Assembly: GCF_003991155.1 (NCBI RefSeq)
Contig: NZ_CP031293.1
DNA: 64,000 nucleotides
From: Escherichia coli
GTDB taxonomy: Bacteria > Pseudomonadota > Gammaproteobacteria > Enterobacterales > Enterobacteriaceae
Direction: 5' to 3' (one strand)
Positions 1 through 64,000 of the stretch are shown one piece after another. Below the pieces are notes generated by a model. That model saw only the letters and a program-made list of their open reading frames with translations, was not told the origin of the DNA and searched no databases. The translations under genes and the position numbers were made by a program. The stretch's first letter is position 1. Every line of letters starts with the position of its first letter.

Positions 1-363
1 GGCGGAAATCAACACCTTCTTCGCACCAGCATCAAGGTGCGCCTGCGATTTCTCGGCGGAGGTATAAAAGCCAGTACATTCGACAATGATTTCTGCGCCT
101 TTCGCTTTCCATGGAATATTTTTAGCCTCTTTTTCGGCGTAAACCGCGATACTTTTTCCATCAACGATAAGTGAATCTTCCGTAAAATCAACGCTCCAGG
201 GGAACGGTCCGTAGTTTGAATCATGTTTCAACAGGTAGGCGAGAATTTTTGGGGAAGTGAGATCATTAATAGCAACAATGTCTATGTTGCTTTTGACTTC
301 AAGTAATCGACGCAACACCAGTCGACCGATACGACCAAAACCGTTAATACCAACTTTACTCAT
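1..363 (-). CDS. gapC: Glyceraldehyde-3-phosphate dehydrogenase GapC, N-terminal part; gene continues beyond the window start (intact versus pseudogene cannot be judged here)
   Basis: Reverse-strand translation from ATG at 363 gives [23 protein letters not shown]..., the GAPDH NAD-binding N-terminus; frame stays open to position 1. Confidence 0.8.
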
Positions 364-551
364 GGTCTTCTCCTGTCAGGAACGTTCGGATGAAAATTGA
401 TCCTTTCCAGGCTTAGACCAGGATGGCGGGATGGGCAATCTACATTCTTGCCGTGAAACGTAACGTACTGAAAACGGGTGAACAATATTTAATGAAATTT
501 TAAGAAAAGCTCGTTATGTTAACGGAAAATTATGTTAAAGCAGGAAATGTT

Positions 552-1082
552 ATGGAAAGTAAATATTCAAGGTTACAAATCGGCATTCACTGGCTGGTCT
601 TTTTGCTGGTTATCGCAGCGTATTGCGCAATGGAGTTTCGTGGTTTTTTCCCACGTGGCGATAGGCCGCTTATCAACATGATTCATGTTTCCTGTGGCAT
701 CTCAATTCTCGTGCTGATGGTTGTTCGTCTTTTGTTAAGGCTTAAATACCCAACTCCGCCGATTGTACCTAAACCAAAACCGATGATGACGGGACTGGCG
801 CATTTGGGACATTTGGTGATCTATCTCCTGTTTATTGCGCTGCCAGTGATTGGTTTGGTGATGATGTATAACCGGGGCAACCCGTGGTCTGCGTTTGGTA
901 TGACAATGCCTTATGCAGCAGAGGCCAATTTCGAACGGGTTGATAGCTTAAAGTGGTGGCATGAGACGCTGGCGAATCTGGGATATTTTGTCATCGGGTT
1001 GCACGCTGCGGCTGCACTGGCACACCACTATTTCTGGAAGGACAACACACTTCTACGCATGATGCCGCGTAAACGTTCCTGA
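552..1082 (+). CDS. cybB: Cytochrome b561
   Basis: ORF 516..1082; internal start MESKYSRLQIGIHWLVFLLV chosen to give the 176-aa length; multi-TM haem-binding protein with conserved His. Confidence 0.9.
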   Translation: MESKYSRLQIGIHWLVFLLVIAAYCAMEFRGFFPRGDRPLINMIHVSCGISILVLMVVRLLLRLKYPTPPIVPKPKPMMTGLAHLGHLVIYLLFIALPVIGLVMMYNRGNPWSAFGMTMPYAAEANFERVDSLKWWHETLANLGYFVIGLHAAAALAHHYFWKDNTLLRMMPRKRS

Positions 1083-1092
1083 AGGATCTTTA

Positions 1093-1156
1093 AAGAAAAC
1101 GCCTGTACTAAAACCGACCCGCGGTACAGGCGAAGAGTACGGGCCTACATCGGAAG
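1093..1156 (-). ncRNA. rydC: RydC small regulatory RNA (Hfq-dependent, pseudoknotted)
   Basis: Minus-strand sequence cttccgatgtaggcccgtactcttcgcctgtaccgcgggtcggttttagtacaggcgttttctt in the cybB-ydcA intergenic region matches my recollection of RydC; contains the stem cctgtac/gtacagg and a terminal U-run. Confidence 0.7.
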
Positions 1157-1326
1157 CGCCTATTATATTTATTTGTATGACAAATAAAACCATAATCCTT
1201 GTCCATATGTCCATCTGGCTTATCTTTAATCAATTCACACGATCTTTGATCTCATCAACAGTATCAAAATAAACCAGCGTATAACGTTCAAATCGAACAT
1301 AAGATTCGATAAACCATGGAGGTTAT

Positions 1327-1500
1327 ATGAAAAAACTGGCACTTATCTTGGTTATAGGAGCGCTTGTTTCCTTTTATGCCGATGCCGGGCGCAAACCCTG
1401 TTCTGGTTCGAAAGGGGGGATCTCACACTGTACGGCAGGCGGCAAATTTGTCTGTAATGATGGTTCTATTAGTGCATCGAAAAAAACATGCACTAACTGA
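1327..1500 (+). CDS. ydcA: Small secreted protein YdcA (57 aa, signal peptide)
   Basis: ATG at 1327, MKKLALILVIGALVSFYADAGRKPCSGSKGG...KKTCTN, stop at 1498-1500; below the 60-aa cutoff of the ORF track. Confidence 0.75.
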   Translation: MKKLALILVIGALVSFYADAGRKPCSGSKGGISHCTAGGKFVCNDGSISASKKTCTN

Positions 1501-1571
1501 AGTGTAAAAGGGGTGCCATGAGAAAATGAATCTGCTAGTCAGATGCGCGGGGAAAATCCCCGCGCTTGCCC

Positions 1572-1779
<208 letters not shown>

Positions 1780-1820
1780 TCGTTGGCCTCGGTTTGTACT
1801 GACCCCAGAAAGTTGGACAG

Positions 1821-2672
1821 TTAAACACGAGGCATATAGGTCTGATTCCGATATTCAATTGGAGTCAGACCTTTTAATTTCAGGCTAATTCTTCTGCTGT
1901 TGTAGTATTCAATATATTCCGTAACAGCATCCTTCAGCTCGCTTATATTACTGAACTCATCAAGATAAAAACACTCCGACTTTAAGGTTCCAAAGAAACA
2001 CTCCACCACAGCATTATCCAGACAATTGCCTTTTCTGGACATGCTTTGTTTAATACCATGTTCTTTAAGGATATTTTGATATCTTCTCATACGATACTGC
2101 CATCCCTGGTCAGAGTGCAGAACAGGATGCTCGTGAGGATTAAGCTTTTTGAATGCCTGATCGAGCATATTCTCGACCATGTTCATCACTGGTCTTTCCG
2201 AAAGGCTGTAAGAAATAACTTCGTTGTTGAAGAGATCTATTACTGGAGACAAATACAGCTTGCGCCCATTGACTGCAAATTCAGTAACATCGGTAACCCA
2301 CTTCTCGTTTGGCCGCGTAGCCTTGAAATCTCTTTGGAGAACATTGGGGGCGGTTTGCCCTACCTCTCCTCTGTAAGAGCGGTATCGCTTGACCTTAATC
2401 GCTGCCTTCAGTGAGAGGATTCCCATCAGGCGCTGAACAGCTTTATGGTTAATCTGTTTCCCTTCTCGATGAAGAGACAGCGTTACCCTACGGTATCCGT
2501 ATCGGCCTCTATTCTCATGATAAATCTCACCAATACGCTTTTTAACGTCCGCATACTTGTCAGGCTTGCTGAGAGCCTTTAGATGGTAATAAAACGTACT
2601 GCGCGGTATCTCCGCAGCCCTGAGAAGCTCATCAAGAGGATAAAACTGCCTTAGCTCGTTGAGTACTTTCAC
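1821..2672 (-). CDS. insK: IS150 OrfB (InsK), DDE integrase-type transposase catalytic domain
   Basis: 283-aa ORF in the -1 frame relative to insJ, overlapping its 3' end; IS3-family catalytic domain. Confidence 0.9.
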
Positions 2673-3190
2673 TTTTTCGTGGGATGAGCTAAGGCTTTCA
2701 GCTTTTTTAGATACACAAGCCGCGTTTCAAGAAATCGAACTTGCCTTTCAAGATCCTCAATGCGTCGGTCTTTTGACAGCTCCAATGCTGATGCCGCTTT
2801 TTCTGGATCAACTGATATTGCAATGTTTCTTTTGGTGCCAATCTTGAGCGCGCGTAAACCAGCTTCTCCGCGCTCTTCATAAACCTTCAGCCACCTGGCT
2901 ACAGAACCACTACCAGCAAGCATAAAGTGAGCAGCAGCCTGATTAAGAGACATGTGCTGCTCGATCACAGCTTTCACGACCTTAATACGCAACTCAGGAT
3001 CAGCACTAACACCTTTAGGTTTGGGAATTAAACCTTTTTCTCCATGTTTTTCATAGAGGGCAACCCATGTCCTGACCTGGGTTCGGGGGACACCAAAACG
3101 TGCCGAGATGATCCTGTAACCATCATCAGTAGTGAAGTAGTGATTCACGACTTCAAGGCGCTTTTCAAAAGGGTATTTTGGCTTTGACAT
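2669..3190 (-). CDS. insJ: IS150 OrfA (InsJ), HTH DNA-binding transposase component
   Basis: 173-aa ORF MSKPKYPFEKRLEVVNHYFTTDDGYRIISARFGVPRTQVRTW..., recognised as IS150 InsJ. Confidence 0.9.
   Translation of the reverse strand: MSKPKYPFEKRLEVVNHYFTTDDGYRIISARFGVPRTQVRTWVALYEKHGEKGLIPKPKGVSADPELRIKVVKAVIEQHMSLNQAAAHFMLAGSGSVARWLKVYEERGEAGLRALKIGTKRNIAISVDPEKAASALELSKDRRIEDLERQVRFLETRLVYLKKLKALAHPTKK
2702..2708 (-). promoter_or_regulatory. Programmed -1 ribosomal frameshift heptamer A_AAA_AAG for InsJK fusion transposase
   Basis: Plus-strand cttttttag at 2702-2710 is AAAAAAG on the coding strand, inside the insJ/insK overlap. Confidence 0.7.
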
Positions 3191-3567
3191 ATCAGGGGCT
3201 ATTCCATTTCATCGTCCAACAAAATGGGTGCAGTACACAGTTGATAGAAATATTGGTCGGGGCCTTCGTCTTTCTGATTCCCGGTTAGCCTGAAAACAGA
3301 AAGTCTCAGGCACCCGTGAGCATCCTATGTGGTTTCCTTAAGGACGAAAATAATCACCTGACGAAATTGCGTGCTGTTTTCCAGAATTTTTCGTCATTCG
3401 GTTTAGCCAGTTTAATCATTCGTTACTCTCTTCATTCCAATGGCATTATTCTTCTCTGCCATAATTGTTGTAAAAATGTGACGCAAAGAGGTTTTTGGTC
3501 GTAAGAAATTACCGTCAAGTGCCGATGACTTTCTATCAGGAGTAAACCTGGAAGAGAGACAACGGTA

Positions 3568-5208
3568 ATGAATACAACTCCCTCACAGCGATTAGGTTTT
3601 TTGCATCACATCAGGCTGGTTCCGTTATTTGCCTGCATTCTTGGCGGTATCTTAGTTCTATTCGCATTAAGTTCTGCTCTGGCTGGCTATTTCCTCTGGC
3701 AGGCCGATCGCGATCAGCGTGATGTTACTGCGGAGATTGAGATTCGGACCGGGTTAGCGAACAGTTCAGATTTTTTGCGTTCAGCCCGGATCAATATGAT
3801 TCAGGCCGGGGCAGCGAGTCGTATTGCGGAAATGGAAGCAATGAAGCGAAATATTGCGCAAGCCGAATCGGAGATTAAACAGTCGCAGCAAGGTTATCGT
3901 GCTTATCAGAATCGACCGGTGAAAACACCTGCTGATGAAGCCCTCGACACTGAATTAAATCAACGCTTCCAGGCTTATATCACGGGTATGCAACCGATGT
4001 TGAAATATGCCAAAAATGGCATGTTTGAAGCGATTATCAATCATGAAAGTGAGCAGATCCGACCGCTGGATAATGCTTATACCGATATTTTGAACAAAGC
4101 CGTTAAGATACGTAGCACCAGAGCCAACCAACTGGCGGAACTGGCCCATCAGCGCACCCGCCTGGGTGGGATGTTCATGATTGGCGCGTTTGTGCTTGCC
4201 CTGGTGATGACGCTGATAACATTTATGGTGCTACGTCGGATCGTCATTCGTCCACTGCAAAATGCCGCACAACGGATTGAAAAAATCGCCAGTGGCGATC
4301 TGACGATGAATGATGAACCGGCGGGTCGTAATGAAATCGGTCGCTTAAGTCGTCATTTACAGCAAATGCAGCATTCACTGGGGATGACTGTAGGGACCGT
4401 TCGACAGGGCGCGGAAGAGATTTATCGTGGCACCAGCGAAATTTCAGCTGGCAATGCGGACCTGTCATCTCGCACCGAAGAACAAGCGGCGGCTATCGAA
4501 CAAACTGCCGCCAGCATGGAGCAACTCACTGCGACGGTGAAACAGAATGCGGATAACGCGCATCATGCCAGCAAACTGGCGCAAGAGGCTTCTATTAAAG
4601 CCAGCGATGGCGGGCAGATGGTTTCCGGTGTAGTAAAAACGATGGGCGCTATCTCCACGAGTTCGAAGAAAATTTCTGAGATCACCGCCGTCATCAACAG
4701 TATTGCTTTCCAGACGAATATTCTGGCACTGAATGCTGCCGTTGAAGCCGCGCGAGCGGGTGAGCAAGGGCGTGGATTTGCCGTTGTCGCCAGCGAAGTA
4801 CGGACACTCGCAAGCCGCAGCGCTCAGGCGGCGAAAGAGATTGAAGGCTTGATCAGTGAATCAGTCAGGTTAATTGACCTGGGATCGGATGAGGTGGCCA
4901 CGGCCGGGAAAACCATGAGCACTATTGTTGATGCCGTCGCGAGTGTCACACATATCATGCAGGAAATTGCCGCCGCCTCGGATGAACAAAGTAGAGGCAT
5001 AACGCAGGTTAGCCAGGCGATTTCTGAAATGGATAAGGTGACGCAACAGAATGCTTCTCTGGTAGAAGAGGCCTCAGCGGCGGCGGTGTCCCTTGAAGAA
5101 CAGGCGGCACGATTAACTGAGGCGGTGGACGTATTCCGTCTGAACAAACATTCTGTGTCGGCAGAACCTCGCGGAGCGGGTGAACCAGTTAGTTTCGCTA
5201 CGGTGTGA
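3568..5208 (+). CDS. trg: Methyl-accepting chemotaxis protein III (ribose/galactose sensor)
   Basis: 546-aa ORF; N-terminal TM, periplasmic domain, HAMP, and the conserved MCP signalling domain (...[15 protein letters not shown]...). Confidence 0.9.
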
Positions 5209-5217
5209 AAATGTTCA

Positions 5218-5240
5218 AGGAAGGGATCGACAGATCCCTT
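5218..5240. terminator. Hairpin between convergent trg and ydcI
   Basis: gaagggatcgacagatcccttc forms a perfect 8-bp stem immediately after the trg stop. Confidence 0.5.
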
Positions 5241-5246
5241 CACCTT

Positions 5247-6170
5247 TCAGAACGGCATTGATTTTCGAATAGCGTTAATCATCAACTGGCAACCAGAAGA
5301 GAACGTCGCATCTACGCGGGTCAGTATTCCAATCGGTTCGCCTGCACCATGTCCCGGAACAGGCAGGGCCACCAGCGTGGCATGACGCAGGTCGTCTTTT
5401 ACAGCGCCAGAAGGGACAAACCACACGTAGTCGTATTCAACCGTAAGTTGACGAGATAGCGAAGCAGACAGCGTTTCGATACAACCCGAAGGAATTTTAC
5501 ATCCCTGGCTCTGCACTAATGCATCTGAATGCTGGCGTGGCGCAGTGCCTTCTGGTGATACAACGACCGGCCATTCCAGCACCCGGCTTAGCGTTACGTT
5601 CTCCTGAAGTAGCGGATGATTGGGGCGGACAACCAGCTTCAGCGATTCAAGAAACAGCAGTTCGTAATTAAGCCCGGTCATCAGTTCAGGACCTGACATC
5701 CGACCAATGCCGATATCGATTTCCCCGGTTTTTAAACCCGCCAGAATCATAGGGTTACTCATTGTCGCAACTTGCAAGGTCGTCTCTTTTTGTTGCTGAT
5801 GAAACTGACCTATAACCGAAGGTAATATCCCCAGTGCCGCAGTAGGTAGTGCACCAACCCTGACGATATCATTATTAAGACCTTCTTTACGATGAAGCGA
5901 CTGTCCAGCAGTGTTGATGGCGTCAAGAACTCTGACTGCATGCGTTAAAAATTGTTCGCCGGGTAAGGTAAGTTGCGCCCCCTGACGACCACGCTCAAAC
6001 AAGCGAGCGCCCGTCAGCTGCTCCAGTTCATTCAATGTCTTAGAGAGCGCAGGTTGACTCAAATTAAGGGTTTCAGCCGCGCGCCCCAAAGTTCCTTGTT
6101 GTGCGACAGCTACGAATGTATGAAGGTGGCGCAAACGGATGCGCTGACTAAACAGACTATTTTTTTCCAT
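5247..6170 (-). CDS. ydcI: LysR-family transcriptional regulator
   Basis: ORF 5247..6311; start set at MEKNSLFSQRIRLRHLHTFVAV (ATG at 6170) to give about 307 aa; N-terminal HTH and LysR substrate-binding domain. Confidence 0.8.
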   Translation of the reverse strand: MEKNSLFSQRIRLRHLHTFVAVAQQGTLGRAAETLNLSQPALSKTLNELEQLTGARLFERGRQGAQLTLPGEQFLTHAVRVLDAINTAGQSLHRKEGLNNDIVRVGALPTAALGILPSVIGQFHQQQKETTLQVATMSNPMILAGLKTGEIDIGIGRMSGPELMTGLNYELLFLESLKLVVRPNHPLLQENVTLSRVLEWPVVVSPEGTAPRQHSDALVQSQGCKIPSGCIETLSASLSRQLTVEYDYVWFVPSGAVKDDLRHATLVALPVPGHGAGEPIGILTRVDATFSSGCQLMINAIRKSMPF

Positions 6171-6386
6171 AAGCGATGTTAAAAACGAAGCGGTGTCGCT
6201 GACAAGTGAAGTTGTTTGATTATGATAACTTGATTGCAAAATATTATTAACAATTAAAGCAATTATGTTACAGCAAAATGGATAATATTGATGTTTTCGC
6301 GGCGAGATCACAGTTTGTAAATTCTTCCCGCCGGAGTGAATGCGGTTACCTACACTCCAGATTACTGACCACTGGAGGCAGACACT

Positions 6387-7730
6387 ATGGCGAACAGCAT
6401 CACGGCGGATGAGATTCGGGAACAGTTTTCGCAGGCAATGTCAGCCATGTACCAGCAAGAAGTTCCGCAGTACGGCACGCTGCTGGAACTGGTAGCTGAT
6501 GTGAATCTGGCTGTGCTGGAAAACAATCCTCAACTGCACGAAAAAATGGTAAATGCAGACGAGCTGGCGCGACTGAATGTTGAACGTCATGGGGCGATTC
6601 GTGTTGGGACTGCACAAGAGCTTGCTACTCTTCGGCGGATGTTTGCCATTATGGGGATGTACCCGGTGAGCTATTACGATCTCTCGCAGGCGGGAGTGCC
6701 GGTACATTCCACAGCATTTCGGCCCATTGATGATGCTTCTCTGGCGCGTAATCCATTCCGCATTTTTACCTCATTACTCCGCCTTGAGCTTATCGAGAAC
6801 GAATTTTTGCGCCAGAAAGCGGCGGAGATTCTGCGTCAGCGCGATATCTTCACCCCACGTTGTCGACAACTGTTAGAGGAGTATGAGCAGCGGGGCGGTT
6901 TTAACGAAACACAGGCACAGGAGTTTGTGCAGGAAGCCCTGGAAACGTTTCGTTGGCACCAGTCAGCAACGGTAGATGAAGAAACCTATCGCGCCTTGCA
7001 CAACGAACATCGGTTGATTGCTGATGTGGTCTGTTTTCCTGGATGCCATATCAACCACCTGACGCCACGTACGCTGGATATTGACCGGGTGCAGTCAATG
7101 ATGCCTGAATGCGGGATTGAACCCAAAATTCTGATCGAAGGGCCGCCGCGCCGCGAGGTACCTATTTTACTACGCCAGACCAGCTTTAAAGCACTGGAAG
7201 AGACGGTGTTGTTTGCAGGGCAGAAACAGGGTACGCATACCGCGCGCTTTGGTGAAATAGAGCAGCGTGGTGTGGCATTAACGCCGAAAGGACGACAACT
7301 GTATGATGATCTACTGCGGAACGCTGGAACCGGGCAGGATAATCTCACTCACCAAATGCATTTACAGGAAACCTTCCGCACTTTTCCTGACAGTGAGTTT
7401 TTAATGCGTCAGCAAGGGTTGGCATGGTTCCGGTACCGTCTGACGCCTTCAGGTGAGGCGCATCGTCAGGCGATTCATCCCGGAGACGATCCACAGCCCT
7501 TAATTGAACGTGGTTGGGTAGTGGCGCAACCCATTACCTATGAAGATTTCTTGCCTGTTAGCGCGGCGGGGATCTTCCAGTCAAATCTGGGTAATGAAAC
7601 GCAGGCACGCAGTCACGGTAATGCCAGTCGCGAAGCATTTGAGCAGGCGTTGGGCTGCCCGGTTTTGGATGAGTTCCAGCTTTATCAGGAAGCGGAAGAA
7701 CGCAGTAAACGTCGCTGTGGTTTGCTTTAA
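6387..7730 (+). CDS. ydcJ: DUF1338-family metalloenzyme YdcJ
   Basis: 447-aa ORF in conserved position between ydcI and opgD. Confidence 0.75.
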   Translation: MANSITADEIREQFSQAMSAMYQQEVPQYGTLLELVADVNLAVLENNPQLHEKMVNADELARLNVERHGAIRVGTAQELATLRRMFAIMGMYPVSYYDLSQAGVPVHSTAFRPIDDASLARNPFRIFTSLLRLELIENEFLRQKAAEILRQRDIFTPRCRQLLEEYEQRGGFNETQAQEFVQEALETFRWHQSATVDEETYRALHNEHRLIADVVCFPGCHINHLTPRTLDIDRVQSMMPECGIEPKILIEGPPRREVPILLRQTSFKALEETVLFAGQKQGTHTARFGEIEQRGVALTPKGRQLYDDLLRNAGTGQDNLTHQMHLQETFRTFPDSEFLMRQQGLAWFRYRLTPSGEAHRQAIHPGDDPQPLIERGWVVAQPITYEDFLPVSAAGIFQSNLGNETQARSHGNASREAFEQALGCPVLDEFQLYQEAEERSKRRCGLL

Positions 7731-7954
7731 ATTCTGACCATCCGCCTTTGCAAAAATTTGCCTGATTTTACAAACGAATCAGGCTCATCCCATCGACATA
7801 AAAAAATTGCCGATTTATGCATATTCTCTCAGTTCAACAATTGGATTATTAATAAATATTGTCTAGAGTGAGCGGTCATAAATAAGCACTTTCTTGCCGC
7901 TGAAAACGACCAGCGCGGGACCATTCACAACACCAGAAGGACTCACTTTCAGGT

Positions 7955-9610
7955 ATGGATCGTAGACGATTTATTAAAGGTTCAATGGCTATGGCCGCCG
8001 TGTGCGGTACCAGCGGCATTGCTTCTCTTTTTTCTCAGGCGGCATTCGCGGCAGATTCTGATATTGCCGACGGGCAAACCCAGCGTTTTGACTTCTCCAT
8101 TCTACAGTCAATGGCGCACGACTTAGCGCAAACAGCGTGGCGTGGCGCGCCGCGTCCGTTACCTGACACGCTGGCGACAATGACGCCGCAGGCTTATAAC
8201 AGTATTCAATACGACGCCGAAAAATCGCTCTGGCATAACGTTGAGAACCGTCAACTGGACGCTCAGTTCTTCCATATGGGAATGGGATTCCGTCGCCGCG
8301 TTCGTATGTTTTCTGTTGATCCCGCAACACATCTGGCGCGTGAAATTCACTTTCGCCCGGAGTTGTTCAAATACAACGATGCGGGTGTTGATACCAAACA
8401 ATTAGAAGGGCAAAGTGATCTCGGTTTTGCCGGTTTTCGCGTGTTTAAAGCCCCCGAACTGGCGCGCCGTGATGTAGTATCATTCCTCGGTGCGAGTTAT
8501 TTCCGCGCCGTTGACGACACATATCAATACGGTCTATCGGCTCGCGGCCTGGCGATCGACACTTACACCGACAGTAAAGAAGAGTTCCCCGACTTTACCG
8601 CCTTCTGGTTTGATACGGTAAAACCGGGGGCAACCACCTTTACCGTTTATGCGTTGCTCGATAGCGCCAGCATTACTGGTGCCTATAAGTTCACTATCCA
8701 TTGCGAGAAAAGTCAGGTGATTATGGATGTGGAAAATCACCTGTATGCGCGCAAAGACATTAAACAGCTGGGCATTGCGCCGATGACCAGTATGTTCAGC
8801 TGCGGTACTAATGAACGTCGGATGTGCGACACCATTCATCCGCAAATCCATGACTCTGATCGTTTGTCCATGTGGCGGGGCAACGGCGAGTGGATTTGTC
8901 GTCCGCTGAACAATCCGCAAAAATTGCAGTTCAATGCTTACACCGACAACAACCCGAAAGGGTTTGGTTTATTGCAACTGGATCGTGATTTCTCCCATTA
9001 TCAGGACATTATGGGCTGGTATAACAAACGCCCAAGTCTGTGGGTGGAACCGCGTAACAAGTGGGGTAAGGGCACCATCGGCCTGATGGAAATCCCAACA
9101 ACGGGCGAAACGCTGGATAACATTGTCTGCTTCTGGCAGCCAGAAAAAGCTGTAAAAGCGGGTGATGAGTTTGCATTCCAGTATCGTCTGTACTGGAGTG
9201 CGCAACCGCCTGTTCATTGCCCATTAGCGCGCGTTATGGCGACGCGTACCGGCATGGGTGGTTTCCCGGAAGGTTGGGCTCCTGGTGAACACTATCCCGA
9301 AAAATGGGCGCGTCGTTTTGCCGTCGATTTCGTTGGTGGTGATCTGAAGGCTGCCGCGCCAAAAGGCATTGAGCCGGTGATTACGCTTTCCAGTGGGGAA
9401 GCGAAGCAAATCGAAATTCTCTATATTGAACCCATTGATGGTTATCGTATTCAGTTTGACTGGTATCCGACTTCGGACTCCACTGATCCGGTCGATATGC
9501 GGATGTATCTGCGTTGTCAGGGCGACGCTATCAGTGAAACATGGCTGTATCAGTATTTCCCGCCAGCGCCGGATAAACGTCAGTATGTTGACGACCGCGT
9601 GATGAGTTAA
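7955..9610 (+). CDS. opgD: Glucans biosynthesis protein D (periplasmic, Tat-exported)
   Basis: 551-aa ORF with twin-arginine motif [18 protein letters not shown]...AFA; OpgG/OpgD family. Confidence 0.9.
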
Positions 9611-9749
9611 TCGTTTTTTCTTCGGCACCTTCTTCGGGAGGTGCCGTCTGGTTAAACACGATCCCGCTCGCATTTTTCCCTAAGTTAAATGAGTAATCTG
9701 ATGGTGTGTATTTCAGATACACCTTGTCAGCCACTAACAGGGAGTGCGT

Positions 9750-9974
9750 ATGTTTCCAGAATATCGAGATTTAATATCCCGTCTGAAAAACGAAAATCCT
9801 CGCTTTATGTCCTTGTTCGATAAACACAATAAACTTGATCATGAAATTGCCAGAAAGGAAGGTTCCGACGGTCGAGGGTACAATGCGGAAGTGGTCCGCA
9901 TGAAAAAACAAAAGCTACAGTTAAAAGATGAGATGCTCAAAATCCTGCAGCAGGAGAGCGTCAAAGAGGTGTAA
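9750..9974 (+). CDS. ydcH: DUF465 small protein YdcH
   Basis: ORF 9744..9974; start at MFPEYRDLISRLKNENPRF gives 74 aa (alternative start at 9744). Confidence 0.7.
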   Translation: MFPEYRDLISRLKNENPRFMSLFDKHNKLDHEIARKEGSDGRGYNAEVVRMKKQKLQLKDEMLKILQQESVKEV

Positions 9975-10036
9975 ACTTTCCTAAGCCGCCAGCCAGGCGG
10001 CTTTTTTAACAACTGCATGGATTGACTGGAGATAAG

Positions 10037-10576
10037 ATGACCGAAACGATAAAAGTAAGTGAATCACTTGAATTACATGCTGTTGCAGAAAGTCATGTCA
10101 CACCTCTTTATCAGTTAATCTGTAAAAATAGAACCTGGTTACAGCAGTCGCTAAACTGGCCGCAGTTTGTTCAAAGTGAAGAGGACACGCGAAAAACGGT
10201 GCAGGGCAATGTAATGTTGCATCAACGCGGCTATGCCAAAATGTTCATGATTTTCAAAGAAGATGAACTTATCGGCGTTATCTCGTTTAATCGTATTGAA
10301 CCACTGAATAAAACCGCTGAAATCGGCTACTGGCTGGACGAATCTCATCAGGGGCAGGGGATCATTTCTCAGGCGCTGCAGGCATTGATTCATCATTACG
10401 CTCAGTCTGGTGAACTTAGACGCTTCGTGATCAAATGTCGGGTGGACAATGCGCAAAGCAACCAGGTCGCTTTGCGCAATGGTTTTATCCTTGAAGGTTG
10501 CCTGAAACAGGCTGAGTTCCTGAATGATGCCTATGATGATGTGAACTTATACGCGCGTATTATCGATTCACAATAA
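10037..10576 (+). CDS. rimL: Ribosomal-protein L7/L12 serine acetyltransferase
   Basis: Start at [20 protein letters not shown]; GNAT fold; 179 aa. Confidence 0.85.
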
Positions 10577-11548
10577 CCCTGCCAACGGCGTTCGAGTAAT
10601 GCGCTCCTCGCCGTTAATGACTTTTGGACCACGGACATGAACCGTGTCGCCATCAAAGGCTTCAACGACGGCGTGGTCGGTTAACTCCACATGGTTTTCA
10701 ATTATCACCGCACCTGTAATACGGCTCTCACCTTGTATGACAACGTGCTCGTCGAGCAGAATCGGTCCGCCACGTACCACGGCATTTCCGCCAATCAAGA
10801 CATGATGTTTTAACACACAATTACCTTCCACAATGGCATATTCCGCCACCTGCGAACTGTAATGAATCGTCGGAATGGCATCTTCTTCTATGCCAGCTTT
10901 CACCTGCGCGTGACCGTAGACTTTAGCACAATCGCATAGCCAGACGTTGTTCTCTTCATTACCTTCAATACTGGCAAAATCAAAAACTTCGGCGCGATGT
11001 TCAATAAAAGCATACCGGACGACGGCATCGCCATAAATTTGTGCCTGGTGGACAATCCGCGAGGCGCTAACCCTCGCGCGATCATAAATTTGTAGCAGGA
11101 GTTGATGGTCGGGCGTTAAGCCTTGTGCGGCGACGATCATAGAATGTTGATCAATTAAGGCGTGACCAAATATTCTACATTGACCGCAAACTAATGAGTC
11201 ACTAATGGTGACACTGTCACTTATATATGCACCCTGGCTGATTTCACTATTATCGATCCAGACATTATCCGTTGCGTAAACCTCTCCCCACAGCACGCTG
11301 GTGCCGGTGATACGCGTATTCCCGGAAATCACCGTTCCGCCGAACGCAATAGCATTCTGGTCGTAAATCCAGCAATTTCCTTCCTGTGCTAACACCGTTT
11401 CGCGATCGATCCAGCCGCCAGCGCTTCCTGCTATCACATCGTTAAAATCGCTAATGGCGATAATCTGCCGTAATAACACATTTTTTTTAGTGCCATCTTC
11501 CTGATAACTAAAGGCTCGCTGTTCTTCACTTAGACGATATTTGCGCAT
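10568..11548 (-). CDS. ydcK: Left-handed beta-helix (hexapeptide-repeat) protein YdcK
   Basis: 326-aa ORF with hexapeptide-repeat character; conserved position. Confidence 0.75.
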
Positions 11549-11671
11549 AGCGTTTTCCCACAGGTGACTTACTATAACCGTAGCAAATTCTGCGGCTCTG
11601 GCTATGCTCGAGAAAATTCCATAAAATGCATTTCAAATATACTTTATAAATTAAACAAAATGAGTAAGAAG

Positions 11672-12664
11672 ATGCAGAGCGATAAAGTGCTCAATTTGCC
11701 GGCAGGCTACTTTGGTATTGTGTTGGGGACGATAGGGATGGGATTTGCCTGGCGCTATGCCAGCCAGGTTTGGCAGGTCAGCCACTGGTTGGGGGATGGG
11801 CTGGTGATTCTGGCGATGATCATCTGGGGATTATTGACTGGCGCATTTATTACCCGACTCATACGCTTTCCGCATAGCGTGCTGGCAGAAGTGCGCCATC
11901 CAGTGCTGAGCAGTTTTGTGAGTTTGTTTCCGGCAACGACGATGCTGGTGGCGATTGGTTTTGTTCCGTGGTTTCGCCCACTGGCGGTGTGCCTGTTCAG
12001 TTTTGGTGTCGTGGTTCAGTTGGCTTATGCCGCCTGGCAAACTGCGGGATTATGGCGCGGATCTCACCCTGAAGAAGCTACCACGCCTGGACTGTATCTG
12101 CCGACAGTTGCCAACAACTTTATCAGCGCAATGGCCTGTGGTGCGTTGGGCTACACCGACGCCGGTCTGGTGTTTTTAGGCGCAGGCGTTTTCTCATGGC
12201 TAAGCCTGGAACCGGTGATCTTGCAGCGTCTGCGCAGTTCGGGAGAATTACCCACGGCACTGAGGACATCACTCGGCATTCAGCTCGCTCCTGCGCTGGT
12301 GGCCTGTAGTGCCTGGCTGAGCGTCAACGGCGGCGAGGGTGACACGCTGGCGAAAATGCTTTTCGGTTATGGACTGCTGCAACTGCTGTTTATGCTACGT
12401 CTGATGCCATGGTATCTCTCCCAGCCATTTAATGCTTCATTCTGGAGTTTCTCGTTCGGCGTATCTGCACTGGCAACCACCGGTTTGCATCTGGGGAGTG
12501 GCAGCGATAATGGATTTTTCCATACGCTGGCGGTGCCGCTGTTTATCTTTACCAATTTTATTATTGCAATACTGCTCATCCGTACTTTTGCGCTTCTGAT
12601 GCAGGGAAAATTGTTAGTCAGAACCGAGCGCGCCGTTTTAATGAAAGCAGAGGACAAAGAATGA
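11672..12664 (+). CDS. tehA: Tellurite resistance protein TehA (C4-dicarboxylate/SLAC-type channel family)
   Basis: ORF 11564..12664; start at [19 protein letters not shown] gives 330 aa; polytopic membrane protein. Confidence 0.85.
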
Positions 12665-13254
12665 TCATTCGTGACGAAAACTATTTTACTGATAAATATG
12701 AATTAACCCGCACACACTCTGAAGTGCTGGAAGCGGTGAAAGTGGTTAAACCGGGTAAAACGCTGGATCTGGGCTGTGGCAATGGTCGTAACAGTCTTTA
12801 CCTGGCAGCCAATGGTTATGATGTTGACGCATGGGATAAAAATGCCATGAGTATCGCCAACGTCGAGCGCATTAAGTCCATTGAAAATCTGGATAATTTA
12901 CACACCCGGGTCGTTGATCTGAATAACCTCACATTTGATGGACAGTACGATTTTATTCTTTCGACTGTGGTGCTGATGTTCCTTGAGGCTAAAACCATCC
13001 CAGGGCTGATTGCCAATATGCAACGTTGCACTAAACCTGGCGGTTACAACCTGATTGTGGCGGCGATGGATACCGCTGATTATCCATGTACCGTCGGCTT
13101 CCCGTTTGCCTTCAAAGAGGGAGAATTACGTCGATATTACGAAGGCTGGGAGAGGGTGAAATACAATGAGGACGTCGGCGAGCTGCACCGCACCGACGCC
13201 AACGGTAATCGTATTAAACTGCGTTTCGCCACGATGCTGGCACGTAAAAAATGA
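12661..13254 (+). CDS. tehB: Tellurite methyltransferase TehB (SAM-dependent)
   Basis: 197-aa ORF with SAM-binding motif [15 protein letters not shown]; start overlaps the tehA stop (ATGA). Confidence 0.9.
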
Positions 13255-13556
13255 TCCGGTAAGAACAAAGCGCGTGAAAATTCCCCACGCTGAGATGGTT
13301 TACTGTTCTTCTTTTCGGTAAGCATATTTTTAATCAAAAGGATGTGAAATTAATCACAGTAGTCGAAGTTTTTCATCAGATTAACGCACTGATATTTAAC
13401 TACTGATGATTGACTTAGCCCCTTTTTCGGCATTGACTATGTCGTCTGTAAAGGGGCTGAAAAATTTATTTTCACCAACACTTTTTTTGCCACAACACGA
13501 AGCGGCGCTTTTTGCTATAACTTAAAAAGTAATATAATCATCTCAGGAAACTATTC

Positions 13557-14225
13557 ATGCGTACCACATCATTTGCGAAAGTTGCAGCTTTATGCGGCTT
13601 GTTGGCTCTGTCTGGTTGTGCCTCTAAAATCACCCAGCCAGATAAATATTCTGGTTTTTTAAACAATTACTCTGATTTAAAAGAAACAACCTCAGCAACA
13701 GGTAAACCTGTTTTACGTTGGGTAGACCCGAGTTTTGATCAAAGCAAATATGACAGCATCGTCTGGAACCCAATCACTTATTATCCGGTACCAAAACCTT
13801 CTACCCAGGTAGGGCAGAAAGTTCTGGATAAAATTTTGAACTATACCAACACCGAAATGAAAGAAGCGATAGCGCAGCGTAAACCACTGGTTACCACCGC
13901 TGGGCCGCGTAGTCTGATTTTCCGTGGGGCCATTACCGGTGTAGATACCAGCAAAGAAGGGCTGCAATTCTATGAAGTGGTTCCTGTTGCATTAGTGGTT
14001 GCGGGGACGCAAATGGCTACAGGCCACCGTACCATGGATACTCGCCTCTATTTTGAAGGTGAGCTGATTGATGCAGCGACTAATAAACCGGTTATCAAAG
14101 TCGTTCGTCAGGGCGAAGGTAAAGACCTGAATAACGAAAGTACGCCAATGGCTTTCGAAAATATTAAACAAGTTATTGATGACATGGCGACCGATGCCAC
14201 CATGTTTGACGTTAACAAAAAGTAG
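13557..14225 (+). CDS. ydcL: Lipoprotein YdcL
   Basis: 222-aa ORF with lipobox LALSGCAS after the signal peptide. Confidence 0.8.
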   Translation: MRTTSFAKVAALCGLLALSGCASKITQPDKYSGFLNNYSDLKETTSATGKPVLRWVDPSFDQSKYDSIVWNPITYYPVPKPSTQVGQKVLDKILNYTNTEMKEAIAQRKPLVTTAGPRSLIFRGAITGVDTSKEGLQFYEVVPVALVVAGTQMATGHRTMDTRLYFEGELIDAATNKPVIKVVRQGEGKDLNNESTPMAFENIKQVIDDMATDATMFDVNKK

Positions 14226-14233
14226 TTCCAGAC

Positions 14234-14258
14234 GCGCCATCGTTAGATGGCGCTTTTT
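14234..14258 (+). terminator. Rho-independent terminator of ydcL
   Basis: gcgccatc gtta gatggcgc perfect 8-bp stem followed by ttttt. Confidence 0.7.
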
Positions 14259-14259
14259 A

Positions 14260-14749
14260 TCCGGTGCGCCGTAAAACCCCGTCCTTCAGGGCGGGGATAT
14301 AAGGCGCGGTTTTGCACCTGACCAGGTGTTTGCTGTTGTTCAATGTATTGGCGGATGACGGATATTGGCGCACCTCCGCAGCTACTGGCAAAATAGCCAG
14401 GACTCCACAAAACGCCTTTGTAGTAATACCTGACTGCAATATCTGGTCGATCTCGTCGCAGTAACCTACCCGATACGCCTTTGAGGCTGTTTACCAGACT
14501 GGATATCGCCAGTTTGGGAGGTTAGTTAATTAACAAATGGACGTGATCTGGTTCGCCATCCATTTCAACCAGTTCAGCTTCAAAATCAGCACATACATTT
14601 GAAAAGTAAGTGCGTAGTTTTTCTGTCGCGTCATGGTCAAAAATCTGGCGTCGGTATCTGGTGACAAAGACCAGATGAACATGCATCAGGAAAACACAAT
14701 GCCTTCCACGCCGGATATCGGTTTCTTTTTTCACAGACCAAAGTATCAT
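14260..14749 (-). pseudogene. tnpA: IS200-type Y1 (HUH) transposase TnpA, frameshifted
   Basis: N-terminal 75-aa ORF (14522..14749) ends just after the HUH motif (HVHLVFVTRYRRQIF...DHVHLLIN); the C-terminal homology (...LWSPGYFASSCGGAPISVIRQYIEQQ) continues in a different frame downstream. Confidence 0.7.
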
Positions 14750-14756
14750 TTGACCT

Positions 14757-15965
14757 GTGAAACGATTACAGGCATTTAAATTCCAGTTAAGACCAGGTGG
14801 TCAACAGGAGTGTGAAATGAGGCGCTTAGCAGGCGCATGTCGTTTCGTTTTCAATCGTGCTCTGGCACGTCAGAATGAGAATCATGAGGCCGGTAATAAA
14901 TACATCCCTTACGGGAAAATGGCTTCCTGGCTGGTTGAGTGGAAAAATGCCACTGAAACGCAATGGCTTAAAGATTCTCCCTCACAGCCATTGCAACAGT
15001 CACTGAAAGACCTTGAGCGGGCTTACAAAAACTTCTTCCGGAAGCGGGCTGCTTTTCCCCGATTCAAAAAGCGGGGACAGAATGATGCATTCCGCTACCC
15101 GCAGGGCGTTAAGCTCGATCAGGAAAACAGCCGTATTTTTCTGCCGAAACTGGGCTGGATGCGCTACCGGAATAGCCGTCAGGTCACGGGTGTTGTGAAA
15201 AATGTCACTGTCAGCCAGTCCTGCGGTAAGTGGTACATCAGTATTCAGACAGAAAGTGAAGTATCCACTCCGGCTCACCCTTCAGCATCAATGGTCGGGC
15301 TGGATGCTGGCGTGGCTAAACTCGCCACGCTGTCAGATGGCACAGTCTTTGAGCCTGTAAACAGTTTTCAGAAAAACCAGAAGACGCTGGCGAGACTTCA
15401 GCGACAGTTAAGCCGCAAGGTCAAATTCAGCAACAACTGGCAGAAGCAGAAACGCAAAATACAGCGACTGCATTCCTGTATCGCAAATATCCGCAGGGAC
15501 TACCTTCACAAAGTCACAACGGCCGTCAGCAAAAACCACGCAATGATAGTCATTGAGGATTTGAAGGTCAGCAACATGTCAAAGTCAGCAGCGGGTACGG
15601 TCAGCCAGCCGGGGCGCAATGTCCGGGCAAAATCAGGTTTAAACCGTTCGATACTGGATCAGGGCTGGTATGAAATGCGCCGCCAGCTTGAGTACAAGCA
15701 GCTCTGGCGTGGCGGTCAGGTGCTTGCTGTTCCGCCAGCGTATACAAGCCAGCGTTGCGCGTACTGTGGTCATACAGCGAAAGAGAACCGCCTGTCACAA
15801 AGTAAATTCAGATGCCAGGTATGTGGATATACAGCGAACGCCGATGTAAATGGCGCTCGTAACATTTTAGCGGCGGGGCACGCCGTTCTTGCCTGTGGAG
15901 AGATGGTGCAGTCAGGCCGCCCGTTGAAGCAGGAACCCACCGAAATGATTCAGGCGACAGCCTGA
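14757..15965 (+). CDS. insQ: TnpB (IS605 OrfB family; RuvC-like RNA-guided endonuclease)
   Basis: 402-aa ORF; N-terminal KFQLRP...RFVFNRAL; C-terminal zinc finger CAYCGH...CQVCGY and a RuvC-like region. Confidence 0.85.
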
Positions 15966-16004
15966 ACGTAGCAGGGATCCACGTCCTTCAGGGCGTGGAG
16001 GATG

Positions 16005-17180
16005 TCAATATCGGTTTCTGTCAGCGATTAAATTCAACACCACGTAACAAACGCCTCCGGCAATTAATCCCCAAAACGCAGAACCAATCCCGGCCAGCGT
16101 CAATCCACTTGCCGTTACCAGAAATGCCACCACCGCCGCGTCGCGCTCACGCTCATTATGCAGCGCCTGATACAAACTGCCGCCAATGGTACTCAACAGC
16201 GCCAGACCTGCCAGCATCTGGATCCAACTTACGGGCAGGGCAGCCATCATCCCGGTAATGGCACTACCAAACAGACCTGCGAGCAAATAGAAAATGCCTG
16301 CAACGGCAGCGGCCAGCCAACGTTGATCTTTATCCGGATGCGCTTCCGGGCTTTGGCAAATAGCCGCGGTGATTGCCGCAATACCGACGGAATAAACGCC
16401 GAAAGGGGAAAAAACCAGTGCCAGCAATCCAGTAAATACAATTAATGGCGAAACAGGAGCCGAATATCCGGCGGCTTTCATTGCTGCGATACCCGGTGCG
16501 TTTTGCGATGCCATCGTCACCAGAAAAAGGGGGAGTGCAACGCTCAGGCTGTGAGCAAACGAAAAATCAGGGCTAATATAAGTGGGGAGAACGGGTTTAA
16601 AGACAACATCAGTTGTGACAACGTCACCTTGCGCGATAACGATCACGACCCCAATAATCATCGCGGCAATTACCGCATAGCGCGGCGCAACGGCCCTGGT
16701 TGCCAGCCATACCAGCAACATACTGCCACACAACGTAAATTGACCATCCAGGCTCGCAAACGCCTGTAAACCAAAGCGTAATAAAATCCCGGCAAGCATT
16801 GCCGCCGCAAGCGAGTGCGGAATAATGCGCATCAGACGAGCAAAGAGTCCCGTTATGCCGCAGAGGACTATTAACGCGTTGGTGACAATAAAAACGCCGA
16901 TGGTTTCGTTAAGTGTTAGTCCCTGCAATCCGGTGACCAACAAAGCCGCGCCAGGCGTTGACCATGCGGTGAGAACAGGTACGCGATACCATAATGTCAG
17001 AGCCAGCGTACTGACGCCCATTACCAGCCCCAGCGCCGTCATCCAGCCAGAGATTTGTGCAGTGGTGGCTCCGGCGACAATCGCTGCTTGCCAGATTATT
17101 GCCGCTGAACTGGCGTAGCCAATTAATACCGCCAGAAACCCCGCCAGTAGCGTGGGTGGAGGAATAGAAAACAGACGCAT
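16005..17180 (-). CDS. ydcO: BenE-family benzoate transporter homolog
   Basis: ORF 16005..17303; start at MRLFSIPPPTLLAGFLAVLIGY gives 391 aa; polytopic membrane protein. Confidence 0.8.
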   Translation of the reverse strand: MRLFSIPPPTLLAGFLAVLIGYASSAAIIWQAAIVAGATTAQISGWMTALGLVMGVSTLALTLWYRVPVLTAWSTPGAALLVTGLQGLTLNETIGVFIVTNALIVLCGITGLFARLMRIIPHSLAAAMLAGILLRFGLQAFASLDGQFTLCGSMLLVWLATRAVAPRYAVIAAMIIGVVIVIAQGDVVTTDVVFKPVLPTYISPDFSFAHSLSVALPLFLVTMASQNAPGIAAMKAAGYSAPVSPLIVFTGLLALVFSPFGVYSVGIAAITAAICQSPEAHPDKDQRWLAAAVAGIFYLLAGLFGSAITGMMAALPVSWIQMLAGLALLSTIGGSLYQALHNERERDAAVVAFLVTASGLTLAGIGSAFWGLIAGGVCYVVLNLIADRNRY

Positions 17181-17271
17181 AGTCACCTCGTGCGTTATAG
17201 CGTACAGGCACCGTAGCATTTGTCCGTTATAACGCACAAGTGATAAACTTCCGTTTTGCCGGAGGAGTCGC

Positions 17272-17808
17272 ATGGAAAATCTCGCTTGCTTTTTATCCAC
17301 CACACTTAAACAACTACGTCAGCAGCGCGGCTGGAGTCTTTCGCGACTGGCAGAAGCGACGGGCGTTTCTAAAGCGATGTTAGGGCAGATTGAGCGTAAT
17401 GAATCCAGCCCGACGGTCGCGACATTATGGAAAATAGCCACCGGGTTGAACGTGCCATTTTCGACATTTATTTCTCCGCCGCAGTCCGCAACGCCTTCAG
17501 TTTATGATCCACAACAACAGGCGATGGTGATCACTTCGCTGTTTCCTTATGATCCACAACTCTGCTTTGAACACTTCTCGATTCAGATGGCACCCGGTGC
17601 AATAAGCGAATCGACGCCCCATGAGAAGGGGGTAATCGAACATGTTGTCGTCATTGATGGACAACTTGATTTGTGCGTTGATGGTGAATGGCAGAGCCTT
17701 AATTGTGGGGAAGGCGCTCGATTTGCTGCAGACGTCACGCATGTCTATCGTAATGGTGGGGAGCAAACCGTACATTTTCATTCCCTCATCCATTACCCGC
17801 GCAGTTAA
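17272..17808 (+). CDS. ydcN: XRE-family HTH regulator with C-terminal cupin domain
   Basis: 178 aa; HTH LSRLAEATGVSKAMLGQIERNESSPTVATLWKIA; divergent from ydcO. Confidence 0.8.
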   Translation: MENLACFLSTTLKQLRQQRGWSLSRLAEATGVSKAMLGQIERNESSPTVATLWKIATGLNVPFSTFISPPQSATPSVYDPQQQAMVITSLFPYDPQLCFEHFSIQMAPGAISESTPHEKGVIEHVVVIDGQLDLCVDGEWQSLNCGEGARFAADVTHVYRNGGEQTVHFHSLIHYPRS

Positions 17809-17880
17809 GCGGGAAAACTATTTCGTAACGTCGCGCTTGTGGCTAAAATAGCCGCCATTTTTCAGCTACTGGATAAGAAA

Positions 17881-19842
17881 GTGACCGTATCTTCTCATCG
17901 TCTTGAACTGTTAAGTCCGGCACGCGATGCCGCCATTGCCCGCGAAGCTATTTTGCACGGTGCCGATGCTGTTTATATCGGCGGCCCTGGTTTTGGTGCC
18001 CGTCATAATGCCAGTAATAGCCTGAAAGATATTGCCGAGCTGGTGCCATTTGCCCATCGTTATGGTGCAAAAATTTTCGTCACGCTTAACACCATTTTGC
18101 ATGATGATGAGCTGGAACCTGCGCAACGGCTGATTACCGACCTCTACCAGACCGGCGTCGATGCGCTGATTGTTCAGGATATGGGGATTCTGGAACTTGA
18201 TATTCCGCCGATTGAACTGCACGCCAGTACGCAGTGCGATATTCGCACGGTAGAAAAAGCGAAGTTCCTCTCTGATGTTGGCTTCACGCAGATTGTGCTG
18301 GCGCGAGAGCTGAATCTTGAGCAGATCCGCGCGATTCACCAGGCCACGGACGCGACCATTGAATTCTTTATTCATGGCGCACTGTGCGTGGCCTATTCGG
18401 GTCAGTGCTACATTTCTCATGCGCAAACAGGGCGTAGCGCCAACCGTGGCGATTGCTCGCAGGCGTGCCGTTTGCCATACACATTGAAAGACGATCAGGG
18501 GCGGGTGGTTTCCTATGAAAAACATCTGCTGTCGATGAAAGATAACGATCAGACTGCCAACCTCGGCGCGCTGATTGATGCTGGCGTACGCTCCTTCAAG
18601 ATTGAAGGGCGTTACAAAGATATGAGCTACGTGAAGAATATCACAGCCCATTATCGTCAGATGCTGGATGCCATTATTGAAGAACGTGGCGATCTGGCGC
18701 GCGCTTCATCAGGTCGTACTGAACATTTCTTTGTTCCATCGACGGAAAAGACTTTCCACCGTGGTAGCACAGATTATTTTGTGAATGCCCGTAAAGGCGA
18801 TATTGGCGCGTTCGATTCGCCGAAATTTATCGGCCTGCCGGTGGGTGAAGTATTGAAAGTGGCGAAAGATCATCTCGATGTTGCCGTTTCCGAACCACTG
18901 GCAAATGGCGATGGCCTGAACGTGATGATTAAACGTGAAGTCGTCGGTTTTCGTGCCAATACGGTAGAGAAAACCGGAGAAAATCAGTACCGCGTCTGGC
19001 CCAATGAAATGCCAGCAGAGTTGCACAAAATTCGCCCGCATCACCCACTAAACCGTAATCTTGATCATAACTGGCAGCAGGCACTGACAAAAACCTCTAG
19101 CGAACGTCGGGTGGCGGTAGACATTGAACTGGGCGGCTGGCAGGAACAACTGATTCTGACCCTCACCAGTGAAGAGGGTGTCAGCATCACGCATACGCTG
19201 GACGGGCAGTTCGACGAAGCCAATAACGCCGAAAAAGCAATGAACAATCTAAAGGATGGTCTGGCAAAACTGGGGCAAACCATCTATTACGCCCGCGATG
19301 TGCAAATTAATTTGCCGGGTGCGCTGTTTGTACCAAACAGTCTGCTAAACCAGTTCCGCCGTGAAGCCGCCGATATGCTTGATGCTGCGCGTCTTGCCAG
19401 TTACCAGCGCGGCAGCCGTAAACCGGTTGCTGATCCTGCGCCGGTTTATCCGCAAACGCATCTGAGTTTCCTCGCGAACGTATACAACCAGAAAGCGCGT
19501 GAATTTTATCATCGCTATGGTGTGCAACTGATTGACGCGGCGTATGAGGCACATGAAGAGAAGGGCGAAGTCCCGGTGATGATCACCAAGCATTGTCTGC
19601 GCTTTGCCTTCAATCTGTGCCCGAAACAGGCGAAAGGCAATATCAAAAGCTGGAAGGCAACGCCAATGCAACTGGTTAACGGTGATGAAGTGTTAACGCT
19701 GAAATTTGATTGCCGCCCATGCGAGATGCACGTCATTGGCAAAATCAAAAATCACATACTGAAAATGCCGTTACCGGGAAGCGTAGTGGCATCCGTAAGT
19801 CCGGATGATCTGCTGAAAACATTGCCGAAGCGAAAAGGGTAA
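17881..19842 (+). CDS. ydcP: Peptidase U32-family protein YdcP (RlhA, 23S rRNA 5-hydroxycytidine synthesis)
   Basis: ORF 17839..19842; GTG start at 17881 (VTVSSHRLELLSPARD...) gives 653 aa; U32 family. Confidence 0.8.
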   Translation: MTVSSHRLELLSPARDAAIAREAILHGADAVYIGGPGFGARHNASNSLKDIAELVPFAHRYGAKIFVTLNTILHDDELEPAQRLITDLYQTGVDALIVQDMGILELDIPPIELHASTQCDIRTVEKAKFLSDVGFTQIVLARELNLEQIRAIHQATDATIEFFIHGALCVAYSGQCYISHAQTGRSANRGDCSQACRLPYTLKDDQGRVVSYEKHLLSMKDNDQTANLGALIDAGVRSFKIEGRYKDMSYVKNITAHYRQMLDAIIEERGDLARASSGRTEHFFVPSTEKTFHRGSTDYFVNARKGDIGAFDSPKFIGLPVGEVLKVAKDHLDVAVSEPLANGDGLNVMIKREVVGFRANTVEKTGENQYRVWPNEMPAELHKIRPHHPLNRNLDHNWQQALTKTSSERRVAVDIELGGWQEQLILTLTSEEGVSITHTLDGQFDEANNAEKAMNNLKDGLAKLGQTIYYARDVQINLPGALFVPNSLLNQFRREAADMLDAARLASYQRGSRKPVADPAPVYPQTHLSFLANVYNQKAREFYHRYGVQLIDAAYEAHEEKGEVPVMITKHCLRFAFNLCPKQAKGNIKSWKATPMQLVNGDEVLTLKFDCRPCEMHVIGKIKNHILKMPLPGSVVASVSPDDLLKTLPKRKG

Positions 19843-19933
19843 AACGCCAGTTTTCGGGTTACTCACCACTCATCAAATCTGCATGATATTGCCTGCCGGG
19901 TAAGGCGTCATGCCGCATCCGGCAACAAATGAC

Positions 19934-20164
19934 TCAACGCTGTCCCGCTTCTGGTTTGCGCGATTTTTGCCAGTAAAAATGCTCGCGCAAACCTTCCGCC
20001 GACTCTTCCGCCACAGCACGCAATTCATCGCTGTCCGCTTCATGACGCAGCTGATGATCCACATTCTTTACCCACATAAATTCATGTCCTTTGTGCCCTG
20101 CCATGAGTTGTCCTGAGAACAGTGCACACGTTAATAAGACAACCGATAACGCCTTCGAAAACAT
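19934..20164 (-). CDS. yncJ: Small secreted protein YncJ
   Basis: 76-aa ORF with signal peptide MFSKALSVVLLTCALFSGQLMA. Confidence 0.75.
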   Translation of the reverse strand: MFSKALSVVLLTCALFSGQLMAGHKGHEFMWVKNVDHQLRHEADSDELRAVAEESAEGLREHFYWQKSRKPEAGQR

Positions 20165-20339
20165 CCCGCCACCTTTTTCTAACCTTTTGCCGCTATGATG
20201 CCAATCGTTTCTTGAGGTTATTATTCAGTTTTGCAAATTAGAGCAAAGAAATTCTGGAATCTTCCTTCCTGATTTTGCATTGCATTCTGCCGTTGCGGCG
20301 ATTTAGTGCTATTTTCGAGCACATTACACACGGAGGTAA

Positions 20340-20375
<36 letters not shown>

Positions 20376-20484
20376 AGGCAAGGAGTTATCGCTGGTGATG
20401 GTTTGATAACAGTTAATGAAAAGTTGTCATTTTTAACAACTGATATAGACTGCCGAATCACCTGCACATAATAACGATTCGATA

Positions 20485-21891
20485 ATGAAAAAATACCAGC
20501 AGCTTGCAGAACAATTACGCGAGCAGATTGCGTCGGGTATCTGGCAACCCGGAGATCGTTTGCCTTCGTTGCGTGACCAGGTGGCACTTTCTGGCATGAG
20601 CTTTATGACCGTGAGCCATGCCTATCAGTTGCTCGAAAGTCAGGGATATATTATCGCACGACCGCAGTCGGGTTATTACGTTGCGCCACAGGCAATAAAA
20701 ATGCCGAAAGCGCCAGTCATTCCAGTCACTCGAGATGAAGCAGTCGATATCAACACTTATATTTTTGATATGTTGCAGGCCAGTCGCGATCCGTCGGTCG
20801 TTCCGTTTGCCTCGGCCTTTCCCGACCCGCGACTTTTCCCCCTCCAACAACTAAACCGCTCGCTGGCGCAGGTAAGCAAAACCGCCACAGCGATGAGCGT
20901 GATTGAAAACTTACCGCCAGGAAACGCAGAACTGCGTCAGGCTATTGCTCGTCGCTATGCCTTACAGGGCATCACTATTTCTCCAGATGAAATTGTCATT
21001 ACCGCCGGGGCGTTAGAGGCATTAAACCTCAGTTTGCAAGTGGTAACTGAACCGGGCGATTGGGTGATAGTAGAGAATCCTTGTTTCTACGGCGCTTTGC
21101 AGGCGCTGGAGCGGTTACGGCTGAAGGCGTTATCGGTGGCGACGGACGTTAAAGAAGGGATCGATCTTCAGGCGCTGGAACTGGCGTTGCAGGAGTATCC
21201 GGTGAAAGCGTGCTGGCTGATGACTAATAGCCAGAATCCACTCGGATTTACCTTAACACCGCAAAAAAAAGCACAACTGGTGGCGTTGCTCAATCAGTAC
21301 AACGTAACGCTGATTGAAGATGACGTTTACAGCGAACTTTATTTTGGACGGGAAAAACCGCTGCCTGCGAAAGCGTGGGATCACCACGATGGTGTTTTGC
21401 ATTGCTCTTCGTTTTCGAAATGTCTGGTGCCTGGTTTTCGTATTGGTTGGGTCGCCGCCGGAAAACATGCACGTAAAATTCAACGCTTGCAGTTGATGAG
21501 TACGCTTTCCACCAGCTCACCGATGCAGCTTGCACTGGTGGATTACCTTTCTACTCGCCGATACGATGCTCATCTTCGTCGTCTGCGTCGCCAGCTTGCG
21601 GAACGTAAACAACGCGCCTGGCAGGCTTTGCTGCGTTATCTGCCTGCGGAAGTCAAAATTCATCACAATGACAGCGGTTATTTTCTCTGGCTGGAGCTCC
21701 CCGAGCCGTTAGATGCAGGAGAATTAAGCCTGGTGGCACTGACGCATCATATCAGTATTGCGCCGGGTAAAATGTTTTCTACCGGTGAAAACTGGTCACG
21801 TTTTTTTCGTTTTAATACCGCGTGGCAGTGGGGAGAACGTGAAGAACAGGCGGTAAAACAATTAGGCAAACTTATTCAAGAACGGCTGTAA
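20485..21891 (+). CDS. ydcR: MocR-family regulator (GntR HTH fused to aminotransferase-like domain)
   Basis: 468-aa ORF; N-terminal GntR HTH and PLP aminotransferase-fold C-terminal domain. Confidence 0.85.
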   Translation: MKKYQQLAEQLREQIASGIWQPGDRLPSLRDQVALSGMSFMTVSHAYQLLESQGYIIARPQSGYYVAPQAIKMPKAPVIPVTRDEAVDINTYIFDMLQASRDPSVVPFASAFPDPRLFPLQQLNRSLAQVSKTATAMSVIENLPPGNAELRQAIARRYALQGITISPDEIVITAGALEALNLSLQVVTEPGDWVIVENPCFYGALQALERLRLKALSVATDVKEGIDLQALELALQEYPVKACWLMTNSQNPLGFTLTPQKKAQLVALLNQYNVTLIEDDVYSELYFGREKPLPAKAWDHHDGVLHCSSFSKCLVPGFRIGWVAAGKHARKIQRLQLMSTLSTSSPMQLALVDYLSTRRYDAHLRRLRRQLAERKQRAWQALLRYLPAEVKIHHNDSGYFLWLELPEPLDAGELSLVALTHHISIAPGKMFSTGENWSRFFRFNTAWQWGEREEQAVKQLGKLIQERL

Positions 21892-22135
21892 TAGCGTTTA
21901 ATTTAATTCCTCTCAGGATGGGTAATATGAATTTCGAATAGCAGTCATATTTCCTAACTCCTTGTCTATACTCCAGAAGATAACCTTACAGAGGGCATAA
22001 TGCGCGGTAGCTCACAACCTGATTAAATTTTCTCAGGGGCGAAGGTGTGCCTGCAAGCCGCCGTCTATGGTTAAACAAGGAGATATTTTTACGGCACGGC
22101 GGCTGAACAATTAATTACGACAGGAGTAAGACCTT

Positions 22136-23281
22136 ATGAGCAAGACATTTGCCCGCAGCAGCCTGTGTGCGCTCACCATGACAATAATGACCGCTCACGC
22201 CGCCGAACCGCCTACCAATTTAGATAAACCGGAAGGGCGACTGGATATTATCGCCTGGCCGGGATACATCGAACGCGGACAAACTGATAAACAATACGAC
22301 TGGGTAACGCAATTCGAAAAAGAGACAGGCTGCGCGGTGAATGTGAAAACCGCCGCGACTTCCGATGAAATGGTCAGTCTGATGGCCAAAGGGGGTTACG
22401 ATCTGGTTACGGCATCCGGCGATGCCTCGCTGCGCCTGATTATGGGCAAACGCGTGCAGCCGATTAATACCGCCTTGATTCCCAACTGGAAAGCGCTCGA
22501 TCCGCGCGTGGTTAAAGGCGACTGGTTTAACGTTGGCGGCAAAGTTTACGGCACACCTTACCAATGGGGGCCGAACCTGCTGATGTACAACACTAAAACC
22601 TTCCCGACGCCGCCGGATAGCTGGCAAGTGGTTTTTGTTGAGCAGAATCTGCCGGACGGCAAGAGCAATAAAGGCCGCGTCCAGGCTTATGATGGCCCTA
22701 TCTACATTGCGGACGCTGCGTTGTTCGTTAAAGCCACTCAGCCGCAGTTGGGCATCAGCGATCCGTATCAACTCACCGAAGAACAGTACCAGGCGGTGCT
22801 GAAAGTGCTGCGCGATCAACATAGTTTGATCCATCGCTACTGGCATGACACTACCGTGCAAATGAGCGATTTCAAAAACGAGGGTGTAGTTGCTTCCAGT
22901 GCCTGGCCCTATCAGGCCAACGCCTTGAAAGCCGAAGGCCAGCCTGTCGCTACCGTTTTCCCGAAAGAGGGCGTTACCGGTTGGGCTGACACCACCATGC
23001 TACATAGCGAAGCGAAACATCCGGTTTGCGCCTACAAATGGATGAACTGGTCATTAACCCCAAAAGTGCAGGGCGATGTGGCGGCCTGGTTTGGCTCGCT
23101 ACCAGTAGTGCCGCAAGGGTGTAAAGCCAGTCCGTTATTAGGCGAGAAAGGTTGTGAAACAAACGGTTTTAACTATTTCGATAAAATCGCCTTCTGGAAA
23201 ACGCCTATAGCAGAAGGGGGCAAGTTTGTTCCCTACAGTCGCTGGACGCAGGATTACATTGCCATTATGGGTGGTCGCTAA
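22136..23281 (+). CDS. ydcS: Periplasmic polyamine-binding protein of ABC transporter
   Basis: 381 aa with signal peptide; PotD/PotF-like substrate-binding protein; first gene of the ydcSTUV-patD cluster. Confidence 0.85.
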   Translation: MSKTFARSSLCALTMTIMTAHAAEPPTNLDKPEGRLDIIAWPGYIERGQTDKQYDWVTQFEKETGCAVNVKTAATSDEMVSLMAKGGYDLVTASGDASLRLIMGKRVQPINTALIPNWKALDPRVVKGDWFNVGGKVYGTPYQWGPNLLMYNTKTFPTPPDSWQVVFVEQNLPDGKSNKGRVQAYDGPIYIADAALFVKATQPQLGISDPYQLTEEQYQAVLKVLRDQHSLIHRYWHDTTVQMSDFKNEGVVASSAWPYQANALKAEGQPVATVFPKEGVTGWADTTMLHSEAKHPVCAYKWMNWSLTPKVQGDVAAWFGSLPVVPQGCKASPLLGEKGCETNGFNYFDKIAFWKTPIAEGGKFVPYSRWTQDYIAIMGGR

Positions 23282-23298
23282 CTTCGCTGGGGTGTTTT

Positions 23299-24312
23299 AT
23301 GACGTACGCAGTGGAGTTTGACAACGTCTCACGGTTGTACGGTGACGTGCGCGCAGTAGATGGCGTCAGTATTGCGATAAAAGATGGTGAGTTCTTCTCT
23401 ATGCTGGGGCCGTCCGGTTCCGGCAAAACCACCTGCCTGCGCCTGATTGCTGGATTCGAACAACTTTCCGGCGGGGCTATCTCTATCTTTGGTAAACCCG
23501 CCAGCAATCTGCCACCGTGGGAGCGGGACGTGAATACTGTCTTCCAGGACTACGCGCTATTTCCGCATATGTCGATTCTTGACAACGTCGCCTACGGGCT
23601 GATGGTCAAAGGCGTGGATAAAAAACAGCGGCATGCGATGGCGCAAGAGGCGCTGGAGAAAGTGGCGCTGGGTTTTGTTCAGCAACGTAAACCGTCACAA
23701 CTTTCTGGTGGTCAGCGCCAGCGGGTTGCTATCGCCAGAGCATTGGTGAATGAACCGCGTGTGTTGTTGCTGGATGAACCGCTCGGCGCACTGGATCTCA
23801 AATTGCGTGAGCAGATGCAACTGGAACTGAAAAAGCTGCAACAGTCTCTCGGTATCACTTTTATCTTCGTTACCCACGATCAGGGCGAAGCGTTATCGAT
23901 GTCCGATCGTGTGGCGGTTTTCAATAATGGACGCATTGAGCAGGTCGATTCCCCGCGTGATCTCTATATGCGCCCGCGCACGCCGTTTGTTGCCGGGTTC
24001 GTCGGGACATCGAATGTTTTTGATGCACTGATGGCAGACAAACTTTGTGGCATGACGGGAAGCTTCGCCCTGCGACCGGAACATATCCGCTTCAACATCC
24101 CCGGCGAAGTGCAGGCCAATGGCACGATCCAGGCGGTGCAGTATCAGGGCGCGGCGACCCGTTTTGAACTGAGACTGAACGGCGGTGAAAAACTGCTGGT
24201 GAGTCAGGCCAATATGACAAGCGAAGAACTGCCCGCCACGCTCACGCCCGGAAAACAGGTGATGGTTTCCTGGTCGCGTGATGTGATGGTACCGCTGGTT
24301 GAGGAGAGGTGA
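23299..24312 (+). CDS. ydcT: ABC transporter ATP-binding protein
   Basis: Walker A GPSGSGKTT, signature LSGGQRQR, Walker B LLLDEP. Confidence 0.9.
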   Translation: MTYAVEFDNVSRLYGDVRAVDGVSIAIKDGEFFSMLGPSGSGKTTCLRLIAGFEQLSGGAISIFGKPASNLPPWERDVNTVFQDYALFPHMSILDNVAYGLMVKGVDKKQRHAMAQEALEKVALGFVQQRKPSQLSGGQRQRVAIARALVNEPRVLLLDEPLGALDLKLREQMQLELKKLQQSLGITFIFVTHDQGEALSMSDRVAVFNNGRIEQVDSPRDLYMRPRTPFVAGFVGTSNVFDALMADKLCGMTGSFALRPEHIRFNIPGEVQANGTIQAVQYQGAATRFELRLNGGEKLLVSQANMTSEELPATLTPGKQVMVSWSRDVMVPLVEER

Positions 24313-25254
24313 ATGGCGATGAACGTATTGCAATCACCTTCACGTCCAGGTCTGGGTAAGGTGTCCGGTTTCTTCTGGCGTAATCCGGGGCTGGGGCTGT
24401 TTTTGCTGCTGCTTGGCCCGCTAATGTGGTTTGGCATTGTCTATTTCGGCTCGCTGCTAACGCTGTTATGGCAGGGCTTTTATACCTTTGACGATTTCAC
24501 CATGTCGGTAACGCCGGAACTGACGCTGGCGAATATCCGTGCGCTGTTTAATCCGGCGAATTACGACATCATTCTCCGCACGCTGACTATGGCTGTGGCA
24601 GTCACTATCGCCAGCGCCATTCTGGCTTTTCCAATGGCGTGGTATATGGCGCGCTATACCAGCGGGAAAATGAAAGCGTTTTTTTATATTGCGGTAATGT
24701 TGCCGATGTGGGCGAGCTACATTGTTAAAGCCTATGCCTGGACGTTATTGCTGGCAAAAGATGGCGTGGCTCAGTGGTTTTTACAACATCTTGGGCTGGA
24801 ACCACTGCTGACTGCGTTCCTCACGCTACCGGCGGTGGGAGGTAATACGCTGTCAACTTCCGGGCTGGGGCGCTTTCTGGTGTTTCTCTATATCTGGCTG
24901 CCGTTCATGATCCTGCCCGTGCAGGCGGCGCTTGAGCGTTTGCCGCCGTCATTGTTGCAGGCGTCAGCTGATCTCGGCGCACGTCCACGACAAACCTTTC
25001 GCTATGTGGTGCTGCCGCTGGCGATCCCAGGTATTGCCGCTGGCTCTATCTTTACCTTCTCACTCACACTGGGCGATTTTATCGTCCCGCAGCTGGTTGG
25101 CCCGCCAGGATATTTTATCGGCAATATGGTTTATTCCCAGCAGGGGGCGATTGGCAATATGCCGATGGCGGCGGCATTCACCCTGGTGCCGATTGTTCTC
25201 ATCGCACTGTACCTGGCGTTCGTGAAACGTCTGGGAGCGTTCGATGCACTCTGA
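24313..25254 (+). CDS. ydcU: ABC transporter permease
   Basis: 313-aa polytopic permease; start abuts the ydcT stop (TGAATG). Confidence 0.85.
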
Positions 25255-26038
25255 ACGCGCACCGTTTTTCCTCAAACTGGCGGCCTGGGGCGGCGTGGTT
25301 TTCCTACATTTTCCCATCCTGATTATCGCCGCCTATGCGTTTAACACTGAAGATGCGGCGTTTAGTTTTCCACCGCAAGGCCTGACGCTGCGCTGGTTTA
25401 GCGTGGCAGCACAGCGTAGTGATATTCTTGATGCCGTGACACTGTCACTTAAAGTGGCAGCGCTGGCGACATTAATCGCGCTGGTGTTAGGGACGCTGGC
25501 CGCTGCCGCGCTGTGGCGACGAGACTTTTTCGGCAAAAACGCCATTTCGCTGTTACTGTTGCTGCCCATTGCGCTGCCGGGCATTGTCACTGGTCTGGCG
25601 CTATTAACCGCCTTTAAAACCATCAATCTGGAGCCGGGATTTTTCACCATCGTGGTCGGCCATGCGAATTTTTGCGTAGTGGTGGTGTTTAACAATGTCA
25701 TCGCCCGTTTTCGCCGCACCTCGTGGAGTCTGGTTGAGGCGTCAATGGATCTTGGGGCCAATGGCTGGCAAACCTTCCGCTACGTAGTGTTGCCGAATCT
25801 CAGTTCGGCGCTACTGGCAGGAGGAATGCTGGCGTTTGCTTTGTCGTTCGATGAAATCATCGTTACGACTTTTACGGCAGGTCATGAACGAACGTTACCG
25901 TTGTGGTTACTCAATCAGCTTGGGCGACCACGTGATGTACCGGTAACCAACGTCGTGGCACTGCTGGTTATGTTGGTAACAACCTTGCCGATCCTGGGAG
26001 CCTGGTGGCTAACCCGCGAAGGCGACAATGGTCAATAA
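25244..26038 (+). CDS. ydcV: ABC transporter permease
   Basis: 264-aa permease overlapping ydcU by 11 nt. Confidence 0.85.
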
Positions 26039-26059
26039 CCACTGATACAGGAATATGCT

Positions 26060-27484
26060 ATGCAACATAAGTTACTGATTAACGGAGAACTGGTTAGCGG
26101 CGAAGGGGAAAAACAGCCTGTCTATAATCCGGCAACGGGGGACGTTTTACTGGAGATTGCCGAGGCATCCGCAGAGCAGGTCGATGCTGCTGTGCGCGCG
26201 GCAGATGCAGCATTTGCCGAATGGGGGCAAACCACGCCGAAAGTGCGTGCGGAATGTCTGCTGAAACTGGCTGATGTTATCGAAGAAAATGGTCAGGTTT
26301 TTGCCGAACTGGAGTCCCGTAATTGTGGCAAACCACTGCATAGTGCGTTCAATGATGAAATCCCGGCGATTGTCGATGTCTTTCGCTTTTTCGCGGGTGC
26401 GGCGCGCTGTCTGAATGGTCTGGCGGCAGGTGAATATCTTGAAGGTCATACTTCGATGATCCGTCGCGATCCGTTGGGGGTCGTGGCTTCTATCGCACCG
26501 TGGAATTATCCGCTGATGATGGCCGCGTGGAAACTGGCTCCGGCGCTGGCGGCAGGGAACTGCGTAGTGCTTAAACCATCAGAAATTACCCCGCTGACCG
26601 CGTTGAAGTTGGCAGAGCTGGCGAAAGATATCTTCCCGGCAGGCGTGATTAACGTACTGTTTGGCAGAGGCAAAACGGTGGGCGATCCGCTGACCGGACA
26701 TCCTAAAGTGCGGATGGTGTCGCTGACGGGCTCTATCGCCACCGGCGAGCACATCATCAGCCATACCGCGCCGTCGATTAAGCGTACTCATATGGAACTT
26801 GGTGGCAAAGCGCCAGTGATTGTTTTTGATGATGCGGATATTGAAGCAGTGGTCGAAGGTGTACGTACTTTTGGCTATTACAATGCCGGACAGGATTGTA
26901 CAGCGGCTTGTCGGATCTACGCGCAAAAAGGCATTTACGATACGCTGGTGGAAAAACTCGGTGCTGCGGTGGCAACGTTAAAATCGGGTGCACCGGCTGA
27001 CGAGTCTACGGAGCTTGGACCTTTAAGCTCGCTGGCGCATCTCGAACGCGTCAGCAAGGCGGTAGAAGAGGCGAAAGCGACAGGGCACATCAAAGTGATC
27101 ACCGGTGGTGAAAAGCGCAAGGGTAATGGCTATTACTATGCGCCGACGCTACTGGCTGGCGCATTACAGGATGATGCCATCGTGCAAAAAGAGGTATTTG
27201 GTCCGGTAGTGAGTGTTACGCTCTTCGACAACGAAGAACAGGTGGTGAACTGGGCGAATGACAGTCAGTACGGACTTGCATCCTCGGTATGGACGAAAGA
27301 TGTGGGCAGGGCGCATCGCGTCAGCGCGCGGCTGCAATATGGTTGTACCTGGGTCAATACCCATTTCATGCTGGTAAGTGAAATGCCGCACGGTGGGCAG
27401 AAACTTTCTGGTTACGGCAAGGATATGTCACTTTATGGGCTGGAGGATTACACCGTCGTCCGCCACGTCATGGTTAAACATTAA
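26060..27484 (+). CDS. patD: Gamma-aminobutyraldehyde dehydrogenase (aldehyde dehydrogenase family)
   Basis: 474 aa; ALDH motifs including catalytic Cys in GQDCTAAC and ELGGKAP. Confidence 0.9.
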
Positions 27485-27525
27485 GGATAATATTGCAGAT
27501 CGTAAGAGTATGAGATGATCTTGCG

Positions 27526-27560
27526 TACTGTCAGAGCACTGATTTCTCTGACAGTACGTG
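27526..27560. terminator. Bidirectional hairpin terminator between patD and yncL
   Basis: Stem tactgtcagag (27526-27536) pairs with ctctgacagta (27550-27560) around a 13-nt loop. Confidence 0.6.
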
Positions 27561-27580
27561 CTGCGTGCAAAATCACTACA

Positions 27581-27676
27581 TCAAATAAACCAGCCAAATC
27601 TCATAGAGATAAGAGTAAACAAACCAACAGCAGCAAAGACATTTATCAGTACTACAGTTCTACTGGAAACATTCAT
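27581..27676 (-). CDS. yncL: Small membrane protein YncL (31 aa)
   Basis: Minus-strand ATG at 27676: MNVSSRTVVLINVFAAVGLFTLISMRFGWFI, stop at 27581; single predicted TM helix; below the ORF-track cutoff. Confidence 0.7.
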   Translation of the reverse strand: MNVSSRTVVLINVFAAVGLFTLISMRFGWFI

Positions 27677-27870
27677 TTTTGCCACCTTTTATCATTGCCC
27701 CTATGTGTATAGTACGGGTTAAGAAAATCCGCAATAATACTCATTCTGAAGATGGATAAGGACAAGTTGCTGTTTGATGATTTTTTCTCAAACTGGTGAA
27801 AAAACTTGATGCACGTCAAAAAATGACGCATATTTGCGCGCGTTTTATTCATCTGGCTGGACGCCCGTAC

Positions 27871-28044
27871 ATGTCTCTCTATCAACACATGCTTGTTTTT
27901 TATGCGGTTATGGCAGCAATCGCATTTCTTATCACCTGGTTTCTTTCTCACGATAAGAAACGCATCCGTTTCTTAAGCGCCTTTCTGGTGGGGGCAACAT
28001 GGCCGATGAGTTTCCCGGTGGCGCTGTTATTTTCACTGTTTTAA
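27871..28044 (+). CDS. ortT: Orphan toxin OrtT (GhoT-like small membrane toxin, 57 aa)
   Basis: Start at MSLYQHMLVFYAVMAAIAFLITWFLSHDKK...; two TM helices; no adjacent antitoxin ORF. Confidence 0.75.
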   Translation: MSLYQHMLVFYAVMAAIAFLITWFLSHDKKRIRFLSAFLVGATWPMSFPVALLFSLF

Positions 28045-28129
28045 ATCTTACTCACTGGCTTGACGGCACCACGCAGACTTATATCATTTGGATGAATCGA
28101 TAAATTTCACAAGTGGCTAAGGAGAAAGT

Positions 28130-28363
28130 ATGTCGCATCTGGATGAAGTCATCGCGCGCGTGGATGCCGCGATTGAAGAGAGCGTCATTGCCCATATGAA
28201 CGAATTATTAATCGCCCTGAGCGATGACGCGGAGTTAAGTCGGGAAGATCGCTACACCCAGCAGCAGCGTTTGCGCACCGCTATTGCTCATCACGGTCGC
28301 AAGCATAAAGAAGATATGGAAGCGCGTCATGAACAGTTAACCAAAGGCGGCACCATCCTGTGA
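28130..28363 (+). CDS. ydcY: Uncharacterised small protein YdcY
   Basis: 77-aa ORF MSHLDEVIARVDAAIEESVIAHMNELL... Confidence 0.75.
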   Translation: MSHLDEVIARVDAAIEESVIAHMNELLIALSDDAELSREDRYTQQQRLRTAIAHHGRKHKEDMEARHEQLTKGGTIL

Positions 28364-28813
28364 TTAAAATGAGCGTCTGGCTACCAACCAGGCGCCAACC
28401 ACAAGTAAAATTGCGCCACAAATTGGGCCGAACAACGCCCGTAGTGGTACGCCATGACTGCGGAAGATATCCAGAACCAGACCGCCAATCAGCTGGCTGG
28501 CGACCAGTACTGCAATAGTTGTCGCCGCTCCCACATTCTGATATCCGCTGATACTGGCGAAGACAAAAAACGATCCCAGCAAGCCAGGTATAAGTGTCCA
28601 CCAGCGCACGCTGGACACCAGTTCGCCAAACCCCGCCATACCTTGTTTAAACCATAAAATAGAAACAAAGAGCACAATCCCCACCAGTGAGTTCAGCAAC
28701 ATGGCGATGAGAATGGTAGAGGAGGTCTGGGTGATGCGCACCATCAGCGTGTTCTGGACTACCAGACCAATTCCGGCGGCAATCAAAAAGGCAAGGGTGA
28801 GCGACTGATTCAT
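28364..28813 (-). CDS. ydcZ: DMT-superfamily inner membrane protein YdcZ
   Basis: 149-aa hydrophobic ORF; start overlaps the mnaT stop. Confidence 0.8.
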   Translation of the reverse strand: MNQSLTLAFLIAAGIGLVVQNTLMVRITQTSSTILIAMLLNSLVGIVLFVSILWFKQGMAGFGELVSSVRWWTLIPGLLGSFFVFASISGYQNVGAATTIAVLVASQLIGGLVLDIFRSHGVPLRALFGPICGAILLVVGAWLVARRSF

Positions 28814-29328
28814 CCAATCGCGTCCGGTTCAGTGCGTTCGTCGAGTTGCAACTGCATAAATGTCAGATCCAGCCAGCGCCCAAATTTAGTGCCCACCTGC
28901 GGCATTTGCGCGGTGACGACAAATCCCAGCGACTGGTGCAGATGCAAAGACGCCTGATTTTGCGATTCGATCCCGGCGACCATGACATGCTTCCCGCAAT
29001 CCCGCGCTTCATCAATCAATCGGCTTAACAATTTACGCCCCAGACCTTTGCCCTGATGATCGGGATGGACATAAACCGAATGTTCCACGGTATGGCGAAA
29101 ACCATCGAAATTACGCCAGTCGCCAAACGAGGCATATCCTGTAACTACGCCATCTTGTTCACTCACCAGCACCGGATAACCAGCTAAAGTCCGCGCTTCA
29201 AACCAGGCAATGCGATTATCTGCATCCACCGTTTGGTCATTCCAGATAGCCGCCGTATACAACACGGCGTGGTTATAAATTTCCGCAATGGCAGCACAGT
29301 CGGCTTTGCGGGCAAAACGGATGGACAT
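28810..29328 (-). CDS. mnaT: L-amino acid N-acyltransferase MnaT (GNAT, phosphinothricin acetyltransferase-like)
   Basis: ORF 28810..29454; start at MSIRFARKADCAAIAEIYNH gives 172 aa; GNAT motifs. Confidence 0.8.
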   Translation of the reverse strand: MSIRFARKADCAAIAEIYNHAVLYTAAIWNDQTVDADNRIAWFEARTLAGYPVLVSEQDGVVTGYASFGDWRNFDGFRHTVEHSVYVHPDHQGKGLGRKLLSRLIDEARDCGKHVMVAGIESQNQASLHLHQSLGFVVTAQMPQVGTKFGRWLDLTFMQLQLDERTEPDAIG

Positions 29329-29508
29329 GTCTGGCCTCGATAAAATAATGATGATGATGTTATCAATACTACCGAAAACAGCCCGAAGCAACGGATTCCT
29401 CGATGAAATTATTGCGTGTTGCAGAGGGGATGTGACGGCTGCAAACAAAACCAATCCCGTGAGCCTGCTACTATTGATGGATTCATGCTAAAAGCACAGG
29501 AGAGCATT

Positions 29509-30546
29509 ATGGGGCAACAAAAGCAGCGTAACCGCCGTTGGGTTCTGGCCTCGCGTCCGCATGGCGCACCGGTTCCGGAGAATTTCCGTCTTGAAGAAGA
29601 TGATGTCGCCACACCGGGTGAAGGACAGGTGTTACTGCGCACAGTTTATTTGTCCCTGGACCCGTATATGCGTGGACGTATGAGCGATGAGCCATCTTAT
29701 TCACCGCCGGTTGATATTGGCGGCGTGATGGTCGGCGGCACGGTGAGCCGTGTCGTGGAGTCGAATCATCCTGATTATCAGCCTGGCGACTGGGTGCTGG
29801 GCTACAGTGGATGGCAGGACTATGACATATCCAGTGGTGATGAACTGGTGAAACTTGGCGATCATCCGCAAAATCCATCGTGGTCGCTGGGTGTGCTGGG
29901 GATGCCAGGCTTTACTGCTTATATGGGCCTACTGGATATCGGTCAGCCTAAAGAGGGCGAAACGCTGGTGGTTGCGGCGGCGACAGGACCAGTAGGGGCG
30001 ACGGTGGGGCAAATCGGCAAACTTAAAGGTTGCAGAGTGGTGGGGGTAGCCGGTGGCGCGGAAAAATGCCGCCATGCTACCGAGGTGTTAGGCTTCGATG
30101 TTTGCCTTGATCACCACGCGGACGATTTTGCCGAACAACTGGCGAAAGCGTGCCCAAAAGGTATTGATATCTATTATGAAAACGTGGGCGGTAAGGTATT
30201 TGATGCAGTGCTACCATTACTTAATACATCTGCGCGCATTCCCGTTTGTGGCTTAGTGAGCAGCTATAACGCTACAGAGCTACCACCCGGTCCGGATCGT
30301 TTACCCCTGTTGATGGCAACGGTGCTGAAAAAACGCATTCGCTTGCAAGGGTTTATTATTAGTCAGGATTATGGTCACCGCATCCATGAGTTTCAGCAAG
30401 AGATGGGGCAGTGGGTAAAAGAGGGAAAAATTCACTATCGTGAACAAGTTACCAACGGTTTGGAGAACGCCCCACAGACGTTTATTGGCCTGCTGAACGG
30501 CAAAAACTTCGGTAAAGTTGTTATTCGCGTCGCGGATGATGATTAA
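29509..30546 (+). CDS. curA: NADPH-dependent curcumin/dihydrocurcumin reductase (MDR family)
   Basis: ORF 29416..30546; start at MGQQKQRNRRWVLASRPHG gives 345 aa; Rossmann motif AAATGPVGATVGQ. Confidence 0.85.
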   Translation: MGQQKQRNRRWVLASRPHGAPVPENFRLEEDDVATPGEGQVLLRTVYLSLDPYMRGRMSDEPSYSPPVDIGGVMVGGTVSRVVESNHPDYQPGDWVLGYSGWQDYDISSGDELVKLGDHPQNPSWSLGVLGMPGFTAYMGLLDIGQPKEGETLVVAAATGPVGATVGQIGKLKGCRVVGVAGGAEKCRHATEVLGFDVCLDHHADDFAEQLAKACPKGIDIYYENVGGKVFDAVLPLLNTSARIPVCGLVSSYNATELPPGPDRLPLLMATVLKKRIRLQGFIISQDYGHRIHEFQQEMGQWVKEGKIHYREQVTNGLENAPQTFIGLLNGKNFGKVVIRVADDD

Positions 30547-30744
30547 AGATACGACGGCGGCATAAAGCCGCCATAAAACTCCAGGCAAAAATCTTTTTTC
30601 CAGCTTTAATTAACTTACCACTTCTCTGTTCTGTAGCTAATAACAATAAAGGTAAGTGGATAATGATTATTCAGCTTCATACGCCAGGTAAACGACTTCT
30701 ACTGTGCTGGCAGAGTTGGAACGAAAACACCTGAAGGAAATAAC

Positions 30745-31410
30745 ATGCCTGGAACGGAAAAAATACCGCATATCAGTTTAACTATGAAGGTTGAGAACGA
30801 CCTGAAACATCAGCTTAGTATTGGCGCATTAAAACCTGGCGCACGCCTGATTACTAAAAATCTGGCGGAGCAATTAGGTATGAGTATTACACCTGTGCGT
30901 GAAGCATTATTACGTCTGGTTTCGGTGAATGCGCTTTCTGTCGCACCAGCGCAAGCATTTACAGTTCCGGAAGTGGGGAAACGTCAATTAGACGAAATCA
31001 ATCGGATCCGCTACGAGCTGGAATTAATGGCAGTTACTCTGGCTGTTGAAAACCTCACCCCGCAAGACCTGGCGGAACTCGAGGAATTGCTCGAGAAATT
31101 ACAGCAGGCGCAAGAAAAGGGCGACATGGAACAAATCATTAATGCGAACAGGTTATTTCGCTTAGCGATTTATCATCGTTCAAATATGCCCATCCTGTGT
31201 GAGATGATTGAGCAACTGTGGGTCAGGATGGGACCTGGTTTACATTATCTTTATGAAGCGATTAACCCAGCGGAATTACGTGAGCGTATAGAAAGCTATC
31301 ATGAACTACTCGCCGCGTTAAAAGTAAAAGACAAAGAGGGATGCAGACATTGTCTTGCTGAAATTATGCAAAAAAACGTTGCTATGTTATACCAGCAATA
31401 TAATCGTTAA
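30745..31410 (+). CDS. mcbR: GntR/FadR-family regulator McbR
   Basis: 221-aa ORF with N-terminal winged HTH and FadR-like C-terminal domain. Confidence 0.8.
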   Translation: MPGTEKIPHISLTMKVENDLKHQLSIGALKPGARLITKNLAEQLGMSITPVREALLRLVSVNALSVAPAQAFTVPEVGKRQLDEINRIRYELELMAVTLAVENLTPQDLAELEELLEKLQQAQEKGDMEQIINANRLFRLAIYHRSNMPILCEMIEQLWVRMGPGLHYLYEAINPAELRERIESYHELLAALKVKDKEGCRHCLAEIMQKNVAMLYQQYNR

Positions 31411-31445
31411 AGTAAGTGCCCGGCAAATACCGGGCATCAAGGTAA

Positions 31446-33548
31446 TCACTCAAATCGCCACGCAACATTCACGCCGATACCATAATTTCGTCCGGGCGCA
31501 GGTTCGTAATATCGCCCGTTTGACTCATTGACAATGACAGAACCAACGTATTCTTTATCGAATAAATTATCGACACGACCAAATAAATCCACGGTTAAAT
31601 TGTGGTAATTGTATTTATACCCGGTGAATAAGCCGACGAGTGTATAAGAAGGCGCTTTGGCCGTATTTTCATCATCTGCCATAATATCGCCCATATAACG
31701 CGCTTCCGTGCCTGCATACCAACCATCTTCCGGTATATAACCTATCGACGCAAAGCCCATATTACGGGCGATCCCTGGCATCCGGTTACCGTTACAATCC
31801 TGTTCATTGCAAACATTGCTGCGATAGGTCGCATCAAGCCAGGTCCAGGACGCTTTTACGCGAAAATCTCCCGCGAAACGTTGATCCCATGCCAGTTCAG
31901 CGCCTTGACGACGGGTCTTTCCGGCATTTTTGTAAGTCGTACGCCCACCGCTACTGCTATCGACAACAATTTCATCATCGGTGTCGGTCTGGAACAATGC
32001 GAGACTAAGCAGCCCATCACCAATACGCGTTTTACTGCCGATCTCAATTGTATCGTTGGTGGAGGGTTTTAACCCAAAGTTCATACCGCTTTGTCCATCA
32101 GCACGATAAGACAGCTCATTAATCGTCGGCGTTTCAAAACCTCGCCCGGCTGCCAGATAGATATTCCAGGCATCGGTCATTGCATATTTTAACGAACCGG
32201 CAGGTAGCCATTTGTGATAACTGGCATCACCGCTGTCATCGCCGTTACCCGGAGTAACGTAATGGTCGTTGGAATCAAACCACACGGAGCTGTAGCGCAC
32301 GCCAGCATCCAGCGACAGTTTTTCGCTCAGCTGCCACTGCGTCTGTAAATAGGGATCGACGTTCCACATCAGATTGCGTTCGTCGCGGCGCAACTCACCT
32401 TTTTGCCCGTATTCCGGCACGCCGCTATTCAGGCGGAAGTTATTGTAGCCCTTGCGGTTTTCACTCATGTTTTCGTAGTTCAGGCCGGTAGTGAACGTGA
32501 GCGGAACGCCCAGTTCACCACGGTGTGTCCAGCGGCTGTCTATCCCCTGGTAATGGCGTTGCAGAGTAATCACGCCGCCCGCATGTGACGGGTTAAGTTG
32601 TGGTGCCATGGGTATTGACTGGTACTGGGTCGTTTCTCGCTCTCCGGCATACATCATCACACTCATCTCATCCCGCGAACTCAGGCTACGCTCATAGCGC
32701 AACCCAGCCTGAGTTTGCTTGATGGTTTTTCGCGTGTCGTACTGTTCTGCACGAGGCGCTTGTTGTGGATTCGCCTTCCATTCTGCTTTGGTTAGCCCAC
32801 CTGGGTCATCTGCTTTGATATCCACACTATTGAAAATCAGGCTTAATTTGCTGGCTTCATCAATGCGAACGCCCAGTTTGGCATTGGCTAAATTTTTCTG
32901 TGCGCCACTATGGTCACGATAGCCGTGGGTCGTAAAACGCGTGGTTGAGACGGTGTAATCGACATCGCCAGGCTGTGTGCCGTCGCCCGTTGCGCCTGTT
33001 GCTTTCAGCCCATAGCGCCAGCTGCCAAAACTGCCGTAGTAACTACTGGCTTCAATGGTTGGTGGCTGTTGTCCGGTCTGGGTGATGACATTCATTACAC
33101 CGCCAGACGCGTTGCCATACAGAGCAGAGAAGGGGCCACGCAGCACTTCCACATTTTGCACACTGCTTAAATCGATGTTGGATGTTTGCCCTTGCCCGTC
33201 GGGCATGGTGGCGGGAATACCGTCCACATACAGGCGAATACCGCGAATTCCGTAAGTGGAGCGGGAGCCAAATCCGCGAATCGACAGCTGTAAATCTTGC
33301 GCATAGTTCTGCCGGTTTTGTACCTGCAAACCAGGCACGCCAGTCAGTGATTCAGACAAGTTAATGCGCGGTGTTGCCAGGCGCATCTCCTCGCCATCCA
33401 CCACGCTTACTGCTGCTGGCGTATCCAGTTCTGAAACCACCTGCGGCGCGGCACTGACAATCATGGTCTGTTCATCAGCGGCAAAAACAACGGGGGAAAG
33501 GACAAGCAGTGCGGGCAAAACGGTCTGTCGGACGGAAAAAATCTTCAT
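31446..33548 (-). CDS. yncD: TonB-dependent outer membrane receptor
   Basis: 700 aa; signal peptide, plug domain, beta-barrel ending in the aromatic C-terminal residue (…AWRFE). Confidence 0.85.
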   Translation of the reverse strand: MKIFSVRQTVLPALLVLSPVVFAADEQTMIVSAAPQVVSELDTPAAVSVVDGEEMRLATPRINLSESLTGVPGLQVQNRQNYAQDLQLSIRGFGSRSTYGIRGIRLYVDGIPATMPDGQGQTSNIDLSSVQNVEVLRGPFSALYGNASGGVMNVITQTGQQPPTIEASSYYGSFGSWRYGLKATGATGDGTQPGDVDYTVSTTRFTTHGYRDHSGAQKNLANAKLGVRIDEASKLSLIFNSVDIKADDPGGLTKAEWKANPQQAPRAEQYDTRKTIKQTQAGLRYERSLSSRDEMSVMMYAGERETTQYQSIPMAPQLNPSHAGGVITLQRHYQGIDSRWTHRGELGVPLTFTTGLNYENMSENRKGYNNFRLNSGVPEYGQKGELRRDERNLMWNVDPYLQTQWQLSEKLSLDAGVRYSSVWFDSNDHYVTPGNGDDSGDASYHKWLPAGSLKYAMTDAWNIYLAAGRGFETPTINELSYRADGQSGMNFGLKPSTNDTIEIGSKTRIGDGLLSLALFQTDTDDEIVVDSSSGGRTTYKNAGKTRRQGAELAWDQRFAGDFRVKASWTWLDATYRSNVCNEQDCNGNRMPGIARNMGFASIGYIPEDGWYAGTEARYMGDIMADDENTAKAPSYTLVGLFTGYKYNYHNLTVDLFGRVDNLFDKEYVGSVIVNESNGRYYEPAPGRNYGIGVNVAWRFE

Positions 33549-33789
33549 GAAAAAAGCCAGGTTAAGAATGGGAAAACGCCGCTATGGTAATAAAATTGTA
33601 AATTTATGGAAAACGAAACGGCACGATACGTTAAGTAATTGAGAAAATTGTAGTCGTAACGGCAAGAAATGCTCCACATTTGAGAAAATAATGATTACCA
33701 TTCCCATTTATAACAAGGGCGTAACGATGATTACGCTTAGCGAAGCATTGTGAAGCAGCAAAAATATCGGTTCATCAAAGGGAGTCGTC

Positions 33790-34851
33790 ATGCATTTACG
33801 TCATCTGTTTTCATCGCGCCTGCGTGGTTCATTACTGTTAGGTTCATTGCTTGTTGCTTCATCATTCAGTACGCAGGCCGCAGAAGAAATGCTGCGTAAA
33901 GCGGTAGGTAAAGGTGCCTACGAAATGGCTTATAGCCAGCAAGAAAACGCGCTGTGGCTCGCCACTTCGCAAAGCCGCAAACTGGATAAAGGCGGCGTGG
34001 TTTATCGTCTTGATCCGGTTACTCTGGAAGTGACGCAGGCGATCCATAACGATCTCAAGCCGTTTGGTGCCACCATCAATAACACGACTCAGACGTTGTG
34101 GTTTGGTAACACTGTAAACAGCGCGGTCACGGCGATAGATGCCAAAACGGGCGAAGTGAAAGGACGTCTGGTGCTTGATGAGCGTAAACGTACCGAAGAA
34201 GTGCGCCCGCTGCAACCGCGTGAGCTGGTAGCTGATGATGCCACGAACACCGTTTACATCAGTGGTATTGGTAAAGAGAGCGTGATTTGGGTCGTTGATG
34301 GCGAGAATATCAAACTGAAAACCGCCATCCAGAACACCGGTAAAATGAGTACCGGTTTAGCGCTGGATAGCAAAGGCAAACGTCTTTACACCACTAACGC
34401 TGACGGCGAATTGATTACCATCGACACCGCCGACAATAAAATCCTCAGCCGTAAAAAGCTGCTGGATGACGGCAAAGAGCACTTCTTTATCAACATCAGC
34501 CTTGATACCACCAATCAGCGTGCATTTATCACCGATTCTAAAGCGGCAGAAGTGTTAGTGGTTGATACCCGTAATGGCAATATTCTTGCGAAGGTTGCGG
34601 CACCGGAATCACTGGCTGTGCTGTTTAACCCAGCGCGTAATGAAGCCTACGTGACGCATCGTCAGGCAGGTAAAGTCAGTGTGATTGACGCGAAAAGCTA
34701 TAAAGTGGTGAAAACGTTCGATACGCCGACTCATCCGAACAGCCTGGCGCTGTCTGCAGATGGCAAAACGCTGTATGTCAGTGTGAAACAAAAATCCACT
34801 AAACAGCAGGAAGCTACCCAGCCGGACGATGTGATTCGTATTGCGCTGTAA
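33790..34851 (+). CDS. yncE: Periplasmic seven-bladed beta-propeller protein YncE
   Basis: 353 aa with signal peptide and repeated beta-propeller blades. Confidence 0.85.
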   Translation: MHLRHLFSSRLRGSLLLGSLLVASSFSTQAAEEMLRKAVGKGAYEMAYSQQENALWLATSQSRKLDKGGVVYRLDPVTLEVTQAIHNDLKPFGATINNTTQTLWFGNTVNSAVTAIDAKTGEVKGRLVLDERKRTEEVRPLQPRELVADDATNTVYISGIGKESVIWVVDGENIKLKTAIQNTGKMSTGLALDSKGKRLYTTNADGELITIDTADNKILSRKKLLDDGKEHFFINISLDTTNQRAFITDSKAAEVLVVDTRNGNILAKVAAPESLAVLFNPARNEAYVTHRQAGKVSVIDAKSYKVVKTFDTPTHPNSLALSADGKTLYVSVKQKSTKQQEATQPDDVIRIAL

Positions 34852-34963
34852 TAGATATGGCGAGGGTGAAAACGGAGAGACTTGCCTGACTTTTATCACG
34901 CCGTATCCGGCACCTTCTTCAGTAATTTGAATTTGCCCGGCACGCAGCCGGGCAATTTTGCAA

Positions 34964-36463
34964 TTAACTCGCCGTTTCAGGTTTAAACACAATTTCCTGT
35001 TTTTCTTCATCTTCCTCGACGACTGGCGCAGTGCTGTGAATTTCAGCAACGCGTTTGCGCACACCAAACCAGCCTATAACCAGCAGAATACCGATAATCG
35101 GCAGCGCCGCGATAGTATAAGTCCCGTTCGGGTAATCGAACGCCATCAGCACCAGGACACTCAGTAAAAACAGTAATGTCAGCCAGGAAGTGAAGGGCGC
35201 GCCAGGCAGTTTAAAACTGACATCCGCTGCTTTGCCTTCTTTAATCGCTTTACGCAGGCGCATCTGGCACACGATGATAAACGCCCATGAAGCGATGATT
35301 CCCAGCGACGCGAAGTTCAACACAATCTCAAATACGCGCGACGGCACCAGATAGTTGAGGAATACGCCGACGACATACACAACCAGTGTCGCCAGAATCC
35401 CGGCATACGGCACATGCTGACGACTCATTTTCGCCATAAAACTCGGTGCGGAACCGCCCATCGCCATCGAGCGCAGAATACGTCCGGTGCAGTACAGACC
35501 TGAGTTCAGGCTGGAGAGGGCAGCGGTCAGCACCACAATGTTCATAATGCTGCCGATATATGGCACACCCAGTTTAGAGAAAAACGTCACGAACGGACTT
35601 TGCCCCGCCTGATACGCGCTCCACGGCAATAACATAACCAGCAACACCACGGAGCCGACGTAAAACAGACCAATACGCCAAATCACACTGTTAATCGCTT
35701 TAGGCACCATGGTCTGCGGATCTTTACATTCTCCGGCCGCTGTACCCACCATTTCAATGGAGGCAAAAGCAAACACTACGCCCTGAATCAACACCAGCGC
35801 AGGCAGCAAACCGTGGGGGAAAAAGCCGCCGTTATCGGTAATTAAATGAAAGCCAGTGGCGTTGCCATCCAGCGGCTGACCACTACCGAGGAACACTGTA
35901 CCCACGACCAAAAAGGTTACAATGGCGAGCACTTTAATAAGTGCAAACCAGAACTCCATCTCCGCAAACCATTTCACACCGATCATATTCATGGTGCCAA
36001 CGATGGTCAGTGCAGCGAGCGCAAAGACCCACTGCGGCACGCCGCCAAACGCGCCCCAGTAATGCATATACAGAGCGACGGCGGTAATATCAACAATCCC
36101 CGTCATCGCCCAGTTGATGAAGTACATCCAGCCTGCAACGTAAGCGGCTTTCTCTCCTAAAAACTCACGGGCATAAGAGACAAAACTGCCACTGGAAGGG
36201 CGGTGTAACACCAGCTCACCCAATGCACGCAGAATAAAAAACGAAAACAGGCCGCAGATCAAATAGACCAGTGCCAGTGCTGGCCCCGCCATTTGCAGTC
36301 GGGCTCCTGCACCTAAAAACAAGCCGGTGCCAATCGCGCCGCCAATGGCGATCATCTGTACCTGGCGATTGCCCATCGCTTTGTGATACCCCTCTTCGTG
36401 GGCATTAAGCCAGCGGCGTTTCGCGGCGTGCTGATCTGAAGTGTCGGTGTCGTGTTTACTCAT
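34964..36463 (-). CDS. ansP: L-asparagine permease (APC superfamily)
   Basis: ORF 34964..36514; start at MSKHDTDTSDQHAAKRRWLNAHEEGYHKAMGNRQVQMIAIGG gives 499 aa. Confidence 0.9.
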   Translation of the reverse strand: MSKHDTDTSDQHAAKRRWLNAHEEGYHKAMGNRQVQMIAIGGAIGTGLFLGAGARLQMAGPALALVYLICGLFSFFILRALGELVLHRPSSGSFVSYAREFLGEKAAYVAGWMYFINWAMTGIVDITAVALYMHYWGAFGGVPQWVFALAALTIVGTMNMIGVKWFAEMEFWFALIKVLAIVTFLVVGTVFLGSGQPLDGNATGFHLITDNGGFFPHGLLPALVLIQGVVFAFASIEMVGTAAGECKDPQTMVPKAINSVIWRIGLFYVGSVVLLVMLLPWSAYQAGQSPFVTFFSKLGVPYIGSIMNIVVLTAALSSLNSGLYCTGRILRSMAMGGSAPSFMAKMSRQHVPYAGILATLVVYVVGVFLNYLVPSRVFEIVLNFASLGIIASWAFIIVCQMRLRKAIKEGKAADVSFKLPGAPFTSWLTLLFLLSVLVLMAFDYPNGTYTIAALPIIGILLVIGWFGVRKRVAEIHSTAPVVEEDEEKQEIVFKPETAS

Positions 36464-36729
36464 TGCTCTCCCTGATTGCTTTAATGAAAAAGTCATATAA
36501 GTTGCCATGAACAATGTTTATTCATCCTGGCGATGATAGTTATCACCATTATTCTTTATGGGTATAAAACTATCGGCGCAGCATCCTACCCGTTATCGAT
36601 AAACGATGCAAAACATCCCCTTACAATCCTGAAGGGGAATAATACAACTGACGAAAAAATGACAAATCCTTTTGCTGGTTAACCTGTGTACTGTCCTACA
36701 CTTAATCTTTAAAAGATTGTGAGGGGCAT

Positions 36730-37347
36730 ATGATTAAGGTGTATGGCGTACCCGGCTGGGGCTCTACAATCAGTGAGCTGATGCTAACACTGGCTGATAT
36801 TCCTTATCAGTTCGTTGATGTCAGTGGTTTTGACCGCGAGGGAACTTCACGCGAGTTATTGAAAACCCTGAACCCGTTGTGTCAGATTCCGACACTGGCG
36901 CTGGAAAATGACGAGATTATGACGGAGACAGCGGCGATTGCATTGATGGTTCTCGATCGTCGCCCGGACCTTGCGCCACCGCTTGGGCGCGCCGAACGTC
37001 AGCAGTTTCAACAGTTATTGGTCTGGCTGGTTGCTAATGTCTATCCAACGTTCACTTTCGCCGATTACCCTGAGCGTTGGGCATCTGACGCACCTGAACA
37101 GTTAAAGAAGAATGTAATTGAATATCGCAAATCACTTTATATCTGGCTGAATTCACAATTGACCGCTGAACCTTATGCCTTTGGTGAGCAACTAACGCTG
37201 GTGGACTGTTATCTCTGCACCATGCGCACATGGGGACCGGGACACGAATGGTTTCAGGATAATGCCCCGAACATCAATGCGATTGCTGATGCTGTATGTC
37301 AGATACCAAAGCTAAAAGGGATACTAAAGAGGAATGGAATCATTTAA
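36730..37347 (+). CDS. yncG: Glutathione S-transferase-like protein
   Basis: 205 aa; GST N- and C-terminal domain pattern. Confidence 0.8.
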   Translation: MIKVYGVPGWGSTISELMLTLADIPYQFVDVSGFDREGTSRELLKTLNPLCQIPTLALENDEIMTETAAIALMVLDRRPDLAPPLGRAERQQFQQLLVWLVANVYPTFTFADYPERWASDAPEQLKKNVIEYRKSLYIWLNSQLTAEPYAFGEQLTLVDCYLCTMRTWGPGHEWFQDNAPNINAIADAVCQIPKLKGILKRNGII

Positions 37348-38397
37348 TTATTTTTCCCATCGATTTCGCCCACTTTCTTTCGCCCGGTATAACGCAGCGT
37401 CGGCATCTGAAATAATTTGTTCAGCCGTTTTTGCGGGAGCAGAACAGGTAATCCCCTGACTAACCGTAACGAATGCATTAACAGCAGATGCCTGATGCGG
37501 GATAGCTGCCAGTTTAAGTTCTTGCTTCACTCTGGCTGCTACCGTCTCTGCTTCCGGCAATGTTGCATTAAAAAGTATGATGACAAACTCTTCGCCACCA
37601 TAACGGACAACAACATCCTCCGACTGGCGAGTTGAACGCTGTAGAGCGTCGGCAACTTGTATTAGACAACGATCCCCAGCAGGATGCCCGTAAGTGTCGT
37701 TGTAACGTTTAAAAAAATCGACATCCAGCATAATAAGAGCAAATGACCCGCCGTTATCTATCGCGTCGTGTAAGATACTGTTCATTGCACGTCGGTTTGC
37801 TATCCCAGTTAAAGGATCACGATGTGCTAATGCATCAAGGCGATTAATTAACTGGTTGTTATAACTGTTTTGTACCCATGCTTCTTCAAACCAACGTAAC
37901 AAAATGAGTCGCCCACCATATAGCGCCAGTGAAAAAATACACCATACAACAGCAAAATGAATATTGATCTGTTGATTAAGCATAAGACTCGCTATTGGAG
38001 TGGTGAACCATAAGGGAATGACAAATGCGAGCAATGATGGGGTATGGAAATAAAGTGCGATAACGCCACTAAGCATTAATAATACACATAGTGGATAAGC
38101 AAACTGCAGCGTCCAGTACGCAATAAAGTGATAACTACACCATGACCATAGCAGGCTCAGGGCAACTAATAGCACCTGGATAGGTAATGTTTTTTGCCGA
38201 GGGATGAGTAGTAAACCACTGCAAATCAGCAGAATACCCGTTGCAGATATATCAATAGAATGTATAAGGCTTTTTTCATTTAACCAGGGTGGAGTAAGGT
38301 CATTAAACAGAACACGGCGCAGCAAAATTATCAATGCAAAACTGACATTGATAAAAGCAAACCATGGCAAACTAATCGTCATGCCGCGAATAACCAT
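37348..38397 (-). CDS. Membrane-anchored diguanylate cyclase (GGDEF domain); accessory, not one of the K-12 DGCs I recognise
   Basis: 349 aa; N-terminal multi-TM region, C-terminal GGDEF domain with intact active site RYGGEEF and DPLTGIANRR start. Confidence 0.8.
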   Translation of the reverse strand: MVIRGMTISLPWFAFINVSFALIILLRRVLFNDLTPPWLNEKSLIHSIDISATGILLICSGLLLIPRQKTLPIQVLLVALSLLWSWCSYHFIAYWTLQFAYPLCVLLMLSGVIALYFHTPSLLAFVIPLWFTTPIASLMLNQQINIHFAVVWCIFSLALYGGRLILLRWFEEAWVQNSYNNQLINRLDALAHRDPLTGIANRRAMNSILHDAIDNGGSFALIMLDVDFFKRYNDTYGHPAGDRCLIQVADALQRSTRQSEDVVVRYGGEEFVIILFNATLPEAETVAARVKQELKLAAIPHQASAVNAFVTVSQGITCSAPAKTAEQIISDADAALYRAKESGRNRWEK

Positions 38398-38491
38398 ATC
38401 GCGGCGGGTTTTCCATGAGTGATGCGTTTTTCTTCGTTCAGCCCTTTTTTAACCAAAAAAGGGCAGGATACCTGCCCGGTATGCAGTAAAT

Positions 38492-40468
38492 TTATGGTGT
38501 CACTATATTGAACCAAAATTCAAAATTATCCATATAACCTAACAGCTCGTTGAGTTTTTCCGCATTGCCAGTAATTTTGACATCTTCTTTGGCCGTGGCT
38601 TCTTTCAGCGTCTCTTCTTTCAGTACAATTTTGTTCAATACATCACGAGACAGAGTGATAGTGGCATCAGCATCCGAAGCCTCTACACCAGCGGTATGAT
38701 TGAGAACACCATTTTCAAGCTCCACTTTATAGGTGCCGCCATCTTCACCAAAATCGAAATTCAACACGGTTTTGGCATCTGCCGCTTTCTCACCATTAAT
38801 ATGGACGGCAAGATAATCAAAGAACATCTCCGGCGTCATCGCACGCACGGTGTCTGGGCTGGCAGTATTTGGTGTTGGTAATTTTTGTACGCCATTACGC
38901 AATTCCTGTGCGCCAGTGAGATAGAAATTACGCCACGGCCCAGATTCAGCCTGATAGCCTAACTGCTCAAGCGCATCAGCTTCCAGATTTCTCGCTGCCT
39001 GGTTGTTTGGATCGGCAAACACCACCTTACTAACAACTTGGGCAACCCAGCGGAAATTACCCTGGTCATAATCCTGTTTGGCTTTCTGTAAAATGGCATC
39101 AGCACCGCCCATATACTCGACGAATTTTTTTGCGCCTTCTTCTGGCGGCAGTTCATCAAGCGTCGCGGGGTTACCATCAAACCAGCCGAGATAAAGCACG
39201 TAAGTTGCTTTCACGTCATGACTTACCGAACCGTAATAGCCGCGATTCGCCCAGGTATTAGCCAGTGAAGAGGGCAGTTTAAAGTTTGCGGCAATTTCAT
39301 CACGGGTCATCCCTTGATTTGCCATACGCAGAGTTTGATCATTGATGTAACGATACAAATCACGCTGGCTTTTAAGCAGTTTGACCACGTTATCGTTGCC
39401 CCAGGTTGGCCAGTGATGTTGAGCGAGAATAATCTCGGCTTTATCTCCCCATAAATTGAGAGCTTCGTTAATATATTTTGACCACGGCAGCGGTTGGCGA
39501 ATTTTAGCCCCACGCAGCGAATAGGTGTTATGAAGGGTGTGCGTGACATCTTCAGCGGTTTCGATCAGTTTCTTTTCTTCAATAAACCACAGCATTTCAG
39601 AAGGCGCTTCAGAGCCTGGCGCCATCAAGAAATCATAGGTCAACCCGTCAATAGTTTCTTTTTGTCCGGTTTTAGTGATGTAGTTAGTAGGAGCAATCAA
39701 CGTGACCGTTCCTGCTGAAGTGGTTGTTCCCAGTCCCGCGCCAACCTGGCCTTTAACATCAGGTTTCAATAAGTTGCCATACATATAACTGGCTCGTCGG
39801 CTCATCACATTGCCAGCCATAATATTTTCGGAAACGGCTTCCTCCAAAAATCCGGCTGGCGCGTAGATTTTAACTTTGCCTGATTTAACGTCAGCTTCAT
39901 CAATTACGCCGCGAACACCACCGTAGTGATCGACATGACTGTGTGTGTAGATAACCGCTACTACCGGTTTTTTGTCGCGATTTTTGTAATAGAGATCCAT
40001 ACCCACTTTGGCTGTTTCTGCTGAAACAAGGGGATCAACGATGGTAATACCCTCTTTACCTTCAATGATGGTCATATTTGATAGATCGAGATTGCGAATC
40101 TGATAGACACCTTCAGTTACTTCGAATAACCCGCTGATATTTATCAGTTGCGCCTGACGCCATAAACTTGGATTCACCGTATCAGGGGCTTTATCACCTT
40201 CTTTAATAAAAGCGTATTGTTGTGGATCCCAGATAACATTTCCTTTTTCGCCCTTAATCACGTCTTGAGGGATAGGGGCAACAAAACCTTTATGGGCATC
40301 AGTAAAGTCAGTGTTATCAGAAAACGGCAACTGGTTGTAGAGTAAATTGTTTGCTTGTTGCGTGGCTGCGGTGGCGTCTTTAGGGGCTTCCGCCGCGAGG
40401 AGTGGCAAAGAACTGGTGGTGAACAATCCCGTTATTAGCAGACTTTTAACAATATGATTAAGCTGCAT
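38492..40468 (-). CDS. Periplasmic alkyl/aryl-sulfatase (metallo-beta-lactamase fold, SdsA1/YjcS-like)
   Basis: 658 aa; signal peptide; MBL motif YTHSHVDHYGG; C-terminal dimerisation and SCP2-like region typical of type III sulfatases. Confidence 0.8.
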   Translation of the reverse strand: MQLNHIVKSLLITGLFTTSSLPLLAAEAPKDATAATQQANNLLYNQLPFSDNTDFTDAHKGFVAPIPQDVIKGEKGNVIWDPQQYAFIKEGDKAPDTVNPSLWRQAQLINISGLFEVTEGVYQIRNLDLSNMTIIEGKEGITIVDPLVSAETAKVGMDLYYKNRDKKPVVAVIYTHSHVDHYGGVRGVIDEADVKSGKVKIYAPAGFLEEAVSENIMAGNVMSRRASYMYGNLLKPDVKGQVGAGLGTTTSAGTVTLIAPTNYITKTGQKETIDGLTYDFLMAPGSEAPSEMLWFIEEKKLIETAEDVTHTLHNTYSLRGAKIRQPLPWSKYINEALNLWGDKAEIILAQHHWPTWGNDNVVKLLKSQRDLYRYINDQTLRMANQGMTRDEIAANFKLPSSLANTWANRGYYGSVSHDVKATYVLYLGWFDGNPATLDELPPEEGAKKFVEYMGGADAILQKAKQDYDQGNFRWVAQVVSKVVFADPNNQAARNLEADALEQLGYQAESGPWRNFYLTGAQELRNGVQKLPTPNTASPDTVRAMTPEMFFDYLAVHINGEKAADAKTVLNFDFGEDGGTYKVELENGVLNHTAGVEASDADATITLSRDVLNKIVLKEETLKEATAKEDVKITGNAEKLNELLGYMDNFEFWFNIVTP

Positions 40469-40772
40469 CTTAAGCGTCTCCAGAATGGACTTTTATTGGG
40501 GGTAATTACGGATGAAAATTTTTGTGAGGGCAAGAATAACTATAATGGGCGTTAATAAATTGGCAAGCCGGGAACTTGATGTTTTCTTAATGGCATGTTG
40601 GCGAAGAATATATTCTGCAAGTTGACGTTTTTGTTGGCGCTTTATTTAAAAGGGTGTAGTACAAACCTGTACAAATTCAAGTAGGCATTATTGCCGTAAA
40701 AAAGCATCACCGGACACATAACATTCACAACGTGTGTTAATTTTACTGACATCTTTCAAAAGGAGCACAATC

Positions 40773-41000
40773 ATGCCGCACATAGACATTAAATGTTTTC
40801 CACGTGAACTGGACGAACAACAAAAAGCAGCACTTGCTGCAGATATTACCGACGTTATTATTCGCCATCTGAACAGTAAAGACAGTTCGATAAGCATTGC
40901 TCTACAGCAGATTCAACCAGAATCATGGCAAGCTATCTGGGACGCCGAAATTGCGCCCCAAATGGAGACGCTGATAAAGAAACCTGGTTACAGCATGTAA
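40773..41000 (+). CDS. pptA: 4-oxalocrotonate tautomerase-family enzyme PptA
   Basis: Start at [33 protein letters not shown]... (75 aa); Pro1 tautomerase signature. Confidence 0.85.
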
Positions 41001-41003
41001 TGC

Positions 41004-41573
41004 TTAACCTGCCGTAACACGCTTCCCGCTGGTAACAAACGTGCCAGCACCTAAATGATGTAGTGTATTGAGCTTATCATCATCAAACTGCCAGCGGCCT
41101 TCGACAAATACCCGTGCGTCTGCCGCTGCTGATACCACTTCGCCAAACAGCGTGTCGTATTTTTCTTGCGCAGAAGTCGCAGGTAGCAGGCGACACTCCA
41201 TCCACGCCAGACATTTTTCCTCGACCAGCGGCAAACCAAGCACCGGACCTTTCACAACCGGAATACCATAGCAGTTAAACTTATCTTCATCACGCCCCGA
41301 CACACTTCCCACCGCCCACGTCCAGTCAGTCGCCGCAACGCCTGGGATAACGATGCCAAATTTACCGTTACGTTCAATCAACTCCCTGGTCCATGTCGAT
41401 TTATCTACCACAATCGCCACGCGTGGCGGTTCAAACTCTACGGGCATAGACCAGGCTGCTGCCATAATGTTACGCCGCTGGGATTGCTCATCGAAACTGG
41501 TGATCATGACAGTTGGGCCATGATTTAACAGACGGCTGGCATGGTGTAATTCGACGGGAATGAATTGGCTCAC
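41004..41573 (-). CDS. yddH: Flavin reductase-like domain protein YddH
   Basis: 189-aa ORF with flavin-reductase-like fold; conserved position. Confidence 0.75.
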   Translation of the reverse strand: MSQFIPVELHHASRLLNHGPTVMITSFDEQSQRRNIMAAAWSMPVEFEPPRVAIVVDKSTWTRELIERNGKFGIVIPGVAATDWTWAVGSVSGRDEDKFNCYGIPVVKGPVLGLPLVEEKCLAWMECRLLPATSAQEKYDTLFGEVVSAAADARVFVEGRWQFDDDKLNTLHHLGAGTFVTSGKRVTAG

Positions 41574-41747
41574 GATATCGCCTCGCTATGAAGGGTGTTT
41601 TAAAAGCGTAGCTCGTAACGCAATAAGTAACGAAATTAACGGGATTGGCGATTTGCGAACGTGATGCATGTCCGCGATCGCACAAAATAGCCAGTGCGGC
41701 GTCTATTCCAGGTTATAAGTTGAGAAAACCACTAAGGGAAACGCCTG

Positions 41748-42593
41748 ATGACGCCCATTCTGAATCACTATTTTGCCCGTATTAACTGGTTGGGAGCTGC
41801 TGCGGCCAATATTGATACGCTGCGTGCATTGCACCTGAAACACAATTGCACCATTCCGTTTGAAAATCTCGACGTTTTGCTGCCGAGGGAAATACAGCTT
41901 GATGATCAATCGCTGGAAGAGAAACTGGTGATAGCCCGTCGTGGCGGTTACTGTTTTGAGCAGAATGGCGTGTTTGAGCGTGTGTTACGCGAGCTGGGGT
42001 TTAACGTTCGCAGCTTGTTAGGGCGCGTAGTGTTATCAAATCCGCCAGCATTACCGCCGCGCACCCATCGTTTGCTGTTGGTGGAACTGGAAGGGGAAAA
42101 ATGGATTGCTGATGTCGGTTTCGGTGGGCAGACGCTAACCGCGCCGATTCGTTTAATGCCGGATATCATGCAAACCACGCCACACGGAGAGTATCGGTTG
42201 TTGCAAGAGGGTGATGATTGGGTGTTGCAGTTTAATCATCATCAGCACTGGCAGTCGATGTACCGTTTTGATCTCTGCGAGCAGCAACAAAGCGATTATG
42301 TGATGGGCAATTTCTGGTCGGCGCATTGGCCGCAGTCGCATTTTCGCCATCATTTGCTGATGTGTCGCCATTTGCCGGACGGTGGCAAGCTAACACTGAC
42401 CAATTTTCATTTTACCCATTATGAAAATGGGCACGCGGTGGAGCAGCGAAATCTACCAGATGTGGCGTCGTTATATGCCGTGATGCAGGAACAGTTTGGT
42501 CTGGGCGTAGATGATGCGAAACATGGCTTTACTGTGGATGAGTTAGCGCTGGTGATGGCGGCGTTTGATACGCACCCGGAGGCGGGGAAATAG
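41748..42593 (+). CDS. nhoA: Arylamine N-acetyltransferase / N-hydroxyarylamine O-acetyltransferase
   Basis: 281 aa; NAT family with catalytic Cys in RRGGYCFEQN. Confidence 0.9.
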   Translation: MTPILNHYFARINWLGAAAANIDTLRALHLKHNCTIPFENLDVLLPREIQLDDQSLEEKLVIARRGGYCFEQNGVFERVLRELGFNVRSLLGRVVLSNPPALPPRTHRLLLVELEGEKWIADVGFGGQTLTAPIRLMPDIMQTTPHGEYRLLQEGDDWVLQFNHHQHWQSMYRFDLCEQQQSDYVMGNFWSAHWPQSHFRHHLLMCRHLPDGGKLTLTNFHFTHYENGHAVEQRNLPDVASLYAVMQEQFGLGVDDAKHGFTVDELALVMAAFDTHPEAGK

Positions 42594-42606
42594 TTTATGT
42601 CAGGGG

Positions 42607-43831
<1,225 letters not shown>

Positions 43832-43860
43832 CAACAGCGCCTGACGGCGCTGTGTCTGGC

Positions 43861-43920
<60 letters not shown>

Positions 43921-43930
43921 TTAGTCCGGT

Positions 43931-43959
43931 TGTAGACCTGATAAGCGAAGCGCATCAGG
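43931..43959 (-). repeat. Second REP in inverted orientation (BIME partner)
   Basis: tgtagacctgataagcgaagcgcatcagg is the reverse complement of the REP consensus. Confidence 0.6.
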
Positions 43960-43967
43960 TAAAGGTT

Positions 43968-44861
43968 TCAGAGTTCAATTTCCCATTCGGCATGGAAAAG
44001 AATCACCGCTGTGCCAGAAATGGTGACTTTCTCCGGTTGGTTATCTCGAATTGTCACCGTCACATCAATTACACCATCACGCCCCAATGCGCGCCCCTGA
44101 TGGCCTTTAACACGCAACACGTTGCCATCGTGTGGCAATACGTTGTGATGTACTAACCATGCACCCATCGGGCCATTGGCATTGCCAGTCACCGGATCTT
44201 CCACAATACCAATCGCAGGCGAGAACATGCGACCATCGGTTTCGTTTTTGCCTGGGCGGATCTGGAACGGGAAGAAACCATTGCAGCCAATCTGTTTGCT
44301 GATTGTGGTCAGCGCAGCAAGGTCAGGCGAAAGGGCGTCGATATCCACTTCCGGCTTCAGTGGAATCATCACTTTTGAGTGTCCTGTGGTAGCCACCTGG
44401 ATTGGCAAGCCTTGCAAAATATCGTCTTCAGTGAGATGAAGCGCGTTGATAATCGCTGCACGTGTTTCACCTTTCAGCGGTGGCTCAAAGCCTGGAGTAC
44501 CTTGTTCCAGCGAAATACGATAATCATCATTTTGCTTTTCGATAGTCACACGATGTTTTCCTGCCAGCGACGTTTGCCAGACGGTGCAATTTCCTAAACC
44601 TAACACCTTTGCACGTACATAGTGCGCAGCTACTGTCGCGTGACCACAAATCGGAACTTCAACCGTTGGCGTAAAGTAGCGGATGCGCACATCGCTGTCG
44701 TCGCTGTGCAGCAGAAAAGCAGTTTCCGAATGACCTAACTCGCGGGCGATAAGCTGCATTTGCGCTTCGCTAAGATTATCGGCGGGGAAAACAACACCGG
44801 CAGAATTGCCGCGAAACGGTTGAGAGGTAAAAGCATCGACGTGGTAAACCTGCGGTTTCAT
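43968..44861 (-). CDS. yddE: PhzF-family isomerase-like protein YddE
   Basis: 297 aa, MKPQVYHVDAFTSQPFRGNSAGVV... PhzF/DapF-like fold. Confidence 0.8.
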   Translation of the reverse strand: MKPQVYHVDAFTSQPFRGNSAGVVFPADNLSEAQMQLIARELGHSETAFLLHSDDSDVRIRYFTPTVEVPICGHATVAAHYVRAKVLGLGNCTVWQTSLAGKHRVTIEKQNDDYRISLEQGTPGFEPPLKGETRAAIINALHLTEDDILQGLPIQVATTGHSKVMIPLKPEVDIDALSPDLAALTTISKQIGCNGFFPFQIRPGKNETDGRMFSPAIGIVEDPVTGNANGPMGAWLVHHNVLPHDGNVLRVKGHQGRALGRDGVIDVTVTIRDNQPEKVTISGTAVILFHAEWEIEL

Positions 44862-44940
44862 TAATGTTCTCCTGTGGCTGGAGAACTATCATAGCCTGCA
44901 AGTGGCCGGAGAGCGAAGAGCTATCCGGCCCGCGAGAGAA

Positions 44941-45621
44941 TTAACGCCGCGAACGCACAATCTGATACCGACGAGTAAAGTACTCAAACGGCGCGCTCCA
45001 GACATGCACCAGTCGGGTGAACGGGAAGAGCAGAAAGATGGTCATTCCAAGCACCAGATGAATGCGGAATATAAAGGCGACACCATCAAGATGCGTAGAT
45101 GCACCGCCCTGGAAAGTGACAATGCTTTGCGCCCAGCCCACCAGCTTCATCATTTCACTGCCGTCCGGATGTTGTGCTGAAAAAGGAATGGTGGTTAACC
45201 CAAGAATGCACTGAATTAACAAAATGGCGAGGATCAGGATATCCGCACCAGAAGACGTCGCCCTGATACGCGGATTTGTTAAACGACGCACCAGTAGCCC
45301 CGCACCGCCAATCAGCGTCAATACCCCGCATATTCCGCCGAGGATCATCGCCATTAGTTGTTTCGCTGCCACTGGCAAAAACCACGCGTACATCCAGTGC
45401 GGCGTTAACATGCCGAACAGGTGCCCGAAGAAAATCCCCAAAATGCCGATATGGAACAGATTCGACCACAGCACCATACCACGTTTATCCAGCATCTGGC
45501 TGGAGGCGGCGCGCCAGGTATACTGCCCGTAATCGTAGCGCAGCCAGCTTCCAAGGATAAAAACCGTGCCACACAAGTACGGGTAGATATCGTAAAAAAA
45601 GACGTTCAGATACTGAATCAT
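44941..45621 (-). CDS. narV: Respiratory nitrate reductase 2 gamma subunit (cytochrome b)
   Basis: 226-aa membrane protein; last gene of narUZYWV. Confidence 0.9.
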
Positions 45622-46313
45622 TTCCCACCTCCCGCACTGATGTCGACATACTGCGGCGCGACATCCTGGCTAAAGCGTCGCTGATATTGATTAAGCGGCG
45701 AGCTGTCACACGCCGTGGCGTTATCTTCAATAAACTTCACCTGTTCTTCTTCCCACACCGCATCCAGCGCCTGGCGGGTGTCGTCACGCTCTTCACTGCG
45801 AATCTGTTTTGTGACGCTGTCACTTGACAGAGGGCTTCCTGCCAGTTGCAACAGGGTGTCAAATAACGCGTACCACGGTGCCTCGCGTTGTTTTAAGCGT
45901 CCGCCAAGCAGGGCGAGGATCGGCGCAACGTTGAGCAAGCCTTCTTTCGCCTGATCGTCCGGCAGTACGCTTAAGTACTCCAGATACAGCGGCAGATAAT
46001 CGGGCAGTTCTCGACAATCCAACTGCAGACCGACCTTTTCATACTCCGCCAGCAGGTCCACCATTGCCTGGCCGCGATCGCGGGACTCGGCATGAACATG
46101 TTCGAACAGCAGCAGCGATGTGGTACGTCCACGGTCAAACACTTCGCACCATTCGGCCTGTTTATCCAGCAGCGGCGCGTTAAGCAGGTTGCGGGTAAAA
46201 TCCGTAAGCATCGGTGCGTCGCGGCGGATCAACGCCAGCGCGTCCTCCTTACATTCCCACAACAGCTCGTCCGGATACTCCATCAACAGGCCGATCACTT
46301 TGAGGATCTGCAT
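45618..46313 (-). CDS. narW: Nitrate reductase 2 delta subunit (molybdenum cofactor assembly chaperone)
   Basis: 231 aa, NarJ-like; overlaps neighbouring genes by a few nt. Confidence 0.9.
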
Positions 46314-47857
46314 TATTCGCCCTCCGCTTTGTCGCGCACTTCGGTGATGTTGATGGCATCGATACGGCTACTGTTGAACAGGTTGAATTTGCTGTCCGAG
46401 CCGTGGCAACCGTCGCCAAAGGTAAAACCGCAGCCGTTGCGTTCTGCGAAGGCATCGCCCGCCATTTCCCGATGGCTTGTCGGGATGACAAAACGGTCTT
46501 CATAGTTGGCAATGGCGAGGTAACGATACATCTCTTCGACCTGGGCGACGCTCAGACCTACTTCGTCGATGGCACGAGTATCAGTAACGCCTTCCACGGT
46601 TTGTGAACGCATATAGTGGCGCATCGCCATCATCCGTTTCAGCGCCCGCAGTACCGGACCGGTATCACCGGCACTCAACATATTGGCGAGATATTGCACC
46701 GGAATACGCAGGCTTTCGATGGCGGGCAGCACGCCTTCGCTTTTCGGCAAACCTCCCGCATCAGCGTAGGACTGAATCGGTGACAGCGGCGGAACGTACC
46801 AGACCATCGGCAGGGTGCGGTATTCAGGGTGCAGCGGTAGCGCCAGTTTCCAGTCCATTGCCATTTTGTAGACTGGCGAACGCTGGGCAGCGTCAATCAC
46901 GTTTTGTGGAATACCTTGTTTCAGGGCTTCCTCGATCACCGAGGGATCGTGCGGATCGAGGAACACTTCGCACTGGCGTTCATAGAGGTCAACTTCGCGC
47001 TCGGTGCTCGCCGCTTCCTCGATGCGGTCGGCGTCGTAAAGCAGCACGCCCAGATATCGGATGCGACCCACGCAGGTTTCTGAGCACACGGTGGGTTGGC
47101 CTGACTCAATTCGTGGGTAACAGAAGATACATTTTTCTGACTTGCCGCTTTTCCAGTTGAAGTAGATTTTTTTGTACGGACAACCGCTAATGCACAAACG
47201 CCAGCCACGGCATTTATCCTGATCGATCAGCACAATGCCGTCTTCTTCGCGTTTGTAGATAGCGCCGCTTGGGCAGGTCGCCACGCAACTGGGATTGAGA
47301 CAGTGTTCGCACAAGCGCGGCAGGTACATCATGAAGGTGTTTTCAAACTGCCCGTACATCTCCTTTTGCATGGCCTCGAAGTTGCGGTCACGGGCGCGTT
47401 TTTCGAATTCGCCGCCCAACAATTCTTCCCAGTTTGGCCCCCAGATCACTTTGTCCATCCGTTTGCCGTCAATCAGTGAACGCGGGCGAGCAGTAGGGAT
47501 ATGTTTGCCTTCCGGTGCGCTATGCAAATGTTCGTAGTCGAAGGTGAAAGGTTCGTAGTAATCATCAATCTGCGGCACCACCGGGTTGGCGAAGATTTTG
47601 GTTATTACGCCCATCTTGCTGCCCAGACGCGGGCGGATCTTGCCATTCACATCACGCACCCAGCCGCCTTGCCACTCTTCCTGATCTTCCCAGTTTTTCG
47701 GATAACCAATGCCCGGTTTGGTTTCGACGTTGTTAAACCATGCGTACTCCATGCCTTCGCGTCCGGTCCAGACGTTTTTACAGGTCACCGAACAGGTATG
47801 GCAGCCAATACATTTATCGAGGTTAAGCACCATGCCGACTTGCGAACGTATTTTCAT
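46313..47857 (-). CDS. narY: Nitrate reductase 2 beta subunit (Fe-S)
   Basis: 514 aa with four Cys clusters (CIGCHTCSVTC, CEHCLNPSCVATCPSGA and others). Confidence 0.9.
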   Translation of the reverse strand: MKIRSQVGMVLNLDKCIGCHTCSVTCKNVWTGREGMEYAWFNNVETKPGIGYPKNWEDQEEWQGGWVRDVNGKIRPRLGSKMGVITKIFANPVVPQIDDYYEPFTFDYEHLHSAPEGKHIPTARPRSLIDGKRMDKVIWGPNWEELLGGEFEKRARDRNFEAMQKEMYGQFENTFMMYLPRLCEHCLNPSCVATCPSGAIYKREEDGIVLIDQDKCRGWRLCISGCPYKKIYFNWKSGKSEKCIFCYPRIESGQPTVCSETCVGRIRYLGVLLYDADRIEEAASTEREVDLYERQCEVFLDPHDPSVIEEALKQGIPQNVIDAAQRSPVYKMAMDWKLALPLHPEYRTLPMVWYVPPLSPIQSYADAGGLPKSEGVLPAIESLRIPVQYLANMLSAGDTGPVLRALKRMMAMRHYMRSQTVEGVTDTRAIDEVGLSVAQVEEMYRYLAIANYEDRFVIPTSHREMAGDAFAERNGCGFTFGDGCHGSDSKFNLFNSSRIDAINITEVRDKAEGE

Positions 47858-50800
47858 TTTTTCGCCTCCTGAACCTGATCGCGACCTTCATCATCCAGCC
47901 AGTTAACGTTCTTCATCTTGCGGATCATGATGAATTCGTCGCGGTTCGAGCCGACGGTGCCGTAGTAGTTAAAGCCCCAGGCCAGCTGCGCGTAACCGCC
48001 AATCATATGCGTTGGTTTCGGACAAACGCGGGTGACCGAGTTATGAATGCCGCCGCGCATGCCAGTTACTTCCGAACCAGGAATATTCATAATGCGTTCC
48101 TGGGCGTGATACATCATGGTCATGCCCGGCGGTACACGCTGGCTGACCACCGCGCGGGCCGTCAGCGCGCCATTGGCGTTAAACACTTCCACCCAGTCGT
48201 TATCGACAATGGTCAGTTCACGGGCATCGGTTTCGCTGATCCAGACAATCGGTCCACCGCGAGAGAGCGTCAGCATTAGCAGGTTTTCACTGTAGGTTGA
48301 GTGAATGCCCCATTTCTGATGCGGTGTCAGGAAGTTAAGGGCTTTCTCCGGGAAGCCGTTTGGCGGTATCTGGCGCATTTCACTGACGCTACGGGTGTCG
48401 ATAGGCGGGCGATAAGCCACCAGACTTTCACCAAAAGCACGCATCCACGGATGATCCTGATAGAGTTGCTGGCGTCCCGACAGCGTGCGCCACGGAATTA
48501 ACTCATGAACGTTGGTGTATCCCGCGTTATAGGAGACGTGATCGCTTTCCAGACCAGACCATGTGGGGCTGGAGATAATTTTACGTGGCTGCGCCTGAAT
48601 ATCGCGAAAGCGAATCTTCTCGTCCTCTTTGTGCAGCGCCAGATGGGTATGTTCGCGTCCGGTGATCTCGCCCAGCGCCTGCCACGCTTTGACTGCAACA
48701 TGACCGTTGGTTTCCGGTGCCAGCGCCAGAATCACTTCTGATGCGTCAATGGCGGTGTCAATCAGCGGACGCCCCTGTGCCGGGCCTTCACGTTTGGTGT
48801 AGTTGAGTTTGCCGAGGAAATCGATTTCATCCTGGGTATTCCACGAAATCCCTTTACCGCCGTTGCCAAGTTTGTCCATCAATGGCCCGAGCGAGGTAAA
48901 GCGTTCATAGGTAGCAGGGTAGTCGCGTTCCACCGCCACAATATTGGGCGCGGTTTTACCTGGAATCAGATCGCATTCGCCTTTGCGCCAGTCGAGCACT
49001 TCACACGGCTGGGAGAGTTCTGCCGGAGAGTCATGTAGCAGTGGTTGTAATACCACGTCGGTTTCTTTGCCAAGATGACCCACGCACAGTTGCGAAAATG
49101 CTTTGGCGATACCTTTGTAGATTTCCCAGTCGCTGCGTGATTCCCACGCCGGATCGACCGCCGCAGAAAGCGGATGAATAAACGGATGCATATCCGAGGT
49201 GTTCATATCGTCTTTTTCGTACCAGGTGGCGGTGGGCAGAACGATATCGGAGAACAGGCAGGTACTGGACATACGGAAGTCGAGCGTCACCAGCAGGTCG
49301 AGCTTGCCTTCAATCGCCGCAGTTTGCCACTCGACTTCTTCTGGTTTGATCCCGTCGCTGGCACCGAGTTCCTGACCCTGAATCCCACTTTCGGTTCCCA
49401 GCAGATACTTCTGCATATACTCGTGACCTTTGCCGGAGGAGCCAAGCAGGTTAGAACGCCAGACAAACAAATTACGCGGATGATTGCTGCCGCTATCTGG
49501 TTGTTCGCAGGCCATACGTAAATCGCCCGATTTCAGCGCCTGGGCGGTGAATTCTGTGGGAGATAATCCGGCCTTGTCGGCTTCAGCTTTAATCCCGAGC
49601 GGATTACGCCCCAACTGCGGCGCAGAAGGTAGCCAGCCCATACGTTCGGCGCGAACGTTGAAATCAATCAGATGACCGCTGTACTTACTGGCATCGGCAA
49701 GCGGTGAAAGTAACTCCTGAGCAGAGACTTTTTCATAGCGCCATTGGCTGGAATGATTGTAGAAAAACGAGGTGCTGTTCATCTGGCGCGGTGGTCGGTT
49801 CCAGTCGAGCGCAAAAGCCAGAGGCAGCCAGCCGGTTTGCGGGCGCAGTTTTTCCTGACCGACATAGTGTGCCCAGCCGCCACCGCTTTGCCCGACACAA
49901 CCGCAGAAGATCAGCATATTGATCATCCCGCGGTAGTTCATGTCCATGTGATACCAATGGTTGACGCCAGCACCGAGAATAATCATCGAACGCCCATGCG
50001 TTTTATGGGCGGTATCGGCAAATTCACGGGCGATGGTTTCAATATACTGGCGCGGCACGCCGGTAATTTGCTCACCCCAGGCTGGGGTGTACGGTTTGAT
50101 TTCAGCGTAATCTTTCGCGCTGTTTTCATCTTCCAGCCCGCGATCGAGGCCATAATTCGCCAGTACCAAATCATAAACGCTGACGACCGGACAGGTGTTG
50201 CCATCGGCTAATGTCAGGTTTTTAACGGGCAATTGGCGCACCAGGACCGGATTGTGTTTTACGCGGCGAAAATGCGGATTTTCAATGCCGCCAAAGTAGG
50301 GGAAGGCCACGCCTGCAACGGCATCATGTTGACCGAGCAGAGTTAACGACAATTCGTTTTCCGTACCGGCGGCAATGGATTCCAGATTCCATTTGCCTTT
50401 TTCTCCCCAGCGAAAACCAATCGAACCGTTCGGCACCACCAGTTCACCTGCGGTATTAACTGCCACGGTTTTCCACTGCGGATTATTGCTTTCGCCCAGT
50501 CCATCTACCAGGTCAGACGCGCGGACCATGCGCCCGGGAACGTAGCTGCCGTCGTCGCGAGGTTCCAGCATTACCAGCATCGGCATGTCGCTGTAGCGGC
50601 GGCAGTAGTTGATAAAGTAGTCGCTGGGATTATCGAGATGAAACTCTTTTAAAATGACATGGCCCATTGCCATTGCCAGGGCACTATCAGTGCCTTGTTT
50701 CGGTGCCAGCCACTGGTCGCACAATTTGGCCACTTCAGAGTAGTCAGGGGTAATGGCGATGGTTTTAGTGCCTTTGTAGCGTACTTCGGTAAAGAAATGG

Positions 50801-51594
50801 GCGTCCGGCGTACGTGTCTGCGGTACGTTAGACCCCCAGGCGATGATGTAACTGGAGTTATACCAGTCGGCAGATTCCGGTACGTCGGTTTGCTCGCCCC
50901 AGGTCATCGGCGAGGCGGGCGGCAGGTCGCAATACCAGTCGTAGAAGCTTAAACAGGTGCCACCTAACAGCGACAGATAACGTGTTCCGGCGGCGTAAGA
51001 AACCATCGACATCGCCGGGATCGGCGAGAAACCGGCAACGCGATCCGGGCCGTAAGTTTTGATGGTCCAGACGTTAGCAGCGGCAATCAGCTGGTTTAGC
51101 TCCTGCCAGTTGGAGCGGATAAAGCCGCCGCGTCCACGTACTTGTTTGTAGCTCAGGCACTTTTGCGGATCGTTCATAATTGATGCCCACGCCAGTACCG
51201 GATCGCTGTGTTGCTTGAGGGCTTCGCGCCACAGTTCAATCAGTCGTTTACGAATGAGCGGGTATTTCAGGCGGTTAGCGCTGTAGAGATACCAGGAGTA
51301 ACTTGCGCCACGCGGGCAGCCGCGAGGTTCGTGATTTGGCAGGTCAGGGCGAGTGCGCGGGTAGTCGGTCTGTTGGATTTCCCAGGTCACCAGACCATTT
51401 TTAACGTATATTTTCCAGCTACAGGAGCCTGTACAGTTAACACCGTGGGTGGAACGCACGATTTTGTCGAACTGCCTACGCTGGCGATAGCTGTCCTCCC
51501 AGTCGCGGTTGCTATGCATCACCTGTCCGTGACCATCGGCAAAGGTTTCGCCCTTTTGTTTGAAGTAGCGAAAGCGATCCAAAAGTTTACTCAT
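47854..51594 (-). CDS. narZ: Nitrate reductase 2 alpha subunit (molybdopterin guanine dinucleotide enzyme)
   Basis: ORF 47854..51717; start at MSKLLDRFRYFKQKGETFADGHGQ (ATG 51594) gives 1246 aa; N-terminal H/C Fe-S motif HGVNCTGSCSWKIY. Confidence 0.9.
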   Translation of the reverse strand: MSKLLDRFRYFKQKGETFADGHGQVMHSNRDWEDSYRQRRQFDKIVRSTHGVNCTGSCSWKIYVKNGLVTWEIQQTDYPRTRPDLPNHEPRGCPRGASYSWYLYSANRLKYPLIRKRLIELWREALKQHSDPVLAWASIMNDPQKCLSYKQVRGRGGFIRSNWQELNQLIAAANVWTIKTYGPDRVAGFSPIPAMSMVSYAAGTRYLSLLGGTCLSFYDWYCDLPPASPMTWGEQTDVPESADWYNSSYIIAWGSNVPQTRTPDAHFFTEVRYKGTKTIAITPDYSEVAKLCDQWLAPKQGTDSALAMAMGHVILKEFHLDNPSDYFINYCRRYSDMPMLVMLEPRDDGSYVPGRMVRASDLVDGLGESNNPQWKTVAVNTAGELVVPNGSIGFRWGEKGKWNLESIAAGTENELSLTLLGQHDAVAGVAFPYFGGIENPHFRRVKHNPVLVRQLPVKNLTLADGNTCPVVSVYDLVLANYGLDRGLEDENSAKDYAEIKPYTPAWGEQITGVPRQYIETIAREFADTAHKTHGRSMIILGAGVNHWYHMDMNYRGMINMLIFCGCVGQSGGGWAHYVGQEKLRPQTGWLPLAFALDWNRPPRQMNSTSFFYNHSSQWRYEKVSAQELLSPLADASKYSGHLIDFNVRAERMGWLPSAPQLGRNPLGIKAEADKAGLSPTEFTAQALKSGDLRMACEQPDSGSNHPRNLFVWRSNLLGSSGKGHEYMQKYLLGTESGIQGQELGASDGIKPEEVEWQTAAIEGKLDLLVTLDFRMSSTCLFSDIVLPTATWYEKDDMNTSDMHPFIHPLSAAVDPAWESRSDWEIYKGIAKAFSQLCVGHLGKETDVVLQPLLHDSPAELSQPCEVLDWRKGECDLIPGKTAPNIVAVERDYPATYERFTSLGPLMDKLGNGGKGISWNTQDEIDFLGKLNYTKREGPAQGRPLIDTAIDASEVILALAPETNGHVAVKAWQALGEITGREHTHLALHKEDEKIRFRDIQAQPRKIISSPTWSGLESDHVSYNAGYTNVHELIPWRTLSGRQQLYQDHPWMRAFGESLVAYRPPIDTRSVSEMRQIPPNGFPEKALNFLTPHQKWGIHSTYSENLLMLTLSRGGPIVWISETDARELTIVDNDWVEVFNANGALTARAVVSQRVPPGMTMMYHAQERIMNIPGSEVTGMRGGIHNSVTRVCPKPTHMIGGYAQLAWGFNYYGTVGSNRDEFIMIRKMKNVNWLDDEGRDQVQEAKK

Positions 51595-51688
51595 GACATA
51601 ACTCCTGCTCCAGGAATGAATTGGGATCTGATGCCTTGTCGGACGCGACACGGTTGTAGCCTGATAAGACGTGTCAGGCATCGATCTC

Positions 51689-53077
51689 TTATTTTTGGCT
51701 GAACTTCCGCCGACCATAAACCAGCCAGGTCAGTAGCACGCAAACGATGTAGAAGATTAAAAACACTTTCATCGCGCCCACCGGAGAGCCGGTCATATTG
51801 AGCGACATGCCAAACGCCTGCGGAATAAAAAAGCCGCCCACTGCGCCAATGGCTGAGATAAAGCCCAGAGCGGCTGCCGTTTCGGTGACGGCTTCTCTTT
51901 GAGCTTGCTCATCACTACCGCCTTTCATCTTCACCCGATAAATGGTTATCTGGCGAAAGATGACGGCGATCATCTGGAAAGTAGAACCACTTCCCAGACC
52001 CGCGGTCAGAAACAGCCCCATAAATACGGCGTAAAATGCGATGAAATTACCGGAGCCTGTGCCCGGTAAGGTAAGGAACAGCAGGGCGCTGAAAATCGCC
52101 ATAAAAATGAAGTTGATCAACGTCACCCGCACGCCGCCGAATTTATCGGAAATAGCACCACCAAGCGATCGCGCGATGGCACCGATAAATGGGCCAAAGA
52201 ACGCCAGGCGCAGAATATTCACATCCGGGAACTGAGTTTTCGCCAGCATGGCAAAACCCGCAGAAAAACCGATAAACGAACCGAAGGTGGCAAGGTAAAG
52301 CAGGCTCAGCAGCCAGAGATGCAGGCGTTGTAACACTGGCAGCTGGTCGGCAATTGACGCGCGTGAACTGGCGATATCATTCATCCCTGACCAGGCGGCG
52401 ATCGTGGCAATCGCCAGTAATGGCACCCAAATCCATGCGGCATTCGCCAGCGACATTACCGAACCGTCGGCCTGCGGTACGCCATTGACGCCGAGAAAGG
52501 CAAATACGGGTACAAAAATGACCAGCGGTGCAACCAGCTGCATCACACTTACACCTAAGTTTCCTAATCCGCCATTAATCCCAAGTGCGCTCCCTTGTTT
52601 GGCTTTTGGGAAGAAGAAACTGATATTGCCCATGCTCGAAGCAAAGTTCGCACCTGCAAAACCGCATAGCAAAGCGATAACGATAAATATCCCAAAAGGA
52701 GTATTCGGATTCTGCACGGCAATTCCGAGCCAGACGCAAGGAATAATCAGGATTGCAGTACTAAAAACCGTCCATCGGCGTCCACCGAATATAGGCACCA
52801 TAAAGGAGTAGGGGACACGCAATAATGCGCCAGAAACGGAGGGTAATGCGGTTAATAAAAAGAGTTGATCGGTAGTGAAATTAAAACCGATTTTATTGAG
52901 ATTAACAGTAACTGCGCTAAATAGCATCCAGACACAGAAGGCAAGAAGTAGACAACTGACTGATATCCAGAGGTTTCTTCGTGCAATATGTTTTCCTTTA
53001 TTTTCCCAGAAGGCCGGATTTTCTGGTTTCCAGTCGCGTAAAAGATAACGACTATTTTTCTCATTTTGCAGTGCCAT
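51689..53077 (-). CDS. narU: Nitrate/nitrite transporter (MFS, NarK family)
   Basis: ORF 51689..53119; start at MALQNEKNSRYLLRDWKPENPAFW gives 462 aa. Confidence 0.9.
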   Translation of the reverse strand: MALQNEKNSRYLLRDWKPENPAFWENKGKHIARRNLWISVSCLLLAFCVWMLFSAVTVNLNKIGFNFTTDQLFLLTALPSVSGALLRVPYSFMVPIFGGRRWTVFSTAILIIPCVWLGIAVQNPNTPFGIFIVIALLCGFAGANFASSMGNISFFFPKAKQGSALGINGGLGNLGVSVMQLVAPLVIFVPVFAFLGVNGVPQADGSVMSLANAAWIWVPLLAIATIAAWSGMNDIASSRASIADQLPVLQRLHLWLLSLLYLATFGSFIGFSAGFAMLAKTQFPDVNILRLAFFGPFIGAIARSLGGAISDKFGGVRVTLINFIFMAIFSALLFLTLPGTGSGNFIAFYAVFMGLFLTAGLGSGSTFQMIAVIFRQITIYRVKMKGGSDEQAQREAVTETAAALGFISAIGAVGGFFIPQAFGMSLNMTGSPVGAMKVFLIFYIVCVLLTWLVYGRRKFSQK

Positions 53078-53386
53078 ATTGTTCCTCACATGCACACATT
53101 GGTAATGAAAAAAAGACAAAACAGGAGGTAAGGCGCAATAGCCAGTTATTAGAATTAAGGATGAATCAGGTGAAGTGCTGATTAGAAGAATAGATAAGAA
53201 AGCGTAACTGCGGGGGCAGAATGTGGATTAAACAGACAGATATGTGTTACTAAATGTAACCATTAAACGGGGGTTAATCTTTGAACGTATGTCATGTTTC
53301 AACCCTTCAGATCGTGAATCTAAAGGGTTGCATATTAACTATATTCTCAACAAGACCAGACACTTATAGAATTAGTGATGATTTAT

Positions 53387-54643
53387 TCACTGAAAAGGCC
53401 ATGAGCTGGAGGAAAACGATCTGTCCAGAAAGTCTATCGGTTCCTCTCTTATCGCCTCATTGTAATAATCGTTATTACAGTAAGTATTGTTTATTTCATC
53501 TAATGTCATATTTTTAATTTTTATATTCATCTGATTTACAACTTCTTCTGTTTTATAAGTGTGTATATTATATGGGGTATATGCTTCTTTAATAGTATAG
53601 TGAAACAATTCGTTATCCACATCTACTCCGTCAGAGTGAACTTCAAATGCACCAGGCGAAAGAATTGCCAGGCCAGTATTAAGCTTAAGTGCTGGGGAAA
53701 ATAAATTAAATAACATGAGCTGCATAGTAGGGCAATTGTTCTTCCCAGAAACATTTAAAAAATTTAAGTTTTTGCTCTGTTTTATTATGGGGAATAAAGT
53801 TCCAATATCGGATGTATTCTTAGTGTCAATGCGGGTTATTTTATTATTGTCCAGCCTTAAACTTTTGATAGATGAAAGATAAGTCAGGAAATGAAGGTTT
53901 ATTTTTTCCAACTGATTGTTCGCAGCGTTTAATGTCTGAACATTGCAGAAGTTGCTAAAGAATATTTTAATTTCAGAAAGCAAGTTGTTGTTGATAAGTA
54001 ACGTATTCAAGTTGGGGAATAAGGCATTATGTAAACTTGTTAGTTTATTATGGGATAGATCCAGCAGTAAAAGTTCATCTTTATTTCCTGCCACAATATC
54101 AGTTAATTGATTGTGGCTGAGATTCAGGTACTGCAGCCTTTCGCAACATTCTAATTGCACAAACTCTAGTTGATTATGTGCCGCACTAAAATAAGTAATT
54201 GATGAAAGCCGATCTATATCAATATTTCTGAGAGAATTATTATTCATAGATATATGTGTAATGCTTACATTTCTACCTTGAGGAAAATTTATTGACTCAA
54301 GAGCATTACTATTCAGACTAAGCTTTACGAGTCTATCGTAGGTGGTTGTATCAAAATGTGTGAGTTGGTTATTATCAAGATTGATAGAGGTGAAGTTTTG
54401 CAGCCCTGGTGGTTGGGTAGTTAAATTAAGTCCTGATAAATCAATATCATTCTGTTTCGACAAAAAAGCACAATTTATCCTTTTAGCGGCTTCGTTTCGG
54501 CATTCCGGACGATGGATTTCACCTGTAAGTATGCGTTCTGCTTTCCATTGATTTAATTCGAGCATCCAGTTAAGTTCATTTTTTTCTGGATGTTGCTGTA
54601 TGGATTGTGGATTTATTTTATTAAATATTGAAGGGAATTTCAT
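53387..54643 (-). CDS. Leucine-rich repeat protein with type III effector-like (IpaH/YopM-type) LRR and a C-terminal domain of unknown function
   Basis: 418 aa; repeated LxxLxLxxNxLTxL units (LNLSHNQLTDI, LDLSHNKLTSL, LRLDNNKITRI); AT-rich gene. Confidence 0.75.
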   Translation of the reverse strand: MKFPSIFNKINPQSIQQHPEKNELNWMLELNQWKAERILTGEIHRPECRNEAAKRINCAFLSKQNDIDLSGLNLTTQPPGLQNFTSINLDNNQLTHFDTTTYDRLVKLSLNSNALESINFPQGRNVSITHISMNNNSLRNIDIDRLSSITYFSAAHNQLEFVQLECCERLQYLNLSHNQLTDIVAGNKDELLLLDLSHNKLTSLHNALFPNLNTLLINNNLLSEIKIFFSNFCNVQTLNAANNQLEKINLHFLTYLSSIKSLRLDNNKITRIDTKNTSDIGTLFPIIKQSKNLNFLNVSGKNNCPTMQLMLFNLFSPALKLNTGLAILSPGAFEVHSDGVDVDNELFHYTIKEAYTPYNIHTYKTEEVVNQMNIKIKNMTLDEINNTYCNNDYYNEAIREEPIDFLDRSFSSSSWPFQ

Positions 54644-54705
54644 AACTGCTCCGTAGTAATGCTTTATTTTAATGATTTATTACCCTTGATAAATCAGGAT
54701 GTGTT

Positions 54706-64000: not shown

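Follow-up and report, generated by a model that had tools for sequence, protein, structure and literature searches.

The interval between yncG and pptA in this E. coli chromosome holds two ordinary, intact chromosomal genes, one for a membrane diguanylate cyclase and one for a periplasmic alkyl-sulfatase, both already annotated in RefSeq under generic names. The pair is probably old at this locus in Escherichia and was lost by K-12 and by most E. coli rather than newly acquired, so that the K-12 arrangement would be the derived one.

The window that we analysed is a stretch of 64,000 nucleotides (NZ_CP031293.1), in which the locus is laid out as follows:

36730-37347, plus strand: yncG, of the glutathione S-transferase family, left of the pair (ORF list, RefSeq annotation)
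37346-40683, no strand: the stretch without a K-12 counterpart, 3338 bp (blastn of the window against MG1655; MG1655 annotation)
37348-38397, minus strand: MASE5-GGDEF diguanylate cyclase gene, 349 aa (ORF, Pfam, RefSeq annotation)
38492-40468, minus strand: periplasmic alkyl-sulfatase gene, metallo-beta-lactamase fold (type III), 658 aa (ORF, Pfam)
40773-41000 (RefSeq start), plus strand: pptA (tautomerase), the right flank (NCBIfam NF002324, RefSeq annotation)

Only two ORFs, those of the cyclase and the sulfatase, lie between the flanking genes, with exactly the coordinates originally predicted. The stop codon of yncG directly abuts that of the cyclase, and pptA, which matches NCBIfam NF002324 with 158 bits against a cut-off of 83, is transcribed divergently from the sulfatase gene. 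Both gene identifications in the original prediction were borne out by database searches of the products against Pfam, NCBIfam and PDB sequences. The cyclase is RefSeq WP_000236738.1 ('GGDEF domain-containing protein' in the annotation of a 100%-identical strain), and the sulfatase is identical to WP_001176574.1.

Homology to K-12 by blastn ends at window position 37345 and restarts at 40684. In place of the 3338-bp stretch K-12 has 6.1 kb of Rhs and ISAs1 material; MG1655 carries yncH, an rhsE pseudogene, ydcD, yncO, a yncI pseudogene and ydcC between yncG and pptA, in agreement with the original statement that Rhs-related sequence occupies this position in K-12, and neither gene of the pair is there. 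The two are not mutually exclusive, since some strains carry the pair together with the Rhs/ISAs1 material. The segment is indeed strain-variable, as had been proposed: at least 80% of its length is present in 438 of the 5426 complete E. coli genomes (about 8%).

Such patchy spread, together with a G+C content of 42-47% in the pair against about 50% in its flanks, the position of the locus in a hotspot of Rhs and IS traffic, and the occurrence of sulfatase homologues on plasmids of Pantoea, Klebsiella, Salmonella and Citrobacter, could be read as the mark of an accessory islet that some non-K-12 lineages gained by horizontal transfer. This was the original view of the segment, which we now consider quite improbable. 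The pair has none of the hallmarks of a genomic island or mobile element at its borders, where the survey of ORFs and features in the window revealed no integrase, transposase, IS or tRNA (or att site), and a repeat search for island borders returned only short two- or three-copy matches at chance level, with no flanking direct repeat. Moreover, a divergent Escherichia lineage (L016), whose cyclase is 92% identical, has the same sulfatase-cyclase-yncG order and the identical stop-to-stop junction; the pair adjoins pptA-yddH-nhoA in lineages with no more than 76-93% cyclase identity; and a more distant relative with a 64%-identical cyclase has the cyclase alone at the syntenic position, between yddH and yncG. 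The divergence of both proteins follows genus groupings. The low G+C of the pair and its presence in so small a share of E. coli would also fit an old acquisition.

The genomes that lack the pair also argue against an added segment. At least three deletion endpoints occur among them, with right-hand endpoints at 40399 (about 86 genomes), 40540 (about 159 genomes) and 40684 (K-12), and in two of these cases fragments of the sulfatase 5' end or its promoter are still in place. We therefore favor an old pair, with a cyclase-yncG adjacency that would be older still; Rhs and ISAs1 (H-repeat) material would later have invaded the locus, and the pair would have been deleted several times. Repeated deletion and Rhs/ISAs1 invasion suggest that K-12 represents a derived state and the window the conserved one. 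The direct stop-to-stop junction between yncG and the cyclase is found in 86 E. coli genomes. Within E. coli, synonymous divergence between the window and MS 69-1 is 0.010 for the cyclase and 0.084 for the sulfatase, and this eightfold gap between adjacent genes indicates that recombination has moved pieces of the locus between lineages, so that shared junctions are no proof of vertical descent.

The features of the cyclase that bear on its function are these:

37828-38373, minus strand: MASE5 membrane domain, residues 9-190 (Pfam, E 6.6e-44)
37360-37827, minus strand: GGDEF catalytic domain, residues 191-346 (Pfam PF00990, E 1.6e-48)
37585-37605, minus strand: active-site motif RYGGEEF, residues 265-271 (translation)
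37615-37629, minus strand: allosteric I-site position, R257-Q-S-E-D261 (RxxxD) (14-sequence alignment)
38443-38445, minus strand: AGG codon at the place of an in-frame ATG in most E. coli carriers and other lineages (translation KRAERRKTHHSWKTRRDMV)

The N-terminal domain belongs to MASE5 (PF17178), with a match that spans model positions 2-192 of 192, a small family of 45 clusters among 1.84 billion representatives. The several transmembrane segments predicted for it are seen both as six hydrophobic segments in the hydropathy profile and as six helices in the AlphaFold2 model (pLDDT 87.3; residues 2-25, 42-64, 70-93, 100-115, 119-141 and 146-191). In this model the loops are very short, with almost none predicted to be periplasmic, and the last helix would extend into the cytoplasm; a signal is therefore most plausibly sensed within the membrane itself. 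A Foldseek search for solved structural relatives of MASE5 gave nothing significant (best E 0.6).

The GGDEF domain scores 158 bits on TIGR00254 against a cut-off of 37.4, and matches GGDEF structures in the PDB by sequence. Its active site is not degenerate, in agreement with the original prediction: the translation reads RYGGEEF, and D225, D227, K230, N233, D242, R265, GGEEF, K340 and R344 are invariant in an alignment of 14 orthologues. Matched by motif position rather than by structural superposition, D225, N233, D242, R265, K340 and R344 are equivalent to the metal-, guanine- and phosphate-binding residues D327, N335, D344, R366, K442 and R446 of PleD. Taken together, the protein would be an inner-membrane diguanylate cyclase in which a six-helix MASE5 domain is joined by one long helix to a GGDEF domain with a complete set of catalytic residues, and which should synthesize c-di-GMP in response to a signal sensed inside the membrane.

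In one respect the catalytic domain departs from the familiar pattern. Product-inhibited (I-site) cyclases carry an RxxD motif that ends five residues ahead of GG(D/E)EF, and 8wcn shows RPLD at this position in a pairwise alignment. In the window protein D261 is followed by VVVRY and then GGEEF. None of the 14 orthologues deviates at R257 or D261, and three positions ahead of D261 every one of them has Q, S or T. As judged from these aligned sequences, the canonical RxxD product-inhibition site is absent across the family, with RxxxD instead.

The window allele differs from most others at its 5' end. Most carriers have an upstream in-frame ATG that would yield a 365-aa cyclase with a basic 16-aa N-terminal extension, and an extension of about 20 aa is found in many members of the family; in the window this codon is AGG. 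The ATG is retained at loci L004, L013, L016 and L106-L108, and the exact 81-mer containing AGG is found in 32 of 435 carriers. Neither candidate start is preceded by an obvious Shine-Dalgarno sequence, and for both reasons the cyclase may be poorly translated here. One could go further and propose that the cyclase in this strain is nearing a pseudogene, and is perhaps not made or is crippled despite its open frame. Frameshifted alleles in other E. coli (which cut the protein short after residue 316 or 239), a dN/dS within E. coli of 0.79 that rests on only five substitutions, and the disruption of the sulfatase gene in some strains, through IS1 or an internal stop codon, would be consistent with decay. 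However, all 14 orthologues share M1-V2 of the 349-aa form, cyclase forms that begin at this start occur in Leclercia, Pantoea, Salmonella and Hafnia, the RefSeq pipeline picks it even in alleles with the upstream ATG, and the 349-aa frame holds a complete MASE5 and GGDEF with every catalytic residue, so we regard decay as unlikely. As to selection, comparisons between Escherichia lineages give dN/dS values of 0.15-0.23 in the cyclase and 0.03-0.07 in the sulfatase.

Two features of the sulfatase bear on its export and its catalysis:

40391-40468, minus strand: signal peptide, about residues 1-26 (sequence, hydropathy)
39926-39943, minus strand: zinc-binding motif HSHVDH, residues 176-181 (translation; aligns with HSHTDH of YjcS)

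The protein has the domain content of the type III alkyl-sulfatases (SdsA1 family), namely a metallo-beta-lactamase domain with HxHxDH, a dimerization domain and an SCP2-like C-terminal domain (Lactamase_B PF00753; Alkyl_sulf_dimr PF14863, E 1.2e-62; Alkyl_sulf_C PF14864, E 7.3e-44; SCP2 PF02036). Full-length sequence matches in the PDB are to 7tl5, 4nur (PSdsA), 4pdx (YjcS), 2yhe (Pisa1) and 2cfu (SdsA1), with E from 0 to 1e-186. The predicted signal peptide was upheld: the hydrophobic N-terminus reads MQLNHIVKSLLITGLFTTSSLPLLAA followed by EAP, and the solved homologues 7tl5 and 4nur align only from residues 26-29 on. A Sec-exported, zinc-dependent enzyme of this type should cleave alkyl sulfate esters in the periplasm to give the alcohol and sulfate. 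It shares its three-domain architecture, length and secretion signal with SdsA1 of P. aeruginosa, Pisa1, PSdsA and E. coli YjcS; of the solved structures, 7tl5 and PSdsA are nearest to it, and its distinguishing feature is the link to a cyclase gene in several genera. We considered whether it might be the orthologue of YjcS, but it is only 49% identical to K-12 b4083 and yjcS lies at another locus, between ytcA and alsK; by sequence it is a paralogue of K-12 YjcS.

Candidate transcription signals lie upstream of the sulfatase gene and between the two genes:

40539-40566, minus strand: candidate sigma-70-like promoter of the sulfatase gene, TTGCCA-16-TATAGT (consensus scan)
38451-38477, minus strand: hairpin resembling a terminator, GGGCAGG-uau-CCUGCCC plus U6, after the sulfatase stop and ahead of the cyclase start (scan, fold)

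The promoter candidate has 10 of 12 consensus matches, although such sites are no commoner in the region than in shuffled sequence, and a GGAG Shine-Dalgarno sequence lies upstream of the sulfatase ATG. The hairpin, 14 nt past the sulfatase stop, has a 7-bp stem with 6 GC pairs and a fold of -13.5 kcal/mol at a modest z of -1.9; with a GC-rich hairpin and a U-tract downstream of a gene, it reads as a putative Rho-independent terminator. GC-rich hairpins of other sequence occupy the same intergenic place in Enterobacter, Leclercia and Lelliottia, making four genera with Escherichia, and that of Leclercia is without a U-tract. A terminator-like hairpin between tandem genes suggests that the cyclase is probably transcribed at a lower level than the sulfatase, through read-through or from a start of its own. 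An Rfam search of the interval found no riboswitch and no other RNA family.

In Pfam architecture, size and GGEEF site the cyclase resembles other MASE5-GGDEF cyclases of the Enterobacterales, and it is 50-52% identical to proteins of Enterobacter, Lelliottia, Leclercia, Pantoea, Hafnia and Salmonella; examples of the class are found in E. ludwigii EL-703 (PMC7232144) and as DGC3134 in Pantoea sp. YR343 (PMC8294551). The Escherichia protein is set apart by its yncG-pptA locus, and the window allele by its missing upstream ATG. DgcX, described in non-K-12 E. coli (EAEC and O104:H4 strains), is likewise a membrane GGDEF cyclase that varies between strains and whose active site is intact; it has an N-terminal domain of about 270 aa with eight transmembrane helices and adjoins lambdoid prophages at attB (PMC4287979); this domain was later classed as MASE4 (PMC10459773). 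The window cyclase cannot be DgcX, since it has a 190-aa six-helix MASE5 domain, RxxxD where DgcX has an intact RxxD I-site, and no prophage genes nearby. Povolotsky and Hengge (J Bacteriol, 2016) reportedly named DgcY as a second extra membrane cyclase of some non-K-12 E. coli, and the window cyclase, an obvious candidate, may be this protein. The name appears in no source name of the protein cluster of the cyclase, and literature searches by name gave no E. coli text.

The same two genes are neighbors in other genera, in contexts unlike that of Escherichia. In Enterobacter asburiae, Leclercia and Lelliottia a sulfatase (85-87% identical) and a MASE5-cyclase (48-52%) are adjacent at a tynA-feaB locus, and in Salmonella they are adjacent in divergent orientation near ttcA-dbpA. 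Two metagenome contigs add further pairings, one a tandem pair (L119) and the other a cluster of sulfatase, a gene of no recognized function, a FadL-like outer-membrane channel and cyclase (L117). No Pfam family was found for the 263-aa protein next to the sulfatase in L117, and the idea that it corresponds to the 263-aa protein next to the cyclase in L014 was rejected on comparison. The scan of genome contigs with the full-length alignment gave about 7 true MASE5 relatives among the 80 loci listed, the generic GGDEF pattern YNDxYGH dominating, and 10 of 120 loci from a metagenome scan with a degenerate DNA pattern were real. In a search of plasmids for the pair, the sole full-length match was a 4.9-Mb chromosome filed as a plasmid, and real plasmids carry the sulfatase homologue alone.

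This recurrence raises the possibility that sulfatase and cyclase form one functional module, in which MASE5 would sense an alkyl sulfate detergent, or its long-chain alcohol product, in the membrane, and the cyclase would raise c-di-GMP to promote aggregation or biofilm while the sulfatase clears the compound. Such a mechanism would be compatible with, and would add to, an old pair lost by K-12, and the near absence of periplasmic loops in MASE5 is consistent with it. There is precedent in P. aeruginosa, where the SiaABCD system ties the alkyl sulfate detergent SDS to c-di-GMP-dependent aggregation through the cyclase SiaD (PMC4768041). SiaD, however, is a soluble protein run by partner-switch phosphorylation that has no membrane domain, whereas the window cyclase has MASE5; the window GGDEF domain scores 155 bits on the SiaD model, far under the family cut-off of 290, and there are no sia genes at the window locus.

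On the other hand, the cyclase occurs without the sulfatase in about half of the contexts examined, namely in E. cloacae (here too at tynA-feaB), in Hafnia and Pantoea, in the 64%-identical relative and at loci L129, L173 and L205, and the plasmid homologues of the sulfatase are without a cyclase. The gene groupings are congruent, so that shared adjacency could be plain inheritance; the two genes have a terminator-like hairpin between them; and few contexts were sampled. On this balance we hold a functional coupling of the two genes in the membrane-sensing form only as a tentative possibility, and are somewhat doubtful of its extension to a conserved enterobacterial sensing-and-detoxifying module, in which MASE5 would respond to alkyl sulfates that insert into the membrane, or to the long-chain alcohols that these release, and drive aggregation or biofilm through c-di-GMP.

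Both proteins belong to well-described families, variable GGDEF/EAL content in E. coli is already documented, and the pair as found matters little in itself. Studies of the c-di-GMP network that are based on K-12 nevertheless overlook a cyclase that is probably ancestral and is still present in about 8% of sequenced strains, and a cyclase family without the canonical feedback site is a useful correction. That MASE5 cyclases and alkyl-sulfatases are paired repeatedly in different genera provides a concrete and cheap hypothesis for the MASE5 signal. If the two genes do form a module, it would provide the first ligand class for MASE5, and would reveal a detergent- or host-sulfolipid-responsive c-di-GMP input in E. 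coli that K-12 has lost.

The pair of genes under study lies between yncG and pptA, and the interval is made up as follows, the three ORFs with coordinates being taken from the ORF list and the promoter from a consensus scan.

36730-37347 (+), yncG, a glutathione S-transferase-like ORF of 205 aa flanking the pair
37348-38397 (-), cyclase ORF, 349 aa
38477-38451 (-), hairpin GGGCAGG-TAT-CCTGCCC followed by TTTTTT, fourteen bases after the sulfatase stop
38492-40468 (-), sulfatase ORF, 658 aa
40566-40539 (-), sigma-70-like candidate promoter TTGCCA-16-TATAGT
other flank, pptA, a tautomerase gene (NCBIfam PptA, 158 bits against a cut-off of 83)

Both genes are what the original prediction had taken them to be, a membrane diguanylate cyclase and an alkyl-sulfatase, with ORFs, Pfam matches and RefSeq annotation in agreement. 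In strain 2016C-3878, whose DNA is 100% identical, RefSeq names yncG, WP_000236738.1 (GGDEF domain-containing protein), WP_001176574.1 (alkyl/aryl-sulfatase) and pptA.

The pair is missing from K-12 at this position, and Rhs-related sequence is present there, both in line with the original prediction: the MG1655 annotation places yncH, the rhsE pseudogene, ydcD, yncO, the yncI pseudogene and ydcC (the ISAs1/H-repeat transposase) between yncG and pptA. When the window was compared with the MG1655 region by blastn, homology ended at window position 37345, the yncG stop, and resumed at 40684, 216 bp upstream of the sulfatase ATG, such that 6.1 kb in K-12 occupies the place of 3338 bp in the window. 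Elsewhere in the window, a 1280-bp insertion (42637-43916) with an IS621 (IS110 family) transposase gene at 42831-43811 (+) sits in the REP-containing nhoA-yddE spacer; it is absent from K-12, where its flanks are contiguous.

At least 80% of the 3.1-kb pair was found in 438 of 5426 complete E. coli genomes, which bears out the proposal of a strain-variable segment. In 86 genomes yncG and the cyclase gene meet directly, stop to stop (TAA|TTA). In the other sampled carriers (MS 69-1, MDR_56, WCHEC96200 and GF3-3) the 3' end of the cyclase gene adjoins a truncated ISAs1 copy and its final two codons are changed (..WAL vs ..WEK), with an RHS core protein also upstream in MS 69-1. Given this ISAs1 and Rhs material beside the pair, Rhs sequence does not exclude the pair: most carriers have both. 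Among E. coli genomes, the final 148 bp of yncG (37200-37347) diverge unusually strongly, falling into discrete classes of 84-100% identity, which suggests that several alleles are old or that recombination has acted on the border of the variable locus. The single 'plasmid' match of the pair, PLSDB NZ_CP134663.1, was discounted because this 4.9-Mb E. coli replicon, filed among plasmids, is evidently a chromosome.

The original prediction had also held that the segment was added to this strain, and here the reading should be turned round: the pair was probably lost from K-12, not gained by the window strain, as argued by synteny in divergent lineages, the lack of mobile borders and nested remnants in non-carriers. 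A divergent lineage (L016), filed as E. coli but a separate species representative in the genome collection, has the order narV-yddE-nhoA-yddH-pptA-sulfatase-cyclase-yncG-ansP-yncE-pqqU, with a cyclase 92% identical to that of the window and the same junction sequence. Assemblies with 93%, 82% and 76% identical cyclases have the sulfatase and then the cyclase, and in the 93% and 76% assemblies, which are long enough to show it, pptA-yddH-nhoA adjoins the pair; synonymous divergence between the window and the assemblies with 76-93% identical cyclases reaches 0.9. A relative with a 64%-identical cyclase has the order narZYWV-nhoA-yddH-cyclase-yncG-ansP, with neither sulfatase nor pptA. No integrase, IS, tRNA or meaningful repeat was found at the borders of the pair in the ORF list and a repeat search.

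Genomes of E. coli without the pair have at least three distinct right-hand endpoints. The first, at 40399, keeps the promoter of the sulfatase gene plus 23 codons from its start, beside an ISAs1 copy (ECONIH1, ~86 genomes), the second, at 40540, borders an orphan Rhs C-terminal and immunity-like module (strain D8, ~159 genomes), and the third, at 40684, is eleven bases from the end of ydcC (K-12). Nested endpoints beside IS and Rhs material are what would be left by repeated adjacent deletions, and, taken together, all this speaks for a pair of long standing that was then lost repeatedly. That the pair is instead an acquired islet we consider improbable, even though its G+C content (42-47%) is below that of the flanks and, measured against MS 69-1, the window differs at synonymous sites by 0.010 in the cyclase and 0.084 in the sulfatase. 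In another compared genome (L009) this contrast is reversed (0.54 for the cyclase and 0.18 for the sulfatase), and the two contrasts indicate recombination breakpoints between or within the two genes. Given such uneven divergence, the locus is a recombination mosaic, and shared junctions are no strict proof of vertical descent.

The sulfatase matches Pfam Lactamase_B, Alkyl_sulf_dimr (E 1.2e-62), Alkyl_sulf_C (E 7.3e-44) and SCP2, carries HSHVDH at residues 176-181, and gives full-length matches to the solved alkyl-sulfatases 7tl5 (1185 bits), 4nur (PSdsA), 4pdx (E. coli YjcS), 2yhe (Pisa1) and 2cfu (SdsA1). Since YjcS of K-12 is 49% identical and encoded at another locus, the window protein is a second, paralogous alkyl-sulfatase. 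Its N-terminus combines a basic residue with a hydrophobic core and LLAA|EAP, and the solved homologues align from query residues 26-29 onward, which fits the signal peptide originally predicted, one that would be cleaved on export. A dN/dS of 0.03-0.07 shows that purifying selection on the gene is strong, and its product's 90%-identity cluster takes in E. albertii, E. whittamii, Citrobacter sedlakii and C. amalonaticus; in some carriers it is inactivated, by an internal stop in GF3-3 or an IS1 insertion in strain MSB1_4I. A GGAG ribosome-binding site precedes it, and the promoter is a mere candidate because the scan gave no more sites than in shuffled sequence.

The cyclase comprises MASE5 (residues 9-190, E 6.6e-44) and GGDEF (191-346, E 1.6e-48) domains. 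The predicted multi-TM N-terminal domain was recovered as six hydrophobic segments in the hydropathy profile and as six helices (2-25, 42-64, 70-93, 100-115, 119-141 and 146-191) in an AlphaFold2 model (pLDDT 87.3) that covered residues 1-192 and used 23 sequences. In the model, the loops are of a few residues each except for 26-41, and the last helix would extend well past the membrane towards the GGDEF domain. A Foldseek search of the MASE5 model against the PDB returned nothing significant (best E 0.6, TM 0.29), and the domain alone, searched against 1.84 billion representatives, matched 45 clusters with E <= 1e-3 (many fragmentary), so the MASE5 family is small.

The active site is intact, as first proposed: RYGGEEF occupies residues 265-271, and in an alignment of 14 orthologues of 50-93% identity D225, D227, K230, N233, D242, R265, GGEEF, K340 and R344 are invariant. 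The I-site, the allosteric site of product inhibition, is non-canonical, with D261 five residues before GGEEF and an arginine four residues, not three, before D261 (R257-Q-S-E-D), and this RxxxD in place of RxxD is invariant across the family in the same alignment. A dN/dS of 0.15-0.23 between Escherichia lineages indicates purifying selection on the cyclase. It evolves much faster than its neighbour, being 76-86% identical within Escherichia, against 95-98% for the sulfatase. Frameshifted E. coli alleles cut off after residue 316 or 239 (P0003 and P0007) represent clusters of 167 and 138 member sequences, showing that the cyclase is decaying in some lineages.

The hairpin between the two genes scored as terminator-like (-13.5 kcal/mol, z -1.9) and is preserved, slightly altered, across Escherichia lineages; in Enterobacter, Leclercia and Lelliottia the corresponding spot is taken by GC-rich hairpins unrelated to it in sequence, that of Leclercia without a T-run. 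We infer that most transcripts would end after the sulfatase gene, the cyclase being transcribed at a lower level through read-through or from an unrecognised start. Rfam matched no family in the pair's interval; other parts of the window gave above-gathering matches to SECIS_3 (a selenocysteine insertion element; 59188-59246, +), the sRNA RydC (1093-1156, -) and a sok antitoxin RNA of a hok/sok-type locus (3161-3315, -).

Directly after the hairpin T-tract, 16 codons upstream of the annotated cyclase start, an in-frame ATG is present in other lineages, in three other sampled E. coli carriers and in MS 69-1, giving the product MAERRKTHHSWKTRRD-MVIRGM.... The window has AGG at this position (38445-38443, -); of 435 E. 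coli carriers, only 32 share the identical 81-mer containing this codon. Upstream of M1 the reading frame is open, with indels in multiples of three, as far as Enterobacter and Lelliottia, W and R are conserved, and many family members have an extension of ~20 residues. On the other side, M1-V2 is invariant, several genera have forms starting there, and RefSeq picks the 349-aa start even in carriers with the upstream ATG. If the upstream start is used, the window allele would be N-terminally shortened or poorly expressed.

Povolotsky and Hengge (2016) reportedly name two extra membrane-associated cyclases, DgcX and DgcY, in their abstract. Identity with DgcX was ruled out, as N-terminal domain type, I-site and location all differ: in DgcX the N-terminal domain spans ~270 aa with eight helices and was later assigned to MASE4, the RxxD is intact, and lambdoid prophages lie alongside (PMC4287979; PMC10459773). 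The window cyclase is the natural candidate for DgcY; that name was not found applied to E. coli in the accessible literature (the 2016 source paper lay outside the search), nor does any database name of the cyclase's protein cluster read DgcY. Proteins with MASE5-GGDEF architecture are listed, with no assigned function, in Enterobacter ludwigii (PMC7232144) and Pantoea sp. YR343 (PMC8294551).

The pairing extends to other genera. In Enterobacter asburiae, Leclercia adecarboxylata and Lelliottia jeotgali, tynA (copper amine oxidase) and feaB-feaR enclose a sulfatase gene with 85-87% identity and, after it, a MASE5 cyclase gene with 50-52% identity, and E. cloacae has the cyclase there without the sulfatase; in the four compared genomes of these genera (L096, L100, L103 and L105), the cyclase, with or without sulfatase, always lies at this locus of aromatic-amine catabolism. 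Some Salmonella enterica have the two genes adjacent and divergent, between a small multidrug-resistance gene and ttcA-dbpA-zntB, and one metagenome contig (L119) has a tandem pair. In another (L117, Ga0308160_10000014, 4747-10637) the sulfatase gene is followed by genes for a 263-aa protein that neither Pfam nor NCBIfam matched and for an outer-membrane channel of the FadL family, and then by a convergent MASE5-GGDEF cyclase gene, which hints at a setting among genes handling long-chain hydrophobic compounds. The cyclase has no sulfatase nearby in Hafnia, Pantoea and three further compared sequences (L129, L173, L205), and plasmids carry a sulfatase homologue alone. In Pantoea agglomerans (L104, 3959-6062) the cyclase gene is directly downstream of a glutathione S-transferase gene, and in Escherichia and the 64% relative it abuts the glutathione S-transferase gene yncG; either chance or a linkage of greater age may account for this.

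Given the congruent taxon groups in the identity matrices of both proteins, the adjacency was perhaps inherited rather than repeatedly assembled. Because it has survived relocation to three chromosomal contexts and one change of orientation, we tentatively raise the possibility, though a doubtful one, that the signal for the cyclase is the amphiphilic substrate, or the product, of the sulfatase. SDS-induced, SiaD-dependent aggregation in P. aeruginosa is a precedent for a link between detergent and c-di-GMP (PMC4768041), and our literature search found no paper tying an alkyl-sulfatase to a diguanylate cyclase in E. coli.

The original prediction thus read correctly two ordinary genes, each annotated already, in a region known to vary. 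The conserved pairing of sulfatase and MASE5 cyclase, with the family-wide RxxxD, could merit a small experiment, as could the start-codon polymorphism.
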